The notes under the pieces are model-generated. The model worked only from the letters and a program-made list of their open reading frames with translations, was not told the DNA's origin and ran no database searches. This document shows positions 1-64,000 of a DNA stretch of 64,000 nt, in pieces. Location of the stretch: assembly GCA_046760505.1 (NCBI GenBank), contig JBHIEG010000002.1:1-64000 (forward strand), written 5' to 3'. Position numbers and translations under genes: made by a program. The stretch comes from Candidatus Hydrothermarchaeota archaeon (GTDB taxonomy: Archaea > CAYFZR01). Every line of letters begins with the position of its first letter. The stretch's first letter is position 1.

Positions 1-244
1 CATCCTTTACAACACTGAAATCATCGACAAAGCCTAGTTTAACAAAGGCTTCTAAGACCTTTCTACGGGTCTCTTCAGGATTCTTACCAGCCTCTATCTC
101 AACACCCTTCTCCTCGAGATATCTCCTAATGTTCTTTCCTACTTCCCTAGCTATAGCTTCACGGGAGACATTTTCATACTTGGATAAAGCAATGCCCAAG
201 CCATAAATAATGGCGTCGTAAATGAGGCGTTCTTCTTTACTCAT
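1..244 (-). CDS. Hypothetical protein, truncated at window edge (possibly V4R/hydrocarbon-binding-like)
   Basis: Hand translation MSKEERLIYDAIIYGLGIALSKYENVSREAIAREVGKNIRRYLEEKG..., open to position 1; GGAGTTGA SD-like sequence upstream (alternative TTG start at 256). Confidence 0.6.
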   Translation of the reverse strand, partial: MSKEERLIYDAIIYGLGIALSKYENVSREAIAREVGKNIRRYLEEKGVEIEAGKNPEETRRKVLEAFVKLGFVDDFSVVKD

Positions 245-520
245 CGAAACTCGCAAGTCATCAACTCCCTTTACAAGCCCAACCATTCTGTCCGAGTTTG
301 AGTTTTTCAAGAAGTGAAAAACCAACTTCTTTATGTGTTTGTGAGTATTTTGTTTAACCTTTATTAAATACCTTTTTGATTTTGGTTTTAGTTTAGATAA
401 ATTCCTTATTGTCCGGGTATTCCGTATTTTGGGAAGATAAACCGAGATTTTTTCTATATATAGCCATATATAGATTATATATGTAAACTATATATTGGCT
501 CGGCTTCCAAACCTGTTTCA

Positions 521-1543
521 ATGCTTCCGCCATTATTTCTACTTTTATCTCTAGCAATTGCCTTCTATATGGCATGGAACATCGGAGCAAATGATCTAGC
601 AAACGCTATGGGAACTTCAGTAGGTTCTAAAGCATTAACCGTGAGAAGAGCGGTTTTGGTTGCTGCTATTTTTAATTTCTCTGGTGCCACTCTCGCAGGG
701 AAACATGTGACAGAAACGATAAGGAAAGGTGTTGTAAATCCTAGTCACATAAACGACCCGAGCATGCTTGCAATAGGAGCCTTTGCTGCCTTAATAGCGG
801 CTTCACTTTGGATTACATTCGCTACGTGGAAAGGCTTGCCAGTCTCAACCACTCATTCAATTGTCGGAGCGGTAATTGGATATGGAATCGTTGTGGGTGG
901 CTTGGGATGCGTCTCATGGAAAAAAGTAGTCCATATAGTTGGGAGCTGGATTTTCTCCCCATTAGCTGGTGCAGTACTTGCATTCATAACCTTTTTTCTG
1001 ATAAGAAAATTCATTTTGGATAAGGCAAACGATCGAATGAAAATAGAAAGGACTTTTGCTTTTTTACAAGTTATGACCGCTTCTTATGTGGCATTTGCTC
1101 ATGGTTCAAACGATGTGGCGAATGCCATAGGACCCATGAACACCATCTTAAATTACGCACAACCAGGGACAAATTTGGAAATGGCTGCCAAACTCCCTGT
1201 TCCCAAATGGCTTTTGATGTTTGGCGGATTTGGAATTATGGTTGGTATGGCTTCTTGGGGCTATAGGGTAATAAGGACGGTGGGAGAAAAAGTAACAGAA
1301 TTGTCACCAACAAGAGGTTTTTCAGCTGAATTTGCCACTGCTACAATAGTCCTGCTACATTCCTTCAGCTCACTTCCGATATCCACCACTCATACGCTTG
1401 TAGGATCCGTATTAGGGGTGGGGCTAGCCGGAGGTATTAGAGCGTTAGATTTCAGAGTTGTGTTAAACATAGTTGCATCTTGGATTATTACAATACCCGT
1501 TACCGCATTTCTTTCCGCAGTATTTACGTCTATCTTGATTTAA
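521..1543 (+). CDS. pitA: PiT family inorganic phosphate transporter
   Basis: GANDLANAMGTSVGS and HGSNDVANAIGP PiT signatures; PVSTTH motifs; multi-TM. Confidence 0.95.
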   Translation: MLPPLFLLLSLAIAFYMAWNIGANDLANAMGTSVGSKALTVRRAVLVAAIFNFSGATLAGKHVTETIRKGVVNPSHINDPSMLAIGAFAALIAASLWITFATWKGLPVSTTHSIVGAVIGYGIVVGGLGCVSWKKVVHIVGSWIFSPLAGAVLAFITFFLIRKFILDKANDRMKIERTFAFLQVMTASYVAFAHGSNDVANAIGPMNTILNYAQPGTNLEMAAKLPVPKWLLMFGGFGIMVGMASWGYRVIRTVGEKVTELSPTRGFSAEFATATIVLLHSFSSLPISTTHTLVGSVLGVGLAGGIRALDFRVVLNIVASWIITIPVTAFLSAVFTSILI

Positions 1544-1606
1544 CAACCATCCGTGGCAGGGCATACTCACGATCACTTTAAGTATAATGTTAACCACTTA
1601 GATTCC

Positions 1607-2293
1607 ATGCCTTACATTAGAGACTTCTTGACCATAATAGCAAAGTCACCATTCGGTCCTCTGAGAGAGCATTCAGAAAAGGTCAGAGAAGCGGTGATCT
1701 TAACCGACGAACTGGTAGATGCGTTCTGCGAAAATGATAGAGAAAAAGTGGAGGAACTTACAGAAAAAATATCCTCAATAGAAGAAGAGGCAGACGCCAT
1801 AAAAAGAGGAATAAAGGACCACATACCCAAGACGACATTTTTGCCTGTAGACAGAGGGGATATTTTAACCTGGTTGGACTCCCAGGACGATGTTGCTAAC
1901 GCAGCGGAGGACGCTGCCAAACTCATGACTATAATAACCGCAGAGAGATTACCTGAACCTTTCAAAGATTCCCTGAGGAGCCTGACAAAAAAAAGTATAG
2001 AGGCTGTGAACACTCTTAATAATTTAAACATAGAAATTGAAAAGGAATTAGAATCCATTTTAAGGAGGAGAGATTCAAAAATCTATGATATGATATTGGA
2101 AATAAACAGAAAAGAGGGAGAGGCTGACGAGATTGAGAAGAAAGCCCTGAAAAATTTACTTGATAGCAAAGACGAGTTAGATCCGATTATAGTAATTTAC
2201 ACAAACAAGATTGCGGAGCAGATAGGAGAGATAGCAAATAAAGCCGAAGAGACTGCAGAGAGAATCAGAACAGTGATCTCAAGGAAGAAATAA
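1607..2293 (+). CDS. DUF47/PhoU-like phosphate transport regulator (TIGR00153-type)
   Basis: KSPF..L.EH and E.EAD.IK..I...P.DR.D motifs; follows the PiT gene; ATG at 1607 is the likely start. Confidence 0.9.
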   Translation: MPYIRDFLTIIAKSPFGPLREHSEKVREAVILTDELVDAFCENDREKVEELTEKISSIEEEADAIKRGIKDHIPKTTFLPVDRGDILTWLDSQDDVANAAEDAAKLMTIITAERLPEPFKDSLRSLTKKSIEAVNTLNNLNIEIEKELESILRRRDSKIYDMILEINRKEGEADEIEKKALKNLLDSKDELDPIIVIYTNKIAEQIGEIANKAEETAERIRTVISRKK

Positions 2294-2354
2294 GTTTTCA
2301 GTTAAGTTTGATGAACCAAAAAATTTTTCTATGTAAATACAAACCTAACAACAG

Positions 2355-2429
2355 GCCGCCATGGTGTAGTCCGGACAATCATGTGGGCCTCTCGAGCCCA
2401 CGACCCGGGTTCAAATCCCGGTGGCGGCA
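2355..2429 (+). tRNA. tRNA-Glu(CTC)
   Basis: Acceptor stem GCCGCCA/TGGCGGC; anticodon arm TGGGC-CTCTCGA-GCCCA; T loop TTCAAAT. Confidence 0.95.
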
Positions 2430-2462
2430 TTTTTTAATCCTTTATTGGAAAAAATCTCATTC

Positions 2463-2834
2463 CTAGTTCCTCACTAACATAATTCCAATTCCTATTAAGA
2501 TAAGACCTATAAAAGATGCTAACAAACTCCAAACGAAGGCGTAAATAAAAATAAAAGCAATTATTGGTGCTTTTTTTGGTGCAAGATAACTTACAACCGG
2601 TAAAATGGCAAGTTCAATGCCAATTGCAACAAAAAAATAGCCAACCAATTTTTTTGTTTTGTTTTTATACAAAAGATACGCAAAAATTAATGTAGATAGA
2701 AGTACCAGTAAAAAGCCATATTTTCCGAAAAATCTAAAAATTACGCCCACCGGAGTAAGTGCGATTTCAATCAAACCGATGTATGCAATGGCAAATCCAA
2801 ATAGAAGCGCGAGTATTGCATCAATGATTTTCAT
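2463..2834 (-). CDS. Hypothetical 4-TM membrane protein
   Basis: 123 aa ORF of hydrophobic helices; 26 nt downstream of the CHAT-like gene on the same strand. Confidence 0.65.
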   Translation of the reverse strand: MKIIDAILALLFGFAIAYIGLIEIALTPVGVIFRFFGKYGFLLVLLSTLIFAYLLYKNKTKKLVGYFFVAIGIELAILPVVSYLAPKKAPIIAFIFIYAFVWSLLASFIGLILIGIGIMLVRN

Positions 2835-2860
2835 AGATTTATTCTCTAATAATATTTTTG

Positions 2861-4897
2861 TTATACTTTAATAATTTTCTCTGCCTCATCTGTCCAATAA
2901 AGTTTATCTTTGTATATTAGCGGAGCCATCTTAGATGAAATCATTTTTATTAATGTTTTCTTTTTTGTTTTAAACCTTGCTTTATTTCCAATCAAATAAA
3001 ATTTATTGTTTTCATTGATATACGGATAAAAGAATGAACCTATACCCAGAAAATCAGAGGCCTTGACTCCTACATTTATGTCTTCACCTAAATCCTCCAG
3101 TTCATAAATAAAAGATAAGTTAAAACTTGGATTCTGCATCAGGTGGTATTCTGAGTTTCCCAACACAAGATAATCTCTTCCATAAACCGATGTCAGTCGT
3201 GCAAGTTCCATGGCTTTTCCAATGGAAAAGCCAGCGCTCAGTAGCCTAGAGAAGTTATAACCAATTTTTAACGCTGCTTCATTGCACACACTGAAAAGTG
3301 TAACTATTCCTGCGACCGATCCTTTTTTTATTAGACCTTCCCCTTCCTCATAGCTTCTACATGCATTTAGGAAAAATGCAGGAGTGTTGTTCTCCTCAAT
3401 ATCCTTTGCCCTTAATGATCCATCGCTACAAACAAATCCATCATCACAATGACCTATGTAATGGATTAAGTCAAATCCATGGGCAAAAAGATCTGAAAGG
3501 TCATCTTTACTCAAAAAGTCGTAAATATTTGTCTTTAGAGGTATATCTTTCCTTTTTCTGTATATACTCTTTACCAATTCCATTTCCTCTAGCATCTTGT
3601 GATCGTTTAATACTAAAGCAATTTTTATTTTCTTCTTCTTTTTACCGTTGTATCTTATTTGATTAAAAAATGCTTCTTCACTTGATTTTGCACAGTCTAT
3701 TACCACCTCCTCAGATAGCCAGAGGTGATTTTGCGCCTCCTTCAGATGAGGTTTTCCTACTCTCCTACTGGAAGAATCGAGGAGATCTCCTCTGAAAAAT
3801 TTTTGCAATGACATCTTTATTATTTCTCTCTCAGATATGGGTTCATATCTTGGCAAGTATATTAAGGAGAGATTGTTCAGAAGGAAAGGTATTGACCTTA
3901 AATTCTCCAACCGAGGCTTTACATATGAAGAAAGGTGCCATTTTGGCATGTAACTTTTAATCTTTTCGTCCGGAACATCTAGATAAACTGGCAGTTGTTT
4001 TTCAATACTTTTGTAGTACAATTTGTCGATATCCAGATCTATATCATTCAGAACCTCCGACTCGTTCAAATTAACCTTATATAATCCCGCGTTTCTTACA
4101 AGACAATCCAAGAAGAAAATCTTTTGAAGTATCCAGTTTACCTCGTTTTCGAATTCTGGAAATTCAGGCAAACGATATTCAAAGTCATTCGACACTATTC
4201 TTGGCACTCCAAATCTTATATCAGCGAGCAGATAATATGCTAGAGGCGCAACCGTATAGATATATTCTAATTTCTCAGGAATAAAAATCTCAACGCCTGA
4301 TGATGGTTTCTCTAAGTTATCTGGAGCTTCGAAGCGATCAGAGAATTCTATCAAAGGTGGGTGCCCTCTCAAGGTAGGGTAACTTCTTTCACATGTATTG
4401 GTTTTTATAGAGGAGGAAAAAAGAGATATCGCATTTGCAATGTCCTTAAGATCCTTTGTAACTTTTATGGTAAATTCTGGTCTTTTATGATAGGATCTTA
4501 CGCCGAATATTATCTCTCTTTCCTTATCGAACTCCAATGAAATTTCTGTGCATTCTTCTATCTTTCTAGACTTTATTTTTATTTCTGAATCTAAAAATGC
4601 ATATATTTTTACATGCGAATTGATTTCAATTATGTATTTGTTTTTTGGAAGGGTAAAAAATGCACTATTCTCTATCTGCCTTACAATCTCGTAGGTATCA
4701 TAATTTCTTACAAATGTTAGGAAATTTTCGTACCTCACTTCTTTACAAAAACCAGAGAAGGTAATATCTACTGGGTATTTAAAACCAAAATGGTTCTCGG
4801 TAAATTTAAATTCATTGCAACGTAGGATGGTGAATTTTCCTTCTATCGTGTCATATATGTTAAGTCCTTCGCCGTCGTATTCGATATGAATCGTCAT
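2861..4897 (-). CDS. Large protein with C-terminal CHAT/caspase-like (clan CD) peptidase domain
   Basis: FDLIHYIGHCDDGFVCSDG and AFFLNACRS motifs (His/Cys dyad); N-terminal ERSYPTLRGHPP motif; SD GGAG. Confidence 0.7.
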   Translation of the reverse strand: MTIHIEYDGEGLNIYDTIEGKFTILRCNEFKFTENHFGFKYPVDITFSGFCKEVRYENFLTFVRNYDTYEIVRQIENSAFFTLPKNKYIIEINSHVKIYAFLDSEIKIKSRKIEECTEISLEFDKEREIIFGVRSYHKRPEFTIKVTKDLKDIANAISLFSSSIKTNTCERSYPTLRGHPPLIEFSDRFEAPDNLEKPSSGVEIFIPEKLEYIYTVAPLAYYLLADIRFGVPRIVSNDFEYRLPEFPEFENEVNWILQKIFFLDCLVRNAGLYKVNLNESEVLNDIDLDIDKLYYKSIEKQLPVYLDVPDEKIKSYMPKWHLSSYVKPRLENLRSIPFLLNNLSLIYLPRYEPISEREIIKMSLQKFFRGDLLDSSSRRVGKPHLKEAQNHLWLSEEVVIDCAKSSEEAFFNQIRYNGKKKKKIKIALVLNDHKMLEEMELVKSIYRKRKDIPLKTNIYDFLSKDDLSDLFAHGFDLIHYIGHCDDGFVCSDGSLRAKDIEENNTPAFFLNACRSYEEGEGLIKKGSVAGIVTLFSVCNEAALKIGYNFSRLLSAGFSIGKAMELARLTSVYGRDYLVLGNSEYHLMQNPSFNLSFIYELEDLGEDINVGVKASDFLGIGSFFYPYINENNKFYLIGNKARFKTKKKTLIKMISSKMAPLIYKDKLYWTDEAEKIIKV

Positions 4898-5099
4898 AAA
4901 CTCCCTAGCCCTTTGTGATGAAGTAAATTTTGCATATTCAAGTATATATTGTTTTTTGCAAATTTATGAAAATTTTTCCCGCTTGAAAATTGAGGATGGT
5001 TTTGGTAGAATGAGTGTCTTAATTCTCGAGTTTAAAATACTTTTATTGAAAATACAAATACTTAATCAAACATCAAAAAAATAATGATGAAGAAAATTG

Positions 5100-5306
5100 T
5101 TATAATCGTTTAACTGCCAGTTTTATATCTTCTAGCTTTACAGTTTTTCTACCAGCATGACTTGCAAGGTTGATAGCCTCAGCGGCTATTTTTTCTCCGT
5201 ACTCTTCTATTAACTCTGCCAGTGCTTCTTTTGCATCTTCACTCACTCTTTCCGCACCCGCCCTTCTGATTATTCTGTCAACAGGTGCAAGAGGCAATTC
5301 AACCAT
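5100..5306 (-). CDS. Archaeal histone (HMf family)
   Basis: [29 protein letters not shown]...[15 protein letters not shown]. Confidence 0.97.
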
Positions 5307-5441
5307 GGACACTTCACCCCCATCCTATCTCCTAAGTATTCAAGCAATTTCAACCTCTAAGGGTGATAATCTACTATATAAGTTTTTGGAAAATCGAGTT
5401 AATTAGAAAGATAAATATAGAGCAAAGAAAGGATTTATATC

Positions 5442-6485
5442 ATGGGAAAACTTCTTTACGCTAAGACAAATAGGAATAATAAGATAAAGGTTGAAGATGA
5501 AATCTTTTTCGAGGCCACAGATGAGGACGGAGTTGTTCACGAAAATGCTATTATTGAGATAGTGAACAGCGAGTATGAAAGATATCTCATCAAATCAGGC
5601 GAGAAATTTTCCTTTGAGTATCCCGGAATTTATAAAATAAGACCACTTTTAGAAGGATTTAGAGGAAAAATAACCGAGATTAGAGTAATATCCGAGGTTA
5701 TAATATCAGTTGATCCTGAAAAGCCCACTTTATCCACTCCGATAAGAATAACCACCAAATCAACAAATGGTAGGCCAATATCCGGCTTAGATATTAAAAT
5801 TAAAGGAAATAAACAATTAATTAAGAGAAAAACAAATCAATACGGAGAGATTGTATTAAAGAAAGGATTTCTCCCTCCGGGGGACTACACAGTAATTGTT
5901 GGAGATACAGATCATATAAGGGGCTCCGAAACCAAGTTCTCGGTGCATCCCTTGGAAAGAATATCAATTTCTATAGAAAAAGAGAGAATAATGATAAAAG
6001 ACCAGTTTGGCAACTCCATTCCCGGAATAGTATTCCTTTTGGACTTAATAGAGAACGATTACACTAGATTAAAGGTATATGATAAATCTGAAATCGATAC
6101 CGAAAATCCTCTGATAGTTTGCGCTGGGACAAAGGTGTTGGATGAGGTAAAATCTTCATGTATTTTTGTATTTAAAAAACAACCCTTTGATTTATACGAG
6201 GCACTGAATTTGATGGACAAGGAATCCCTGCATACAATTGTTAGAATACTCTCCGAGGATATTAGATACGAACTGGAAGAATTTAAGGACTGGGGAGAGT
6301 TAGATTACTCAAAATCTACATTTATAAAAGCAGCCATATGCGAATTGCAGGAACGCATTGAGCCATTATACGAATACGACGAAGAACTCTTTAGAATAAT
6401 AGCCAAGAATTATGGTGATCTATCACCTAAAGATATCGTTGAAAGGCTCTTCGAGAAACTAAAGGTCTTGGTCGACTCCACTTGA
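5442..6485 (+). CDS. Hypothetical protein with Ig/carboxypeptidase-regulatory-like beta-sandwich domains
   Basis: GRPISGLDIKI...TNQYGEI...PPGDYTVIV pattern; no signal peptide; helical C-terminus. Confidence 0.6.
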   Translation: MGKLLYAKTNRNNKIKVEDEIFFEATDEDGVVHENAIIEIVNSEYERYLIKSGEKFSFEYPGIYKIRPLLEGFRGKITEIRVISEVIISVDPEKPTLSTPIRITTKSTNGRPISGLDIKIKGNKQLIKRKTNQYGEIVLKKGFLPPGDYTVIVGDTDHIRGSETKFSVHPLERISISIEKERIMIKDQFGNSIPGIVFLLDLIENDYTRLKVYDKSEIDTENPLIVCAGTKVLDEVKSSCIFVFKKQPFDLYEALNLMDKESLHTIVRILSEDIRYELEEFKDWGELDYSKSTFIKAAICELQERIEPLYEYDEELFRIIAKNYGDLSPKDIVERLFEKLKVLVDST

Positions 6486-7250
6486 AATTTCCATCAACCT
6501 TCCTATGATCTGCCTTTCTTTTGGATATTTGAGTACTGCTATTTTTTTTGGAGTACAATCATCTATATTCGTTATCACAATACTTGAATCTATTTTTTCT
6601 CCAATTGCTTTCTCGATGTACTCTCTCAACTCACCTAGAGTTATTCCTTTGAACTCTTTGGTACATTTCAATAACTTACCCATGGTCTTCTCTATTTTTT
6701 TAGATTTTAGTGCCTCCATTTGTTCCTGATAATTTCTGTATTCGATTTCATCTGCTGAATGAATTCCTAAATCGATAAAAATTTCGGTCGAGTCATCAAT
6801 TTTGGCTGCAAAACCTTCTCTTGGAATCCAATCCAGTGCCGTTAATCTTATTCCACTTTCCAGCCTTGTTATCTGGCCCCTTGTAAGAATTTTACCCTTT
6901 AAAAGGCTGTGATAGTTTCCTAAAAGATTTTCGAGACTTGTTTCATTCCTAGCTACTTCTATAACTGAATCTAAAAGAATTCGCAGGTGAAATATCTTTG
7001 CTTTAGGGACTTCTTCTTTAAGTTTGGATATCTTAACATTTCTGGTAAATGGAGATAGGGTTTGAAATACGTCAATGTTGGTCAATCCTTTACCTGATTC
7101 TGTTTCCTTGATACATACTCTGACGACCGCAGACTTACTAGCTCCCTTTAATAAAACGAGGTCCCCTTCTGAGATATTCAATTTTTTTGCATCTTCATCG
7201 GATATACACACGATATCTTCATCGATCGACTCATCTACTTCAAGATTCAA
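6459..7250 (-). CDS. Stand-alone Cdc48/VAT N-domain-like protein (no AAA ATPase module)
   Basis: IVCISDEDAKKLNISEGDLVLLKG (double-psi barrel) followed by a CDC48_2-like part (VPKAKIFHL...LLKGKILTRGQ...AKIDDSTEIFI); no Walker A/B. Confidence 0.6.
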   Translation of the reverse strand: MNLEVDESIDEDIVCISDEDAKKLNISEGDLVLLKGASKSAVVRVCIKETESGKGLTNIDVFQTLSPFTRNVKISKLKEEVPKAKIFHLRILLDSVIEVARNETSLENLLGNYHSLLKGKILTRGQITRLESGIRLTALDWIPREGFAAKIDDSTEIFIDLGIHSADEIEYRNYQEQMEALKSKKIEKTMGKLLKCTKEFKGITLGELREYIEKAIGEKIDSSIVITNIDDCTPKKIAVLKYPKERQIIGRLMEISSGVDQDL

Positions 7251-7255
7251 CCTTT

Positions 7256-8149
7256 TTACCTTCCTTTCGATTCCATTCCCAGTAATCTTCCTATTACATC
7301 AACTGCCTCGTGGAAGAATATGATCAAAAACAATGCAAATCCTAAGGCAATTCTGCTAACAATCGTTGACGGATAGTCCAATACGGGTGTTATCACCTCT
7401 TTTTTAACTATCTTCTTTCTCGTTTCCAGTTTGGTAATTATTTTCGTCACCTTCAATTTTGTAACTGCTATTTCTTCAAATAATTTCTTTAATTCTACCC
7501 CAGTGGGGGCAAAATAGTATTTTCCTCTGGGAGATATATCAGCGATGTATCTTAATAGTTCTTCATCAGCCTCTTTGCCGTATCCAATGGTATACATGTT
7601 GATTCCCATCATGCTCGCCTTTTTGGATACCAAGTTGGGATCAGATCCAAAATTGTAGCGCCCATCAGTAAACAGAACGATCACTTTTTTGTTGTTTTTA
7701 CCTCTTACAAGGATGTCCATTGATTTTTCTATTGCATCCCCGATTGCAGTGAAGTTTAATTCTGGTTCTATTTGATTAATTTTTTCCTTTATTTTTGTTT
7801 TGTTGTCCGTCAAATCTACCAAAACGCTGGCATTTCTGCCAAATGTAACAACACCTAGTGTTATGTTCTTTCCGGTAAGATCAACCAAGGAATTAGCAGC
7901 AAGCTTTGCGTAGTACATTTTGGACTTATTCGCAACATCGGGCCACTTCATACTGCCCGATGCATCCATAACTATCACTACATCGCTGGGTTCATATAGG
8001 GAAATGGTAACGTTCACAGGTACTTTTACCTCTACCGTTTCATTCACATAGGTTATCTTTTCCTTCAACTCTACCTTTGCAGCGAGAAATAAACTTCCTA
8101 AAAGAACTAGAAATATAATTCCAAATGCTATGATTCTTTGTAATTCCAT
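7256..8149 (-). CDS. Membrane-anchored VWA domain protein
   Basis: MIDAS DVVIVMDASGSM, T in FTAIGDAI, VLFTDG, MYTIGYG; N- and C-terminal hydrophobic helices. Confidence 0.9.
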   Translation of the reverse strand: MELQRIIAFGIIFLVLLGSLFLAAKVELKEKITYVNETVEVKVPVNVTISLYEPSDVVIVMDASGSMKWPDVANKSKMYYAKLAANSLVDLTGKNITLGVVTFGRNASVLVDLTDNKTKIKEKINQIEPELNFTAIGDAIEKSMDILVRGKNNKKVIVLFTDGRYNFGSDPNLVSKKASMMGINMYTIGYGKEADEELLRYIADISPRGKYYFAPTGVELKKLFEEIAVTKLKVTKIITKLETRKKIVKKEVITPVLDYPSTIVSRIALGFALFLIIFFHEAVDVIGRLLGMESKGR

Positions 8150-8153
8150 AACA

Positions 8154-8591
8154 TCACCTTGTAATTATTTCAAGAAACAATGCACCACCTATAAACACCA
8201 TTAGTAAATTTATGAATGTCAGCAACTTTAAAATGGATAAAAGAAAACCTTCCGCAATGGAAAATGCCATTACTCCAAAAAAGAATTCTACTACTACAAA
8301 CGCGGATCCTAATAAATACCAAGTTTTTCTCGTGCCGTATCTGAAAAGCGGTTCAAGAGTCCTTATCACTTGCATTCTTTTTACATAAACACCAAATAAA
8401 ATTCCAAAACCTGCTAGAAATGGAATTGTTGAGGAAAAAACGGCTATTAATCCTGCCAGCTTAGAACTCGTCAGCCCAAATGTATCTACTGCCAAAGAAG
8501 CGATTGCCAATTCAAGTATTGCCAGCAGTATTAGCCAAAATCCGAATATTCCTATCAAATTCCTCTCATATTTACGAATATACTCCCTCAT
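8154..8591 (-). CDS. Hypothetical multi-TM membrane protein
   Basis: About 4 hydrophobic helices; adjacent to both neighbouring operon genes. Confidence 0.7.
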   Translation of the reverse strand: MREYIRKYERNLIGIFGFWLILLAILELAIASLAVDTFGLTSSKLAGLIAVFSSTIPFLAGFGILFGVYVKRMQVIRTLEPLFRYGTRKTWYLLGSAFVVVEFFFGVMAFSIAEGFLLSILKLLTFINLLMVFIGGALFLEIITR

Positions 8592-9743
8592 CTACTCACC
8601 TCTTGCCAAAACAAGGGTATCTCCATCCGATATTTCACAATCCGAGATTCTCTTATCTAAAAGCAGTTTTCTTTCTCCTTTGTACAATGAATATTTCTGA
8701 ACTGTAGAGAGGTTTAGCGTACTCTTTACTACGTTTATAATGTCCTTAACTTTATTTCTCGGATCTAGTTCCAGTTGAACCTCCATGCCCTCGTTTATCG
8801 CTACCACGGATACCCGTAAAATATCTTCAACAAGTTTCACAGACTTTGGAGGTTTTACCTTCTTGATAACGCTTTTTACCTTATTTTCCTCACCCATAAA
8901 GGTATATCTAACATGGACCGGACCAATTCTAACCGAATTTTCTCCATAGATTTGGACATTTGTTTCAAGTATCCTAGTCTCTCTGGGGTCTATTCTCTTC
9001 AAATTCCACTGCTGGGACATGCCCACGTCCTTCTGTAGAGGCGTATTTAGCCGGATCCTGACATTTTTTGCAGAAAGTTTACCTTCATTAGAAATCGCTA
9101 CCTTTACTGGTAAGTTTCCAAGACTGTCGATATTTCCAACTTCAAGTTTTACCTCTAATTTAGGTCTCCAATTCCCTATAATTTTTCGTTTGTGGATGTA
9201 TATTCTTCTGACAACATCCTCAGCGTCATTCTCTGTTTCAAGGGTAAATTTAAGTCTCTTCATAATTTTTTTATCTGCCCACTCTATTTCTAGGGTTGAA
9301 TTTTCTCTCCAAGCACTGAAAACGCTCTCATATGGAATCTTGGTTTTTAGTCCAGGAGATGAAAAGTATATGAAATCCTTCATCAACTCCAGTTGTCCGC
9401 TCAGCTTTCCAATACTTGTGTATAAAATAGATTGTATCTTTTTCGTTGAGATTTTCCAACTTTTAAGTCTCCCAATTTTTTTTTCTAGTATTTCATCGCT
9501 CAGTTTTATCAATTCCTTTTCTGAAAGATCATCCACATGAAACAAAAATCTTTTTACATGATTGTTTGAATCAACCGCGTCAATATCCAGTTTTTTCCCA
9601 TTCACTTCCATGTAGAGGATACCTTCAAAGGGAACCTTAGTCTTGATCTTTGGAGAATTAAAGAATAAACAATCTTCTTTAACTTCCAATCTGCCTTCTA
9701 TCTTGCCAATTCCAACCTGTAAACTGCTAGAATAACTCTTCAA
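8592..9743 (-). CDS. Tandem PH/GRAM-like + CARDB/BatD-like Ig + C-terminal ubiquitin-like (YukD/EsaB-like) domain protein
   Basis: Internal repeat GRLEVKEDCLFFNSPKIKTKVPFE / GQLELMKDFIYFSSPGLKTKIPYE; ISNEGKLSAKNV Ig motif; C-terminal LELDPRNKVKDII...LLLDKRISDCEISDGDTLVL. Confidence 0.65.
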   Translation of the reverse strand: MKSYSSSLQVGIGKIEGRLEVKEDCLFFNSPKIKTKVPFEGILYMEVNGKKLDIDAVDSNNHVKRFLFHVDDLSEKELIKLSDEILEKKIGRLKSWKISTKKIQSILYTSIGKLSGQLELMKDFIYFSSPGLKTKIPYESVFSAWRENSTLEIEWADKKIMKRLKFTLETENDAEDVVRRIYIHKRKIIGNWRPKLEVKLEVGNIDSLGNLPVKVAISNEGKLSAKNVRIRLNTPLQKDVGMSQQWNLKRIDPRETRILETNVQIYGENSVRIGPVHVRYTFMGEENKVKSVIKKVKPPKSVKLVEDILRVSVVAINEGMEVQLELDPRNKVKDIINVVKSTLNLSTVQKYSLYKGERKLLLDKRISDCEISDGDTLVLARGE

Positions 9744-10285
9744 CTTATCCCCTCTGTTGAATAAAACTCCAATGGAACATAATCCATTCTAATTTTCCTT
9801 ATTTTTGATGTCTTGTTCATTATATCGAATACGTCGGCTAGCCAGATGATGATCAAAAAAAAGCCGAATACCTCCACGTTCTGTAACGCAATCAACCCAG
9901 GTTTTAGCAACATCAAGAATCCACCAAGTTCTGAAAGTAGTGCCGGAATACCCCATTTGTAAGAGCCATCATAGTCTTTTATGTATAGATATGCAAGTGG
10001 GGGTATTAGAGCAGAGAAAAGACTTATGATCGGATTTGGTCCAACTCCGCTATGTCGAGTAGCAAGCCTCCAATACTGCTTGTATTCTTCGAATATCTCG
10101 GGAGGAGGTTCCTTGGGAAGTACTTTCTTCTCTGGAAGAAGTTCTTCAGGTTCTTCCAACTCAAGGCACTGATCACAGTACATAATACCATCAGAAACTA
10201 CTCCACAGAGTTCGCATACATAGGCATTACATTCACTACATTCCGCCAGGGCATCCTTCTCTGGATGTTGGGAGCACTTCACCAC
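9740..10285 (-). CDS. B-box-type zinc finger + TM2-like membrane protein
   Basis: CSQHP...CSEC...CELC...CDQC; NPIISLFSALIPPLAYLY and IIIWLADVFD membrane motifs. Confidence 0.75.
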   Translation of the reverse strand: MVKCSQHPEKDALAECSECNAYVCELCGVVSDGIMYCDQCLELEEPEELLPEKKVLPKEPPPEIFEEYKQYWRLATRHSGVGPNPIISLFSALIPPLAYLYIKDYDGSYKWGIPALLSELGGFLMLLKPGLIALQNVEVFGFFLIIIWLADVFDIMNKTSKIRKIRMDYVPLEFYSTEGIS

Positions 10286-10425
10286 ATCACCTAAACCAAT
10301 CTAATTTATTACTCTTTATATTTAATAGTGATTCTCTGAAACGTATTGTAACATTGAGAGCACTTTTTTTCTCGCAATCTTTCATTTCGATACACCAATA
10401 TACAAGTGTCAACCCTTTAATCAGT

Positions 10426-11757
10426 ATGGACTGGATGGATCTTTATAGAGAAACCTTCGAAAAACTTGTTAAAGCGAAAAAATTTAAATTTTTAACGGCT
10501 TATAACGTAAACATAGATAAAATTTGTCGAGTTAGAGGAAACAACGTTGCAAAACTTATTGAAGAAGAAAATTACGTTGGAAAACATGGTTACAAAAGAA
10601 AAATTAATTTTAAAGGTGATTTTTTATCAGGACTTCTTTATCATATGAGAACCGGGAAGGGTGGCGAGGCTCTAATAATCGAGAGTGAACTCTGTGATTG
10701 GTTGGAGAAGAATTTTTTGTTTGAAGAAGAAACCATGGGCGGAAATGCAGGAAACATGGCAAGCACCCTTTCAAAACTCAGTATGAGAGTGATAGTAAAT
10801 GTCCCACAGCTCACAGAAGATCAGGCAAACTTATTCGAATGTCCCGAAAATATATTTATTCCAACGATCAAGGGCGGTAAGATTCTTTGTGTACCTGTTC
10901 TTAAGGCTATAAGGAGGGGCGATGAGAGTGTCGTACATTACATATTTGAGTTCAGAAGGGGCGATAAAATCGAACTCAAGGATGAATTAATCAATGTAAA
11001 ACAGAATAATAGGTTTATAGCAAGTTATGACAGTTACAATACTCTTTTGTGGCAGGATCCAGCCTTTAATAAGATTTCCCCGGATTTAATCCGAAGCATA
11101 GATGCCTGTTTGATATCGGGATTCCACCTTCTCAGAGAAATAAACGATAATCTGAGAAAATCTCAATTAATATTAAGAAAATGGAAAAAAATAAACCCAG
11201 ATTTAAAAATACATGTTGAATTGGCAGATTTTCAGGAACCACAAGTCTTAGAATATGTTGTGAAAAATTTTTCTTTTGTAGACAGTTATGGAATGAACGA
11301 GACCGAATTGATGGATGTTTCATCTTTGTTTGGAGAAAAATTGAAAGATACAGATGTGTTATCACTTTTAAAGGGATCAATAAAATTTTACGAGGAATCC
11401 GGAATCAATAAAATCATTATTCATACTCCTGAGTACTCTTTTGGATTATATGAAAGAGATGATCCCGAGAAAATTAAATCTGCTTTAATTTTGGGCTCTC
11501 TTTTAGCAGCATGCAGAGCCAAGAGAGGATCTTCTTGTTCAAAAAAAGATCTTGGAACCCTTCTCAAAATAGCGAAGATAAATGAAATAGGGCTTGAAAA
11601 AGTAAAAATTCTGAGAGATGAAATCGAAATGAACTGTCCTGAAATGAAAGGAAAGATCCAATGCTGTCCTTCTCTTGATGTGGGTCCTATTAAGTCCACG
11701 GTTGGATTGGGAGACTGTTTTGCCGCAGGATTTGTATTAGGCGAGGTAATCTTTTGA
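10426..11757 (+). CDS. pfkC: ADP-dependent glucokinase/phosphofructokinase
   Basis: AYNVNID, MGGNAGNMA, VHYIFEF, NRFIAS, GMNETEL and STVGLGD motifs. Confidence 0.92.
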   Translation: MDWMDLYRETFEKLVKAKKFKFLTAYNVNIDKICRVRGNNVAKLIEEENYVGKHGYKRKINFKGDFLSGLLYHMRTGKGGEALIIESELCDWLEKNFLFEEETMGGNAGNMASTLSKLSMRVIVNVPQLTEDQANLFECPENIFIPTIKGGKILCVPVLKAIRRGDESVVHYIFEFRRGDKIELKDELINVKQNNRFIASYDSYNTLLWQDPAFNKISPDLIRSIDACLISGFHLLREINDNLRKSQLILRKWKKINPDLKIHVELADFQEPQVLEYVVKNFSFVDSYGMNETELMDVSSLFGEKLKDTDVLSLLKGSIKFYEESGINKIIIHTPEYSFGLYERDDPEKIKSALILGSLLAACRAKRGSSCSKKDLGTLLKIAKINEIGLEKVKILRDEIEMNCPEMKGKIQCCPSLDVGPIKSTVGLGDCFAAGFVLGEVIF

Positions 11758-11872
11758 TTTCTCGGAAATCTCACATTTTTCTCAATTCATTTAGTTCAGA
11801 ATTACCCAGATAAATTATCTCAAAGGAAAAATTTAATACTTCCATGAGATCAATTCTGAAATAGGTGAGAAA

Positions 11873-12451
11873 ATGAGGATTGAGAGTAAAGAGGCTGAAT
11901 TTGAGGGTATACTGAATGCTGCAAGGCTCATGGCCATAGCAATTCGAACAGCCCCAAAAGCAAACGGGATCGATTCCATAGAAACTTTAATACTCTCAGG
12001 AGAGGAGAAAAACTCATTGGCAGATAAATTGGAGGATCTAGGAAAAGAAAAAGGCGGTGGCTGGATAAAATTTTACGGAAGAGATGCAGAAAATCTCAGA
12101 AATTCCGATGCAGTAATTCTCGTAGGTATCTATGGCGGGAGATCTCCAGCCCCTTTGATGTGCGGGGCATGCGGAATGGACTGCAAACAACTTCTGAAGA
12201 GCGAAAGAGTAACCAAGGACTTTACAGGACCAAACTGCATGATGAAAATACTGGATCTGGGAGTCGCGCTAGGATCTGCTGTTAAATTGGCAGCAGAACT
12301 AAACGTAGATAATAGAATAATGTACAGCGTTGGCGTTGCAGCCAAAAAACTTGGACTCATGGATACGGATGTAATAATATCGATACCTGTCTCTGCTACG
12401 GGGAAGAATATATTCTTTGATAGAGGAAGAGAGCATCCAGAAAAAAAATAA
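11873..12451 (+). CDS. DUF2148 ferredoxin-domain-containing protein
   Basis: ARLMAIAIRTAPK, CGACG..C, GP.C....DLGVALGSA, VDNRIMYSVG, GKNIFFDR. Confidence 0.85.
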   Translation: MRIESKEAEFEGILNAARLMAIAIRTAPKANGIDSIETLILSGEEKNSLADKLEDLGKEKGGGWIKFYGRDAENLRNSDAVILVGIYGGRSPAPLMCGACGMDCKQLLKSERVTKDFTGPNCMMKILDLGVALGSAVKLAAELNVDNRIMYSVGVAAKKLGLMDTDVIISIPVSATGKNIFFDRGREHPEKK

Positions 12452-12498
12452 ACCGCCCCCATTTTTATTTAAAAAATTAATAAAAATGAAGTGATATC

Positions 12499-13686
12499 TT
12501 GGTAGAGAACATTAACTATAGTAGATATCAATCAGTAATGCTTTCTCTTGCTTTTCTCGTGGCTTTCTCTCTTCATCTACTTTTATTTTCTTACTCTCCT
12601 TTGATAACACCTATTATGGAAGAAATGAATCTTTCAAACACCCAAGCTGGCCTTACTTTTTCGATGTCTATACTAGCGCTCATAATTTTCAGAATACCTT
12701 GGGGATTGATAAGTGATAGTATAGGTTATTTAAAGACGTTGAGAGTTTCTCTTTTAATAATAGCGGTTACTGCAATACTTAGAGGTTTTTCTAATAACTA
12801 TTCCTCGCTGATCATTGCTCAGGTCATGTTAGGAATAGGGCTCGCTTCAGTCATACCGTGCCTCCCTAGCATTGTGAAAGAATGGTTTTACGCGGAAAGA
12901 GTGGCTTTTTCTACTGGAGTTTATGTATCAGGATTTGCCTTGGGCAATATGGCCGGTCTCGGTTTAACACCATACCTTCTTGAATTAACAGGCTCTTGGA
13001 GGAGTACATTCAAAATTTATGGCATATTTTCACTCTTTCTAGCTCTATCATGGTGGAGTTTAGGGAAATCGAGAGGTTTGAAATACAATAATTACCTGGA
13101 AAGTTACCGTAATTTCAAGGAAATTTTTAAATTAAGAGAACTCTGGATCCTTCTGGGCCTAGTTTTCTGTTCAATGGGTACCTATGATACCCTCGCCACT
13201 TGGCTGCCTCGCGTACTTAGGTTAAAGGGCTTTTCCCGGGAGAAAGCCGGGCTTATAGCCTCTCTTTTATCACTTGGATTTTTTCTGGCAGGTCCTGTTA
13301 CAGGAATTTTCTCGGATAGATTCAGGGCTCGAAAACCTTTTATTTTTACATTTGGTCTTGTGATAGGGCCAGTCATTTTGGGTATTGCATACTTCAAGGG
13401 GCTATTGTTGCTGGCTTGCATATTTCTTGCTGGATTCCTCTCTATTGGAGTCTTCACAATGGCGATGGCTATTCCTACAGAATCTAACACGTTTGCAGAA
13501 TCTGTAGGCAGTGCAGTCGGATTTATCTCGGCTTTAGGAAATCTTGGACCATTTTTGATGCCAATAACGTTCGGATACCTCATTGATATAACTAAGAATT
13601 ACGTGCCATCAATTATAATGGTGAGTTTGGTTGCCGAATCGATTTTTCTTTTTGGAATTTTGCTGAGGGAAAATAGTAAGTATTAA
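12499..13686 (+). CDS. MFS transporter (CynX-like)
   Basis: 12-TM pattern; GLISDSIG and GIFSDRFRARK motif-A loops. Confidence 0.9.
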   Translation: MVENINYSRYQSVMLSLAFLVAFSLHLLLFSYSPLITPIMEEMNLSNTQAGLTFSMSILALIIFRIPWGLISDSIGYLKTLRVSLLIIAVTAILRGFSNNYSSLIIAQVMLGIGLASVIPCLPSIVKEWFYAERVAFSTGVYVSGFALGNMAGLGLTPYLLELTGSWRSTFKIYGIFSLFLALSWWSLGKSRGLKYNNYLESYRNFKEIFKLRELWILLGLVFCSMGTYDTLATWLPRVLRLKGFSREKAGLIASLLSLGFFLAGPVTGIFSDRFRARKPFIFTFGLVIGPVILGIAYFKGLLLLACIFLAGFLSIGVFTMAMAIPTESNTFAESVGSAVGFISALGNLGPFLMPITFGYLIDITKNYVPSIIMVSLVAESIFLFGILLRENSKY

Positions 13687-13709
13687 ACCATGCTAGGAAT
13701 TATCAAGCA

Positions 13710-13967
13710 AATTTTAAATAGTAATTTTGGATTAAGATGGAGCAGATGATCAAATGATGATTCCGAGTCAACTCTTGAGAAAAGGTGGTCAGCGGGGCTT
13801 TACAACGCCACCTACCTTACCCAAACTTACCTTACTCAAATTTATCCTATCCAAATTTGCCTCATTTTGGACTTGGCGGGTTTAAAGGGACGCCCGCCTA
13901 CATTCTCCACCTTAATTTTAATTGATTTGATTTTGACGATTTTTAAAAACTGTAGGGGGTTGTTAAA
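13710..13967 (+). promoter_or_regulatory. Candidate promoter and structured leader (uORF 13754-13885, 15-nt degenerate repeats, GGCGGG/CCCGCC hairpin)
   Basis: TTTTAAATA TATA-like box near 13712; uORF ends KFASFWTWRV*; hairpin 13875-13898 followed by T-rich sequence. Confidence 0.45.
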
Positions 13968-14768
13968 ATGACTCAGATTGGAAAAGCGATTAGAATCGAA
14001 AGAATAATGAATAGGGAGACTGGAAAGACCATAATCGTACCCATGGACCACGGAGTCTCAGTTGGTCCTGTAAAGGGTCTGATAAACATGACCGAGACCG
14101 TGAATAAGGTGGCAGAAGGAGGAGCAAACGCAGTGGTTGGACATAGAGGATTGGCCATGTACGGACACAGGAAGTACGGCAGGGATATAGGTCTGATTTT
14201 GCACTTGTCTGCTAGCACAAAGTTGAGTCCTGATCCAAACCACAAGGTGCTAGTAATGAGCGTCGAAGATGCGATTAAATTAGGAGCAGATGCTGTAAGC
14301 GTGCACATTAACATCGGGGCAAATGATGAGAGTGAGATGCTTAAAACCTTGGGATACGTGTCAAGCAAGTGCTCTGAATGGGGAATGCCCCTGTTGGCTA
14401 TGATGTATCCCAGAGGTGAGAAGATAGGATCAGAGCATGATGCAGAGGTTGTAAAGTTAGCAGCCAGAGTTGGAGCAGAATTAGGAGCGGATATAATAAA
14501 AACAAATTATACAGGGGATATTGATAGTTTCAAAGAAGTTGTAAAAGGATGTCCTGCTCCTGTTGTAATAGCAGGGGGCGAGAAAATGAATACTGAAAGA
14601 GAAATTTTGCAGATACTCTGGGAATCAATTCAAGCAGGTGGAGCAGGCGCCTCAATAGGAAGAAACGTCTTCCAAGCTAAAGACCCCACAAAGATGGTAA
14701 GGGCCATGGCAAAGATAGTCCATGAAGGATACGATGTTGATGAGGCGATGAAGGAACTGAAGTACTGA
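13968..14768 (+). CDS. Class I DhnA-type aldolase (ADH synthase AroA'/DKFP synthase paralog)
   Basis: [50 protein letters not shown]. Confidence 0.9.
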
Positions 14769-14770
14769 AT

Positions 14771-16183
14771 TCATAACTTTAGCGCCTCAAAAAATCCAAT
14801 TATGCAGTCTTTGATAGATCTTATAAGCGGATAACTTACCCTAACAGGTTCTTTAAGCTTTTCAAGCCTTGAAATCCGGAAGTACATGGGAGGATGAGGA
14901 TCAAAGCCTATCCATTCCATTATCCTATGAGAGGGTATTCTTTCGTAATGGAGTCTTCGATACCCTATTTTTCTCAGAGCATTTGCCATTACTGCAGGTT
15001 GACCGATTTTTATGGCAGATTCAAGATCGGACCTTGCTTCAAGAAATTTACCAACAAAAAATAGAGAACTGAAGACAAAAAGCAGGTAAATTAGCGGAAA
15101 TATAATTATGAATGGAAAGAAAATGTAAACCCTCAGGAGAAACTCAGTTCCGAATAGTCCAAATAGCACAAGGGGGTCTCTGTTCTTCAAATGACTTAGT
15201 TCGTGACCTATTACATTCAATAGTTCATTTTCTTCCAGCTGGGTCATTATCCCGGTGGTAATCATGATCACTCCGCTATCAGGACCCGATCCGATTGCTG
15301 CTGCATTTGGAACCAAGGTATCTGCCACTACTATCTTTGGTAAAGGAAGATTGAACTTCTCAGCAGCCATTTTCACTATCTCATAGAGATTGATCTTCTT
15401 CACAGTAAAATTTTCCTCCACGCATGGAATTCTGTACTCAGAAAATACCTCCTTTGCAGCGCGACAATTAATTTCGTCTCCAATGGCGATTGTTCTCTGG
15501 AAAATTTTTTGTCTAATATCAATCAGGACATCTTCCCTTTTCACAAGGGCTCTATACTCTTCAAAGGGGAGATGATACTGTAAAATATGGAGTTCCGGAT
15601 TCTCTTGGGTAATGATCCAATCTCCAAATCTTGCTACAATTTTGTCTGAGACCAGTATAATGCCGAACTGAACACCAATTATTAAAATTGGCGCGAAAAA
15701 GGCGAGTCCAAGCAAAACGCTAATCCAGTACATCGTAAAACTGACTAAAACGAAGATCAGTATTAGGGTAAGCATGTTTCCGAAGAAAAGATTGTTTAAA
15801 AAAGATTCTTTCTTTTGTCTTTTTCGCGTCGGGAGCAAACTTTTGTCTGGTGCGTACGTAAAGTATAGGCTCGTTTTTCTTATTTGTTCCTCAAACAACT
15901 TAATCTGATATATGATGTCTTCTTTAATTCCAATGAGAAAACCCTCAGGCACGTCAGACGTTGAAAACATTTCCACGAGAACCGGTTGTTTTGCATAGAC
16001 TATAACGTCAACCCAGCCTTTTCTACCGTAAAGAGTCCTGAAATAAAGAGTATTTACGCCATTAACCCTCCTATGAACGATTCTATTGATGGCTCTTTTG
16101 GGTCTCAGGTAGTATCTTGCGATAAACCTGAGAAGATCTTCAAATCGAGTCGAAGCAAATTCTACAGTGAATTTTACTTCCAC
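14771..16183 (-). CDS. M48 (HtpX-like) zinc metalloprotease with long N-terminal extension
   Basis: PNAAA, GHELSHLKNRD (HExxH), E..SD and HPP...RI motifs; TM helices. Confidence 0.88.
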   Translation of the reverse strand: MEVKFTVEFASTRFEDLLRFIARYYLRPKRAINRIVHRRVNGVNTLYFRTLYGRKGWVDVIVYAKQPVLVEMFSTSDVPEGFLIGIKEDIIYQIKLFEEQIRKTSLYFTYAPDKSLLPTRKRQKKESFLNNLFFGNMLTLILIFVLVSFTMYWISVLLGLAFFAPILIIGVQFGIILVSDKIVARFGDWIITQENPELHILQYHLPFEEYRALVKREDVLIDIRQKIFQRTIAIGDEINCRAAKEVFSEYRIPCVEENFTVKKINLYEIVKMAAEKFNLPLPKIVVADTLVPNAAAIGSGPDSGVIMITTGIMTQLEENELLNVIGHELSHLKNRDPLVLFGLFGTEFLLRVYIFFPFIIIFPLIYLLFVFSSLFFVGKFLEARSDLESAIKIGQPAVMANALRKIGYRRLHYERIPSHRIMEWIGFDPHPPMYFRISRLEKLKEPVRVSYPLIRSIKDCIIGFFEALKL

Positions 16184-16257
16184 AAGTTAGCCTCCAATTC
16201 GGATCTACATGCCTTATATTTAAATTTATATCGATATTGAATTTTCTTTGGAAGAAT

Positions 16258-17286
16258 ATGATAAAGAACTACCTCAAAGAATTAGAGAATTGCAAATTAT
16301 GTGAATGGAGGTGTGGAGTTAACAGACTGGAAGGAGAGCTAGGTGTTTGCAAAATGAGTACACCGAAGGTGGCCTCCTGCCAGCTGCATCCTGCGCCCCC
16401 CCAGAGCTATACGATCTTCTTAACTGGATGTAACTACAGGTGTTTAAACTGTCAGAATCATCACATAGCACATCTTCCAGACCAGCTATATTTTCCCTCA
16501 GGGTTTATTAAACCCGAAATTCTCGCAAAAGACTCTATAGAAATGATAAACTCTATTCCCGGTAGAAGCATCGGAGCAGACAGAATTTTCTTCTCGGGAG
16601 GAGAACCAACAATCCATCTACCATATGTGGAAGAGATCGTAAACTCTGCGAGAAGGATAGATCCAAAAATCAAGGTTAACTTCGATACAAACGGATTTTT
16701 GACAAAAAAATCCCTTAATAGAGTTATTGAACTTACCACAAGCGTAACTTTTGATATTAAGGCATACAGCGACGAGGTTCATAGAGCCTTGACAGGCGCT
16801 CCGGTTAAGCCTGTCCTAAGAAATGCAAAAGTAATAGGCAAAAAAGCCAAGGAAAAACTTTGGGAGTACCGTATACTCGTAATACCAGAAATTGTAGATT
16901 TGGAAGAAGTAATATCTATCTGCGAGTTTATTGCATCAATTGATCCCACGCTACCAGTTTCTTTCCTGGCTTTTAGACCAAATTTCGCGCTCGATAAACA
17001 CTATGGTGCTCCCAGCACCTTAATGGAAAGAATAATGGAAGAAGCAGAAAGTATAGGACTCGAGAATTTCCATTGGTCTGGAAGAGCTGACATAAAGGGA
17101 TACGATACCTCCACTATATTGAGTGGAAAAGAAAATCTAAGGAGCAAATATAACTCTGATTCGGCATTAACAGCAGGCGCCTTTGCCCTATCTTTAGGAT
17201 GTAAAACTCATCCAAGAAATTGTAAAATATGTGGTTCAAAGCATACCTGCCCAATCAAGAGGTACCAACCACTAAGACATGTTTAA
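16258..17286 (+). CDS. Radical SAM protein (PflX/activating-enzyme-like)
   Basis: CKLCEWRCGVNR, GCNYRCLNCQN (CxxxCxxC), FSGGEPT, DTNG. Confidence 0.85.
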   Translation: MIKNYLKELENCKLCEWRCGVNRLEGELGVCKMSTPKVASCQLHPAPPQSYTIFLTGCNYRCLNCQNHHIAHLPDQLYFPSGFIKPEILAKDSIEMINSIPGRSIGADRIFFSGGEPTIHLPYVEEIVNSARRIDPKIKVNFDTNGFLTKKSLNRVIELTTSVTFDIKAYSDEVHRALTGAPVKPVLRNAKVIGKKAKEKLWEYRILVIPEIVDLEEVISICEFIASIDPTLPVSFLAFRPNFALDKHYGAPSTLMERIMEEAESIGLENFHWSGRADIKGYDTSTILSGKENLRSKYNSDSALTAGAFALSLGCKTHPRNCKICGSKHTCPIKRYQPLRHV

Positions 17287-17328
17287 AACTCGCAACATTT
17301 TTACTTCGAGAACATTAAGTGAACATCG

Positions 17329-18180
17329 ATGTATTACATAAAATCATTCGACCCTTGGAAAAGTAATTTATGTACCTGTCCCGAGAAGTATTCATTTAAC
17401 CCTTATACAGGATGTGACCATAAATGCATTTACTGTTATTCAACCTCATACATTCCGAACTTCTATAATTTAAGATTAAAAAAAGATTTAATCAAGAAAG
17501 TAAGGGCAGATATCAAAAAGATTCCCAGAGATTCTTTGATATCCATTTCAAACACATCTGACCCCTATCCTAAAATTGAAGCTCAGCTGGGATTGACGAG
17601 GAAATCTCTGGAGATATTCAAGGAAATGGGCTTCAGGGTTCTCATAATAACAAAGGGGACCATTGTAACGAGAGATGCTGACCTTCTTGGCGATATGAAA
17701 GCCGCGGTTACCATTACCATCACTACTCTCACTCAAGAAACCTGCAAAAAACTAGAACCCAGTGCACCTTTACCAGAAGATAGGATAAATGCGTTAAAAA
17801 TTCTATCTGATGCAAATGTTCCTTTAGGAATAAGATTAGATCCTGTTTTTCCCTTTATAAATGAAAAAGAAATAGGCGAAATCGTTTATAGGGTCTCAGA
17901 TTACGCTGATCATATTGTATCCAGTACTTTTAAGCCCAGATATGATAGTTTAAAGAGATTCAATAATGCATTTCCGGATTTCGCAAGAATCCAAGATTTA
18001 TTTTTAAAGAAAGGAAGAGTTTACTACTTGGCAAAAGATATCAGAAGAGAACTAATGTTAAAGGTAAGGGATGCCTGCAATGATTATGGTCTGACCTTTG
18101 CTTCTTGTAGAGAAGGTTTCAACGATCTCAATACGGCTAAAACCTGCGATGGTAGCCATTTGATTGATAGCGTTGATTAA
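17329..18180 (+). CDS. Radical SAM protein (SplB/Rv2578c-like)
   Basis: NPYTGCDHKCIYCY, SDPYP..E, LEPSAP...R. Confidence 0.85.
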   Translation: MYYIKSFDPWKSNLCTCPEKYSFNPYTGCDHKCIYCYSTSYIPNFYNLRLKKDLIKKVRADIKKIPRDSLISISNTSDPYPKIEAQLGLTRKSLEIFKEMGFRVLIITKGTIVTRDADLLGDMKAAVTITITTLTQETCKKLEPSAPLPEDRINALKILSDANVPLGIRLDPVFPFINEKEIGEIVYRVSDYADHIVSSTFKPRYDSLKRFNNAFPDFARIQDLFLKKGRVYYLAKDIRRELMLKVRDACNDYGLTFASCREGFNDLNTAKTCDGSHLIDSVD

Positions 18181-18234
18181 TCTAATTTTCCTCCCTAAGT
18201 ACTTGGGATAACTTAAGAAGTCATCCAATTAAAG

Positions 18235-18311
18235 TGGTGCCGCGGACCGGATTTGAACCGGTGACATTCGGATCTTCAGTCCGACACTCTCCCTGACTGA
18301 GTTACCGCGGC
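18235..18311 (-). tRNA. tRNA-Phe(GAA), CCA encoded
   Basis: Reverse complement GCCGCGG...TCGGA-CTGAAGA-TCCGA...TTCAAAT...CCGCGGC-A-CCA. Confidence 0.96.
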
Positions 18312-18327
18312 TCCTTTCTTAAGAATA

Positions 18328-18401
18328 TGGGCCCGGGGCGATTCGAACGCCCGATCTCCGCCGTGTCAGGGCGACGTCATAACCAACTAGACCACGGGCC
18401 C
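18328..18401 (-). tRNA. tRNA-Val(GAC)
   Basis: Reverse complement GGGCCCG...TCGCC-CTGACAC-GGCGG...TTCGAAT...CGGGCCC-A. Confidence 0.96.
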
Positions 18402-18426
18402 TAGCCAATTTTATTCTATGGTACAA

Positions 18427-19035
18427 TTATTTAAAGTTTTTAGGGTCTTCAATGAAAGATATCTTATCACCGGAAATTTCCTCATTTATCTTCTCTTCTC
18501 TGTACCAGTCTCTTGTGATTAAACCGCCGATTAAAAAACCAGTTAAGATTCCAACTAAATGTGAAAGGAATCCTGTAGCGCTTGATAGTATGAAAAAAAG
18601 GAATCCAAACATTAATGCGGTATAAACTCCTCCAGAATACTGATTCCTTAAGGCAATCAAGCAGGCGCCTGTTAAACCGAATATTGCTCCGGACGCTCCA
18701 GCAGAGACAGAATTGGGCGAATAAAGAAAAGCAGGGAAGATGGATAATAATCCACAGGAAAAATAAATAAATAGAAAGCATTTCTTCCCGTATATTTTTT
18801 CTCCCTTAACCCCAAAGAATGCCAGAAACACCATATTGAATCCTAAATGGGATAAGTGAAAATGTGCAAACATAGAGGTTAAGACTTGCCAGTATGATCC
18901 ATTCAAAAACATGTTTTTTGAGAATCCGAATATGTGCATCCAGTAGTCATTTATCCGCAATAAATCATGGCTTAGATAAGCCAAAATCATATAAAATCCG
19001 GTGTTGATTGCGATCAAAATAGCAGTGAGCCTCAT
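18427..19035 (-). CDS. Rhomboid family intramembrane serine protease
   Basis: WQVLTSMFAH...HLGFNM, GASGAIFG (catalytic Ser), SHLVG (catalytic His). Confidence 0.92.
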   Translation of the reverse strand: MRLTAILIAINTGFYMILAYLSHDLLRINDYWMHIFGFSKNMFLNGSYWQVLTSMFAHFHLSHLGFNMVFLAFFGVKGEKIYGKKCFLFIYFSCGLLSIFPAFLYSPNSVSAGASGAIFGLTGACLIALRNQYSGGVYTALMFGFLFFILSSATGFLSHLVGILTGFLIGGLITRDWYREEKINEEISGDKISFIEDPKNFK

Positions 19036-19167
19036 GTGATCAAACTCACATGACTCTAGCAATTATGATTAAAAAAAACTTTCGCTTTTAAAGTTAAAAC
19101 TTTAAAATTGGAGAAAGGCCTGAGATAATTAATAAAATAATCTAAAATAGATGAGAGAATCGGCTGA

Positions 19168-20277
19168 CTATACAAATATGTAGTCCAGTCCGATTTCGTC
19201 CTTTAAGGGTTTTTTCTGGTAAAATGTTCCTGGTCCGAGTATTTGTGAGGAATGAACTCCTGTTATTATCACCACAACTCTTACACTACCTTCCATCTCT
19301 TTGGATATCCTTGCTCCCCAGATTACCTGTGCATGAGGATCCAGTTGATCTGTTATTAACTCTCCAATTCTATTAGCCTCTCCCAATGTGAGATCTGGTC
19401 CTCCAGTTATGTGAATCAATGCTCCAGTTGCCCCTCTGTAGTCTATATCTAAGAGCGGACTGTGTAAAGCTTTTTCAACAACATCTTCTACTCTCTGCTG
19501 GGAGTTTGATTCGCCTATTCCCATCATTGCAACGCCGCCATTTACCATGACTGCCTTTACATCCGCATAGTCCAGATTAATTAGGCTTGGTATTGTAATC
19601 GTTTCGGCGATTCCTTTCACACTCTGGGCTATAATTTCATCTGCAACGCTAAATGCCTGTTCGATGGGTAGATGAGGTACGAACTGAACCAATCTGTTGT
19701 TATCTAAAACGATAACTGTGTCGCATGCTTCCCTTAACCTTTCTAATCCTTCCATAGCCTTGCTTATCCTTGCCTTTTCCATGTAAAAAGGTGTTGTTAC
19801 TATGGCTATTACGACCGCTCCCTGCTCTTTCGCATTTTCGGCGATTATTGGAGCGGATCCGGTTCCTGTGCCTCCACCCATTCCAGCAGTGATGAAAACC
19901 AGATCTGCACCATCAAAAAGTTTTTGGAAAACTTGTTTTGCTTGTTCCGCTGCTTTTCTCCCTATTTCAGGATAGCCACCAGCGCCAAGTCCTTTTGTCA
20001 AATTTTTTCCGATTAATATTTTCTTCGCTGACCTCACTATGTCTAGGTGCTGTTTGTCTGTGTTCACAGCTACCGTCTCTGCTCCGAGTATGCCTATGTT
20101 GTGAAGACGATTCACTGTGTTATTACCTCCGCCTCCGGTGCCAACTACCAGTATTCTGGCGTTTCCAAATTCCTCGCCTCTCTTTCTATTCAAGCTAAAT
20201 CTACTAAAATGGTCTCTTCTTATTTGTTCTTCCCTTTCAGCATTGATAAGAGCACTTTTTATTATCGAGTCCATCAA
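19168..20277 (-). CDS. ftsZ: Cell division protein FtsZ (FtsZ2-type context)
   Basis: [34 protein letters not shown]; directly downstream of cdrS. Confidence 0.97.
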
Positions 20278-20288
20278 ATCTTCCTCCG

Positions 20289-20447
20289 CTAAAATGCAGC
20301 CTCCTGTGCCGTAATATTATATTTCGTTAAAAGTTCTCTTATTGCGGCACGGACGACCTCGCTTTTTGAAGGATATTCACCTGCCAGCACCAATACATCT
20401 ATTCTGTCGATCTGCTGCTTTGGCAATCGGATTGTTACTCTTTCCAT
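20289..20447 (-). CDS. cdrS: Ribbon-helix-helix cell-division regulator CdrS (not in ORF track)
   Basis: Hand translation MERVTIRLPKQQIDRIDVLVLAGEYPSKSEVVRAAIRELLTKYNITAQEAAF (52 aa); SD GGAGGGGGTGA; immediately upstream of ftsZ. Confidence 0.9.
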   Translation of the reverse strand: MERVTIRLPKQQIDRIDVLVLAGEYPSKSEVVRAAIRELLTKYNITAQEAAF

Positions 20448-20714
20448 CAATTTTATTCACCCCCTCCGCGAATAAGTTAATATGTGAATAACTTTGTGAA
20501 TAACAAAATATATAAAGTTTTCCCTGTAATTCTAAATTTGGTTTAGGGATCAAACAATCAAGTTAAAGAAATATGTGATAATAATAGTTTTTAATTAAAT
20601 TTAACGTCGGACAGGGGTTGAATATCGGTCTGCGATGAATATATATACCTGTAAATAGTTAATAAATGAATAATAACTGAATGTAGTCCGAATGATGACC
20701 TGTGAACAAAGAAG

Positions 20715-21173
20715 GTGTGTACAGTGAAAAAGAAGGTGATAATTGAAATTGAGGAATCCCCCGGAGAAAAAGAAACGATAACAATCCAAGGAGATAATCT
20801 CTGGGGTAAGTTGCTAAAATATAAGCACTTATTAGTAGATACGCCAGAACAATTAGACTTTTCTGATGATTTAAAATCTGAAGGTTATGATTTAACAAGT
20901 ATAGATAAACCGTACTGGCTTCCCAGCGAAAAAAAACTTAAAAACATGAGTAGAAAAGAAAAACTCTTCTTATTACTGAGAGAAATGCATCCAAACGAAT
21001 GGGTCAAATCTCAACAACTCAAGCGGGAGTATATTAACATATTCGAAGAGGACCTCCCGCTGAGCTCGGTGTCCACATATCTAGCAAGGCTACACAAAGA
21101 TGGATTCGTTGAAAGGAGAGGTTCAAGAGCCCAAAGAGAGTATCGATTGGTCAGTGAAGCTATTTCGCCATAA
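20715..21173 (+). CDS. Winged-helix DNA-binding protein
   Basis: C-terminal WVKSQQLKREY...LSSVSTYLARLHKDGFVERRG...EYRL. Confidence 0.75.
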   Translation: MCTVKKKVIIEIEESPGEKETITIQGDNLWGKLLKYKHLLVDTPEQLDFSDDLKSEGYDLTSIDKPYWLPSEKKLKNMSRKEKLFLLLREMHPNEWVKSQQLKREYINIFEEDLPLSSVSTYLARLHKDGFVERRGSRAQREYRLVSEAISP

Positions 21174-21291
21174 AAAAAGCTCTCTTCATTTCAAGTGTCC
21201 CTGTTCACGCATGAATAACTGATAATATCAGATAATATCTGTAAACAACAAACCCAAATGTATTTATGTCCTCAGTTGATAAATTAATTAT

Positions 21292-21604
21292 GCGGGCTAG
21301 ACTGGGGGGCTGGCGGTCCCCTGTAACCTCAAATCCCGCCATACGGAGGAGTCGAAGCCTTGGGGGCAGTAGACGTAACTGCTTTAAGGCCTAACTGTCT
21401 TGCAATGAGTCTCTGCCCTATGGGGTTCGCAGGTGCCCGGAACAGTCTCCGGAGGGAGATTTATTCCGGCTTTGCCTCTGAACAGGCTAGGCCCGGAAGG
21501 GAGCAGTCATAAGGAGGTACTGTGACGCTCGTAGGTAACCAGAGATGAGTCAAGCAGTTAGGGACCTTGGAGCAGTGAAACTACTCACCTCAAGGCGCGC
21601 CCGC
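21292..21604 (+). ncRNA. ffs: Archaeal SRP (7S) RNA
   Basis: 5' GCGGGC pairs with 3' GCCCGC; Alu-like CCCCTGTAACC; helix-8 AGGCCCGGAAGGGAGCAG; about 310 nt. Confidence 0.92.
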
Positions 21605-21606
21605 TT

Positions 21607-21693
21607 GTCGGGGTAGCCAAGTCTGGTAAGGCGCTGGCCTGCTAAGCCAGTGGTCGTAAGACCTCCCGGGTTCAAATCCCGGCCCCGGCGCCA
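21607..21693 (+). tRNA. tRNA-Ser(GCT), CCA encoded
   Basis: CTGGC-CTGCTAA-GCCAG; long variable arm; TTCAAAT; starts 2 nt after the SRP RNA. Confidence 0.95.
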
Positions 21694-21935
21694 ATTTAAT
21701 CACTCTTTATCTCATAACCGCCGGTGCTGATTTATTTCATCGTATTCTCACTTAACTCAGCAAGAAGTGTTGGAGTATGAGAATTTGCCTATAAATATTT
21801 ATGTAATTAGAAATTAGAAAGAATAATTTTTTAAAAGAATTGCTATAACATTGAATTTATAAAATTTAAGGATTTTTTCATAAGTTAAAATGAATTTGAA
21901 GTTAAAGCAAACTATTTATAATCCAAAAACAGGCT

Positions 21936-24900
21936 ATGATCATGAAAAGCGTAATTATTAAGTTAACCGTTGGATTCATAATAATTACTATTCTCTCAGG
22001 AGTTATCGCCTACAACTTAGATGATCTGTACCTCATCAATAAAGGAAATGCAATCATTTATTTTCCTGATAATTTGTTTAGCGGTACTCAAACGTCTCTA
22101 CTGATACAAACAACCGATGTGGAAGGATTTCCAAAGGAGAACGAGCATGTCAGTGTCTTGTTAATTACCAAAAATAAAACGTATCACCTCTTTGAGGGTA
22201 ACACAGATGAGAGCGGATCTGCTCAGGCAATTATAAACGTTCCTGATTTTACTGGAGAGGCGACTTTGTTAATTCATGCAGCAGGAACAGAGATTGAAAG
22301 GAGAATCGAGGTCAAAGAGACTTATAGAATACTCATCTCAACCGACAAGCCAATATATCAGCCCGGTCAGATAGTTCATATAAGAATTCTAAGTTTTCAA
22401 GGCATTGAGCCAAAGGCTTCTAATAAAGAAGTTAAATTGGAGATAAACGATCCTAATGGTAATATCATTTACAGAAAGGTGCTAATCCCAAACGAATATG
22501 GTATAGCGAGCGTTGATTTTTCCCTCTCAGAACAACTTCCGCTTGGAAACTACAAGATTGAGGCAGAAGTTGGAGGAAAAAAGGTAGAAAAAACAGTCAT
22601 TGTGAAAAAATATGTCCTTCCTAAGTTTAGCATAAATTTTGAAGGTTTAAAATCTTGGTATCTAGTAAACGAGAGGATAAAAGGGAAAATAATCTGCAAT
22701 TACTTCTTTGGAAAAGAAGTAGAGGGGAATGTAAACATAAGCGTCAAAGCATACTACGGCATTTGGAAAGAAGTAAGTCGGGCATCTGGTAGATTGGAGG
22801 ATGGAGAATTTGATTTTAATTTTGATCCAGTTGGTTACGTTATAGGGATACCCTTTGAGAAAGGTAGCGGATTAATAAGATTAGATGTTGGAGTGACGGA
22901 TGAAGGAGGTCACAAAGAGAAAAAATCTATTTCCTTGCCTATATCTGGTAAACCAATTCTTCTAACGCTCATCACAGATAAAAATGTCTTGAATACCAGA
23001 TCTATCTATTACATAATCGCAAAATATCCTGACGGCTCTCCGGTAAGGGATGCTGACGTTAAGATATCGATCGGTAATGATGAGAACTACTTTACTAGAA
23101 CAGACGATAGAGGTATAGCCAAATTTGAATTTATATTTCATGGAGAAGATTCCATAAACATAAGTGCAGTTAAGGATAATTATTCTATCAGGGAAACTTT
23201 TTCTCTGCATTCTTCTGATGGTTTGAAGATAATTCCTGAAAAAACAACCTACAACATAGGAGAAAGAGCCAAATTCGATGTTATCTACAAAGGCGACTCG
23301 CTTACAGACTGGGTATTCTACGATATAGCATCTAAGGGTTTCATCGTTACAACTGGCAAACTCAAACTTGAGGATGGAAGAGGCAATTTCTCCGTTACTG
23401 TTTCCCCTGACATGATTCCCCTAGCAAAGGTAAGAGTATACAAAACCCAACAAGACCTAAAAGTTGTAAAGGATACCGCAGTAATTGGAATAACTTCTCC
23501 GAACAAATTGGAGGTGGAAATAACCAAAGATAAAGATCAGTACTTACCGCATGAACCCATTACCCTGCACTTCAAAATCAAAGACAAAGATAAGCCTGTT
23601 GTATCGGCTTTAGGAATTTCTATAGTTGATAAATCTGTTTTTGAAATAAGTGAACGGTTCTATGGAATAGAAAAATTGTACTTTGCTTTGGAAGAGGATT
23701 TCATAAAACCCCAGTACGAAATTCACGAGTATGTATTTTCGAACTCACGTATACTCACTCCTGCTAGAAATGTTCCAAAAGAAGTTCAAATAGGCGATTT
23801 TGGATCTGAAACCAGTATAATAAAGACTTGGCAGAGGGACATTGAACGCGCGAGTATTTTAAGAGAATATGCGATTAAGAAATTTTGGCAGGGTCTTGCC
23901 TTCTCTTCGATATTTTTATTCTTAGTCTCTTTTGCTATCGCCGATTACAGAGTGCTTAAAAAATACGGAAAGACTCCTGCTCTCGTGATCTTTTTGGTAT
24001 TTGTTGTTCTTCTATCCATTGCTACCTCAATTTCAACTTATTTGTTAATGCCGATATCTTGTCCACCACCTGTAGTGGTAGAAAAAGGAATGGTAATGGA
24101 TATGCAAAGAGCTCCTGGAATTGCTATTCGGAGTGAGATGGTTAAAACTTCAATGGAAAGGGCAATGAAGAAAGAAGAAAAAAGTATTGGAGAAGAAGAA
24201 TATGCAAGACAATTTTTCCCTGAGACGTGGTACTGGGAACCCGTATTGATCACCGACGAAAAAGGAGAAGCCAGCATATCTTTGATAACCCCGGATTCCA
24301 TAACTTCTTGGGAAGTCTCCTTAATTGCATCCACAAAGGATGCGAGGTTTGGAACAGGCAATCAAGAGATAACCGTTTTCAAGGAGTTCTTTATTGAGCC
24401 AGATATACCCTCCTCCGCAATAAGAGGGGAAAAATTCCCGCTGGGAGTAATGATATACAACTACGATAAAAAAGATCATGAAATTAATGTAAAAATAATG
24501 AAATCAGATTGGTTTGAACTCCTATCCAATCCTGAAAAAATTATTAACGTGAAATCTAAGAGCGTATCCAGAGTTGAATTTAATATTATACCCAGATCGG
24601 TGGGAAAACATAATTTAACTATTTACGCATTTTCTGATGCTAAAAAAGATGCCATAATTAAAGAAATGAGAATAGAACCTGATGGAAAAGCTCTTACAGA
24701 TATAAAAAATGGTGAGTTAAAAAACGAGCAAACTGTAATGAAGAATTTAATTCTACTACCAAATAGAGTTCCTGAGAGTGAGGATGCATTTGTAAAGATT
24801 CAAGGAGGAATGGAATCAGTTATATTGGATGGAGCTGAAGGTTTCATGCACTTTGTATCTGGGTGTGGTGAGCAATCCTTATCAAGACTCTCCGTCGATA

Positions 24901-26336
24901 TTTTAGCATACCAGAATTTAATGAAGAAAAAGGGGATTACCGAAGAACAGATGTTCAAGTACGAGAATATGATTACCCAGGGAATCCAGCACGAATTGAT
25001 ATACCTCAAAGAAGGAAAAAAAGGAGGAAGAGGAATTGTATGGTTCCCGCACGATGAAGACGCACATCCTTGGCTTACTTCGTGGGGGCTCCTAACTTTT
25101 CAGGATGCTAGGAGCGCTGGATATACGATAGACGATAAAATTATAGAGGACATGCAGACTTTCCTCCTGAAACTTCAAAAGAATGACGGATCATTTGAAT
25201 TTCCTGAATGGGGGTTATACGAAACCACGAACCCTATTTTAAAAGCAAAGAAGGTGGCCACTACTTCATACATCATACATGCCTTAACGTACTCAGGATA
25301 CTCCTCAAAAAGTGAAGAAGTTAGGAGAGCAATCGACTTTATAGAGAAAAATATTAGAGATAACTGGGACGATCCCTACACACTGTCTCTAGCTTTAATC
25401 GTTTTGGAAGATGCAAACGGTGATAAAAAATTAAGAGATGAGATTGCTGACAGATTAATCGAGCTTAAGGAAAAAGAAAACGGAACGTTCTACTGGACAT
25501 CCCGCATAAGCATGTACTCCAACGTAGAAGGAAGATTTAAATTCAACGAACGCACAATCGAGACGACTGGTTATGCAATAATGGCATTACAAAAGCACGG
25601 AGACATCGAAATAGTAAGAAAAGCAATTGATTATCTTTTAACTCATAGAAACGCGATCGGTGGTTTCTTTACAACCCAAGACACAATTGTTGCATTCCAA
25701 GCTTTGAATAACTTCGGTTCTATTCCAATAAAAGACCTTACAATCAATGCATACATTAACGATCGCTTAATAAAGACAATACATCTAACAGAGGCTAACA
25801 AAGATCTCACCTATTTCATTGACCTCAGACCCTATCTGAAAGAAAAAAATCTCGTGGAATTAAAGAGCGAAGGAGAAGGGATTGCACTTTATCAAATATA
25901 CATGGAACAGTATCTCCCATGGAAAATTCTTGAATTTGAAAAGCCAAGTGAACTTCTGCTCAATGTAACATACGATGCCAAAAAGATAAGGGTAAACGAT
26001 ATCTTGAAGGCGCACTGCAAAATAAAATATCAGGGGAAAGCAGAGGAAATAAGAATGGTTTTGATTGATCTCAGAGCGCCGGTTGGTTTCTCATTTATAG
26101 AGGAAGACTTCAAATCTCTAGTCAATAGCGATACGATAGACAACTATGAAATAAAAGGTAGACAGGCTTTAGTTTACATAGAAGGTTTGAAAAGAGGAGA
26201 TACGGTTGAATTCGATTATAGATTGAGAGCAGAAAAGCCAATAAAGGGGGTAATTCAGGGAGTTAAGGCATTCGATATGTATAACATGAAGTCTAAGGCA
26301 GAGATGCCCCCAGTAGAGATTACATCTTTCGTTTGA
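21936..26336 (+). CDS. Alpha-2-macroglobulin family thioester protein
   Basis: STDKPIYQPGQ, YVLPKF, RQFFPETWYW, PDSITSW, GCGEQ thioester motif, WLTS, GGFFTTQDT; N-terminal signal/anchor. Confidence 0.93.
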   Translation: MIMKSVIIKLTVGFIIITILSGVIAYNLDDLYLINKGNAIIYFPDNLFSGTQTSLLIQTTDVEGFPKENEHVSVLLITKNKTYHLFEGNTDESGSAQAIINVPDFTGEATLLIHAAGTEIERRIEVKETYRILISTDKPIYQPGQIVHIRILSFQGIEPKASNKEVKLEINDPNGNIIYRKVLIPNEYGIASVDFSLSEQLPLGNYKIEAEVGGKKVEKTVIVKKYVLPKFSINFEGLKSWYLVNERIKGKIICNYFFGKEVEGNVNISVKAYYGIWKEVSRASGRLEDGEFDFNFDPVGYVIGIPFEKGSGLIRLDVGVTDEGGHKEKKSISLPISGKPILLTLITDKNVLNTRSIYYIIAKYPDGSPVRDADVKISIGNDENYFTRTDDRGIAKFEFIFHGEDSINISAVKDNYSIRETFSLHSSDGLKIIPEKTTYNIGERAKFDVIYKGDSLTDWVFYDIASKGFIVTTGKLKLEDGRGNFSVTVSPDMIPLAKVRVYKTQQDLKVVKDTAVIGITSPNKLEVEITKDKDQYLPHEPITLHFKIKDKDKPVVSALGISIVDKSVFEISERFYGIEKLYFALEEDFIKPQYEIHEYVFSNSRILTPARNVPKEVQIGDFGSETSIIKTWQRDIERASILREYAIKKFWQGLAFSSIFLFLVSFAIADYRVLKKYGKTPALVIFLVFVVLLSIATSISTYLLMPISCPPPVVVEKGMVMDMQRAPGIAIRSEMVKTSMERAMKKEEKSIGEEEYARQFFPETWYWEPVLITDEKGEASISLITPDSITSWEVSLIASTKDARFGTGNQEITVFKEFFIEPDIPSSAIRGEKFPLGVMIYNYDKKDHEINVKIMKSDWFELLSNPEKIINVKSKSVSRVEFNIIPRSVGKHNLTIYAFSDAKKDAIIKEMRIEPDGKALTDIKNGELKNEQTVMKNLILLPNRVPESEDAFVKIQGGMESVILDGAEGFMHFVSGCGEQSLSRLSVDILAYQNLMKKKGITEEQMFKYENMITQGIQHELIYLKEGKKGGRGIVWFPHDEDAHPWLTSWGLLTFQDARSAGYTIDDKIIEDMQTFLLKLQKNDGSFEFPEWGLYETTNPILKAKKVATTSYIIHALTYSGYSSKSEEVRRAIDFIEKNIRDNWDDPYTLSLALIVLEDANGDKKLRDEIADRLIELKEKENGTFYWTSRISMYSNVEGRFKFNERTIETTGYAIMALQKHGDIEIVRKAIDYLLTHRNAIGGFFTTQDTIVAFQALNNFGSIPIKDLTINAYINDRLIKTIHLTEANKDLTYFIDLRPYLKEKNLVELKSEGEGIALYQIYMEQYLPWKILEFEKPSELLLNVTYDAKKIRVNDILKAHCKIKYQGKAEEIRMVLIDLRAPVGFSFIEEDFKSLVNSDTIDNYEIKGRQALVYIEGLKRGDTVEFDYRLRAEKPIKGVIQGVKAFDMYNMKSKAEMPPVEITSFV

Positions 26337-26392
26337 GCTTAATGAGCGATAAGTTTAACTACGATAATCACAACCTACACTGTGCATAAACA

Positions 26393-26466
26393 GGGCCCGT
26401 GGTCTAGTTGGTTATGACGCTGCCCTTACAAGGCAGAGATCGGGCGTTCGAATCGCCCCGGGCCCA
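26393..26466 (+). tRNA. tRNA-Val(TAC)
   Basis: GGGCCCG...CTGCC-CTTACAA-GGCAG...TTCGAAT...CGGGCCC-A. Confidence 0.96.
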
Positions 26467-26473
26467 TTCTCGC

Positions 26474-27172
26474 ATGAGGAGGAGTTCTTTGTATCAAAGA
26501 AAGATAGGCAGAAACGATCCATGCCCTTGTGGCAGTGGAGAAAAATATAAAAAATGCTGTTTATCTCAGCATTTGAGAATAATAAGAACAGTTCCTGTAT
26601 TGAAGTCTATGATCGATGAATTTTCTGATTTGAGGAGATTTAAACAGGATATAAAAGAGTGCGTCTCTTTGTTCCTAACAGATATTGATATCCCAGATGA
26701 GTTCATCCAAGTGAGAGTTCATGACTGGTTCATCTTTAACTACACTCTCTCCTCTGGGAAAACTATTCTACAAACATTTAAAGAGGAAAAAGCAAACGAA
26801 CTCAGTAATGATGAACTAGAAATCCTTGAAGAATGGGAAAATACAATATTTGGTGTATTCCAGATAACAAAAGTAATTGAGAACAAAGGAGTTAATCTTA
26901 AAGATATATTCACGGGAAGAGAATATTTAGTTGAGGATTTAAGAGCCGCAAAGCCTGAATTAGAAAACAGTGTTTTGGTTACGAGAATAATGAAAGTTTT
27001 TGGCACCTCTTATTTTTCTGACTCTGTGATATTCTTCCCTGCCAACCTTAAGGAAAGATTATATGAGTTTGGCATTACCCAGTTTGAAAAATTTAGAAAG
27101 GATAAACCGGACTCTGAATGGGATGATTTCATCAAAGAAAGGGGATATGTCTTCAACCACTTTCGAAAATAA
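26474..27172 (+). CDS. SEC-C zinc-binding motif protein
   Basis: [19 protein letters not shown]; the ORF-track start lies inside the tRNA, so the real start is ATG 26474 or TTG 26489. Confidence 0.85.
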
Positions 27173-27222
27173 TTCGCGTTTCTTAAAAGTTCTTATATAT
27201 GGTTTATGATAAATCTTAGACT

Positions 27223-27705
27223 ATGATAGGAATAATCTCAGACACCCATGATAGGCTGGAAAAAATAGAAAGAGCGGTAGAAATTTTCAATGAGATTGGC
27301 GTGGAATTGGTCATACATGCAGGCGATTTCATATCACCATTTACAGCAAAATATTTTTCTAGACTAAACTCAAAGCTCGTTGGCGTATTTGGAAACAACG
27401 ATGGGGATAAAAAAACTTTAAAGAAGAGATTTGATTTCGCAGTTTTAGAAGATTTCATTGATTTTGAGTATAAAGGAAAAAAAATATGCGTAATTCATGG
27501 AGATAACGAAAAATTAGTCAACGCCCTTGTACATTCTGGAATTTACGATATCGTAGTAACAGGACATACCCATGAGCCCGAAATAAAAAAGATAGAAGAC
27601 GTCTTGCTAATAAACCCAGGAGAAGCCTGTGGTTATCTAAGCGAAAGGTCTACCGTAATCAAATTTGATCCACTTACATTAGAGGAGGAGATCATAGAAC
27701 TATAG
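27223..27705 (+). CDS. Metallophosphoesterase (MJ0936/YfcE family)
   Basis: SDTH, HAGD, GNND, HG, GHTH, NPG motifs. Confidence 0.93.
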   Translation: MIGIISDTHDRLEKIERAVEIFNEIGVELVIHAGDFISPFTAKYFSRLNSKLVGVFGNNDGDKKTLKKRFDFAVLEDFIDFEYKGKKICVIHGDNEKLVNALVHSGIYDIVVTGHTHEPEIKKIEDVLLINPGEACGYLSERSTVIKFDPLTLEEEIIEL

Positions 27706-27710
27706 GTGAG

Positions 27711-28697
27711 TTGATGAGATACCTCGGACTTATAATTCTCTGCATTCTATTCGTAATAGGACTTGCAACCTTCTACAAACTACTCGACGCGGTTTTGCTG
27801 GGTGCAGTATTAGCATATATCGTTTACCCGATTAACCTGATATTCTTAAGATTTACTAAATCTAAAGACGTATCGGCTGCATTAACGGTTTTTCTTGCAG
27901 TAATCCCGACGGTTTTAATACTAATGTATGCATTCTATGTCTTCGCCAAAGAAGCCACTGCATTGTTCTCTTCTATGCCTCTCGAAGAGTTTAGGACCAT
28001 CTTGTCTGATTTACTGGCAAAAGTACGTTTGGAACAGTTATCTACAGAAATTGTTCAAGATATTTACAATGTCGTAAGACCTATTATCGTAACTAGTTTT
28101 CAAAGAATCCTTCAGATTCCTACCATAATACTTAAGGCATTCGTAATGGTGGCAAGCACATTCTATTTCATAAGGGATGGATCTAAGATAAAAGAATTAA
28201 TCGTTAATATCACACCGGAGACGATGAAAGATCTTGTAACAGATCTTTTCGATGCGATGGATACCGTATTCCATGGAATGTACATAGGATACTTTTTGAC
28301 TTCTTTGCTCGTAGGAGTTTTCGCGGGTGTTGGTTTCTACATAATGGGCGTCCAATATAGCCTACTACTAGCTACAATCACGGCTATAGCCTCGCTCTTA
28401 CCCGTAATAGGACCTTGGCTCGTTTATGGACCTCTTTTCGTAATTTTCTTTGTGAAGAATAAAATTTTCTTGGCTTTTGTTGTTCTGATATACGGGGTAG
28501 TATTCCTATCTTTAATTCCAGACATATATCTAAGACCCAATTTGGCAGGAAGAGTTGCGAGAGTTCATCCTCTCATTATACTTTTAGGCTTTATCGGGGG
28601 ACCGATGGTATTTGGAATTGTAGGGTTCGTAATTGGTCCGGGAGTTTTGGGCTTGATTAAAGCGGTAGTCGACACCTATACGGAGAGATCTATGTGA
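27711..28697 (+). CDS. AI-2E family transporter
   Basis: LAYIVYP, FYFIRDG, LPVIG, YLRP...VHPLIILLGFIGG. Confidence 0.9.
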   Translation: MMRYLGLIILCILFVIGLATFYKLLDAVLLGAVLAYIVYPINLIFLRFTKSKDVSAALTVFLAVIPTVLILMYAFYVFAKEATALFSSMPLEEFRTILSDLLAKVRLEQLSTEIVQDIYNVVRPIIVTSFQRILQIPTIILKAFVMVASTFYFIRDGSKIKELIVNITPETMKDLVTDLFDAMDTVFHGMYIGYFLTSLLVGVFAGVGFYIMGVQYSLLLATITAIASLLPVIGPWLVYGPLFVIFFVKNKIFLAFVVLIYGVVFLSLIPDIYLRPNLAGRVARVHPLIILLGFIGGPMVFGIVGFVIGPGVLGLIKAVVDTYTERSM

Positions 28698-29725
28698 AAA
28701 GAATACTCCTTATGCTTATTGGCATAACAATCCTAGGTATGTTTATATATTGGGTAGGGGTGGATGAGATAAAGATTGCGGTAGCAAACCTTGAAGTTAA
28801 ATACCTACTCTTGGCTTTGATTCTTCAATTTATGAGCATTTTCTTCTGGCATTTAAGATGGAAATTATCCATAAAAGCCATTGATCGTGAAATAAAGGAT
28901 AGAAACTTATTTTCCATATTGCTCTGCGGAATATTCGTGAACAACATAACACCGAGCGCAAAAATGGGTGGAGAGCCAATGAGAGCATACTTGTTAAAAA
29001 AATCCGCGGGAATACCGATGGAAGAAGGATTAGCCACGGTTGCAATAGAAAGAATCCTCGAGATAATCTCCCTTGTTATAGTATGTTTATTTTCGCTCGT
29101 CATGCTTCTTATCGGATGGAATCTACCAAAAAATGTTTTTTTCTATGTATTAATAACTATATCTATAATACTTTTCTCTTTGATATTGTTCTTCTATTTC
29201 TGTCTTGCTGAGGGAATGGAAATCCATTTAACTGATTTTTTCGCTTCTTTTTTAGGGAAAATTTCTAATTTTCCATTCGTGGGTAAATACTTGAAGTCGA
29301 TTCCTGAGCATAAAATTCTGGAGGCGATCACCGCATTCCAAAAGAGCATCCAGATACTGATGAAAAAAACCGAATTTTTGATTGTAGGTCTCTTTTTAGG
29401 GTTTATGGCAATTTTTCTCGATGTTTTACGTGTTGTGGTGGTGTTCTATGCTCTATCTTCATTGTTCGTTACCCTAAGTCTATCCATGCCCCCTATACAG
29501 GTTATTGTCCTCGTAATGTTGCTCACCTACTTAGTGAGCACACTTCCATTACTTCCAGGAGGAGTAGGAGTCACTGAACCAGTCATGTTTACTCTATACA
29601 TCCTTGTGGGAATCCCCCATTTTATAAGCGCAGCCATCTCGGTAATAGACAGAACAATATCTTACTGGTTTGTCACAGCCATATCCGGCCTATTTTCTTT
29701 AATTGTTGGATTCACCGAATTCTGA
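28694..29725 (+). CDS. UPF0104/lysylphosphatidylglycerol synthase TM (flippase-like) protein
   Basis: LRW, NNITPSAKMGGEP.RAY, ERILE, PGGVGVTE, DRTISYW. Confidence 0.88.
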   Translation: MKRILLMLIGITILGMFIYWVGVDEIKIAVANLEVKYLLLALILQFMSIFFWHLRWKLSIKAIDREIKDRNLFSILLCGIFVNNITPSAKMGGEPMRAYLLKKSAGIPMEEGLATVAIERILEIISLVIVCLFSLVMLLIGWNLPKNVFFYVLITISIILFSLILFFYFCLAEGMEIHLTDFFASFLGKISNFPFVGKYLKSIPEHKILEAITAFQKSIQILMKKTEFLIVGLFLGFMAIFLDVLRVVVVFYALSSLFVTLSLSMPPIQVIVLVMLLTYLVSTLPLLPGGVGVTEPVMFTLYILVGIPHFISAAISVIDRTISYWFVTAISGLFSLIVGFTEF

Positions 29726-31072
29726 TACAAGTTCCTTAACCATGTCCGCATGTTCATACGCCAATTTTTTTGCCTTTTTCTCATCTCTCGATTCAGAAAA
29801 TATTCTTATTATTGGTTCAGTTCCTGATGCTCTAACCAAAACCCAGCTACCATCCGAAAAAATTACCTTCACACCATCTGTTTTATCTAGTGAATCATAT
29901 TCAGGAACAACATTCTCAAATTTTGCCATAACCTCATTTTTAAGATATTCAGGACACCTTGTTTTCAGTTTACAACTGTAATACATGGGAAGTTCTTTGT
30001 TTATCTCAGATAAGGTTTTTTCATATTTGCAGAGTATTTCCACCATCTTAGCAGCGGTTAGTGCACCGTCTCTGCCCCAAACAAGATCTGGGAATATTAC
30101 GCCTCCGTTCTCTTCTCCTCCTATCAAACCGTTACACTCCTTGAGTTTCCTTGAAACATTTGTGTCTCCTATTTTAGTTCTGATGATATCACCATTGTAC
30201 TCATTCACAACGAAGTCAATTAGAGAAGAAGTTCCCACCGTAGTTACAACGATTCCCTTTCCTTTTTTTATTAATTCTTCCTTGGCTATTATTCCTAGGT
30301 TTCTATCTCCAGTTAATACATTTCCATTTTCATCAAGGAAAATTGTTCTGTCGGCATCTCCGTCATGGGCGATTCCAATTAATGCTTCTGTATCAATCAC
30401 GGCTTTTCCCAGATCTCTTAGAGAATCTACTGTTGGTTCTGGATCCCTCCCCGGGAAATGTCCGTCTAATTGAGAGTTTATAGTGATTACTTTGCAGCCC
30501 AGTTCTTTCAATACATAGGGAGTGACCAAGGACCCAACATTGTTTGCACAATCTATAACTACCTTGAGCCCTTTCTTTCGGGTCAAATTTTTATCTATTC
30601 TGGAAATTATTGCCAATTTGTATTTTTCTATAAAACTATCGTCTCTCTCGAGTTTTCCCAAGCAGTCCCAGCTTTTTCTGGGTATATTATCCGAAAAAAA
30701 CATTTCTTCTATCTTTTTTTCATTTTCTTTAGGTATGCCGATTCCATTTTCATCGAGAAATTTTATTCCATTGTACTCCGGAGGATTGTGAGAAGCAGTG
30801 ATCATAACTCCTCCTCTCGCACTGCTATTCCTTATTGCATACTGAAGTCCTGGTGTGGGTATTAGACCCAGATCTATTGCTTTACATCCAACAGAAATTA
30901 ATCCTGCCACGACAGAATGAAATAGCATATCGCTAGATGTCCTAGCATCACGACCAACCATTATGGGACCTCTATAGAGATTGCAAAAGCAAGAGGATAC
31001 CTTAAATGCAAGTTCGGGAATAAGATCTTGGTTTGCAACGCCTCTTATCCCAAATGTACCAAACAGCTTCAT
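29699..31072 (-). CDS. glmM: Phosphoglucosamine mutase / phosphomannomutase
   Basis: LFGTFGIRG, TASHNP, DGDADR, GGEENGG, VRASGTEP. Confidence 0.88.
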   Translation of the reverse strand: MKLFGTFGIRGVANQDLIPELAFKVSSCFCNLYRGPIMVGRDARTSSDMLFHSVVAGLISVGCKAIDLGLIPTPGLQYAIRNSSARGGVMITASHNPPEYNGIKFLDENGIGIPKENEKKIEEMFFSDNIPRKSWDCLGKLERDDSFIEKYKLAIISRIDKNLTRKKGLKVVIDCANNVGSLVTPYVLKELGCKVITINSQLDGHFPGRDPEPTVDSLRDLGKAVIDTEALIGIAHDGDADRTIFLDENGNVLTGDRNLGIIAKEELIKKGKGIVVTTVGTSSLIDFVVNEYNGDIIRTKIGDTNVSRKLKECNGLIGGEENGGVIFPDLVWGRDGALTAAKMVEILCKYEKTLSEINKELPMYYSCKLKTRCPEYLKNEVMAKFENVVPEYDSLDKTDGVKVIFSDGSWVLVRASGTEPIIRIFSESRDEKKAKKLAYEHADMVKELVSEFGESNN

Positions 31073-31118
31073 GAACAAAAAATCTTTTTATTAGATTAAA
31101 AAATTTTGTCTGGTGAAT

Positions 31119-32069
31119 ATGATAGAAATCCTGGTCGCTCTCTTGTTGTCCTTTGGGATCACGTATATTTTGGTACCCGGTCTTATTCCAAGGCTGAAAA
31201 AGAGGGGGATCGTTGGAAAAGACGTTCATAAGAAAGAAAAACCTGATATTCCAGAGATGGGTGGATTATCTGTAATAGTCGGTCTGATATGCGGAATTTC
31301 TCTTATCTACTTATTTTATCATGATGACAGAATTCTCATCGCAACTCTTTCAATATTGATGCTATCCCTAGTTGGAATAATGGACGACCTGATTGGTTTG
31401 AAACACGTGCAAAAGGTTTTGCTGGCATGCATAGCCGGAATCCCCATTGTAGCCCTGAAGCCAGTTCAGACGGTAATTATTTTCCCGATATTCGGTGCTG
31501 TTGACTTCTTCTCATTTTATTGGATAATGGTTTTTTTAGGAGTGACTGCTGCCTCGAATGCAACAAATATGCTAGCAGGCTTTAATGGACTTGAAGCAGG
31601 AATGGGTGCTATATCTGCCTTTACTCTATTTCTGTGTTCCTTACTGCTAGGATCTAAAGTCGCGAGTTTAGTTTCAATTTCATTGTTTGGAAGTCTAATT
31701 GCCTTTCTTTATTACAACAAGTATCCGAGCAAAATATTCCCTGGAGATAGCTGTACCCTAACGATAGGGGGCACGATAGCAATCGCATCAATACTAGGAA
31801 AGTTAGAGTTTATTGGAGCCTTGTGTTTGTTACCTGCGATAATTGATTTTCTTATGAAAGCCACAATTGGCTTCAAGGGAAAATCTAAATATGGTTCGAG
31901 CACATTGAGAGAAGACAATACGATAGAACCCTCTAAATTCCCATCAATAATTCATATTCCTCTCAATATGTTTAGACTCACCGAAAAAGAATTAGTTAAT
32001 CAGCTCTATATTTTACAAATATTCAATGGAATAATGACCTTAGCAATAGCCATTTTATTCTTGAGGTGA
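31119..32069 (+). CDS. MraY/GPT family polyprenyl-phosphate GlcNAc-1-phosphate transferase (AglH-like)
   Basis: GKDVHK, PEMGG, GIMDD, NATNMLAGFNGLE, IFPGD. Confidence 0.9.
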   Translation: MIEILVALLLSFGITYILVPGLIPRLKKRGIVGKDVHKKEKPDIPEMGGLSVIVGLICGISLIYLFYHDDRILIATLSILMLSLVGIMDDLIGLKHVQKVLLACIAGIPIVALKPVQTVIIFPIFGAVDFFSFYWIMVFLGVTAASNATNMLAGFNGLEAGMGAISAFTLFLCSLLLGSKVASLVSISLFGSLIAFLYYNKYPSKIFPGDSCTLTIGGTIAIASILGKLEFIGALCLLPAIIDFLMKATIGFKGKSKYGSSTLREDNTIEPSKFPSIIHIPLNMFRLTEKELVNQLYILQIFNGIMTLAIAILFLR

Positions 32070-32073
32070 TTCC

Positions 32074-33387
32074 TTGAGGGTTTTATGTGTAATAGGAAGC
32101 AGACCAGAAATAATAAAGATGGCCCCGGTGATTGAGGAGTTCGTGGAGGAGGAATTATGGATAATACACACAGGTCAGCACTACGACTATCTTATGTCCA
32201 TGAGTTTCATAGAGGAACTGGGATTGCCAGGCATAGACAAAAACCTCGAGGTCGGATCTGGTACGCATGCATACCAGACTTCGAGTATGATCATTGGCTT
32301 AGAAAGAATTTTCAATGAATTTAAGCCTGATGTCGTAATCGCTGAGGGGGATACAAACAGCGTTGTAGCAACCTCCCTTACTTGCTCCAAGTTGCTGTTA
32401 CCCTTTGCTCACGTAGAGTCCGGATTGAGATCTTTTGATATGACCATGCCCGAGGAAGTAAATAGAATCCTGGCTGATCACTGCTCTGAGCTCCTTTTTG
32501 CTCCCACTGAAATATCTGCGCTAAATTTGATTGATGAGAACGTATCTCCCAGTAAGATATTCATAACTGGGAATACTATCGTGGATGCATGTAAAAAAAA
32601 CCTATCTCTTGCCCTAAAAAAGCGAACATACGATAATTTAGATTTGGATGATTTTATACTCATGACACTGCATAGAGCAGAAAATGTTGACGACAAAGAA
32701 AGATTGAAAGAGGCAATAGAAGGTTTAAAATCAATAGATTGCGAAATAGTTTTTCCAGTACATCCAAGAACAGAAAAAAGACTGAAAGAATTTAATTTGT
32801 ACAAAGATTTAGTTGATTCAAATATCACAATGATAAAACCCTTAGGATATCTTGATTTTTTGAATTTGCTCTATCATTGCAAGTTTGTTATGACCGATTC
32901 AGGAGGAATACAAGAAGAAGCGATTATTCTCAAAAAACCCTGCCTCACATTGAGAGAGAATACAGAAAGACCTGAAACCGTAATGCTCGGAGCAAATATA
33001 CTGGTGGGAATTGATAAAGAAAGAATGAAAAAATATGCGAATTTACTTCTAGACAGTGAAGAATTCTATAAAAAAATGACAAATGTAGAGAATCCATATG
33101 GAGATGGAACCTCAGGAGAAAAAATAGCAAAAATCATAAGAGAAAAATTTGAGAAGGGAGAATTAAAAATAAAAAGACCTGATTTTAGGGATGAATTGCC
33201 CTTCCGAAAATTTATGAAATTGGGAGATAGACACGATAACAAAAGCGTTGAAGAAATTGAAGAGGAAGAGAATATAGAAATTATGCTTATCATAGACGAA
33301 GCTGGTGTTAAATATTTCCCAAGAAAGGATTTTATTTTAAAAAGAGGAAGTATCGTGGATTACAGGAGAAGGTGGAAAATTTGTTAG
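32074..33387 (+). CDS. wecB: UDP-N-acetylglucosamine 2-epimerase with C-terminal extension
   Basis: GSRPEIIKMAP, HTGQHYD, HVESGLRS, TDSGGIQEE, NPYGDG. Confidence 0.93.
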   Translation: MRVLCVIGSRPEIIKMAPVIEEFVEEELWIIHTGQHYDYLMSMSFIEELGLPGIDKNLEVGSGTHAYQTSSMIIGLERIFNEFKPDVVIAEGDTNSVVATSLTCSKLLLPFAHVESGLRSFDMTMPEEVNRILADHCSELLFAPTEISALNLIDENVSPSKIFITGNTIVDACKKNLSLALKKRTYDNLDLDDFILMTLHRAENVDDKERLKEAIEGLKSIDCEIVFPVHPRTEKRLKEFNLYKDLVDSNITMIKPLGYLDFLNLLYHCKFVMTDSGGIQEEAIILKKPCLTLRENTERPETVMLGANILVGIDKERMKKYANLLLDSEEFYKKMTNVENPYGDGTSGEKIAKIIREKFEKGELKIKRPDFRDELPFRKFMKLGDRHDNKSVEEIEEEENIEIMLIIDEAGVKYFPRKDFILKRGSIVDYRRRWKIC

Positions 33388-33626
33388 GCTTAAGGTCAAA
33401 GAAAGAGATTTTCAGGTTCTTAATGTTTCTATTTTTCTTTTCCTTGATCCTTATTAGCTTGCTGCTCATGTTATTTTTGGGAAAATTTTTACTTGCAGGC
33501 AGGCTAAAGGTTACATTTGTCCAGCCATGGATTTTGAAGAGATTGATTGCGAGTATTGTACTAATATTATGGGCTTCTTTCTGGATTTTTTTGTTTAGAA
33601 CACTGGTATATCTAGATATTCTTTAA
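33372..33626 (+). CDS. Small 2-TM membrane protein
   Basis: Two hydrophobic segments; overlaps the wecB stop. Confidence 0.5.
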   Translation: MENLLGLRSKKEIFRFLMFLFFFSLILISLLLMLFLGKFLLAGRLKVTFVQPWILKRLIASIVLILWASFWIFLFRTLVYLDIL

Positions 33627-35015
33627 CTATGTTTTCTCAACAAGATTTTTGCCATATTTTAGAAGTGCTTTCAGTTCATCTCTGTCATTAGATTCAGCAT
33701 ATATCCTGAACAATGGCTCTGTTCCTGATGGTCTAAGCAAAAGCCAAGCATCATCTAGTATAATCTTCAATCCGTCGATCGTATTTATTTCCCTTACATT
33801 TTTCCCAAGGATTTTATCGGGTTTTTCGGCCAGGATTTTACTTATTAAATCAATTTTTTCTTTTTCTTCACAGTAAACACCTATTCTTTCACTGTAGATT
33901 TCACCGTAGATTTCGGTTAGGGAAGCGTAAATTTCAGAGAGAAAACCCTTTTCAGCGACCATGTTTGCCACGAGGAGAGATGCAAGGATTCCATCCTTTT
34001 CTGGAATATGTCCTCCGATGCTGAATCCTCCACTTTCCTCACAGCCAATCAAAACGTCTTTTTCCCTAAATAATTCTCCGACGTACTTAAATCCAACAGG
34101 CGTTTCGTAAACCTTTAAATTAAAGTTTTGCGCTATCCTATCAAGCATGTGCGTGGTAGCAATCGTTCTTACCACCGCGCCTTTTTTTCCTTTTTCTGCT
34201 AGATATTCCAAGAGCATGGAGAAGATTTGATTGGGGTTGTAAAACCTTCCGTTCTCGTCTACCACTCCCAATCTATCTGCGTCTCCATCTGTTGCCACTC
34301 CTATGATTGCACCAGTTTTTTTAACACACTCTACCAGATCTTTTAGATTTTCCGGGTCCGGGTCTGGTGTTAAACCACCAAAGTTTGGATCCACTTCATC
34401 GTGAATTGTATAGACCTCGCAATTCAGATCACTCAATATTGTGTTTATGTATCCATTTCCAGTTCCGTAGAGAGGATCGTAACAGACCTTGATGTTTAAG
34501 TTTTGATCCAAAAATTTTTTAACGTGCTTTATATATTCAATACTCGGGTCAACAAACTCTAAAAGATCTTCTTTCTCTAAATTTTCGAAATTTAATGATT
34601 TTATACTTTTTAAATTAAATATCTCATCTTCTATCTTATCTGTTATGTCTTTTGTAGCTGGTCCCGCATACTCAGGGATGAACTTTATTCCATTATATTC
34701 AGGAGGATTATGAGAGGCAGTGATCATAATCGCCCCGCATGCCCTTCTTACCCTTATGTAGAAAGCGGTTACAGGAGTGGGACAATTTCTCTGTGGAAAA
34801 AAAGATTTTATTCCATTCCCTCCAAATATTTCAGCACATCTCTTAGCAAAAGAATCAGAATTTTTCCTTGTATCATATCCTATGAATATTCCTCTATCTT
34901 CAATTCCTCTGTCTATTATATAGTTTGAGATTGCCTGACAAACTATCGATACATTTTCCAACGTAAAGGACTCATCCATTCTGGCTCTCCATCCATCCGT
35001 ACCAAAGGATATCAT
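33627..35015 (-). CDS. Phosphoglucomutase/phosphomannomutase
   Basis: FGTDGWR, TASHNP, DGDADR, VGFKY, EESGG, RPSGTEP. Confidence 0.92.
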   Translation of the reverse strand: MISFGTDGWRARMDESFTLENVSIVCQAISNYIIDRGIEDRGIFIGYDTRKNSDSFAKRCAEIFGGNGIKSFFPQRNCPTPVTAFYIRVRRACGAIMITASHNPPEYNGIKFIPEYAGPATKDITDKIEDEIFNLKSIKSLNFENLEKEDLLEFVDPSIEYIKHVKKFLDQNLNIKVCYDPLYGTGNGYINTILSDLNCEVYTIHDEVDPNFGGLTPDPDPENLKDLVECVKKTGAIIGVATDGDADRLGVVDENGRFYNPNQIFSMLLEYLAEKGKKGAVVRTIATTHMLDRIAQNFNLKVYETPVGFKYVGELFREKDVLIGCEESGGFSIGGHIPEKDGILASLLVANMVAEKGFLSEIYASLTEIYGEIYSERIGVYCEEKEKIDLISKILAEKPDKILGKNVREINTIDGLKIILDDAWLLLRPSGTEPLFRIYAESNDRDELKALLKYGKNLVEKT

Positions 35016-35134
35016 GAGATCAACTCCGAACTAAAATCATACATCTGAAGGTATCCACAAAGAGCATACTACTAATCGCATAATTTTTTTGATATAATTT
35101 TTATGCGAAATCTGTTAGCGTGAAATCAAATAAA

Positions 35135-35968
35135 TTAAACCAGCCCTAATTCTTGAGATATCCTTGATGTGGGTTTCTCAAGGATTTCCATGATTCTTTC
35201 AGAATTTTTTATTTCTGCAGAGTCGGCTGGTGGGATGATAAAAGTATCCTGAGGTTTCAATATGTTTATTAGGTCAGATACTCTTGCAATTTTTATCTGA
35301 GAAATTAACTCGATTGCATCCATGAAATCATCTGGATCATAGAGGAGAAGTCTGTTTGGTGCAGCTATTATAACAATACCCGGCTCGATAACTGGGGAAG
35401 TGTAAACAAAATTCTGTAAACCCTCTATCATGATTATATCGTATTTCTTCCTTAGAGCCTCGTGAGAGCTTTTAATTGCTTTTGTATACATACCTATATG
35501 TTCCTCTAACCCGAACTGGTCTCTCACCTCAACTTTCTCGTCCATTGGAGAAAAGAATTTTTCCACCAAATTTTCTGGAATGATTGAGAGATGTCTCTCC
35601 TGATTGAGAAATATGGTTGTCTTTTTGGAGATTGTAACCCTATCTATTACGAAGATATCCTCTGAATTTTTCATGGGAGCCTTAAAGATATCCAGTGGAG
35701 ACCACAATCTATGTATCGGATTAATCAACTGGATTGACTCGTTGGCATTAATAGTATCAACAAGGGTTTCTGCATCTTTGCTGTACAGAAGCCTTTTTTT
35801 AAGGCATTTTTTTGTATGCTCATAGTGATACCAGTAATTGTGACCAGATCTCGGTTTGAAGACTATGAAGTTTACTCCTTTTTTCTTTAAATTTAATGCT
35901 ATTCCCCTTGCGATGGTAGTTTTTCCGGAATCTTTGGGTTCTGTTCCAAGGATGATTATGTCGGTCAT
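35135..35968 (-). CDS. Archaeal P-loop ATPase/GTPase (COG4028-like, BioD-like fold)
   Basis: DSGKTT Walker A; FKPRSGHNYWY; INPIHRLW; IMIEG. Confidence 0.75.
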   Translation of the reverse strand: MTDIIILGTEPKDSGKTTIARGIALNLKKKGVNFIVFKPRSGHNYWYHYEHTKKCLKKRLLYSKDAETLVDTINANESIQLINPIHRLWSPLDIFKAPMKNSEDIFVIDRVTISKKTTIFLNQERHLSIIPENLVEKFFSPMDEKVEVRDQFGLEEHIGMYTKAIKSSHEALRKKYDIIMIEGLQNFVYTSPVIEPGIVIIAAPNRLLLYDPDDFMDAIELISQIKIARVSDLINILKPQDTFIIPPADSAEIKNSERIMEILEKPTSRISQELGLV

Positions 35969-36084
35969 TTCGATCACCTTACTGGGGGTACTTTTAAGAT
36001 CGGTAAAAGATAAGAATAAATATCTGCTTTACTTTATTACCCTATGGTATACTTCATGGGAAATGGTCTACCAGAACCATGAGG

Positions 36085-36159
36085 GCGGTCGTAGTCTAGT
36101 GGTCAGGACATAGGCCTCCCAAGCCTAAAGCCCGGGTTCGAATCCCGGCGGCCGCGCCA
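36085..36159 (+). tRNA. tRNA-Gly(CCC), CCA encoded
   Basis: TAGGC-CTCCCAA-GCCTA; TTCGAAT; acceptor GCGGTCG/CGGCCGC. Confidence 0.95.
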
Positions 36160-36227
36160 TGCTCTGAACAATAATTTTTTCGATAATGATATATTGAAGC
36201 TCCTACTTAATCTCTCTGGGAAAAATC

Positions 36228-36596
36228 ATGAAAGGAAAAAAGATCCTATTCTGCCTGATGGTATTTTTGCTCCTCCTTTCTATGGCTTCGGGTACTGTAT
36301 ATCAGAGAGTAGGGGTAAAAAAACCAATCGTTAAGTTAGACACCGAAGTCACTTCGGAAAACAAGGCGAACTATAACTTGATTTTAGTTGGAGGTCCAAA
36401 TGTAAATTCGCTCGTAAGAGAATTGGATGAGGCAGGCAAAATACCAGTAGATATTGCAGCAGCTCCATCAGGCGAAGGATTTCTCATACTTCTAGAGGAT
36501 CCATGGGGAACAGGCATGAACGTCTTGATAGTCGCGGGACCTGATAGGGAAGGAACAAGAAAGGCGATGCTTGAATTATTCGACCTGTTGCGATAA
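36228..36596 (+). CDS. Small secreted protein consisting of an S-layer C-terminal domain
   Basis: Signal peptide, then LDTE...NLILVGGPNVN...GEG...VLIVAGPDREGTR. Confidence 0.8.
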   Translation: MKGKKILFCLMVFLLLLSMASGTVYQRVGVKKPIVKLDTEVTSENKANYNLILVGGPNVNSLVRELDEAGKIPVDIAAAPSGEGFLILLEDPWGTGMNVLIVAGPDREGTRKAMLELFDLLR

Positions 36597-36692
36597 TCAA
36601 ACCATACTGACATTCACTCTTAAATCTTGCCAATATGGCCTAGGTTTTTTCCGACGGTAAAATTATCATTCAAAAAATAAACTGTTTTTATC

Positions 36693-37352
36693 ATGAAGAA
36701 GAAAATCTTCATAACTATTAGTGTAGGATTTTTACTTGGACTACTCCTTGCATTAACAGGAAAAGATCTTTCTCGCATACTTGCATACAAGATTTACTTC
36801 TTAGAAAGACTCTTCTCATTTGTAGATTCAGAAAAAAAACGTGATCTTATTATAATAGAAACATCCAATATTCTATCCTGTTTTATCATCGTTTGGGGCG
36901 GGATTGTCTTATCCAAACTCGAATTCTCTGTGTATACGGGATTAGGAAGCGAGAAATATCAAAAATTGGATAAACCGTGGGATATATTTTACAGAGCCCT
37001 TTCCAAGATGGACGAAAAATTCAAGACTCCTTCTCCTGTGCGATCCTGCAATCTTTATATCAGCATAATTCCGTTGTTGGGTTTATTCTACAATGCTCTT
37101 ATCTTCTTTTACTTTGAGACAAATTATTATATGACTCATGAAGATCTCCTGATAAGTCTTGCAATGCCCTTTGAGTTTTTGTTTTTAATTTTTTCATGTT
37201 TCCTTGGTTTAAGTTTAGAAAAACATGTTGAAATTAAAGAAAGGTCCATTTCGACTAGAATTCCCTGGAAGTTCTATATTTTATTCCTTTTCGTCATTTT
37301 AAATTTTTTACTTATTGGTTATATTGAGTTGTATTATATTTACGGTCGATAG
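36693..37352 (+). CDS. Hypothetical membrane protein
   Basis: 219 aa ORF with about 5 hydrophobic segments. Confidence 0.6.
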   Translation: MKKKIFITISVGFLLGLLLALTGKDLSRILAYKIYFLERLFSFVDSEKKRDLIIIETSNILSCFIIVWGGIVLSKLEFSVYTGLGSEKYQKLDKPWDIFYRALSKMDEKFKTPSPVRSCNLYISIIPLLGLFYNALIFFYFETNYYMTHEDLLISLAMPFEFLFLIFSCFLGLSLEKHVEIKERSISTRIPWKFYILFLFVILNFLLIGYIELYYIYGR

Positions 37353-37407
37353 AGCAAAAAAAATTTAAATAAATAAAAATAGGAGGCTCTACATGGAGGG
37401 GTAGTAC

Positions 37408-37587
37408 ATGCCGGTGAGGATTATTGTTGAAGAGTGTATAGGTTGCGGCGCATGCGTGGATGTATGCGAACAATATGTTCTAGAAATGGAAGACGATGTA
37501 GCTGTTGTAGCAAATCCAGAAGACTGCATAGACTGCTACATGTGTGTTGACGAATGTCCAAATGAATGTATTGAAATAGAAGAGTGA
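37408..37587 (+). CDS. 2[4Fe-4S] ferredoxin (not in ORF track)
   Basis: Hand translation MPVRIIVEECIGCGACVDVCEQYVLEMEDDVAVVANPEDCIDCYMCVDECPNECIEIEE; SD GGAGGG. Confidence 0.92.
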   Translation: MPVRIIVEECIGCGACVDVCEQYVLEMEDDVAVVANPEDCIDCYMCVDECPNECIEIEE

Positions 37588-37593
37588 TCTACA

Positions 37594-38655
37594 TTGAAGT
37601 TTAGCGTTGGTATCCTTGGTGCTACCGGAACGGTAGGTCAGAGATTTATTCAGATGCTGAGCAGGCACCCTTGGTTCGACTTAAGGGTACTGGCAGCATC
37701 CAAAAGATCAGCGGGAAAAAAATACGCTGAAGCGGCAAACTGGCTTCTCGATACAGAAATACCTGATGAGATTGCAAATGAAGAAGTAGTGCTTACCGAT
37801 GTAAAAGAAGTAAGAAAAGTGGACGATGTAGATATCGTATTCTCGGCTTTACCTTCTGATGTTGCAAGAGGAATAGAGATGGATTTCGCTAGTGAAGGAG
37901 TAATTGTTTCCAGCAATTCAAGTGCACTAAGGATGGAAGAGGATGTTCCATTGGTTATTCCCGAAGTGAACCCTGATCATTTAAAAATAATTGATTATCA
38001 AAAAGAGAAAAGAAATTGGGAGGGCTTTGTAGTAACAAATCCAAATTGTAGCGCTATACCTCTTACATTGGTCCTGAAGCCGATATACGAGAAATTTGGT
38101 ATTGAGAAAGTATGGGTAACCACGATGCAGGCTATATCAGGAGCAGGATATCCCGGTGTTGCCTCGATGGAAATACTCGATAACGTAATACCTTACATAT
38201 CAGGGGAAGAAGACAAAGTAGAGAAAGAACCTCTAAAAATACTCGGAAAACTAGAAAACAACAAATTTGAATTTGCAGAGTTCACAATTAGCGCCAGTTG
38301 TAATAGAGTCCCCGTTATGGATGGACATTTGGAATCTGTCTTTTTAATAACCAGAGAAAAGGCAGATTTAAATGAGATTATAAATATTCTGAAAAACTTC
38401 AGATCATTGCCCCAAGATTTAGGCCTGCCCACGGCTCCAAAGAACCCCATATACTTGTTTGAAGAAAAAAATAGACCTCAACCCAGACTTGATAGGAACT
38501 TGGAAGGAGGCATGTCCGTCTCAGTGGGAAGGATAAGGAGAGATATATCCTCAGAAAAAGGAATAAAGTTTACTGTATTAGGTCACAACTCCATAAGGGG
38601 CGCGGCTGGTGCCTCGATTTTGAATGCTGAACTCATCATCGAAAAGTATTTGTAG
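37594..38655 (+). CDS. asd: Aspartate-semialdehyde dehydrogenase
   Basis: GILGATGTVGQRF, NPNCS, QAISGAG, CNRVPV.DGH, HNSIRGAAG. Confidence 0.97.
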   Translation: MKFSVGILGATGTVGQRFIQMLSRHPWFDLRVLAASKRSAGKKYAEAANWLLDTEIPDEIANEEVVLTDVKEVRKVDDVDIVFSALPSDVARGIEMDFASEGVIVSSNSSALRMEEDVPLVIPEVNPDHLKIIDYQKEKRNWEGFVVTNPNCSAIPLTLVLKPIYEKFGIEKVWVTTMQAISGAGYPGVASMEILDNVIPYISGEEDKVEKEPLKILGKLENNKFEFAEFTISASCNRVPVMDGHLESVFLITREKADLNEIINILKNFRSLPQDLGLPTAPKNPIYLFEEKNRPQPRLDRNLEGGMSVSVGRIRRDISSEKGIKFTVLGHNSIRGAAGASILNAELIIEKYL

Positions 38656-38701
38656 ATGAACCTTGGCTTTATCATCTGAAATCTAGCGATGGAGGTGTTC
38701 A

Positions 38702-38977
38702 ATGTTGGCAGAAGAAAACATTGTGTACATCGGCGGAAAACCCGTAATGAACTATGTTTTGGCTGTCGTAACCCAGTTTAACAACAATGCGAACGAAGTT
38801 GTAATAAAGGCAAGAGGAAGAGCCATTAGTAGAGCCGTGGATGTTGCGGAAATAGTAAGAAACAGATTCTTGACAGATGTGTCTGTTAAAACAATCGAAA
38901 TAGGAACTGAAGAACTACCAACGGAAGGAGGAAGCGTAGCAAACGTATCTGCGATAGAAATTACCCTTGCTAGGTAG
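38702..38977 (+). CDS. albA: Chromatin protein Alba
   Basis: [14 protein letters not shown]...[15 protein letters not shown]. Confidence 0.97.
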
Positions 38978-38988
38978 AGTTCCAAATA

Positions 38989-39023
38989 GCGGGAATAGAA
39001 AAACCCTCCCCGCGTCTTTTTTT
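38989..39023 (+). terminator. Hairpin + oligo-T terminator candidate after albA
   Basis: GCGGG...CCCGC followed by TCTTTTTTT. Confidence 0.55.
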
Positions 39024-39134
39024 AATTTCCAACCAAAAAAATCACCCTCATACTTATTCTAGAGTAGATGACAAGAAATTTATAATAGCGGTACTGAAAC
39101 TAAAAACATCAAAATTTTTGGGGCAAAAGATAAG

Positions 39135-39710
39135 ATGATAGAAATCAGATTCCATGGAAGAGGCGGTCAGGGAGCGGTTACAGCTGCTCAATTGCTTGCT
39201 GAGGCTGCTTTTAATGAGGAAAAATTTACTCAAGCATTCCCCTTATTCGGAGTAGAGAGAAGGGGTGCACCAGTAATGGCATTTACAAGAATAGATGACA
39301 AGCCCATCCGAATAAGAGCACAAATTTACAATCCCGATCACGTAATCGTGTTGGATGAAACCTTGCTGGAAGCCTGTTCGGATTTAACGGACCCCTTGTG
39401 TCCGGCTCATGGAATTAAAGATAACGGGACCATACTCATAAACTCTCAAAAAGAGGCAGAGGATATAACCCGCGACTTACGCCTAAACGTTAAAAACCTA
39501 AATACAGTGAACGCTACAAGGATTGCTCTAGAAACACTCGGAGTACCAATTGTAAACACCGTCATACTAGGTGCATTTATTGCTTTTACTGATCTAATTG
39601 GTTTAAATTCCCTTAAAAAGGTTATAAAGGATAAATTCCCCGGAAAACTTGCTGAAAGAAATGTAGATGCAATTGAGATCGCCTTCGAAGAGATGAGGTT
39701 CAGGATATGA
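39135..39710 (+). CDS. porC: Pyruvate/2-oxoacid:ferredoxin oxidoreductase gamma subunit
   Basis: [24 protein letters not shown]. Confidence 0.93.
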
Positions 39711-39967
39711 GGGTAACTGTGGCGGGTATAATAAAAGACCCTGGAAGCAGTATTAAAAATAGGACAGGTGACTGGCGTACATTTAGACCAGTATTAAATC
39801 ATCATCTTTGTATAGCATGCGGTAACTGTCATAACTTCTGCCCAGATGGGTCGGTCAATCAAAAAGGCGATAAATATGAAATAAATTATGATTACTGTAA
39901 AGGTTGCGGAATATGTGCTAACGAATGTCCGGTCGATGCTATAGAAATGATAAGAGAGGAAAAATAA
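39707..39967 (+). CDS. porD: Pyruvate/2-oxoacid:ferredoxin oxidoreductase delta subunit
   Basis: TGDWRTFRP; two CxxCxxCxxxCP motifs. Confidence 0.93.
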
Positions 39968-41155
39968 ATGGCCAGTAAGAAAATTTTATCCGCGAACATT
40001 GCCGCTGCGGAAACAGTGAGGTTAATTAAGCCTGACGTGATAGCAGCCTATCCTATAACACCTGCTACGAGTATTGTAGAGGCCCTTGCAAGTTTTTGCG
40101 AGCAGGGTTTATTAAAAGCGGAGTTCATTCCCACGGAATCAGAGCACAGTGCAATGAGCGCACTGGTAGGGGCATCCGCAACTGGAGCAAGAACATTTAC
40201 TGCCTCATCTTCTCAAGGAATCCTTCTAATGCACGAAATATTGTTTGCTGCGGCCGGAATGAGATTACCAATAGTTATGGCTGTAGGAAACAGAGCAGTG
40301 AATTCTCCTCTGAATATATGGTGCGAGCATACAGACTCTTTGGCGCAAAGAGATACCGGCTGGATACAAATATACGCCGAAAATAATCAGGAAGTAGTCG
40401 ATTCCCTGATCATGGCCTATAGAGTAGCTGAAGATAAGGAGGTATTGACACCAGCAATGGTATGTTTGGACGGATTCTTTTTGACTCATACCTATGAGCC
40501 GGTTGAAATACCTGAAGAGGGGGAAATAGACGATTTTTTGCCTCCCTACGAACCTTCGCATGCATATCTAGACGTAGAAAATCCAATTACACAGGGACCT
40601 GTGGTTGGACCGGATTTCTATACTGAAGTCAAGTATATCCAAGAGTTGGGGATGAAAAATTCCAAAAAAGTAATGGAAAAAGTACATGAAGAGTTTTTAA
40701 ACTGCTTTGGTCGAAAATATGGATTCATAGAAGAATACAAAATGGAAGATGCTGATATAGCCTTCTTTACTATAGGCTCCATGTCAAGTACAGGAAAAGA
40801 GGCAGTAGATCTTTTAAGAGACAGGGGTGAAAAGGTAGGATTGATAAAATTAAGGGTGTTCAGACCCATACCTGATAAGGAAATAATAGAAGTCTGCAAA
40901 GATTTAGCTGGAATAGCAGTATTTGATAGGAATTTTGGCTTTGGAAGTGGAGGGATAATATTTTCAGAGATAAAATCTTGGTTATATAAAAAAAAGATGC
41001 ATCCGGCAATTCAAGACTTCATCATTGGTCTGGGGGGGAGAGACATTAGATTAGAGGATTTCTTAAATGCATACGAAATCCAAAAAGAAGCTACAAAAAA
41101 AGGTGAATATCAAGAAATAATTTGGCTACAACTCAAAAAAGAAATGGTAGATTAA
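39968..41155 (+). CDS. porA: Pyruvate/2-oxoacid:ferredoxin oxidoreductase alpha subunit
   Basis: [28 protein letters not shown]. Confidence 0.93.
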
Positions 41156-41156
41156 A

Positions 41157-41996
41157 ATGGAGCTGTTTGCGCCAGGCCATAGAGCGTGCGCAGGATGTGG
41201 AGGAACGATAGCTGCAAGGTTATTCCTAAAGGCTCTGGGAAAAAATACAATTGTGGTAAATGCCACAGGTTGTTTGGAAGTTGCCACAACCATGTACCCT
41301 GAGACTTCTTGGCGAGTGCCATGGATCCATGTGGCATTCGAAAATACCGCTGCGGTGGCCGCTGGTATAGATGCAGCACTTAGGACAATGGGGAAAAGAG
41401 ACAATATAAATATAGTCGCCTTTGCTGGAGACGGTGGAACCGCTGACATAGGGCTCCAAGCACTCTCAGGGGCAGCAGAAAGGGGACATGATATAATCTA
41501 CATCTGCTACGACAATGAAGCCTACATGAACACCGGAGTTCAAAGAAGTGGACTCACCCCCTATGGTGCCATAACCACAACTTCTCCCTCTGGTAAGGTT
41601 CAAAAGAAGAAAGATATTCCAATGATCATGTCATCCCACAACATATCATATGTTGCCACTGCTTCGATTTCTTATCCGAGGGATTACATGAAGAAGGTAA
41701 GGAAAGCATCTGAGAAGAAAGGTTTATCATACATTCATGTCCACGCTCCATGCCCAACGGGCTGGGGCTTTCCAAGTGAAAAGTCTATTGAAATAGGTAA
41801 ACTAGCGGTTAAGTCAGGAATGTGGATTCTTTATGAGATAGAAGGCGGTGTCTTCAAACTGACCCATAAACCAACCAAAAGGATCCCTGTTAGAGAGTAC
41901 CTCACCGCTCAATCGAGATTCAGACACCTAACAGAGAACGAAATAGAGGAATTACAAAAAGAAATTGAAGACAGATTTATAAGGTTGGAAAAGTAG
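41157..41996 (+). CDS. porB: Pyruvate/2-oxoacid:ferredoxin oxidoreductase beta subunit
   Basis: [18 protein letters not shown]...[12 protein letters not shown] motif, PCPTGW. Confidence 0.93.
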
Positions 41997-42320
41997 GTGG
42001 AAAGAAAGATACTCTCTAGGTTAGAGGCTGAAATAGACTTACTGAAAAGACATTTAGAAATACTCAAATTAGTAATAGAAAAACAACCAATTGGAATCAT
42101 AAAACTCTCTGAAATAACCGGTCTTCCACAGCATAAGGTGAGATATTCCCTCAGGATACTTGAACAGGGCAATTTAATCGCTCCCTCCACCCAAGGAGCC
42201 ATTTGTAAGAGTATTCCTAAAGAATTTTTTGTTAAACTTTCTAAGAGAATAGAAGAAATCAGTGAGGATATATCTAATTTGAATGAACTGATCAACAGAA
42301 TAGATACATCAAAACTGTAA
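41997..42320 (+). CDS. Winged-helix putative transcriptional regulator (COG3388-like)
   Basis: RHLEILK...PIGIIKLS..TG.P.HKVRYSLRILEQ..LI.PS.QGA. Confidence 0.75.
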   Translation: MERKILSRLEAEIDLLKRHLEILKLVIEKQPIGIIKLSEITGLPQHKVRYSLRILEQGNLIAPSTQGAICKSIPKEFFVKLSKRIEEISEDISNLNELINRIDTSKL

Positions 42321-42389
42321 CAAAAAATTTTTATGCTACTTGTTTTCATGGTACATGCTAACAAGTATCAAGAAAAAAAAGTGATTGGT

Positions 42390-43181
42390 ATGGTGGGTAA
42401 AAAAATAAGGATGGAAAGAATAACAAATAGGGAAACCGGAAATACTCTTATAGTTCCGATGGACCATGGCGTCAGTTCTGGTCCCATAAAAGGTCTGATA
42501 AATATGCCAGAAACCGTAAATAAGGTAGCAGAGGGTGGTGCAGATGCAGTACTTCTTCATAAAGGAATTGTTCCCTACGGACACCGGGGTTACGGAAGAG
42601 ACATTGGATTGATAGTGCACCTGTCAGGAAGTTCTTCTCTGAATCCCGATCCAAACCATAAAGTTCTGGTCACTACAGTAAAGAGAGCCATAAAACTGGG
42701 AGCAGATGCGGTATCGGTTCACGTTAATGTAGGAGCGGATTACGAGGGAGAGATGTTTCAAAAACTGGGTATGATCTCTGAGGAATGCGACGAGTGGGGA
42801 ATGCCTCTAATCGCTATGATGTATCCCCGAGGGAAAAAGGTCGTGGACGAGCATGAAGTGGAGGTTGTAAAGTTAGCAGCCAGAGTTGGAGCAGAATTAG
42901 GAGCAGATATAGTAAAAACAAACTATACAGGAAGTCCTGATACATTTGAAGAAGTGGTAAAAGGCTGCCCGGTCCCTGTTGTAATTGCAGGTGGGCCCAA
43001 GATGGTTACCGATAAGGACGTCCTAGAAATGGTTGCAGGTGCAATGGAGGCAGGAGCAAGGGGCGTGGCAATAGGCAGAAACATTTTTCAGCACAGAAAT
43101 CCAATTGCCATGGTGAGAGCAATAGCAAGAATAGTGCATGAAAAAGCAAGTGTAGAAGAAGTTCTTCCTTTGTTAAGGTGA
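42390..43181 (+). CDS. aroA': 2-amino-3,7-dideoxy-D-threo-hept-6-ulosonate synthase (AroA')
   Basis: DhnA-type aldolase motifs; coupled to DHQ synthase II. Confidence 0.88.
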
Positions 43182-44275
43182 AGAGGATGAAGGAAATATG
43201 GGTTGATGTAAGAGACCTCTCGTGGGAGGAAGCAAAGCCCATCGTAACCACTTCCCTAGAAAGCGGCATAAACTGCTTTCTATCAACGCATGAATTGGTT
43301 GAAAAAATCGCTGACCTCGGAAAGGCAAGAATAGCAGTATTTGGAGAAAAATTAGATGATTTCAAGGAAACTGATATAATCATAACGGATTCAGAAGAAA
43401 TTCTAGAAGAACTCAAGGTCTTAGGTAAAGAAACAGGGTATTATGCAGAGATATTTGATAAGAAAAGTGAAAGAAAGGCTGCTAAATTGGGTCCCAAAGT
43501 GGATTATTTGCTCGTAAAAAATGAGGATTGGACAATAATTCCTTTAGAAAATTTGATTGCAGAACTACAGAAAGTTGATACAAAGATTGTAGCATGCATA
43601 AAAAATGCGGATGAAGCCAGAATAGCATTCAAAACTCTGGAAGTTGGAGTAGATGGTGTTTTAATTAAAACACCGAATTTGAATGAAATAAAAAAACTGG
43701 CAGAAACCATTCGTGAATTAACAGCCGAAAAACTTGAGTTAAAAGTAGCGAAGGTAAAAACAGTAAGGCCTGTAGGTATGGGAGACAGGGTTTGCGTGGA
43801 TACTTGCTCTTTGATGAATATAGGAGAGGGAATGCTAATAGGATCTCAAAGCAATGGACTGTTCTTGGTACACTCAGAGTCAGTCGAAAACCCTTATGTA
43901 GAGACCAGACCATTCAGGGTAAACGCAGGTCCTGTGCATGCTTACATAAAGGTCCCTGAAGAAAAAACACGTTATTTGAGCGAGTTAAAAGCAGGGGATG
44001 AGGTTCTAATCGTTGATTCTAAGGGAAATACACGTATAGCTGTGGTAGGCAGAGTAAAAATAGAAAGGAGACCTCTAATGCTAATAGAAGCAGAGGTGAA
44101 CGGTGAAATATTTAGTACACTGGTTCAAAATGCAGAGACAATAATGCTCGTAAATGAAAACGGAAATCCGGTTTCTGTTACGGATATAAAAATTGGCGAC
44201 AGGGTTTTGGTATATCTTGAAGGCTTTGGAAGGCATTTTGGTATTTCTATCGAAGAGACCTTAGTAGAACGGTGA
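43178..44275 (+). CDS. aroB': 3-dehydroquinate synthase II
   Basis: [48 protein letters not shown]. Confidence 0.95.
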
Positions 44276-45012
44276 AAAAATTGGTGAATATCGGAGACGT
44301 AACTATAGGAGAATGCCCGGTTATATGTGCTTCCATTAAAGGAAAAGACCCTGATGAAATTCTAAGAAAAGTTGACATGGCAAACCTCTCGGATATTATA
44401 GAAATAAGATTGGACGGTTTTCCAATATCTGTTTCAGAATCAAAAAGAATGCTAAGATCTATAAAACAAAGGACTGACAAACCAATATTGATTACAAACC
44501 GTATGGAAGCCGAAGGAGGTACGTTTGCAGGTTCAGAACAAGAAAGAATAAACATAATCAAAGAGGTAAGCTTATTTGCAGATGCAATAGATATCGAACT
44601 CAGAACAGAGGAGCGCCAGAGAAAAGAAATTATAGAGATATGTAAGGAGAGAAGAAAAACTGCAATTATCTCATATCATGATATGCTGACTTCTCATTCA
44701 GTTGAGGAGATATCTCTCATATTTCATAGAATGGCAGAAACTGGAGCGAATATAGCAAAAGTTGCAGTCTTAGCAAATACATTGGAAGACGTTTTGAATC
44801 TTTTAATGGCAACTTTACAAACGAAGAGTACCCTTTCAATACCTCTTGTATCAATTCCTCTCGGGGAGAAATGGAAATTTGCCCGCCTATGCAGCGTGCT
44901 CTTTGGATCGAGCATACTTTATTGCTCGGTAGATGAATTAAGCAAAACAGCCCCAGGACAGTTAACGGTAGAAGACGCCTTTGAGATACTGAAAAGGCTA
45001 GGGTTAAGATGA
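44272..45012 (+). CDS. aroD: Type I 3-dehydroquinate dehydratase
   Basis: IEIRLD, TNR..EGG, IDIEL, ISYHD, IAKVA, TAPGQ. Confidence 0.93.
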   Translation: MKKLVNIGDVTIGECPVICASIKGKDPDEILRKVDMANLSDIIEIRLDGFPISVSESKRMLRSIKQRTDKPILITNRMEAEGGTFAGSEQERINIIKEVSLFADAIDIELRTEERQRKEIIEICKERRKTAIISYHDMLTSHSVEEISLIFHRMAETGANIAKVAVLANTLEDVLNLLMATLQTKSTLSIPLVSIPLGEKWKFARLCSVLFGSSILYCSVDELSKTAPGQLTVEDAFEILKRLGLR

Positions 45013-45854
45013 TTAATGGCTCCACAAAAATATTCGGAATAATTGGTTTTTCTCTGGAACATTCTCTCTCACCTCTGATGCATAATTACGTGTTTAACTA
45101 TATGAAATTAAACTGTGTTTATGTCCCTTTTCCAGTAAAAAGAGATCTGAAAAAAGCAATTATTGGATTGCACGAACTTGACGTAAAAGGAGTCAACATA
45201 ACTATCCCTTACAAAGAAGAGGTTATAAATTACATTGATGAGTTAGATGAAAAATCAAGGAAGATTGGGTCTGTTAATACAATAAAATTCACCGATAAAA
45301 AGATCGGATACAACACAGATGGCATAGGCGCTATTAAGGCACTAAAAGATGGAAATATAGAGGTAAAGGGAAAAAAAGTTATGTTGCTGGGAGCAGGTGG
45401 GGCTGCAAGATCTATAGCCTTTCAGTTGGTCTTTGAAGGTTGTTCAGATCTTTTAATATTGAACAGGACAAAAGAAAGGGGAGACAAACTGGCTCGAGAA
45501 ATAATGGAAAAAGCCGACTTTTCGTGTAAATCAATGAAATTGGACCAGAAAATTCTCTCTGAATACATTCATGATGTTGATATACTGATAAATTCAACTT
45601 CTCTGGGAATGTATCCTAATGTAAATGAATCTCCGGTTCCCAAAGAAATTCTACACGATGAACTAGTTGTATTCGATATAGTGTACAATCCATTGAAGAC
45701 CAAACTCCTCAAAGAAGCAGAGGAAATGGGAGCAAAAACCATCGATGGTCTGGGTATGTTGGTACATCAGGGAGCCGAGAGTCTTAGGATCTGGCTAGAC
45801 ATAGATCCTCCAATAGATTTAATGAAAAAGGTCCTTTTATCGCATCTTAAATAG
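45009..45854 (+). CDS. aroE: Shikimate dehydrogenase
   Basis: HSLSPLMHN, NITIPYKE, NTDG, GAGGAAR, DIVYNP, MLVHQG. Confidence 0.96.
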   Translation: MINGSTKIFGIIGFSLEHSLSPLMHNYVFNYMKLNCVYVPFPVKRDLKKAIIGLHELDVKGVNITIPYKEEVINYIDELDEKSRKIGSVNTIKFTDKKIGYNTDGIGAIKALKDGNIEVKGKKVMLLGAGGAARSIAFQLVFEGCSDLLILNRTKERGDKLAREIMEKADFSCKSMKLDQKILSEYIHDVDILINSTSLGMYPNVNESPVPKEILHDELVVFDIVYNPLKTKLLKEAEEMGAKTIDGLGMLVHQGAESLRIWLDIDPPIDLMKKVLLSHLK

Positions 45855-47147
45855 GGAGTTTATAATTTCTTCCGTCCTTCTGAACACCTCATCTCCATAA
45901 ATAGAGGGGGATACAACCCTCAGAGTTATGCTTTTCTTTCCTTCAGGAATCTGCGGACCCTTGTACTCATCTATTATCTCTACAGAGGTTACATTGGGGA
46001 TGAGAGAGAAGACATACCTTATTATCTCATTATCAGCCTTTTCTTCGACCACAAAAGAGAAATCTCTATTTTTCTTTGGAAAATTCTGGATTATCCAGTT
46101 ATTCGCATCTTCATCGCTGAGTACTTCTATGTTTGATGTTTTAAGTGTTATATCGCCTTTTTTTGTTTCTAAAATAACATTTTCCGGATCAACATGTTTT
46201 AGTTTTCCATAATGAAAATTTTTTGAATAAACATGCCTTAGAACAACGTTTTCTCCCAGCTTAGATTTCAACAATTCAAGTTCCTTATATAAAGATCTGA
46301 TTGCCTTGTCAGATCTCCTCAATGCACCTTCTACATCTCCTAATTTTCTTGCCGCTTTACTCATTTTTTCAACGAAGTCTTCTTTACGGCCTTCTATTAT
46401 GATTTTCCTTAGTGACTCGGCATTTTCAATAAATTTGGAGTGGATATCGAAGTTTCTTGGATTGTAGATCTGGATCATCGCATACATGTGAGGATCCTGA
46501 CCAACAATCCTCGCTATCATATCGAGCATCATTTGATATACTGGAGAGGCGAAACGTTTCGTGTATTCTACATCCACGTTGAGATCTCCAAGTGTGATTC
46601 CCGTAGCTATATAAACGAAATGAGTGAGCCCCTGAATGATGCTCATGATCCTGTCGTGTTCTTCTGGCGTAGTTATGTGAACTCTGGCGCCTTCTTTTTC
46701 CAAAAAACTCTTGACCCTTGGGAGCCAGATCTCAGATCTTAGGGGGGTCAATAATACAACCTGTCCTTTTAAATCAGGGGCGCTAGGACCAAACATTGGA
46801 TGGGCTGGTATCAATTCCACACTTTCTTTTGCATACTTTAGCATTGCATTTGCCGGACCCTCCTTTATGGAGGCAATATCCATCAACAAAGATCCGTCTT
46901 TCATGTGAGGAGCTATTTCTTTAATTACTTCTTCTGTAACAGAAATAGGAACAGATACAATAACTACATCGGCTTCCTTAACAGCCTCGACATTATCGGT
47001 GAAAAATTCTACTCTCATCTTTCTTGCAAATGCTTCCCCCACTTTTGCGTTCCTACCTGAGATTCTAACCTCAAAGCCTTTCTCCTTTAGAAGTTTAACC
47101 AACCATCTTCCCATTGCCCCATATCCGCCTACGATGGTTATGATCAA
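45837..47147 (-). CDS. tyrA: Prephenate dehydrogenase with C-terminal accessory domains
   Basis: GGYGAMG Rossmann motif, DIASIK, HPMFGP, EHDRIMSIIQGLTH. Confidence 0.93.
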   Translation of the reverse strand: MIITIVGGYGAMGRWLVKLLKEKGFEVRISGRNAKVGEAFARKMRVEFFTDNVEAVKEADVVIVSVPISVTEEVIKEIAPHMKDGSLLMDIASIKEGPANAMLKYAKESVELIPAHPMFGPSAPDLKGQVVLLTPLRSEIWLPRVKSFLEKEGARVHITTPEEHDRIMSIIQGLTHFVYIATGITLGDLNVDVEYTKRFASPVYQMMLDMIARIVGQDPHMYAMIQIYNPRNFDIHSKFIENAESLRKIIIEGRKEDFVEKMSKAARKLGDVEGALRRSDKAIRSLYKELELLKSKLGENVVLRHVYSKNFHYGKLKHVDPENVILETKKGDITLKTSNIEVLSDEDANNWIIQNFPKKNRDFSFVVEEKADNEIIRYVFSLIPNVTSVEIIDEYKGPQIPEGKKSITLRVVSPSIYGDEVFRRTEEIINSLFKMR

Positions 47148-47968
47148 ATGTCTCCCCGCCTGTAAGATCCAAATATCTTCAACATCTCAGTTTTTGGTTT
47201 TAATTCTTCCAAGGCTTCTTTTACCTTTTTGTCTTCTCTATGACCCTCAAGATCAACAAAAAAAATGTATTCGCCCAAAACTCTTTTCGAAGGCCTCGAT
47301 TCAATCTTTGTTAGATTTATGTTTTTCAAAGCAAATGGTTCCAATGCTTTGTACAGCGATCCAGGCTTGTTTTCAAGTAGACCGAAGGCTATCGATGTTT
47401 TGTCATACCCACTTGGTTCTGAGTCCTCTTTTCCAATAATCACAAACCTAGTGAAGCTCTGATATGGAGTTGGAATGTTTTCTATCAGTATTTTAAGAGC
47501 ATATATCTCAGATGCAATGGGTGAGGCAATAGCTGCGATATTTTTGTTTTTTTCTTTAGAAACTTTTAGAGCGGCCTCTGAAGTGCTCAAAGTATTTATG
47601 AACTGACATCTTGGGAATTTTTCTCGCAAAAAATCTCTTACTTGAGCTATGGCATGGGGATGAGACAGAATAACCTCTATATCTTCTGTGTTGGCGCCTT
47701 CTTTTCCCAAAAGACAGTGGGATATCTCTATTATTATTTCTTCTTTGATCAACAAATTGCTCTTTGCCAATAGATCCAGAGTTAGGTTTACCGAACCTTC
47801 CAACGAATTTTCTAAGGGTACCAGGCCGTATTTCGCAACATCGCTCTCAACTTTCTCAAATATTGATGGAATATCATTTAAGAAAAGCAGATCTTCTTCT
47901 CTGATTCCTGCCTCCAAAGCTGCTTGATGAGCGAAACTTCCTCTTGGACCTAGGACGGCTATTATGAT
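47144..47968 (-). CDS. pheA: Prephenate dehydratase with ACT domain (no canonical start codon)
   Basis: IAVLGPRGSF, VPLENSLEGSV, SHPHAIAQ, TRF, NKPGSL, NLTKIESRP; start inferred at ATC/ATA after SD. Confidence 0.9.
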   Translation of the reverse strand: MIIAVLGPRGSFAHQAALEAGIREEDLLFLNDIPSIFEKVESDVAKYGLVPLENSLEGSVNLTLDLLAKSNLLIKEEIIIEISHCLLGKEGANTEDIEVILSHPHAIAQVRDFLREKFPRCQFINTLSTSEAALKVSKEKNKNIAAIASPIASEIYALKILIENIPTPYQSFTRFVIIGKEDSEPSGYDKTSIAFGLLENKPGSLYKALEPFALKNINLTKIESRPSKRVLGEYIFFVDLEGHREDKKVKEALEELKPKTEMLKIFGSYRRGDI

Positions 47969-48050
47969 GGATCCCCCTTCAATGATTAGGTTTATGATTT
48001 ATAAAGTATTTTTATGAATATCTGTTTTTCATGCCAGAGGGATCGACGAT

Positions 48051-48347
48051 ATGGCTAAGTTCAAGTATCTGAAAAGGGGTGTGAAAAGAAAACACAGGGT
48101 CATAGAGGGGTTACTTCCAATACTTGAAGAGATAGCAAGCATAGATGGAGTAAGCAAAGTTATCCCGGCAGAAATATCTTACTCTCCACTGAGAAAAGCC
48201 AGATCTCCCTCAATTAAAATCACGAGAGAGACAAAATCAGGGTTTAAGTTACTTGCGCATAGCAAGGGTTCTATTCAAGAAGTATTTGTTGTGGTTGAAG
48301 GAAAAAAGGAAGATGTGAGAAATAAAATTGAATCCATGAATTTATAA
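48051..48347 (+). CDS. DUF2103-like small protein
   Basis: VKRKH..IEGL...LE.IA...GV.KVIP..I; GFKLLA....SIQEVFVV. Confidence 0.7.
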   Translation: MAKFKYLKRGVKRKHRVIEGLLPILEEIASIDGVSKVIPAEISYSPLRKARSPSIKITRETKSGFKLLAHSKGSIQEVFVVVEGKKEDVRNKIESMNL

Positions 48348-48365
48348 AATCAGTTGGTTCAACTT

Positions 48366-48836
48366 TTATATTTCTTCAACAAGCTCTTTCCTTGGATAGA
48401 AAAATATTACCATCGTTATCATCCAAATTAGGGTAAATGTCAGTGAAATTTTCAAAGAGGCTTCTCTTGGCAGAGTTTTGGATATGAATCTCGCGAATCC
48501 AAAGAAGATGAGAAAAGAAATGGATAGGTTAAATGGATTAAACAGGTCATCAGACTTTTTCTTTGACATTGATACGCCGTCAATGATCCAGAGCAATCCT
48601 ATTGCCAGAAGAATCGGAAAGAATACAGATTCGCTAAATATCCCTATGAAATATATTAAAGAGCCGATTCCAACAGATACCATCCAGAGATTTTCGATGT
48701 ACCAGTTGAAGGCAAGAATTGAGCTAAATCCTCCAATTAACAGGAGAAATGCAGTAAAAACTTCTCCAAGTTTGGAGAAGTGATAAAAGAATGCCAATCC
48801 TGCTATACCCAAGATCAAGGACTCAGGTCTCTTCAT
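48366..48836 (-). CDS. Hypothetical membrane protein
   Basis: About 6 short hydrophobic helices. Confidence 0.6.
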   Translation of the reverse strand: MKRPESLILGIAGLAFFYHFSKLGEVFTAFLLLIGGFSSILAFNWYIENLWMVSVGIGSLIYFIGIFSESVFFPILLAIGLLWIIDGVSMSKKKSDDLFNPFNLSISFLIFFGFARFISKTLPREASLKISLTFTLIWMITMVIFFYPRKELVEEI

Positions 48837-49228
48837 ATTATTACCTTTTTAAAGTTATCTTGCGTGTCTAAGCCTTAATTTTCTTCTTACTTAAATAAAT
48901 TTTCATTTTCACATCACTATTTGGATTTTTTCAGAGCAACGATAAGCCTTTATTTTTTAAATAAAAATCTAATACTTCTTAGATATTAAATTCAAACCTG
49001 AATATTTATTTGATATAATATTCCAAATGGTAAAATGATTTTTTAAGTCGCTTCTTTACCCCAAACTTTTTATATGAGAAATAATATATAGAACTCAATG
49101 CAAGGATCTAAAGCATTACTTTTACCTGTAATTCGGCTCTATGTATTGACTAAATCTAACCATCTTCTCACTGAAGGTGTATGACCAGTGTCAGAAGATT
49201 TTTGACATGTTAGGAGGTAAAACAGAAT

Positions 49229-50773
49229 ATGGAAGGCACGATTGCTTACGAACTTGCAAAGAAACAGAAGGAAATAAGCGTATCCGAATTTTTCTCAAAA
49301 AACAGAGCAATGCTGGGCTTTGATAACCCGCAGAAAGCATTGTTTATAAGCGTGAAAGAAGCGGTAGATAACTCTCTTGATGCGTGCGAGGAGGCTAAAA
49401 TACTTCCAGACATAATTGTTAAAGTAAGTGAAGTTAAAAATGGGCTCTACAGTGTATGTGTAGAGGACAATGGTCCTGGAATTCTGCCTGAACAGATTCC
49501 TCTGATATTCGGCAAGTTACTATACGGTTCAAGGTTTCATACCCGAAAACAAACGAGGGGGCAACAAGGAATAGGAATTTCAGGCGCTGTCCTGTACTCA
49601 AACCTCACGACAGGTCATGGTGCGATCGTAGAATCTTCTATAGGAAAGGGAAAACCGACCTACAAGTTTGAGGTGTCTGTAGATCTGCACAAGAATCAGC
49701 CACGTTTCAAAAAATTAAATGAATCCTTTAATTCTAGAGCCCATGGAACAAGAATCGAGATACTCGTTAAAGGTGCTTACAGGAGAGGAGAGAGATCAAT
49801 AGATTCTTATATAGAACAAACCGTCACCGCTAATCCTTGGCTAACGCTCACTTATATAAATCCGGAGGGAAAGAAGGTAGTGTATCAACGTTCATCTAAC
49901 CAGCTACCTCCAGAACCCAAGGAAATACCCATACACCCTCACGGCATAGATGTTGGGGAGTTAATGCTTCTTTTAAGATTAAGCAGTCACAAAAAATTGA
50001 GGTCGTTCCTAATAGAAACTTTTAGCAGGATAAGTACTACGAGCGTAGAAAAAATAGGTGCAATATCCGGAGTTAATCTAAGTAAAAAACCTTCTAAGAT
50101 AGATTTAGAGGAGGCGAAAAGATTAGTAAGTGCTTTCAAAAAAATAAAATTCATACGCCCTCCTACAGATTGTTTGTCCCCCATAGGACCAGATCTTATT
50201 GAAAAAGGTATTTTAAGAGTTCATGATGTAGATTTTGTTGCAAAAAGTATTCGTGAACCCACCGTATATTCTGGGAACCCGTTTTTGATTGAGTGCGGAC
50301 TCGGCTATGGTGGAGAACTTCCCAGAGAAAACAGAGTAAAAATATTGAGGTTCGCAAACCGGGTTCCACTACTTTATCAGGAAGGGGCGGATGTAATTAC
50401 TCACACGATAGAAAAAATTGACTGGCGAAAATATGGGCTAAATCAGCCAGGTGGAAAGGGCATTCCCCATGGACCTGCCTTAATTATGGTGCATGTTGCA
50501 AGCGTTTACGTACCATTTACATCAGAAGCCAAGGAAGCGATAGGAAATATAACAGAAATAGCAAAGGAGATCAGACTCGGGCTTCAGGAATGCGGTAGAC
50601 AACTCAGAATTTATCTGAGCAAGAAGAGAAGAGAGGAAAAACTTAAAGAGAGAGCAGATTGGGTCAGGGAATATGTTCCTTTAATACTCCAAAAAGCCGC
50701 TGAAATTACAGGGGAAGAGGCACCAGATCCAACTCCGATTATTCATAGAATTTTGGGGAGACCACTCGAATGA
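49229..50773 (+). CDS. top6B: DNA topoisomerase VI subunit B
   Basis: [39 protein letters not shown]. Confidence 0.97.
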
Positions 50774-51849
50774 AAGAAGAAGAAGTAATAACTAGACTCT
50801 TAAGCTTGCCGAAAAAATTAATCGACCAAGGAAGGGAAGTAAAGATACCCCATCTCAGACTGCCATCCAGAACGAAAGGAAATATTATATTCGACGAAAA
50901 ATTTAGGGTCTGGGTTTATGGAAATAAACTTACTACAAGAAGTGCAAAGAAAAAAGACGAAGCAATAGGGATACTCAAAACATTGTACGTCATAGACTTC
51001 TTTAAAAATCAAATAGAAACAGGAAAATCATCTACTCTAAGAGAATTGTATTATATATCTGAGAACTGGGGAAAACTGATAAGGTTCAACGAACAACAAG
51101 AAAGCGACAAGCTTATAGAAGATATCGAAATAATGCTTCATCTCCAAAGAGAAGATTTTAAAATGTATCCTGAAGAAGACGGGGCCAGCGTCCTTGGAAA
51201 TCTTAGAATCAGGGAGCCTACTAATCGAGGTATCAGAGAAATCCACTGTATAGATGATGTAGGTGAGACTGGATACGCGATACCCACAAACGTGGATAAA
51301 CTAGAGTTCTTAGATTATGATGCTGATTTTGTCATAGCGGTAGAAACCGGAGGCATGTTTATGAGGCTAAGAGAGGAAAAATTCGATGAGAAATTTCGAT
51401 CAATCCTAGTTCATTTAAAAGGCCAACCTGCTAGAGCCACAAGAAGATTTTTGAGGAGACTTAACACAGAACTGGGATTGCCTGTAGTGGTATTCACAGA
51501 TTGCGATCCTTGGTCATTCAGAATTTATGCCTCCCTGGCATATGGTGCCATAAAGACCGCTCACTTGAGCGAATATCTCGCTACTCCAAACGCGGTGTTT
51601 TTGGGAGTAAAGCCCAGCGATATAGTTGAGTACGATCTTCCAACGGATAAGCTCAAAGAACAGGATATAAACGCTCTGGAATCGGAATTAGAAGATCCTA
51701 GATTTCAAACTGAGTTCTGGGAAAGAGAAATTAAACTTCAGTTAGAGTTAGGGAAGAAATCTGAGCAGCAGGCACTAGCGAAATACGGTCTTAGCTACGT
51801 CGTTGAAGAATATTTGCCAAATGAACTTTCGAAGATCGGAATAATTTAA
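50770..51849 (+). CDS. top6A: DNA topoisomerase VI subunit A
   Basis: [37 protein letters not shown]. Confidence 0.97.
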
Positions 51850-51890
51850 ATGTTATTTTTTCATGTAACATTCCTTCAAGGGTTGATTGG

Positions 51891-53543
51891 ATGCCGGTCA
51901 TATCCTTCAGGTACGATGAACTGATAGAGGCTCTGGGAAAAGATTTTCCCCTAACTTACCTTATTGAAAAGATTCCCATGTTAGGTAGCGACATAGAGGA
52001 CTACGACGAAAACAAAATAGACATAGAACTTTTTCCAAACAGACCAGATCTCTATAGTTTAGAAGGATTGGTTCTTGCACTAAAAGGTTTTTTTGAGATT
52101 GAAACTGGTTTGCCTGTATTTAATACAAAAATGAGTAATATAGAAGTAGAAGTTGATCCGAGTGTAAATGAAGTGCGCCCCTACATCGTTTGCGGCATTG
52201 TAAAGGGACTTAATCTCACGGACAGAGAGATAGAAAGACTCATAGAGTTTCAGGAAGATTTACACTGGGCTATCGGAAGAGATAGGAGTAAAGCATCCAT
52301 TGGAATTCACGATCTGGATAAGGTAAAGCCTCCATTTAAATACCATGCGATAAATCCTGAAGAAATAAGTTTTGTCCCATTAGATATGGAAGAGGAAATG
52401 AACCTTGAGGAGATACTTAGATATCATCCGAAAGGAATTGAATACAGGCATATAGTCATGTCTCATTCGAGATACCCCATAATCACAGATATAAATCATG
52501 ATGTACTGTCTTTCCCACCCATTATAAACGGTGAATTAACTAGAGTGACAGAGGAAACAAAAAATATATTTATAGATATCACAGGCACGGATTTCAGGGC
52601 AATAGAGAATGCATTAAAAATTTTGATAACTTCTTTCCACGAGAAAGGAGAAATCTACAGTCTAAAAATAATCTATCCTGAGAAAGAGATTATTACTCCG
52701 GATCTTAGTCCTACAGAAATGACCTTATCTAAAGATTTTGTTAAAGATCTGTTAGGCAAAGAATTTGAAATGGATGAGATCAAGCATGCCCTAGAAAAGA
52801 TGAGGTATGGCTGTACTATCGAGAAAGATATGGTAAAGGTTAAGATACCTTGTTATCGTGTGGACATACTTCATCCAGTGGATATCGTTGAAGACGTTGC
52901 TATTGGCTATGGATACGAGAAGTTCTCCGAGAAACTACCTGAAACAATGACATTCGGGGAAAAACATCCGGTGGAAGAAATATCAGAGGATGTTAGAGAA
53001 CTCATGATATCTCTAGGCTTTCAGGAGGTAATGACCCTATCCCTAACAAACGAGGCAGATCACTATGAGAAGATGAATCTTAAAAAATGTGAATCGGTAG
53101 AGATAGAAAACCCTGTTACAGAAGAACATACAATAGTGAGGACTTCTCTCTTGCCTAATCTAATGGAGCAACTGAAGTTGAATAAAAGATTTGATCTTCC
53201 TCAGAGGATATTTGAGATTGGTGATGTCGTATTGTTAGGTGAAACGGAAACTGGGGGAGTTAATGTAAGAAAGGTGTGCGGAGTAACGATTCATCCAAAA
53301 TCAAACTTCTCTGAAATAAAGTCTGTTGTGATAACCTTGCTGGATAATCTTGGAGTAGATTATCGTATTGAACCTCGTGTTCATGGTTCCTTCATAAATG
53401 GAAGATGTGCAAAGATTATATCGAATGAAAGAGAAATAGGTGTATTCGGTGAAATACATCCAAAAGTTATCGTAAACTATGGGCTTGCACATCCTGTGGT
53501 GGGATTTGAGATTTCAATTGAAGATCTGAGGGAAATAATATGA
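51891..53543 (+). CDS. pheT: Phenylalanyl-tRNA synthetase beta subunit (archaeal)
   Basis: PNRPDL, SFPPIIN, YRVDILHPVDIVEDVAIGYGY, RTSLLP, GEIHP. Confidence 0.96.
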   Translation: MPVISFRYDELIEALGKDFPLTYLIEKIPMLGSDIEDYDENKIDIELFPNRPDLYSLEGLVLALKGFFEIETGLPVFNTKMSNIEVEVDPSVNEVRPYIVCGIVKGLNLTDREIERLIEFQEDLHWAIGRDRSKASIGIHDLDKVKPPFKYHAINPEEISFVPLDMEEEMNLEEILRYHPKGIEYRHIVMSHSRYPIITDINHDVLSFPPIINGELTRVTEETKNIFIDITGTDFRAIENALKILITSFHEKGEIYSLKIIYPEKEIITPDLSPTEMTLSKDFVKDLLGKEFEMDEIKHALEKMRYGCTIEKDMVKVKIPCYRVDILHPVDIVEDVAIGYGYEKFSEKLPETMTFGEKHPVEEISEDVRELMISLGFQEVMTLSLTNEADHYEKMNLKKCESVEIENPVTEEHTIVRTSLLPNLMEQLKLNKRFDLPQRIFEIGDVVLLGETETGGVNVRKVCGVTIHPKSNFSEIKSVVITLLDNLGVDYRIEPRVHGSFINGRCAKIISNEREIGVFGEIHPKVIVNYGLAHPVVGFEISIEDLREII

Positions 53544-53821
53544 AAACGCCAACGAAGATTAGTGTTTCGGTAGAAGAATCTGAGGTAATTCCTGTAAAGG
53601 CAGGGGGAAAGCATACTGGAGAAGAATTGATAGTGATTAGATCAATAACCAGAGTTGGAGATATTGAGGCAACAGTAAAGAGACCGATTGCCATAAAGGA
53701 CAAGGAAAACAGGATCATACCTTTGGACGTAAAACTAGAAGCATTGGAATTGATACTACATGATATGAGGGAGAGATGCCTCCAGATTTTAGAGGAAAGA
53801 AGGGCCTCCAAGAAATCATGA
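53540..53821 (+). CDS. Hypothetical protein
   Basis: 93 aa ORF overlapping the pheT stop. Confidence 0.55.
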   Translation: MKTPTKISVSVEESEVIPVKAGGKHTGEELIVIRSITRVGDIEATVKRPIAIKDKENRIIPLDVKLEALELILHDMRERCLQILEERRASKKS

Positions 53822-53918
53822 GTTTATATAATTCCATTATCAAAAAATTTATATCATTGATATTGTTTGTAAATGATTGATCAAATGATGGAAAAGATGT
53901 CAGGGAGGTGAATGGTAG

Positions 53919-54905
53919 ATGAGGAGGAGCGTAAAAGGATTTTTACTGGTTATAATAATTTCTACTGTGCTTTTCTCTGGTTGTACAGCGAAACCACCAG
54001 AAAAACCAGAGAAGGTAAAAGTTAGGCTAGGATACTTAACCGCAGACCTGCACCAGCTAGCATACTATGTAGCAAAGAAGAAAGGCTGGTACGAAGAAGC
54101 AGGAATAGAAGTAATTCCTGTTGAATACATAAACGGAGCCTTTGAAATGGATGGTTTTAAGGCAAATGAGATAGATGTGGGTTATCTAGGTACTGCGCCA
54201 GCCACCATTAAGCATGCTAACCTAGACATACCAATCCAGATTCTCGCTCAGGTGAACAATGAAGGCTCTGCAATAGTCGTGGGAAAGGATAAGGGCATAA
54301 AATCTGTAAAGGATTTGAAAGGAAAGAACATAGGAATACCTGGTCCAGGAACAGTACAGCATTTTCTCTTATTGAAAGCACTTTCCCAAGTAGGATTAGA
54401 ATCTAAAGATGTATCATTAGTTTATCCAATGCCTGGAAAAAGCATGTTAGACAACCTAAAAACAGGCACAATAGATGCGTTCGTAGGATGGGAACCTTTT
54501 AACGCCGCAGCAGTAGAAGGGGGATATGGCGAAATATTGATAACTTCCCACGAAATATGGCCAAGCCACCCTTGCTGTGTACTAGCGACAAGGATGGATT
54601 TCAAGAGAAATAATCCAGAAACAATTCAAAAGCTCGTAGATATCCACGTCAGAGCAACGAAATGGATAAAAGAAAATCCTGAGGAAGCGGTCAGGTATGG
54701 GGTTGAATTTACAGGAAGAAGCGAAGAAGCAGTGAGACTGGCTATGAAAAACATAGACTTCGCCTACGAGCCAAATGAGGAGGGAACAAAAACTTATCTG
54801 ACCGAACTGCTAGAATTCGGAATTATAAAACAAGAGAAGGTTCCAGACAAGGATCAATTTATCAGAGATTTCTTTGATAAAAGTTTCGTCGAAAAAACAT
54901 CCTAA
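53919..54905 (+). CDS. NitT/TauT ABC transporter substrate-binding lipoprotein
   Basis: Lipobox FSGC; GYL..DLHQ; WEPF; HPCC. Confidence 0.9.
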   Translation: MRRSVKGFLLVIIISTVLFSGCTAKPPEKPEKVKVRLGYLTADLHQLAYYVAKKKGWYEEAGIEVIPVEYINGAFEMDGFKANEIDVGYLGTAPATIKHANLDIPIQILAQVNNEGSAIVVGKDKGIKSVKDLKGKNIGIPGPGTVQHFLLLKALSQVGLESKDVSLVYPMPGKSMLDNLKTGTIDAFVGWEPFNAAAVEGGYGEILITSHEIWPSHPCCVLATRMDFKRNNPETIQKLVDIHVRATKWIKENPEEAVRYGVEFTGRSEEAVRLAMKNIDFAYEPNEEGTKTYLTELLEFGIIKQEKVPDKDQFIRDFFDKSFVEKTS

Positions 54906-54930
54906 TCCTTTTTTATTTTTTGGTGATTCA

Positions 54931-55725
54931 ATGCCAATAAAAATAGAGAAAACAACAAAGTGGGTTTCCCCAGTTATAGCGATCTTTCTATGGGAGATAC
55001 TTGCTATCTTAATTTCAGATCCATCAATTTTACCCTATCCCCTTGAAACGTTTAAGTTTTGGTATAAACTAGCGGTAGAAGGTTATATGGGAAATACACT
55101 TTTTCAGCATACAACAATGAGTCTTATCAGGGTTTTGCTAGGATTTACCATGGCAAGCATTATAGCAATTCCGATGGGCATAATTATGGGCTGGATAAGG
55201 TATGCAGAAAGTGCATTGGGAACGATTATAGAAACTTTAAGACCTATCCCTCCTTTGGCATGGATACCTCTGGTTTTGCTGTGGTTTGGAGGAACGAGTA
55301 TTCTCTCGCAGGCGATAATCATTTTTATCGGGGCATTCTTTCCAATACTCCTGAATACAATTTCTGGAGTGAAGAGCACGCCAAAAATACTGGTAGAGGC
55401 AGCCTATACTCTTGGGACAAACGAGAAAGAGCTGGTGAGAAAAGTTGTGATCCCTTCTTCTTTACCCTATGTGATAACAGGTCTCCGCATCGGGCTGGGC
55501 ATTGGTTGGATGTGTCTCGTAGCCGCTGAATTCATGGGGGTAAAAAACGGTTTAGGCTTAGGAGCAATGATGATATTTTTCCATGGCGCCGGTATTCCGG
55601 AAGGGATAATAGTTGGAATGCTAATGATAGGTATAATAGGATTAATAATGAACGAGATAGTTATATTTGTGGAGAAAAGAACTCTGGTATGGAGAGAGGA
55701 GGTCGGTTTGAGATTGGGAGTATAA
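54931..55725 (+). CDS. NitT/TauT ABC transporter permease
   Basis: [17 protein letters not shown] loop, W.CLVAAE. Confidence 0.92.
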
Positions 55726-56483
55726 GGCTAGAGAACATCTCAAAGGTATTCGTTGACGAAGATGGAGAAGAAGTTCTGGCCTTAAAGAATGTTTCATTTG
55801 AAGTTAATGACGGCGAATTTGTTTGTATTGTAGGTCCAAGCGGATGCGGTAAGACAACTCTACTTAGAATAGCAGCTGGCTTAGAAAAACCCACTGCTGG
55901 GAAGGTATATTTAGATGGAAAAGAGGTAAAAGGTCCTGGCTCGGAAAGAGGAATGGTTTTCCAAGAATATGCTCTTTTTCCCTGGAGAACTGTTAAAAAG
56001 AATATAGAATTTGGTCTTGAATTGAAAAATGTACCTAAAAAAGAAAGAGAAGAAATCATAAAGAGATACGTCGATCTGGTAGGGCTCAACGGATTTGAAA
56101 GCAGTTATCCTCATGAACTATCGGGTGGCATGAAGCAAAGAGTCGCTTTAGCGAGAGTCCTAGCAAACGATCCCGATGTTCTCTTGATGGACGAGCCTTT
56201 TGGTGCTTTAGATGCTCAAACGAGAAATGTGATGCAGGAAGAATTGCTGAGAGTATGGCAAAAAGCAAGAAAAACCGTCCTTTTTGTAACCCACAGCGTG
56301 GACGAAGCTGTTTATCTAGGTGATAAGGTAGTTGTCCTTACCGCAAGACCAGGAGAGGTTAAAGGTATCTTTGAGATCAATGTCCCGAGACCCAGGAATA
56401 GAACTGCCTGCGAACCCATTGTGCTTACAAGGGCAAAGATCCTTGATATACTAACGGAAGAAGTTAAAAAAACCCTGATTTAG
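55689..56483 (+). CDS. NitT/TauT ABC transporter ATP-binding protein
   Basis: [27 protein letters not shown]. Confidence 0.95.
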
Positions 56484-58042
56484 GCTTTAAACAAAATTAT
56501 TTCGGCTGTTTTTGAGTCTATCCACCTGACGTGAATTAAATCGTCTCTCAACTTTGAGACATAGTCATACTTAGATAAAACTATAGAACCTGCTCTCGTC
56601 CCGTATCTGTCGCTTCCTGCCACCACAACGATATCGCCATCTCCCAAAGGTTTTTCTAGGTAAGCTATAATCCCTTCTCCAGGCTTCATCTTGTTAAAGT
56701 CTACTTTTAACTTGCCTTTTTCAATCAAAAGTTTGGTTATTTCATTTGCTTCGGGTCCGCCCACTAAGACGAGATTTTTATCGTATAATTCTTTTTCGCT
56801 TAACTCGTCGTCCAATCTTGCTACAGGCTCGACAAATCTGAATTCTCCAGTCTGTCTTTGCAGTGTCAAGGTTTCACCAATTTTGGCTTCGTATACTTCT
56901 TCATCTATCCTAAGATCCACGTAATCTTTATGAATTTTTTCAAGCAAAATTTTAGAGCCAAATTCTATCTCATCTCCCTCTTCAAGTTCTACTCTTTTTT
57001 CTCCCAATCTCTCAACATGCCAACGAGCAAGATCATCTATGCGCTCATCAAAGACTATTTTAGTTCCATCAATAAATTTGACGTAATCATTCTCCTCCAA
57101 TAACTGAGCAGTTTTCTTAATTAATGATATCTCATCTTTTTTTAGGACGTACTCATAACCCGCGTCAAAATCGTCTCCGTCGTATATTCTCCTATCTTTC
57201 TGGTAAACCCTTATCTGGGCCTTGTAGTCTCCAACTACTGATCTAAAAGTACCCAGAAGCTCAATATAAATGTCTTCATAATTGAAAGGTCTTTCTAATC
57301 TTATTACGTCTTCAATCAGTAACTTATCATGCTTGTAAAGTCTAAAGGATGCGGACTCGGTCCTCGTATTAATTCCAGTTATCTCTAATTGGTATCCATC
57401 GAATGATTTCGTTTGATGTAGCGGTATGAGATCCTCTAATAATATCTTTCCGGTCGTCATATGCTCTTCTGGCTCGTAATCAACCAAATAAAGTTCTTTA
57501 TCCAATATCTTAATCCTCGTTGGCAACAAGTTATATACATTATCAGAAAACTCTAAAGTATAGGTAAAATCATCCACTTTCAATTCTCTGCCATCATATT
57601 TTATTCTAAAAGAGATTTTTTCTTTCTCTTCGAATTCTTCTTTATTTTCTGTTTCCAATTTAATTTCCTTTAAGGAAGGTAACTCCTCCTGAGTAAGCTC
57701 CTCAAGTCTGTATCCGTTCTTCTCGATTTTTCTATCAGTTGAGGAAACAGCAGCCTCTATATGCAATTCTGCCGTATCGCTGTCTATATCAATTAATTCA
57801 AGGGTCCCTATTTTCTTCCATGTGCTGAGAAAATAGAATCCCTTTATTATGTTTATTGCACTTATTGAATCCATGGGGGGGCTATTTTTCCCTATAACTA
57901 TAATCGAGTTCTGTTCACTTCCCTTTACGAAAGGGCTCGGATAATCTGAGAGATCGTAGGCAAATGAGGATGAAAGCAGGCAAGGTATCAGGAGTGAGAT
58001 GATGAGTAATCTTAGGTTCATGGAGGAATACAACTCAACCAT
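56480..58042 (-). CDS. S-layer family protein
   Basis: Signal peptide; YP.PFV...IVIG...D..SAI N-terminal motif; C-terminal [10 protein letters not shown]...[10 protein letters not shown]. Confidence 0.8.
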
Positions 58043-58065
58043 GTATATAATTTTAATGTTTCTAA

Positions 58066-58551
58066 TTAGCCGAATTTGTACCCTATCTTCCTTAAGAATT
58101 CCTTTCTCTTTTCAATGTCTTCTTCTTCCTCTACACCTTTTGGTGGAAAACCATCTATAACCCCTAAAATTCCCCTTCCTTGCTCCGTCTCAGCTATTAC
58201 AACTTGAAGAGGATTTGCGGTTGCACAATAAATCGAACAGACTTCTGGAACGCTTTTTATGGTGTTCAGTATGTTAATCGGAAATCCTTCTCTCATGAAT
58301 ATGATAAAAATGTGACCACACCCGAGTTTTAGTGCGTTTTCCTCTGCTATCTTTTTCAATTCTTCATCGTTACCTACACTTCTGATGAGACAAGGACCCG
58401 AAGCCTCGGAAAAGGCGATGCCAAACTTGCTGTTTGGAATCGTATTCATGAAAGCCTCGTACAGGTCTTCTATTGTTTTTATAAAATGAGTTTGTCCCAA
58501 TATAACATTACATCCCTCAGGAATCTTTATTTCTTCAATTTTAAGTTCCAC
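58066..58551 (-). CDS. Adenosine-specific kinase family (DUF355) protein
   Basis: [41 protein letters not shown]; GTG start at 58551. Confidence 0.88.
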
Positions 58552-58696
58552 AGGACCACCCCTCCTGATTAATAGAAAAATGATATAAATAATTTTCAGT
58601 GATTGATAAGTCCAAATCATTTATTTGTTTTATTCTCGGTTTTATCGTCTGACAATCGTCTTAAACACATTTATATACCTGTTTTTAAAAATCTAA

Positions 58697-59176
58697 ATGA
58701 TAAAAGGGATTAATATGCTAAAAGAACATCAATTAGTTGAATGTGAATGCAAGAATAAACTTTTCAACCATTACTGCCTGAAATGCAATCTCGAGGTTGA
58801 ATCAGACTTAAGAGAATTCAGAAAAAAACTACTGGATTGTTCTTTTGAACTAATTTTCAAATGCATAGAGAGGTATAAAGAAATTTATCGAATTTTAGAG
58901 CAAAAAGTTACCATTGAGGAATTGAACGAACTTGAGAAGGAATACAAAGATTTTTATGATGATATCAAAAATGGAAGGGTGAGTAAGGAAAAGGAAACTC
59001 TCTTTCTTGATCGCATAATCTTTAAACATATGAAAAGAATATTGAAACAAATGAATAGCGAACTTTATACCTATCTAAAGGAAAATTCAGACATATTGGA
59101 GGGATATACTGACGAGAGAGCAAAATATCTCTGGAATCTCATCGACGGCATGGTTGGAAAAAGTATCATTTGGTAA
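58697..59176 (+). CDS. Hypothetical protein with N-terminal Cys cluster
   Basis: CEC...CLKC followed by a helical region. Confidence 0.5.
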   Translation: MIKGINMLKEHQLVECECKNKLFNHYCLKCNLEVESDLREFRKKLLDCSFELIFKCIERYKEIYRILEQKVTIEELNELEKEYKDFYDDIKNGRVSKEKETLFLDRIIFKHMKRILKQMNSELYTYLKENSDILEGYTDERAKYLWNLIDGMVGKSIIW

Positions 59177-59224
59177 CTGAATATTTTACCTAAAGAATTA
59201 AAATAATACCTCCATATTAAATTC

Positions 59225-59965
59225 ATGTTTGTCACCATTTTGGGAACCGGAGTTTTGATTCCCGAGCAGAACCGGGCACAGGCAGGTATCCTTGTAGAAT
59301 CAGAGGATACTCTGGTTTTGTTTGACTGCGGGAATGGTGTTCTGAAAAGAATAATCCAAGCAGGATATGACCACGAAGATATACAGCACGTGTTCATTTC
59401 GCACATTCACATAGATCATACGAGCGATATACCGCCTCTCTTGGGAGCTAATTTTTTAAAAGGAAAGCTTGATTTTAAATTGTACGGACCAAAGGGCACA
59501 AAAGACTGGCTAACTAAGATACTCGAAGCATACGACTACATTGAGAGAATAAACTTCCAAGTCAATGAAATAAAGGATGAAGAACTCATCGAATTGGGAG
59601 ACCTTAGGATAAGATGCAGATATGTTTCTCACGGAGTTCCTTCCCTAGGCTTTAGAATTGAATGCGACTCTTCCATGGTTTATTCAGGCGATACAGAAAC
59701 ATGCAACGGGATGAGAGATCTATGTTCGAAGAAAACAGATTTGTTGATTCACGAATGCTCTTTCCTGGATGATTTTCCCCGCAGATACGGACACACGACG
59801 CCTTCTGCCCTATCTGAATTTTTAAAGAATTTGAATGTAAGCTCTTTGATCGTTACCCACATTTATCCAGAATCAAGACACGAAGAGCTTATAATCAAAG
59901 CCATAAGGAAGAATTATCAGAATGAATTAATGATCGGTGAGGATCTGCTCAGGGTAGAAATATAA
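59225..59965 (+). CDS. MBL-fold metallohydrolase (RNase Z-like)
   Basis: LGTG, DCG.G, SHIHIDH, YSGDT, HECS, H, THIY. Confidence 0.88.
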   Translation: MFVTILGTGVLIPEQNRAQAGILVESEDTLVLFDCGNGVLKRIIQAGYDHEDIQHVFISHIHIDHTSDIPPLLGANFLKGKLDFKLYGPKGTKDWLTKILEAYDYIERINFQVNEIKDEELIELGDLRIRCRYVSHGVPSLGFRIECDSSMVYSGDTETCNGMRDLCSKKTDLLIHECSFLDDFPRRYGHTTPSALSEFLKNLNVSSLIVTHIYPESRHEELIIKAIRKNYQNELMIGEDLLRVEI

Positions 59966-60696
59966 TGGATGCAGTAATCTTGGCCGCTGGAAAGGGAAAA
60001 AGACTCATGCCAATAACTGAAAGGATTGCAAAACCTCTTTTACCAATAGATGGTAAGCCAGTAATAGAGCAAATAGTTATTTCTTTAAAAAAATTGGGTT
60101 TTAAACGTATTTTTATAATAATCGGACATCTTGGAAACCAAATAGAAAAATATCTTGGAAACGGATCGAAGTATAATATAAAGATAGAGTACAGAAGACA
60201 GGTTCCTCTGGGGACCGCTCATGCACTGAGATGCGTAGAAAATGATATAAAGGGAGACTTTCTGGTAACAGCAAGTGATTCCATATTCCCTTTAAGCCAT
60301 ATCAGAGACTTGGTTAAGAAACATAAGAAAGAGAGATGCGATGCGACGATAAGCCTAAAAAAAGTAAATATTAAAGATATACCATCCATGAGTACCGTAA
60401 CTCTGCAAGGAGACAGAATCTTAAAGATAGTAGAAAAGCCAAAAAAAGGACAAGTGTTGAGCAACATTTCCGCATCCCCCCTATATGTTTTTGGCGATGT
60501 TGTTTTTGATTTCTTAAAAGATGTAAGAATATCTGAAAGAGGAGAATACGAGTTACAGGACGCTATTCAAAAAATGATTGATTCTAACTTATGTGTAAAG
60601 GGGGTATTTTCTGAGAAATGGAAGCATCTTACAGATATAAACGATCTGATCGAACTGAACTTTCCTTATCTCATAGAATTCATGAAAGATCTGTAG
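59965..60696 (+). CDS. Sugar-phosphate nucleotidyltransferase
   Basis: ILAAGKGKRL.P, KPLL, LGTAHA, VEKP, SERGEYEL.DA. Confidence 0.9.
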   Translation: MDAVILAAGKGKRLMPITERIAKPLLPIDGKPVIEQIVISLKKLGFKRIFIIIGHLGNQIEKYLGNGSKYNIKIEYRRQVPLGTAHALRCVENDIKGDFLVTASDSIFPLSHIRDLVKKHKKERCDATISLKKVNIKDIPSMSTVTLQGDRILKIVEKPKKGQVLSNISASPLYVFGDVVFDFLKDVRISERGEYELQDAIQKMIDSNLCVKGVFSEKWKHLTDINDLIELNFPYLIEFMKDL

Positions 60697-60748
60697 GTGC
60701 GCTTTCGTATTTCAGCCTATTATGTTTAAGTAGTATTGAAATTAAGGT

Positions 60749-62299
60749 ATGCACATGAACTTAATAAAGCTCTTGTCGGGTTTATTGCTACTTATTACTT
60801 CCTACCTTGCTGGTGAAAGCCTGATTTTCAAAAAAGTTTCACTTTTAAATCCTTACTTTGATAATCTGTTATTTGCATTTGCAATTGTATTTCCTATTTT
60901 TTTCTTCTCTAGGAAAGATGGGGAAATAAAGGAAAACAATGATTTTATATTGATTTTTTTAACTGTTTTTTCTCTCATATTCAGACTTTTTTTTAGAAGT
61001 AAGGGTCTTCTGCATATGGATTCTATTGCGTACATAGGGTCAGCAAAAGGACTTATAGAATCAGGAAGGCTGCAATACGCCCATTCTCCGGGCTATCCGG
61101 GTGTAGGAATTATATTTGGGCTCTCTAATCTCTTCTTGGATCTTCCAATGGATAGAGTTTCAATATACACGTGTGCAATAATTGGATCTTTATCTGTTCC
61201 TTTGATGTATCTTTTTGCCTTTAGATTTACCAAAAACAAGAGAATTGGCCTCATTACAGCTCTACTTCTTATGGTAAATCCCTTACACTGGTCTCTGAGC
61301 GAGCAAGCCTTGGGCGACGTCCTCTCTTTTTTCTTCTTAGTTTTTAGTGCTTATATGCTTACCTTCAATAATAGGGTAAGGATACTAAGCGCGCTGGTAT
61401 TTGGAGTAGCCATTGCCATTAGATTGACAAACATATTGTTCTTTCCGTTTTATCTCTTTTTGCTCGTGAGAGAAAGAAAAATTAATTATATTCTAGCAGG
61501 CTCTATTTTAAGCCTAACAGGATTTTTTTTCTACATTCCTGCATACCTCATGCATGGATTTGAGTACTTCTTAAGCCCAGTAGTTTATAACAGGTTTTTC
61601 CCAAAGTTGTTTCTTTCAATAAAAGACTATCTCTTGGACATTTTTTGTGTTTCCCTTAGCACAGCTTTCATTCCTCTCACCCTATTTGGAATAGCAATAA
61701 TTTTGAGGGACAGGAAATACTTCCATCTTACTGCTTTGGCTCTATGGATTTTTCCATACTTCTTTTACTTCGGAAATATAATCACCTTTTCTGCGAGATT
61801 TTTCCTCCCGATTATTGCTCCACTCTTGCTCTTAATGGCCGTTAGTCTAAGTAAAATAGAGAAAAAAGCAGGGATGCTTCTTGTCCTCTTTATAATTACA
61901 CAATCTATGGGTTATATTTATCCTGTTTTAGATTCACGTGCAACTCATTCTTATCAGGAGGAATTCGCCCTTTTTGTAAAAAATAACACTGAAGAAGACT
62001 CATTAATCATTGTAAGTGAGGAAAGAGCCTTTATTAGCTATTATGGAAACAGAACCACAATTCCTACAAACGTATCGTTAACAGAATCATATCTCAAGGA
62101 GGGAAAACCAGTCTACTTGATCTCCAGTGCATTTTTCACAAGAGGAGGAAGAGAAAAAGAAGAGAAATTTAAAGAAAATTTTAACTTTACATTAATTGGA
62201 ACTAAATTAAACGAAGATTTTCACCATAAATCCATATATTCTGGATTTTTCGATGAGTATCTCTATGAATTAAAATTAAAGAATACCACAAAAAGTTAG
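60749..62299 (+). CDS. GT-C fold membrane glycosyltransferase (ArnT/PMT_2-like)
   Basis: Multi-TM; D...Y, H.PGYP, NPLHW.LS, RFFLP motifs. Confidence 0.8.
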   Translation: MHMNLIKLLSGLLLLITSYLAGESLIFKKVSLLNPYFDNLLFAFAIVFPIFFFSRKDGEIKENNDFILIFLTVFSLIFRLFFRSKGLLHMDSIAYIGSAKGLIESGRLQYAHSPGYPGVGIIFGLSNLFLDLPMDRVSIYTCAIIGSLSVPLMYLFAFRFTKNKRIGLITALLLMVNPLHWSLSEQALGDVLSFFFLVFSAYMLTFNNRVRILSALVFGVAIAIRLTNILFFPFYLFLLVRERKINYILAGSILSLTGFFFYIPAYLMHGFEYFLSPVVYNRFFPKLFLSIKDYLLDIFCVSLSTAFIPLTLFGIAIILRDRKYFHLTALALWIFPYFFYFGNIITFSARFFLPIIAPLLLLMAVSLSKIEKKAGMLLVLFIITQSMGYIYPVLDSRATHSYQEEFALFVKNNTEEDSLIIVSEERAFISYYGNRTTIPTNVSLTESYLKEGKPVYLISSAFFTRGGREKEEKFKENFNFTLIGTKLNEDFHHKSIYSGFFDEYLYELKLKNTTKS

Positions 62300-62321
62300 G
62301 TTGGGGTTTGATGAAAATGGT

Positions 62322-62984
62322 CTATTTTTTCATCTTCCTTGATATGAAGAATGCTCCGATTATCACTAAGAATACAACTAACATTATTCCAACGTAGTTG
62401 GTTGGAAAGTTACCTGTATTTTCATCTCTTTCATACGTAAACTCGATCCTCGGATCCACCAGTTCATAGTACCATATCTCATTGTCTGTTCTAAAGTCAT
62501 AATCTGGAGAAACAGAAAGAATTTTCACATTCTTGGGGAAAATATAAATTCTTTTAGTCTGAAGGTAGTATCCCTGTCTAATGCCGCTTTCCAGCCTTCC
62601 ACTTCCGAACAAAACGTATTTTTCATCTTCCTTTCTCACGTAGTTCTCTAGGTTATACCAAACTTCCGCTATGTATTCTCTATTTCCAGGAGAAATGTCA
62701 GCGGTAAACTTCATGGTAAAATTTTTTACAATGACCCCCCTCTTGCTCCAAGCATCCTTCAAATCTTTTAGAGACTTTCCGCTGTTATATTCGTTTTTCA
62801 TTTTTTCTAGCTTTCTATAAGCATCGGGCTCGGATGGAGGAGTATCTGGTATGATAGAGAATTTTCCGTAATACGAGACAATTCCATTCTCATGGATCGT
62901 ATAAGTCCCCGAATACTCGTACAGTAATTTAGATGTGGTCGGTATGGCAGATAATGCTAAAAAGATGAGGAGTAATCTTTTCAT
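62322..62984 (-). CDS. Secreted protein with C-terminal TM anchor
   Basis: N-terminal signal peptide; C-terminal hydrophobic helix followed by RKMKK. Confidence 0.7.
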   Translation of the reverse strand: MKRLLLIFLALSAIPTTSKLLYEYSGTYTIHENGIVSYYGKFSIIPDTPPSEPDAYRKLEKMKNEYNSGKSLKDLKDAWSKRGVIVKNFTMKFTADISPGNREYIAEVWYNLENYVRKEDEKYVLFGSGRLESGIRQGYYLQTKRIYIFPKNVKILSVSPDYDFRTDNEIWYYELVDPRIEFTYERDENTGNFPTNYVGIMLVVFLVIIGAFFISRKMKK

Positions 62985-63045
62985 GTGACCATAACTATTA
63001 CTGCATATTTAAAAGCATTTTGGTATCAGATATAAAAACTCAACT

Positions 63046-63321
63046 TTAATCCATTGGCTTGAGTCCGGTTAATCTGTTCCTTATTATTGCGAGTTCATCT
63101 GTTGTTAAAGAAAAGTCTGAGCGCAACATAAAGAACTTGTTTTCAATATAACTTACATGGTTCCATAACAATAAGTTTAGAAATAGGCTCAAACCAGCTA
63201 CCAGAATTAACTCCAGGCGGATGAATAGGTTATCCTCAATCGGGATGATTCTTAATTTCTGCAGTACAATAAAAAAGACAGATAAGATCACGATGAAGGG
63301 TAACTTTGCTCTCATAATCAA
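63046..63321 (-). CDS. Small membrane protein
   Basis: Two hydrophobic segments. Confidence 0.45.
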   Translation of the reverse strand: MIMRAKLPFIVILSVFFIVLQKLRIIPIEDNLFIRLELILVAGLSLFLNLLLWNHVSYIENKFFMLRSDFSLTTDELAIIRNRLTGLKPMD

Positions 63322-63392
63322 CCATATTAATCTAACTTTAATTATCGTTTTTGCTCAACTTCTGAATACAAAAAAATAACTGGATTTTTTTA

Positions 63393-63977
63393 TCAAATGC
63401 GTATCCGTTCAGCTTTCTTTAGGGCACTTACGGTAAGCTTGTGGTATCCAAAAACAGGCTTAATTATTATATCAGCTGCATTTATCCTCTCAAGGTTCAT
63501 GTCACCTAAAACATCCACTACAACGTGTCTTAATCCTTCTTCGCAGTAGCCTATTAAAACTGGCGTCCTTGCGTCGAGCATCTCTTCGTACCTCTTCTCC
63601 AGTGTATTGTATTCCACCGATGAGTCATGATGGACTACTCTCACGTTCAAGCCATCTTCTATTGATGCGGGGCGTATTTCTATGTATCCATCTTTAAATC
63701 TTTCCTTAACCCTGTTTTTTATAGTGAAATATTCGTCTTCTCTAAGTTCCTTCCTATTTTCAAGCAAAAGTCTCCAAACATCTCCTCCCGCTCTGCCATC
63801 TCCACTTCCAAGGACTACTGATGGAGAGAATCCATCTCTTACTGCATCTCTATGGGAGGGTCTCGAGGGGTCGAACGATGAGATTCCTCTGATATCACAG
63901 TACATGTTTAAAATTCGAAGGGTACCCAAAATATGCTCTACAAGATACGCCGCTTTTTTGTTCTCCCTCAAATCCAC
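63393..63977 (-). CDS. Hypothetical protein
   Basis: 194 aa ORF, no recognised motif. Confidence 0.55.
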   Translation of the reverse strand: MDLRENKKAAYLVEHILGTLRILNMYCDIRGISSFDPSRPSHRDAVRDGFSPSVVLGSGDGRAGGDVWRLLLENRKELREDEYFTIKNRVKERFKDGYIEIRPASIEDGLNVRVVHHDSSVEYNTLEKRYEEMLDARTPVLIGYCEEGLRHVVVDVLGDMNLERINAADIIIKPVFGYHKLTVSALKKAERIRI

Positions 63978-64000
63978 CCTTTCATATGCTTTTATGACCT

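Follow-up and report, generated by a model that had tools for sequence, protein, structure and literature searches.

An archaeal alpha-2-macroglobulin relative with a conserved pair of hydrophobic helices at its bait site

We analyzed a window of 64,000 nucleotides (the whole stretch of DNA studied here, positions 1 to 64,000 of contig JBHIEG010000002.1 of a Candidatus Hydrothermarchaeota archaeon), in which a gene on the forward strand codes for a protein of the alpha-2-macroglobulin (A2M) family that we call P0001 (Table 1). The genome has a single copy of the gene. Its neighbors encode an unassigned protein of 152 aa, a protein with a SEC-C motif, a phosphoesterase and an AI-2E transporter. 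In each of the two genomes of the genus, the SEC-C-motif protein is encoded downstream. We scanned 38 flanking ORFs with Pfam at 13 loci, comprising the window, locus L001, and 11 of the 12 loci from other genomes (all but L047). Apart from a Beta_propel protein that is beside two of the loci, no partner conserved beyond the genus–for example, a protease or a repair enzyme–was found at these 13 loci, so the neighbors lend no support to a role in defence.

Table 1. Coordinates of the A2M-family gene and its features in the window.
Feature	Residues	Position in window	Strand	Basis
A2M-family gene (P0001)	1466 aa + stop	21936..26336	+	ORF list and translation
N-terminal hydrophobic segment	6-26	21951..22013	+	KD 2.51, Hessa sum -0.48; AF2 helix 2-26, pLDDT 74-89
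Predicted outer half 1, MG array to first half of MG6	~38-565	22047..23630	+	Pfam MG4, MG2, MG3, A2M_BRD
LNK-like helical segment and variable stretch	566-630	23631..23825	+	AF2 helices 566-584, 592-601
Amphipathic helix preceding TM1	631-649	23826..23882	+	AF2: one unbroken helix 631-677
Predicted internal TM helix 1 (TM1; outside to inside), FWQGLAFSSIFLFLVSFAIA	650-669	23883..23942	+	KD 1.84, Hessa sum 1.38
Short basic loop, predicted cytoplasmic, DYRVLKKYGKTP	670-681	23943..23978	+	Family charge statistics
Predicted internal TM helix 2 (TM2; inside to outside), ALVIFLVFVVLLSIATSISTYLL	682-704	23979..24047	+	KD 2.72, Hessa sum -2.62; AF2 helix 679-703
Disordered hypervariable bait-like linker	705-754	24048..24197	+	AF2 pLDDT <50 over 704-753
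Plug / alpha'NT-like motif (R758-P762, FPETWYW)	755-767	24198..24236	+	Alignment
Pfam A2M domain (second half of MG6 and MG7)	764-853	24225..24494	+	PF00207, E 2.3e-26
Thioester domain (TED)	964-1259	24825..25712	+	PF07678, E 1.4e-38
GCGEQ thioester motif	976-980	24861..24875	+	Located in translation
MG8 / receptor-binding-type domain	1372-1455	26049..26300	+	PF07677, E 5.5e-7

The Pfam matches of P0001 are, in order, MG4, MG2, MG3, A2M_BRD (residues 430-570), A2M (764-853), TED_complement (964-1259) and A2M_recep (1372-1455), which is the canonical domain order of the A2M/C3/TEP superfamily (A2MF). A first-pass annotation of this DNA had called the product an A2M-family thioester protein with an intact GCGEQ motif, and both points are borne out by the domain set and by the motif at residues 976-980. 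The TED therefore has the CxEQ motif of the superfamily; the thioester itself is predicted from sequence. In an AF2 model of residues 1-1000 (mean pLDDT 83.6), residues 38-565 form all-beta domains with pLDDT mostly 85-97. The best Foldseek matches of this model are CD109, C3, C5/CVF entries, C4b and A2ML1 (E-values 9e-49 to 1e-44, probability 1.00), so the predicted fold of these residues is that of the A2MF, and the solved structures that best match the P0001 sequence in phmmer searches are CD109, A2ML1, A2M and C3/C4/C5. NCBIfam has no family that matches P0001 at E <= 0.001, and the ESM Atlas contains only generic A2M clusters and no structure for it. Judged by its sequence, P0001 is a complete prokaryotic relative of the animal A2M/CD109 protease trap.

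P0001 contains three extremely hydrophobic segments, at residues 6-26, 650-669 and 682-704, and none after residue 704. We scored hydrophobicity on a position-independent Hessa-type scale in 19-residue windows, and none of the 1337 windows that avoid residues 1-30 and 630-710 is as hydrophobic as the internal helices: the Hessa sums are 1.38 for the weaker helix (650-668) and -2.62 for the stronger (682-700), whereas the lowest value elsewhere is 10.24. The first-pass annotation had picked out this internal pair, and its four strings are where it placed them–FWQGLAFSSIFLFLVSFAIA at 650-669, ALVIFLVFVVLLSIATSISTYLL at 682-704, YRVLKKYGK of the basic loop at 671-679, and RQFFPETWYW at 758-767 (24207-24236 of the window). 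It was right that two strongly hydrophobic helices are present here, which stand beyond any of the 1337 other windows, but it overlooked the third segment at residues 6-26.

The internal pair lies in the interval between the A2M_BRD and A2M domains and so, as had been proposed, in the linker/bait region. In the phmmer alignment to CD109 it falls within a gap that sets query residues 570-747 against chain residues 619-697, and phmmer aligned none of the solved A2M-family proteins across the hairpin stretch. The LNK-like segment and variable stretch before it (mean pairwise identity 0.37 over 566-630) includes a motif, VD.SVFE...G.E.LYF.LEE.F..PQY.I, that is also common to the CFEQ-type relatives described below and to relatives that have no TM helices, and A639, in the helix that precedes TM1, is near-invariant (at least 90% conserved). 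By alignment, then, the hairpin occupies the bait/ANA site and is closely followed by the disordered linker and the R..FPETWYW plug.

We compiled a set of 121 homologues with 34-99% identity, among which the members that have names are Thermoplasmata-type MAGs. Exactly two uncharged hydrophobic stretches, each of 17-36 residues, precede FPETW in 120 of the 121, and in the lone exception (P0082) two stretches are visible by eye. A search for other A2Ms with internal TM helices, which the first-pass annotation had suggested, therefore shows that the hairpin is not peculiar to one gene but is a defining trait of a large archaeal family. The N-terminal segment and both internal segments were present in all 12 full-length genomic ORFs examined, and the same architecture is seen in an independent protein that is 99% identical (P0002) and in a 78%-identical orthologue from a sister species (L001/L004). 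Because it is kept in these proteins and throughout the 120 members, the hairpin is not an artefact of assembly or reading frame. The family is patchily distributed, with a match in 30 of 401 sampled genomes of the phylum of the Thermoplasmata MAG, 21 of them strong. We also considered a split-gene arrangement, in which an N-terminal half with a tail anchor would be encoded separately from a C-terminal half with a signal anchor, and set it aside, although such forms may exist. The short matches lie on contigs only 3-5 kb long, two frames of half length stop at contig ends, and a 683-aa ORF in genome G148 consists of the C-terminal part only, without the hairpin.

Pairwise identity is only 0.20-0.28 in the helices, compared to 0.42-0.59 in the folded domains that we measured. 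The family has thus kept the hydrophobicity of the helices but not their sequence, which fits a generic anchor. A reading in which the segments do not span the membrane, and instead form a lipid-binding or buried portion of a soluble domain in the bait region, would fit the marginal values for TM1 of P0001 (KD 1.84, Hessa sum 1.38). We regard it as highly improbable, given that 120 of the 121 homologues have the uncharged 17-36-residue stretches, separated by a short basic loop and with acidic flanks, that the AF2 model has two long helices, and that no solved A2M-family protein aligns there. In the literature outside subscription journals we found no description of internal membrane helices in any A2M-family protein, and a 2026 review of A2M (PMC12939704) makes no mention of 'archaea', 'transmembrane' or 'prokaryot'.

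Transmembrane segments were assigned from hydropathy scales, charge statistics and the AF2 helices. The loop between the two internal helices has a median length of 5 aa (range 1-22) and carries a net positive charge in 118 of 120 proteins, with family means of 3.3 K+R versus 0.2 D+E, so it fits the positive-inside rule as the first-pass annotation had argued. The charges reverse in the 15 residues following TM2 (K+R 0.96, D+E 3.3). At the other end of the protein, all 106 homologues analyzed have an N-terminal h-region of 17-21 residues (median 19 aa), and the n-region before this first helix averages 3.6 K+R versus 0.8 D+E. A V-x-A pattern precedes Tyr27 in P0001, and many homologues have Val at -1. 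From these sequence features, residues 6-26 are probably an uncleaved signal-anchor with its N-terminus inside. We infer a three-pass topology, N-in with the loop in the cytoplasm and both large halves outside, because the loop is positive, the linker is acidic and the N-terminal signal-anchor is basic. The first-pass annotation had tethered the protein by its middle with both halves outside; the charges agree with the placement of the halves, but a tether in the middle only is wrong since the N-terminal segment is present in 106 of 106 homologues.

The first-pass annotation had also raised the idea of signalling, in which cleavage of the bait would be reported to the cytoplasm through the hairpin. 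In P0001 the only feature that speaks for this is the position of the hairpin beside the trigger. Among the CFEQ-type relatives with internal helices, some begin with an anti-sigma-type zf-HC2 domain, which is confirmed by Pfam in P0145 only and in P0153, P0171 and P0178 is assigned from the appearance of the N-terminus. Against it, the loop (median 5 residues, range 1-22) has no domain, the cytoplasmic N-terminus would be 5 residues long, and no conserved neighboring regulator was found at the 13 loci. With so short a loop in the cytoplasm, we judge signalling to be very unlikely. That bait cleavage is coupled to release from the membrane, or to retention at it, is plausible.

The linker that follows TM2 has the character of a bait. 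Between TM2 and FPETW it has a median length of 64 aa in the family (range 38-160), is 20% D/E, and has a mean pairwise identity of 0.22, versus 0.42-0.59 in the folded domains measured. It had been described as rich in Pro, Met, Arg and Lys, which holds for three of these: the commonest residues in the stretch 705-757 of P0001 are Glu (8), Met (7), Pro (5), Val (5) and Lys (5), but there are only three Arg and it is Glu that is most frequent. In contrast to the linker, seven residues of the plug motif (R758, F761, P762, E763, T764, W765 and W767) do not vary across the 99 sequences aligned. P0001 thus has a variable bait between LNK and an alpha'NT plug, as A2MF proteins do, and the upstream hairpin is an addition to this arrangement. 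A plug-in-channel trigger is described in PMC9352918 and PMC9156758, the latter giving the plug of A2ML1 as Arg730-Pro734. The sequence parts of the trigger are kept in the archaeal family.

The thioester Cys977 is invariant in all 121 family members and is the only invariant Cys (those of P0001 are at residues 254, 709, 977 and 1361); therefore no conserved disulfide joins the two halves. We examined the column aligned to the His of 'VIHSEL' in CD109, which we take to be the position that sets thioester reactivity. Among the 121 proteins it is Tyr in 99 (Tyr1095 in P0001), Trp in 20 and Leu in one, and there is one gap. In C3/C4 chemistry, a residue other than His at the reactivity position favors direct reaction with amines, as in the protease-trapping A2Ms. 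The Tyr or Trp in 119 of 121 sequences therefore favors amine coupling of the protease-trap type. This bears on a reading in which the protein tags in the manner of complement and TEPs, with its thioester domain coupling a foreign surface (a virus, vesicle or cell) to the archaeal membrane. P0001 does share its domain set with C3 and the insect TEPs, both of which are among its sequence or fold matches, and Makarova et al. 2021 discuss immune-like roles of archaeal A2M homologues in part of their paper (PMC8416519). We nevertheless think tagging quite improbable, because the Tyr/Trp disfavors the hydroxyl-directed chemistry by which carbohydrate surfaces are tagged and because Pfam finds neither an ANA nor a C345C domain in P0001.

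Of the solved structures, human CD109 (PDB 8s3o, 9fx2, 9fx3) matches P0001 best in sequence (E = 2.6e-68) and also heads the fold matches, with an identity of ~18% over the aligned structure. Like CD109, P0001 appears to be a monomer-type trap bound to the membrane, and both have a thioester, an MG8 domain and a bait that runs straight into R..FPETW. Cleavage of the bait is tied to events at the membrane in CD109 (PMC12927315, in part), as we propose for P0001. They differ in their anchors, which in CD109 is a C-terminal GPI anchor on an MG8 that furin separates and in P0001 is the N-terminal helix plus the hairpin at the bait, and at the reactivity position, where CD109 has His. P0001 ends 11 residues past the A2M_recep match and has no GPI-anchor signal after MG8. 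Bacterial A2Ms of the ECAM/YfhM type have a lipoprotein anchor. In P0001 there is no lipobox Cys, as the first Cys is residue 254. ECAM/YfhM and the Salmonella A2Ms (PDB 5a42 and others) are similar to P0001, as predicted here, in being monomeric thioester traps on the cytoplasmic membrane that face outward. However, P0001 has no Pfam match to the bacterial domains bMG3, bMG5, bMG6 or bMG10 at E <= 0.1, no gene for a pbpC-type peptidoglycan synthase is beside P0001 or at 12 other loci, and ECAM is not among the phmmer matches at E <= 1e-5 and ranks 50th by fold (Foldseek). The role presumed for bacterial A2Ms, according to the abstract of PMC4498604, is to guard the envelope against proteases.

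Among the complement proteins C3, C4 and C5, the topological spot at which P0001 has its hairpin is, in C3, the site of the beta/alpha cut and of the ANA insertion, from LNK to alpha'NT (PMC9352918, in part), and an R..FPE(T/S)W segment follows that spot in the complement proteins and in P0001 alike. C3 is secreted and has a soluble four-helix ANA there, whereas P0001 has a predicted membrane hairpin and a disordered linker, and no C345C. Previously, Makarova et al. 2021 reported 27 archaeal A2M homologues, spread over 24 genomes and 'typically' bearing a signal peptide, and these resemble P0001 in their Ig/MG domains, TED and CxEQ motif (PMC8416519). The passages on them concern Halobacteria and Methanomicrobia; the words 'Thermoplasmat' and 'bait' do not occur in the main text of that paper, and internal membrane helices are not mentioned in the parts of it that cover these proteins.

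We consider it somewhat better than an even chance that P0001 works on the cell surface as a snap-trap for proteases, like A2M and CD109, and that its chain crosses the membrane three times; we infer its insertion into the membrane, its topology, its triggering by proteases and the fate of its fragments from the features above. The signal-anchor (N-in) would export the first half, consisting of MG1 to MG6a and the LNK-like helices. Helix 650-669 would then bring the chain back into the membrane, leaving a basic loop of ~5-12 residues in the cytoplasm, and helix 682-704 would re-export it, to be followed by a flexible bait linker of ~50 residues that leads to the plug, R..FPETWYW, and on into the second half (MG6b, MG7, CUB, the thioester domain and MG8). 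The bait would rise straight from the membrane, so endoproteases at the archaeal membrane surface might trip the trap. Once the bait was cut and discontinuous, the plug would retract as in A2M and A2ML1, exposing the thioester to covalent coupling with the protease. The same cut would sever the sole covalent tie of the thioester-bearing fragment to the membrane. That fragment would probably stay bound, non-covalently and by way of the composite MG6, to the N-terminal fragment with its two anchors, and if retained it would keep the captured protease on the cell.

Another possibility is that the protein is a shed decoy like CD109, so that the cut C-terminal fragment and its bound protease leave the cell and only the N-terminal fragment stays. 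The C-terminal half would have no anchor of its own after the cut, since the hydrophobic segments are at 6-26, 650-669 and 682-704 only, and the thioester Cys is the only conserved one, leaving no conserved disulfide between the halves. In A2M-family proteins, though, MG6 combines strands from both halves, and the chains of C3 and of cleaved A2M remain together. For this reason we favor shedding less than retention of the fragment, and think it unlikely. CD109 does leave the cell surface after bait cleavage, but by a different way, with a furin cut before MG8 and the GPI anchor on MG8 (PMC12927315, in part), and nothing in the P0001 sequence suggests a weak interface between the halves.

We found a second group of prokaryotic A2M-like proteins, the CFEQ-type, that have a membrane block at the same A2M_BRD/A2M site as P0001, with the same flanks: an LNK-like motif before it and a linker and R..FPET motif after it. 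P0001 itself has GCGEQ and lies outside this clade, its sister clade having GCFEQ. In the CFEQ-type proteins that have internal helices there are 2-8 of them, mostly 4-8 and most often 4-6. After re-alignment the thioester site reads CFEQ, CMEQ or CVEQ in 107 of 107, which rules out the idea that the tier of relatives with 30% identity is thioester-less. One of the CFEQ-type proteins is named Chloroflexota, and some have extra zf-HC2 or YscJ/FliF domains. In a FastTree phylogeny of 164 rows, 54 proteins with CGEQ plus hairpin are on one side of a branch with SH-like support of 99, and 106 CFEQ-type proteins are on one side of another branch, also with support of 99.

These relatives are informative about whether the hairpin is a device for export only, in which TM1 would be a stop-transfer and TM2 a second start-transfer that pass two halves of ~650-750 residues through Sec, and the position beside the bait would play no part in the action of the trap. 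The conservation of hydrophobicity but not sequence in the helices (pairwise identity 0.20-0.28) and the minimal loop (median 5 aa) agree with this, and insertions are common at this site, where relatives have, for example, a T2SSG-like or YscJ/FliF domain. However, internal helices are absent from 62 of the 107 CFEQ-type representatives and from 3 CGEQ proteins, all of equal or larger size, so the helices are not required for export. No member of the archaeal clade has lost the hairpin: at least one internal hydrophobic segment is present in 54 of 54 tree rows. We therefore find the export-only reading distinctly unlikely.

A2M, CD109 and the complement proteins are soluble or lipid-tailed molecules, and their bait/ANA site is the trigger. 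We tentatively raise the idea, which we hold to be doubtful, that a membrane block at the bait site is an old and widespread prokaryotic state, with two helices in the CGEQ proteins, 4-8 in the basal CFEQ-type proteins, and later losses, and that it makes a two-chain-like membrane machine with CD109-like shedding independent of GPI. If this is true, the beta-like half would be fixed in the membrane at each end and the alpha-like half would be attached by the bait alone, and a protease active at the surface of the membrane would, in arming the thioester, also free the armed half. The family would also be a natural test case for bait discontinuity and plug retraction when one end of the bait is fixed in the bilayer. 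It suggests that organisms without an outer membrane may have a surface defence against proteases. Because the closest solved relatives of P0001 are animal proteins and not the bacterial ones that have been studied, the family may also bear on where the animal A2M and complement proteins came from.

The A2M-family gene of the window encodes P0001, whose A2M-family domain set is complete and in canonical order by Pfam, and it is the only such gene in the genome. No Pfam family matched residues 571-763, and no NCBIfam model matched P0001. By phmmer, the solved structures nearest to P0001 come from animals–CD109 (E = 2.6e-68), A2ML1 and A2M, then C3/C4/C5 and insect TEP1–and E. coli ECAM was absent among the 52 solved-structure matches at E <= 1e-5. 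An AlphaFold2 model of residues 1-1000, with 98 homologues in the input alignment, has a mean pLDDT of 83.6 and a pTM of 0.71; used as a Foldseek query, it ranked CD109, C3, C5/CVF entries, C4b and A2ML1 highest and ECAM 50th. A 107-aa antisense ORF lies wholly within the gene, opposite the bait linker and MG6b region, and is most likely a chance frame.

Features of the A2M locus, of P0001 and of related loci (nt, window or named locus; aa, residues of P0001)
Feature	Position	Strand	Remark
FtsZ-family gene	nt 19168-20277	-	Tubulin + FtsZ_C domains
152-aa ORF	nt 20715-21173
A2M-family gene (P0001)	nt 21936-26336	+	single open frame, 1466 codons
Antisense ORF	nt 24038-24361	-	107 aa
SEC-C-motif gene	nt 26408-27172	+	254 aa
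MG4	aa 57-121		Pfam
MG2	aa 132-218		Pfam
MG3	aa 225-281		Pfam
A2M_BRD	aa 430-570		Pfam
A2M domain	aa 764-853		Pfam
TED_complement	aa 964-1259		Pfam
A2M_recep	aa 1372-1455		Pfam
HtrA-like protease gene	L001:6482-7420	-	sister species
SEC-C-motif gene	L001:12635-13315		sister species
GCGEQ ORF	L044:9904-11952	+	683 aa

The first-pass annotation had described a transmembrane hairpin in the linker/bait region of this protein, and every sequence string it quoted is present in P0001 where it had been reported. The two internal helices have Hessa-type sums of 1.38 and -2.62, against 10.24 for the best segment elsewhere, and none of the 1337 other 19-residue windows (outside residues 1-30 and 630-710) comes near these values. 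AlphaFold2 models one long helix (631-677) and a second helix (679-703), directly followed by a stretch with pLDDT <50 (704-753). The hairpin falls between the A2M_BRD and A2M domains, and the phmmer alignment to CD109 stops at query residue 569 (chain 618) and resumes at 748 (chain 698); because the alignment gap spans query 570-747, the insert sits in the place of the bait region, as the annotation had it. PMC12927315, as available, places the bait of CD109 at residues 694-725, in a numbering that may be offset from that of the PDB chain. The insert has the flanks typical of the family: upstream, the segment VD.SVFE...G.E.LYF.LEE.F..PQY follows MG6a, and downstream the motif R758-x-x-F-P-E-T-W-Y-W precedes MG6b. 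All 99 aligned sequences share R758, F761, P762, E763, T764, W765 and W767. In form, R758-P762 equals the A2ML1 plug, given as Arg730-Pro734 in the accessible part of PMC9156758.

Of the 166 relatives that a word-indexed search yielded, the 120 listed have 34-99% identity. Named sources among the matches listed are MAGs called Thermoplasmata, Methanomassiliicoccales, Thermoplasmatota, Methanobacteriota or Euryarchaeota archaeon. With P0001 included, GCGEQ is present in all 121 family proteins, and in 120 of them the interval from the conserved pre-helix to FPETW holds exactly two uncharged hydrophobic stretches, which makes the hairpin a trait of the family; in the exception, the homologue P0082, two stretches are visible by eye, one of them with an Asn. 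The loop between the stretches (median 5 residues, range 1-22, in the family matches listed) has on average 3.3 K+R versus 0.2 D+E, and its net charge is positive in 118 of 120. For the same matches, the first 15 residues past the second helix average 0.96 K+R versus 3.3 D+E, and the linker that joins the second helix to FPETW is 38-160 residues long (median 64), with 20% Asp+Glu. The N-terminal uncharged stretch (median 19 residues, 12-27; n = 106 homologues having an N-terminus) is preceded by 3.6 K+R versus 0.8 D+E. One N-terminal and two internal segments occur in all 12 full-length genomic ORFs extracted, from the window, the sister species and ten other genomes. Averaged over pairs, sequence identity reaches 0.42-0.59 in the folded domains that were measured and 0.37 in the LNK-like segment; the two helices stand at 0.28 and 0.20 and the linker at 0.22. 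Because identity is low in the helices and linker while hydrophobicity and charge pattern are kept, these properties are under selection and the sequence itself is not. This pattern of sequence conservation is consistent with a generic membrane anchor and, after it, a bait-like variable region.

With residues 420-1466 as the query, an exhaustive HMMER search hit 10,836 proteins (E <= 0.001), the best 150 of which split into two tiers: about 40 representatives of the CGEQ-plus-hairpin family, and a plateau at about 30% identity with the same Pfam architecture as P0001. The thioester-site motif of the second tier is GCFEQ in 104 proteins, CMEQ in 2 and CVEQ in 1. In the tree set, 45 of 107 second-tier proteins have 1-8 hydrophobic segments, mostly 4-6, in the A2M_BRD-A2M gap, and 62 have none. 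These inserts have flanking motifs in common with the archaeal family, with a linker again before R..FPET; one two-helix protein is named Chloroflexota bacterium. We built a FastTree phylogeny of 164 rows from the C-terminal part only, excluding the insert and leaving out two thirds of the word-search relatives and proteins without a located domain or full C-terminus. One branch (support 99) sets apart the 54 CGEQ-plus-hairpin proteins and another (support 99) the 106 CFEQ-type proteins, the latter with multi-helix proteins branching early and helix-free ones nested inside. Helix presence changes at least five times on this tree, with gain not separable from loss because it has no outgroup, carries FastTree supports and samples the nearest 150 relatives of the query only.

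Other domains also occur in this gap. P0145, an A2M-like protein of the CFEQ type with 2080 aa, has an anti-sigma-type zf-HC2 domain at its N-terminus. Its bait gap contains 6-7 hydrophobic segments, after which a YscJ/FliF ring-forming domain (PF01514, E = 6.6e-37) and then YscJ_FliF_C are inserted before the A2M domain. The bait gap of P0148, a helix-free CFEQ-type protein, holds a pseudopilin-like domain of the type II secretion kind (PF08334 T2SSG; 22.9 bits, cut-off 21). The gap seems to be a hot spot for insertions in general.

In the species-representative genome set searched, the window's GTDB phylum has two genomes of one genus, and both carry the A2M gene (79% identity). The window's A2M nevertheless nests among proteins from Thermoplasmata-named MAGs. 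In the phylum of one uncultured Thermoplasmata archaeon MAG (G002), 30 of 401 sampled genomes have a match at E <= 1e-10: 21 have strong hairpin-type matches (E below 1e-150) and nine weak ones, of which eight are in frames of 1700-2560 residues, a different, longer A2M kind, and the ninth (genome G066) matches the N-terminal half, in a frame of 1410 residues. G002 itself has two hairpin-type paralogues and one A2M of another kind. Among the flanking genes of the loci compared, none is kept beside A2M beyond the genus. A protein with an N-terminal SEC-C metal-binding motif is encoded after the A2M gene in the window and in the sister species (locus L001), and was not found beside A2M in the more distant genomes examined. 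Directly upstream of the sister species' orthologue is an HtrA-like trypsin-PDZ protease gene; in the window, the unassigned 152-aa ORF stands there instead. The FtsZ-family gene, which is on the other strand, lies some 1.7 kb upstream. On a 3.6-Mb contig of another genome (G148, locus L044), an ORF with GCGEQ corresponds to the C-terminal half alone, lacks both FPETW and the hairpin, and has no N-terminal half near it; it may be a truncated or remodelled copy.

Archaeal A2M homologues with TED and CxEQ are already published: the available text of Makarova et al. 2021 (PMC8416519) reports 27 proteins from 24 genomes, chiefly of Halobacteria and Methanomicrobia, in which a signal peptide is 'typically' present. 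Its main text, as available, contains neither 'Thermoplasmat' nor 'bait', and its Figure 3 or supplementary tables might show membrane segments. Full-text searching of the accessible literature found no paper on membrane helices inside an A2M-family protein, and a 2026 A2M evolution review (PMC12939704) mentions neither archaea nor transmembrane segments. P0001 represents the two-helix, CGEQ-type archaeal form of A2M-family proteins with bait-site membrane helices.

By the positive-inside rule, the charges at the three helices predict one consistent topology. The N-terminus would be inside and the first half outside; helix 650-669 would run inwards, the basic loop would be inside, and helix 682-704 would run outwards, leaving the linker and second half outside. 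Two features point to an uncleaved N-terminal helix, namely its length and the Val that many homologues have at -1; the V-I-A before Tyr27 in P0001 counts towards cleavage.

All parts of the known trigger are present in P0001: an LNK-like segment, a flexible variable bait, an invariant plug and the thioester. Of the 121 family proteins listed, 99 have Tyr and 20 have Trp where the CD109 motif 'VIHSEL' has its His. When this His is lacking, C3/C4 chemistry favours a direct reaction with amines, the mode of protease-trapping A2Ms. At this thioester-reactivity position, the column of residues 1094-1095 is His-Trp in 20 of the 121 listed and (Ile/Leu)-Tyr in the others, and this subset might therefore differ in thioester chemistry. 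Since the thioester Cys is the sole invariant Cys in the 121 family members listed, there is no conserved disulfide between the two halves. From the trigger parts, the absent His and the lack of an inter-half disulfide, we read P0001 as a putative monomer-type covalent snap-trap like A2ML1 (PMC9156758) and CD109 (PMC12927315), in this case fixed on the archaeal membrane.

The bait would rise out of the bilayer, and so would be cut by proteases active at the membrane surface. Cleavage would part the thioester-bearing half from its sole covalent anchor, after which this half could be shed together with the protease; CD109 sheds by another route. We prefer retention to shedding, with the thioester-bearing half held on the doubly anchored N-terminal half. 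Signalling through the hairpin, which the annotation had raised, is unlikely with a loop of only 5 residues (family median). If the N-terminal helix is cleaved, the hairpin would be the sole anchor.
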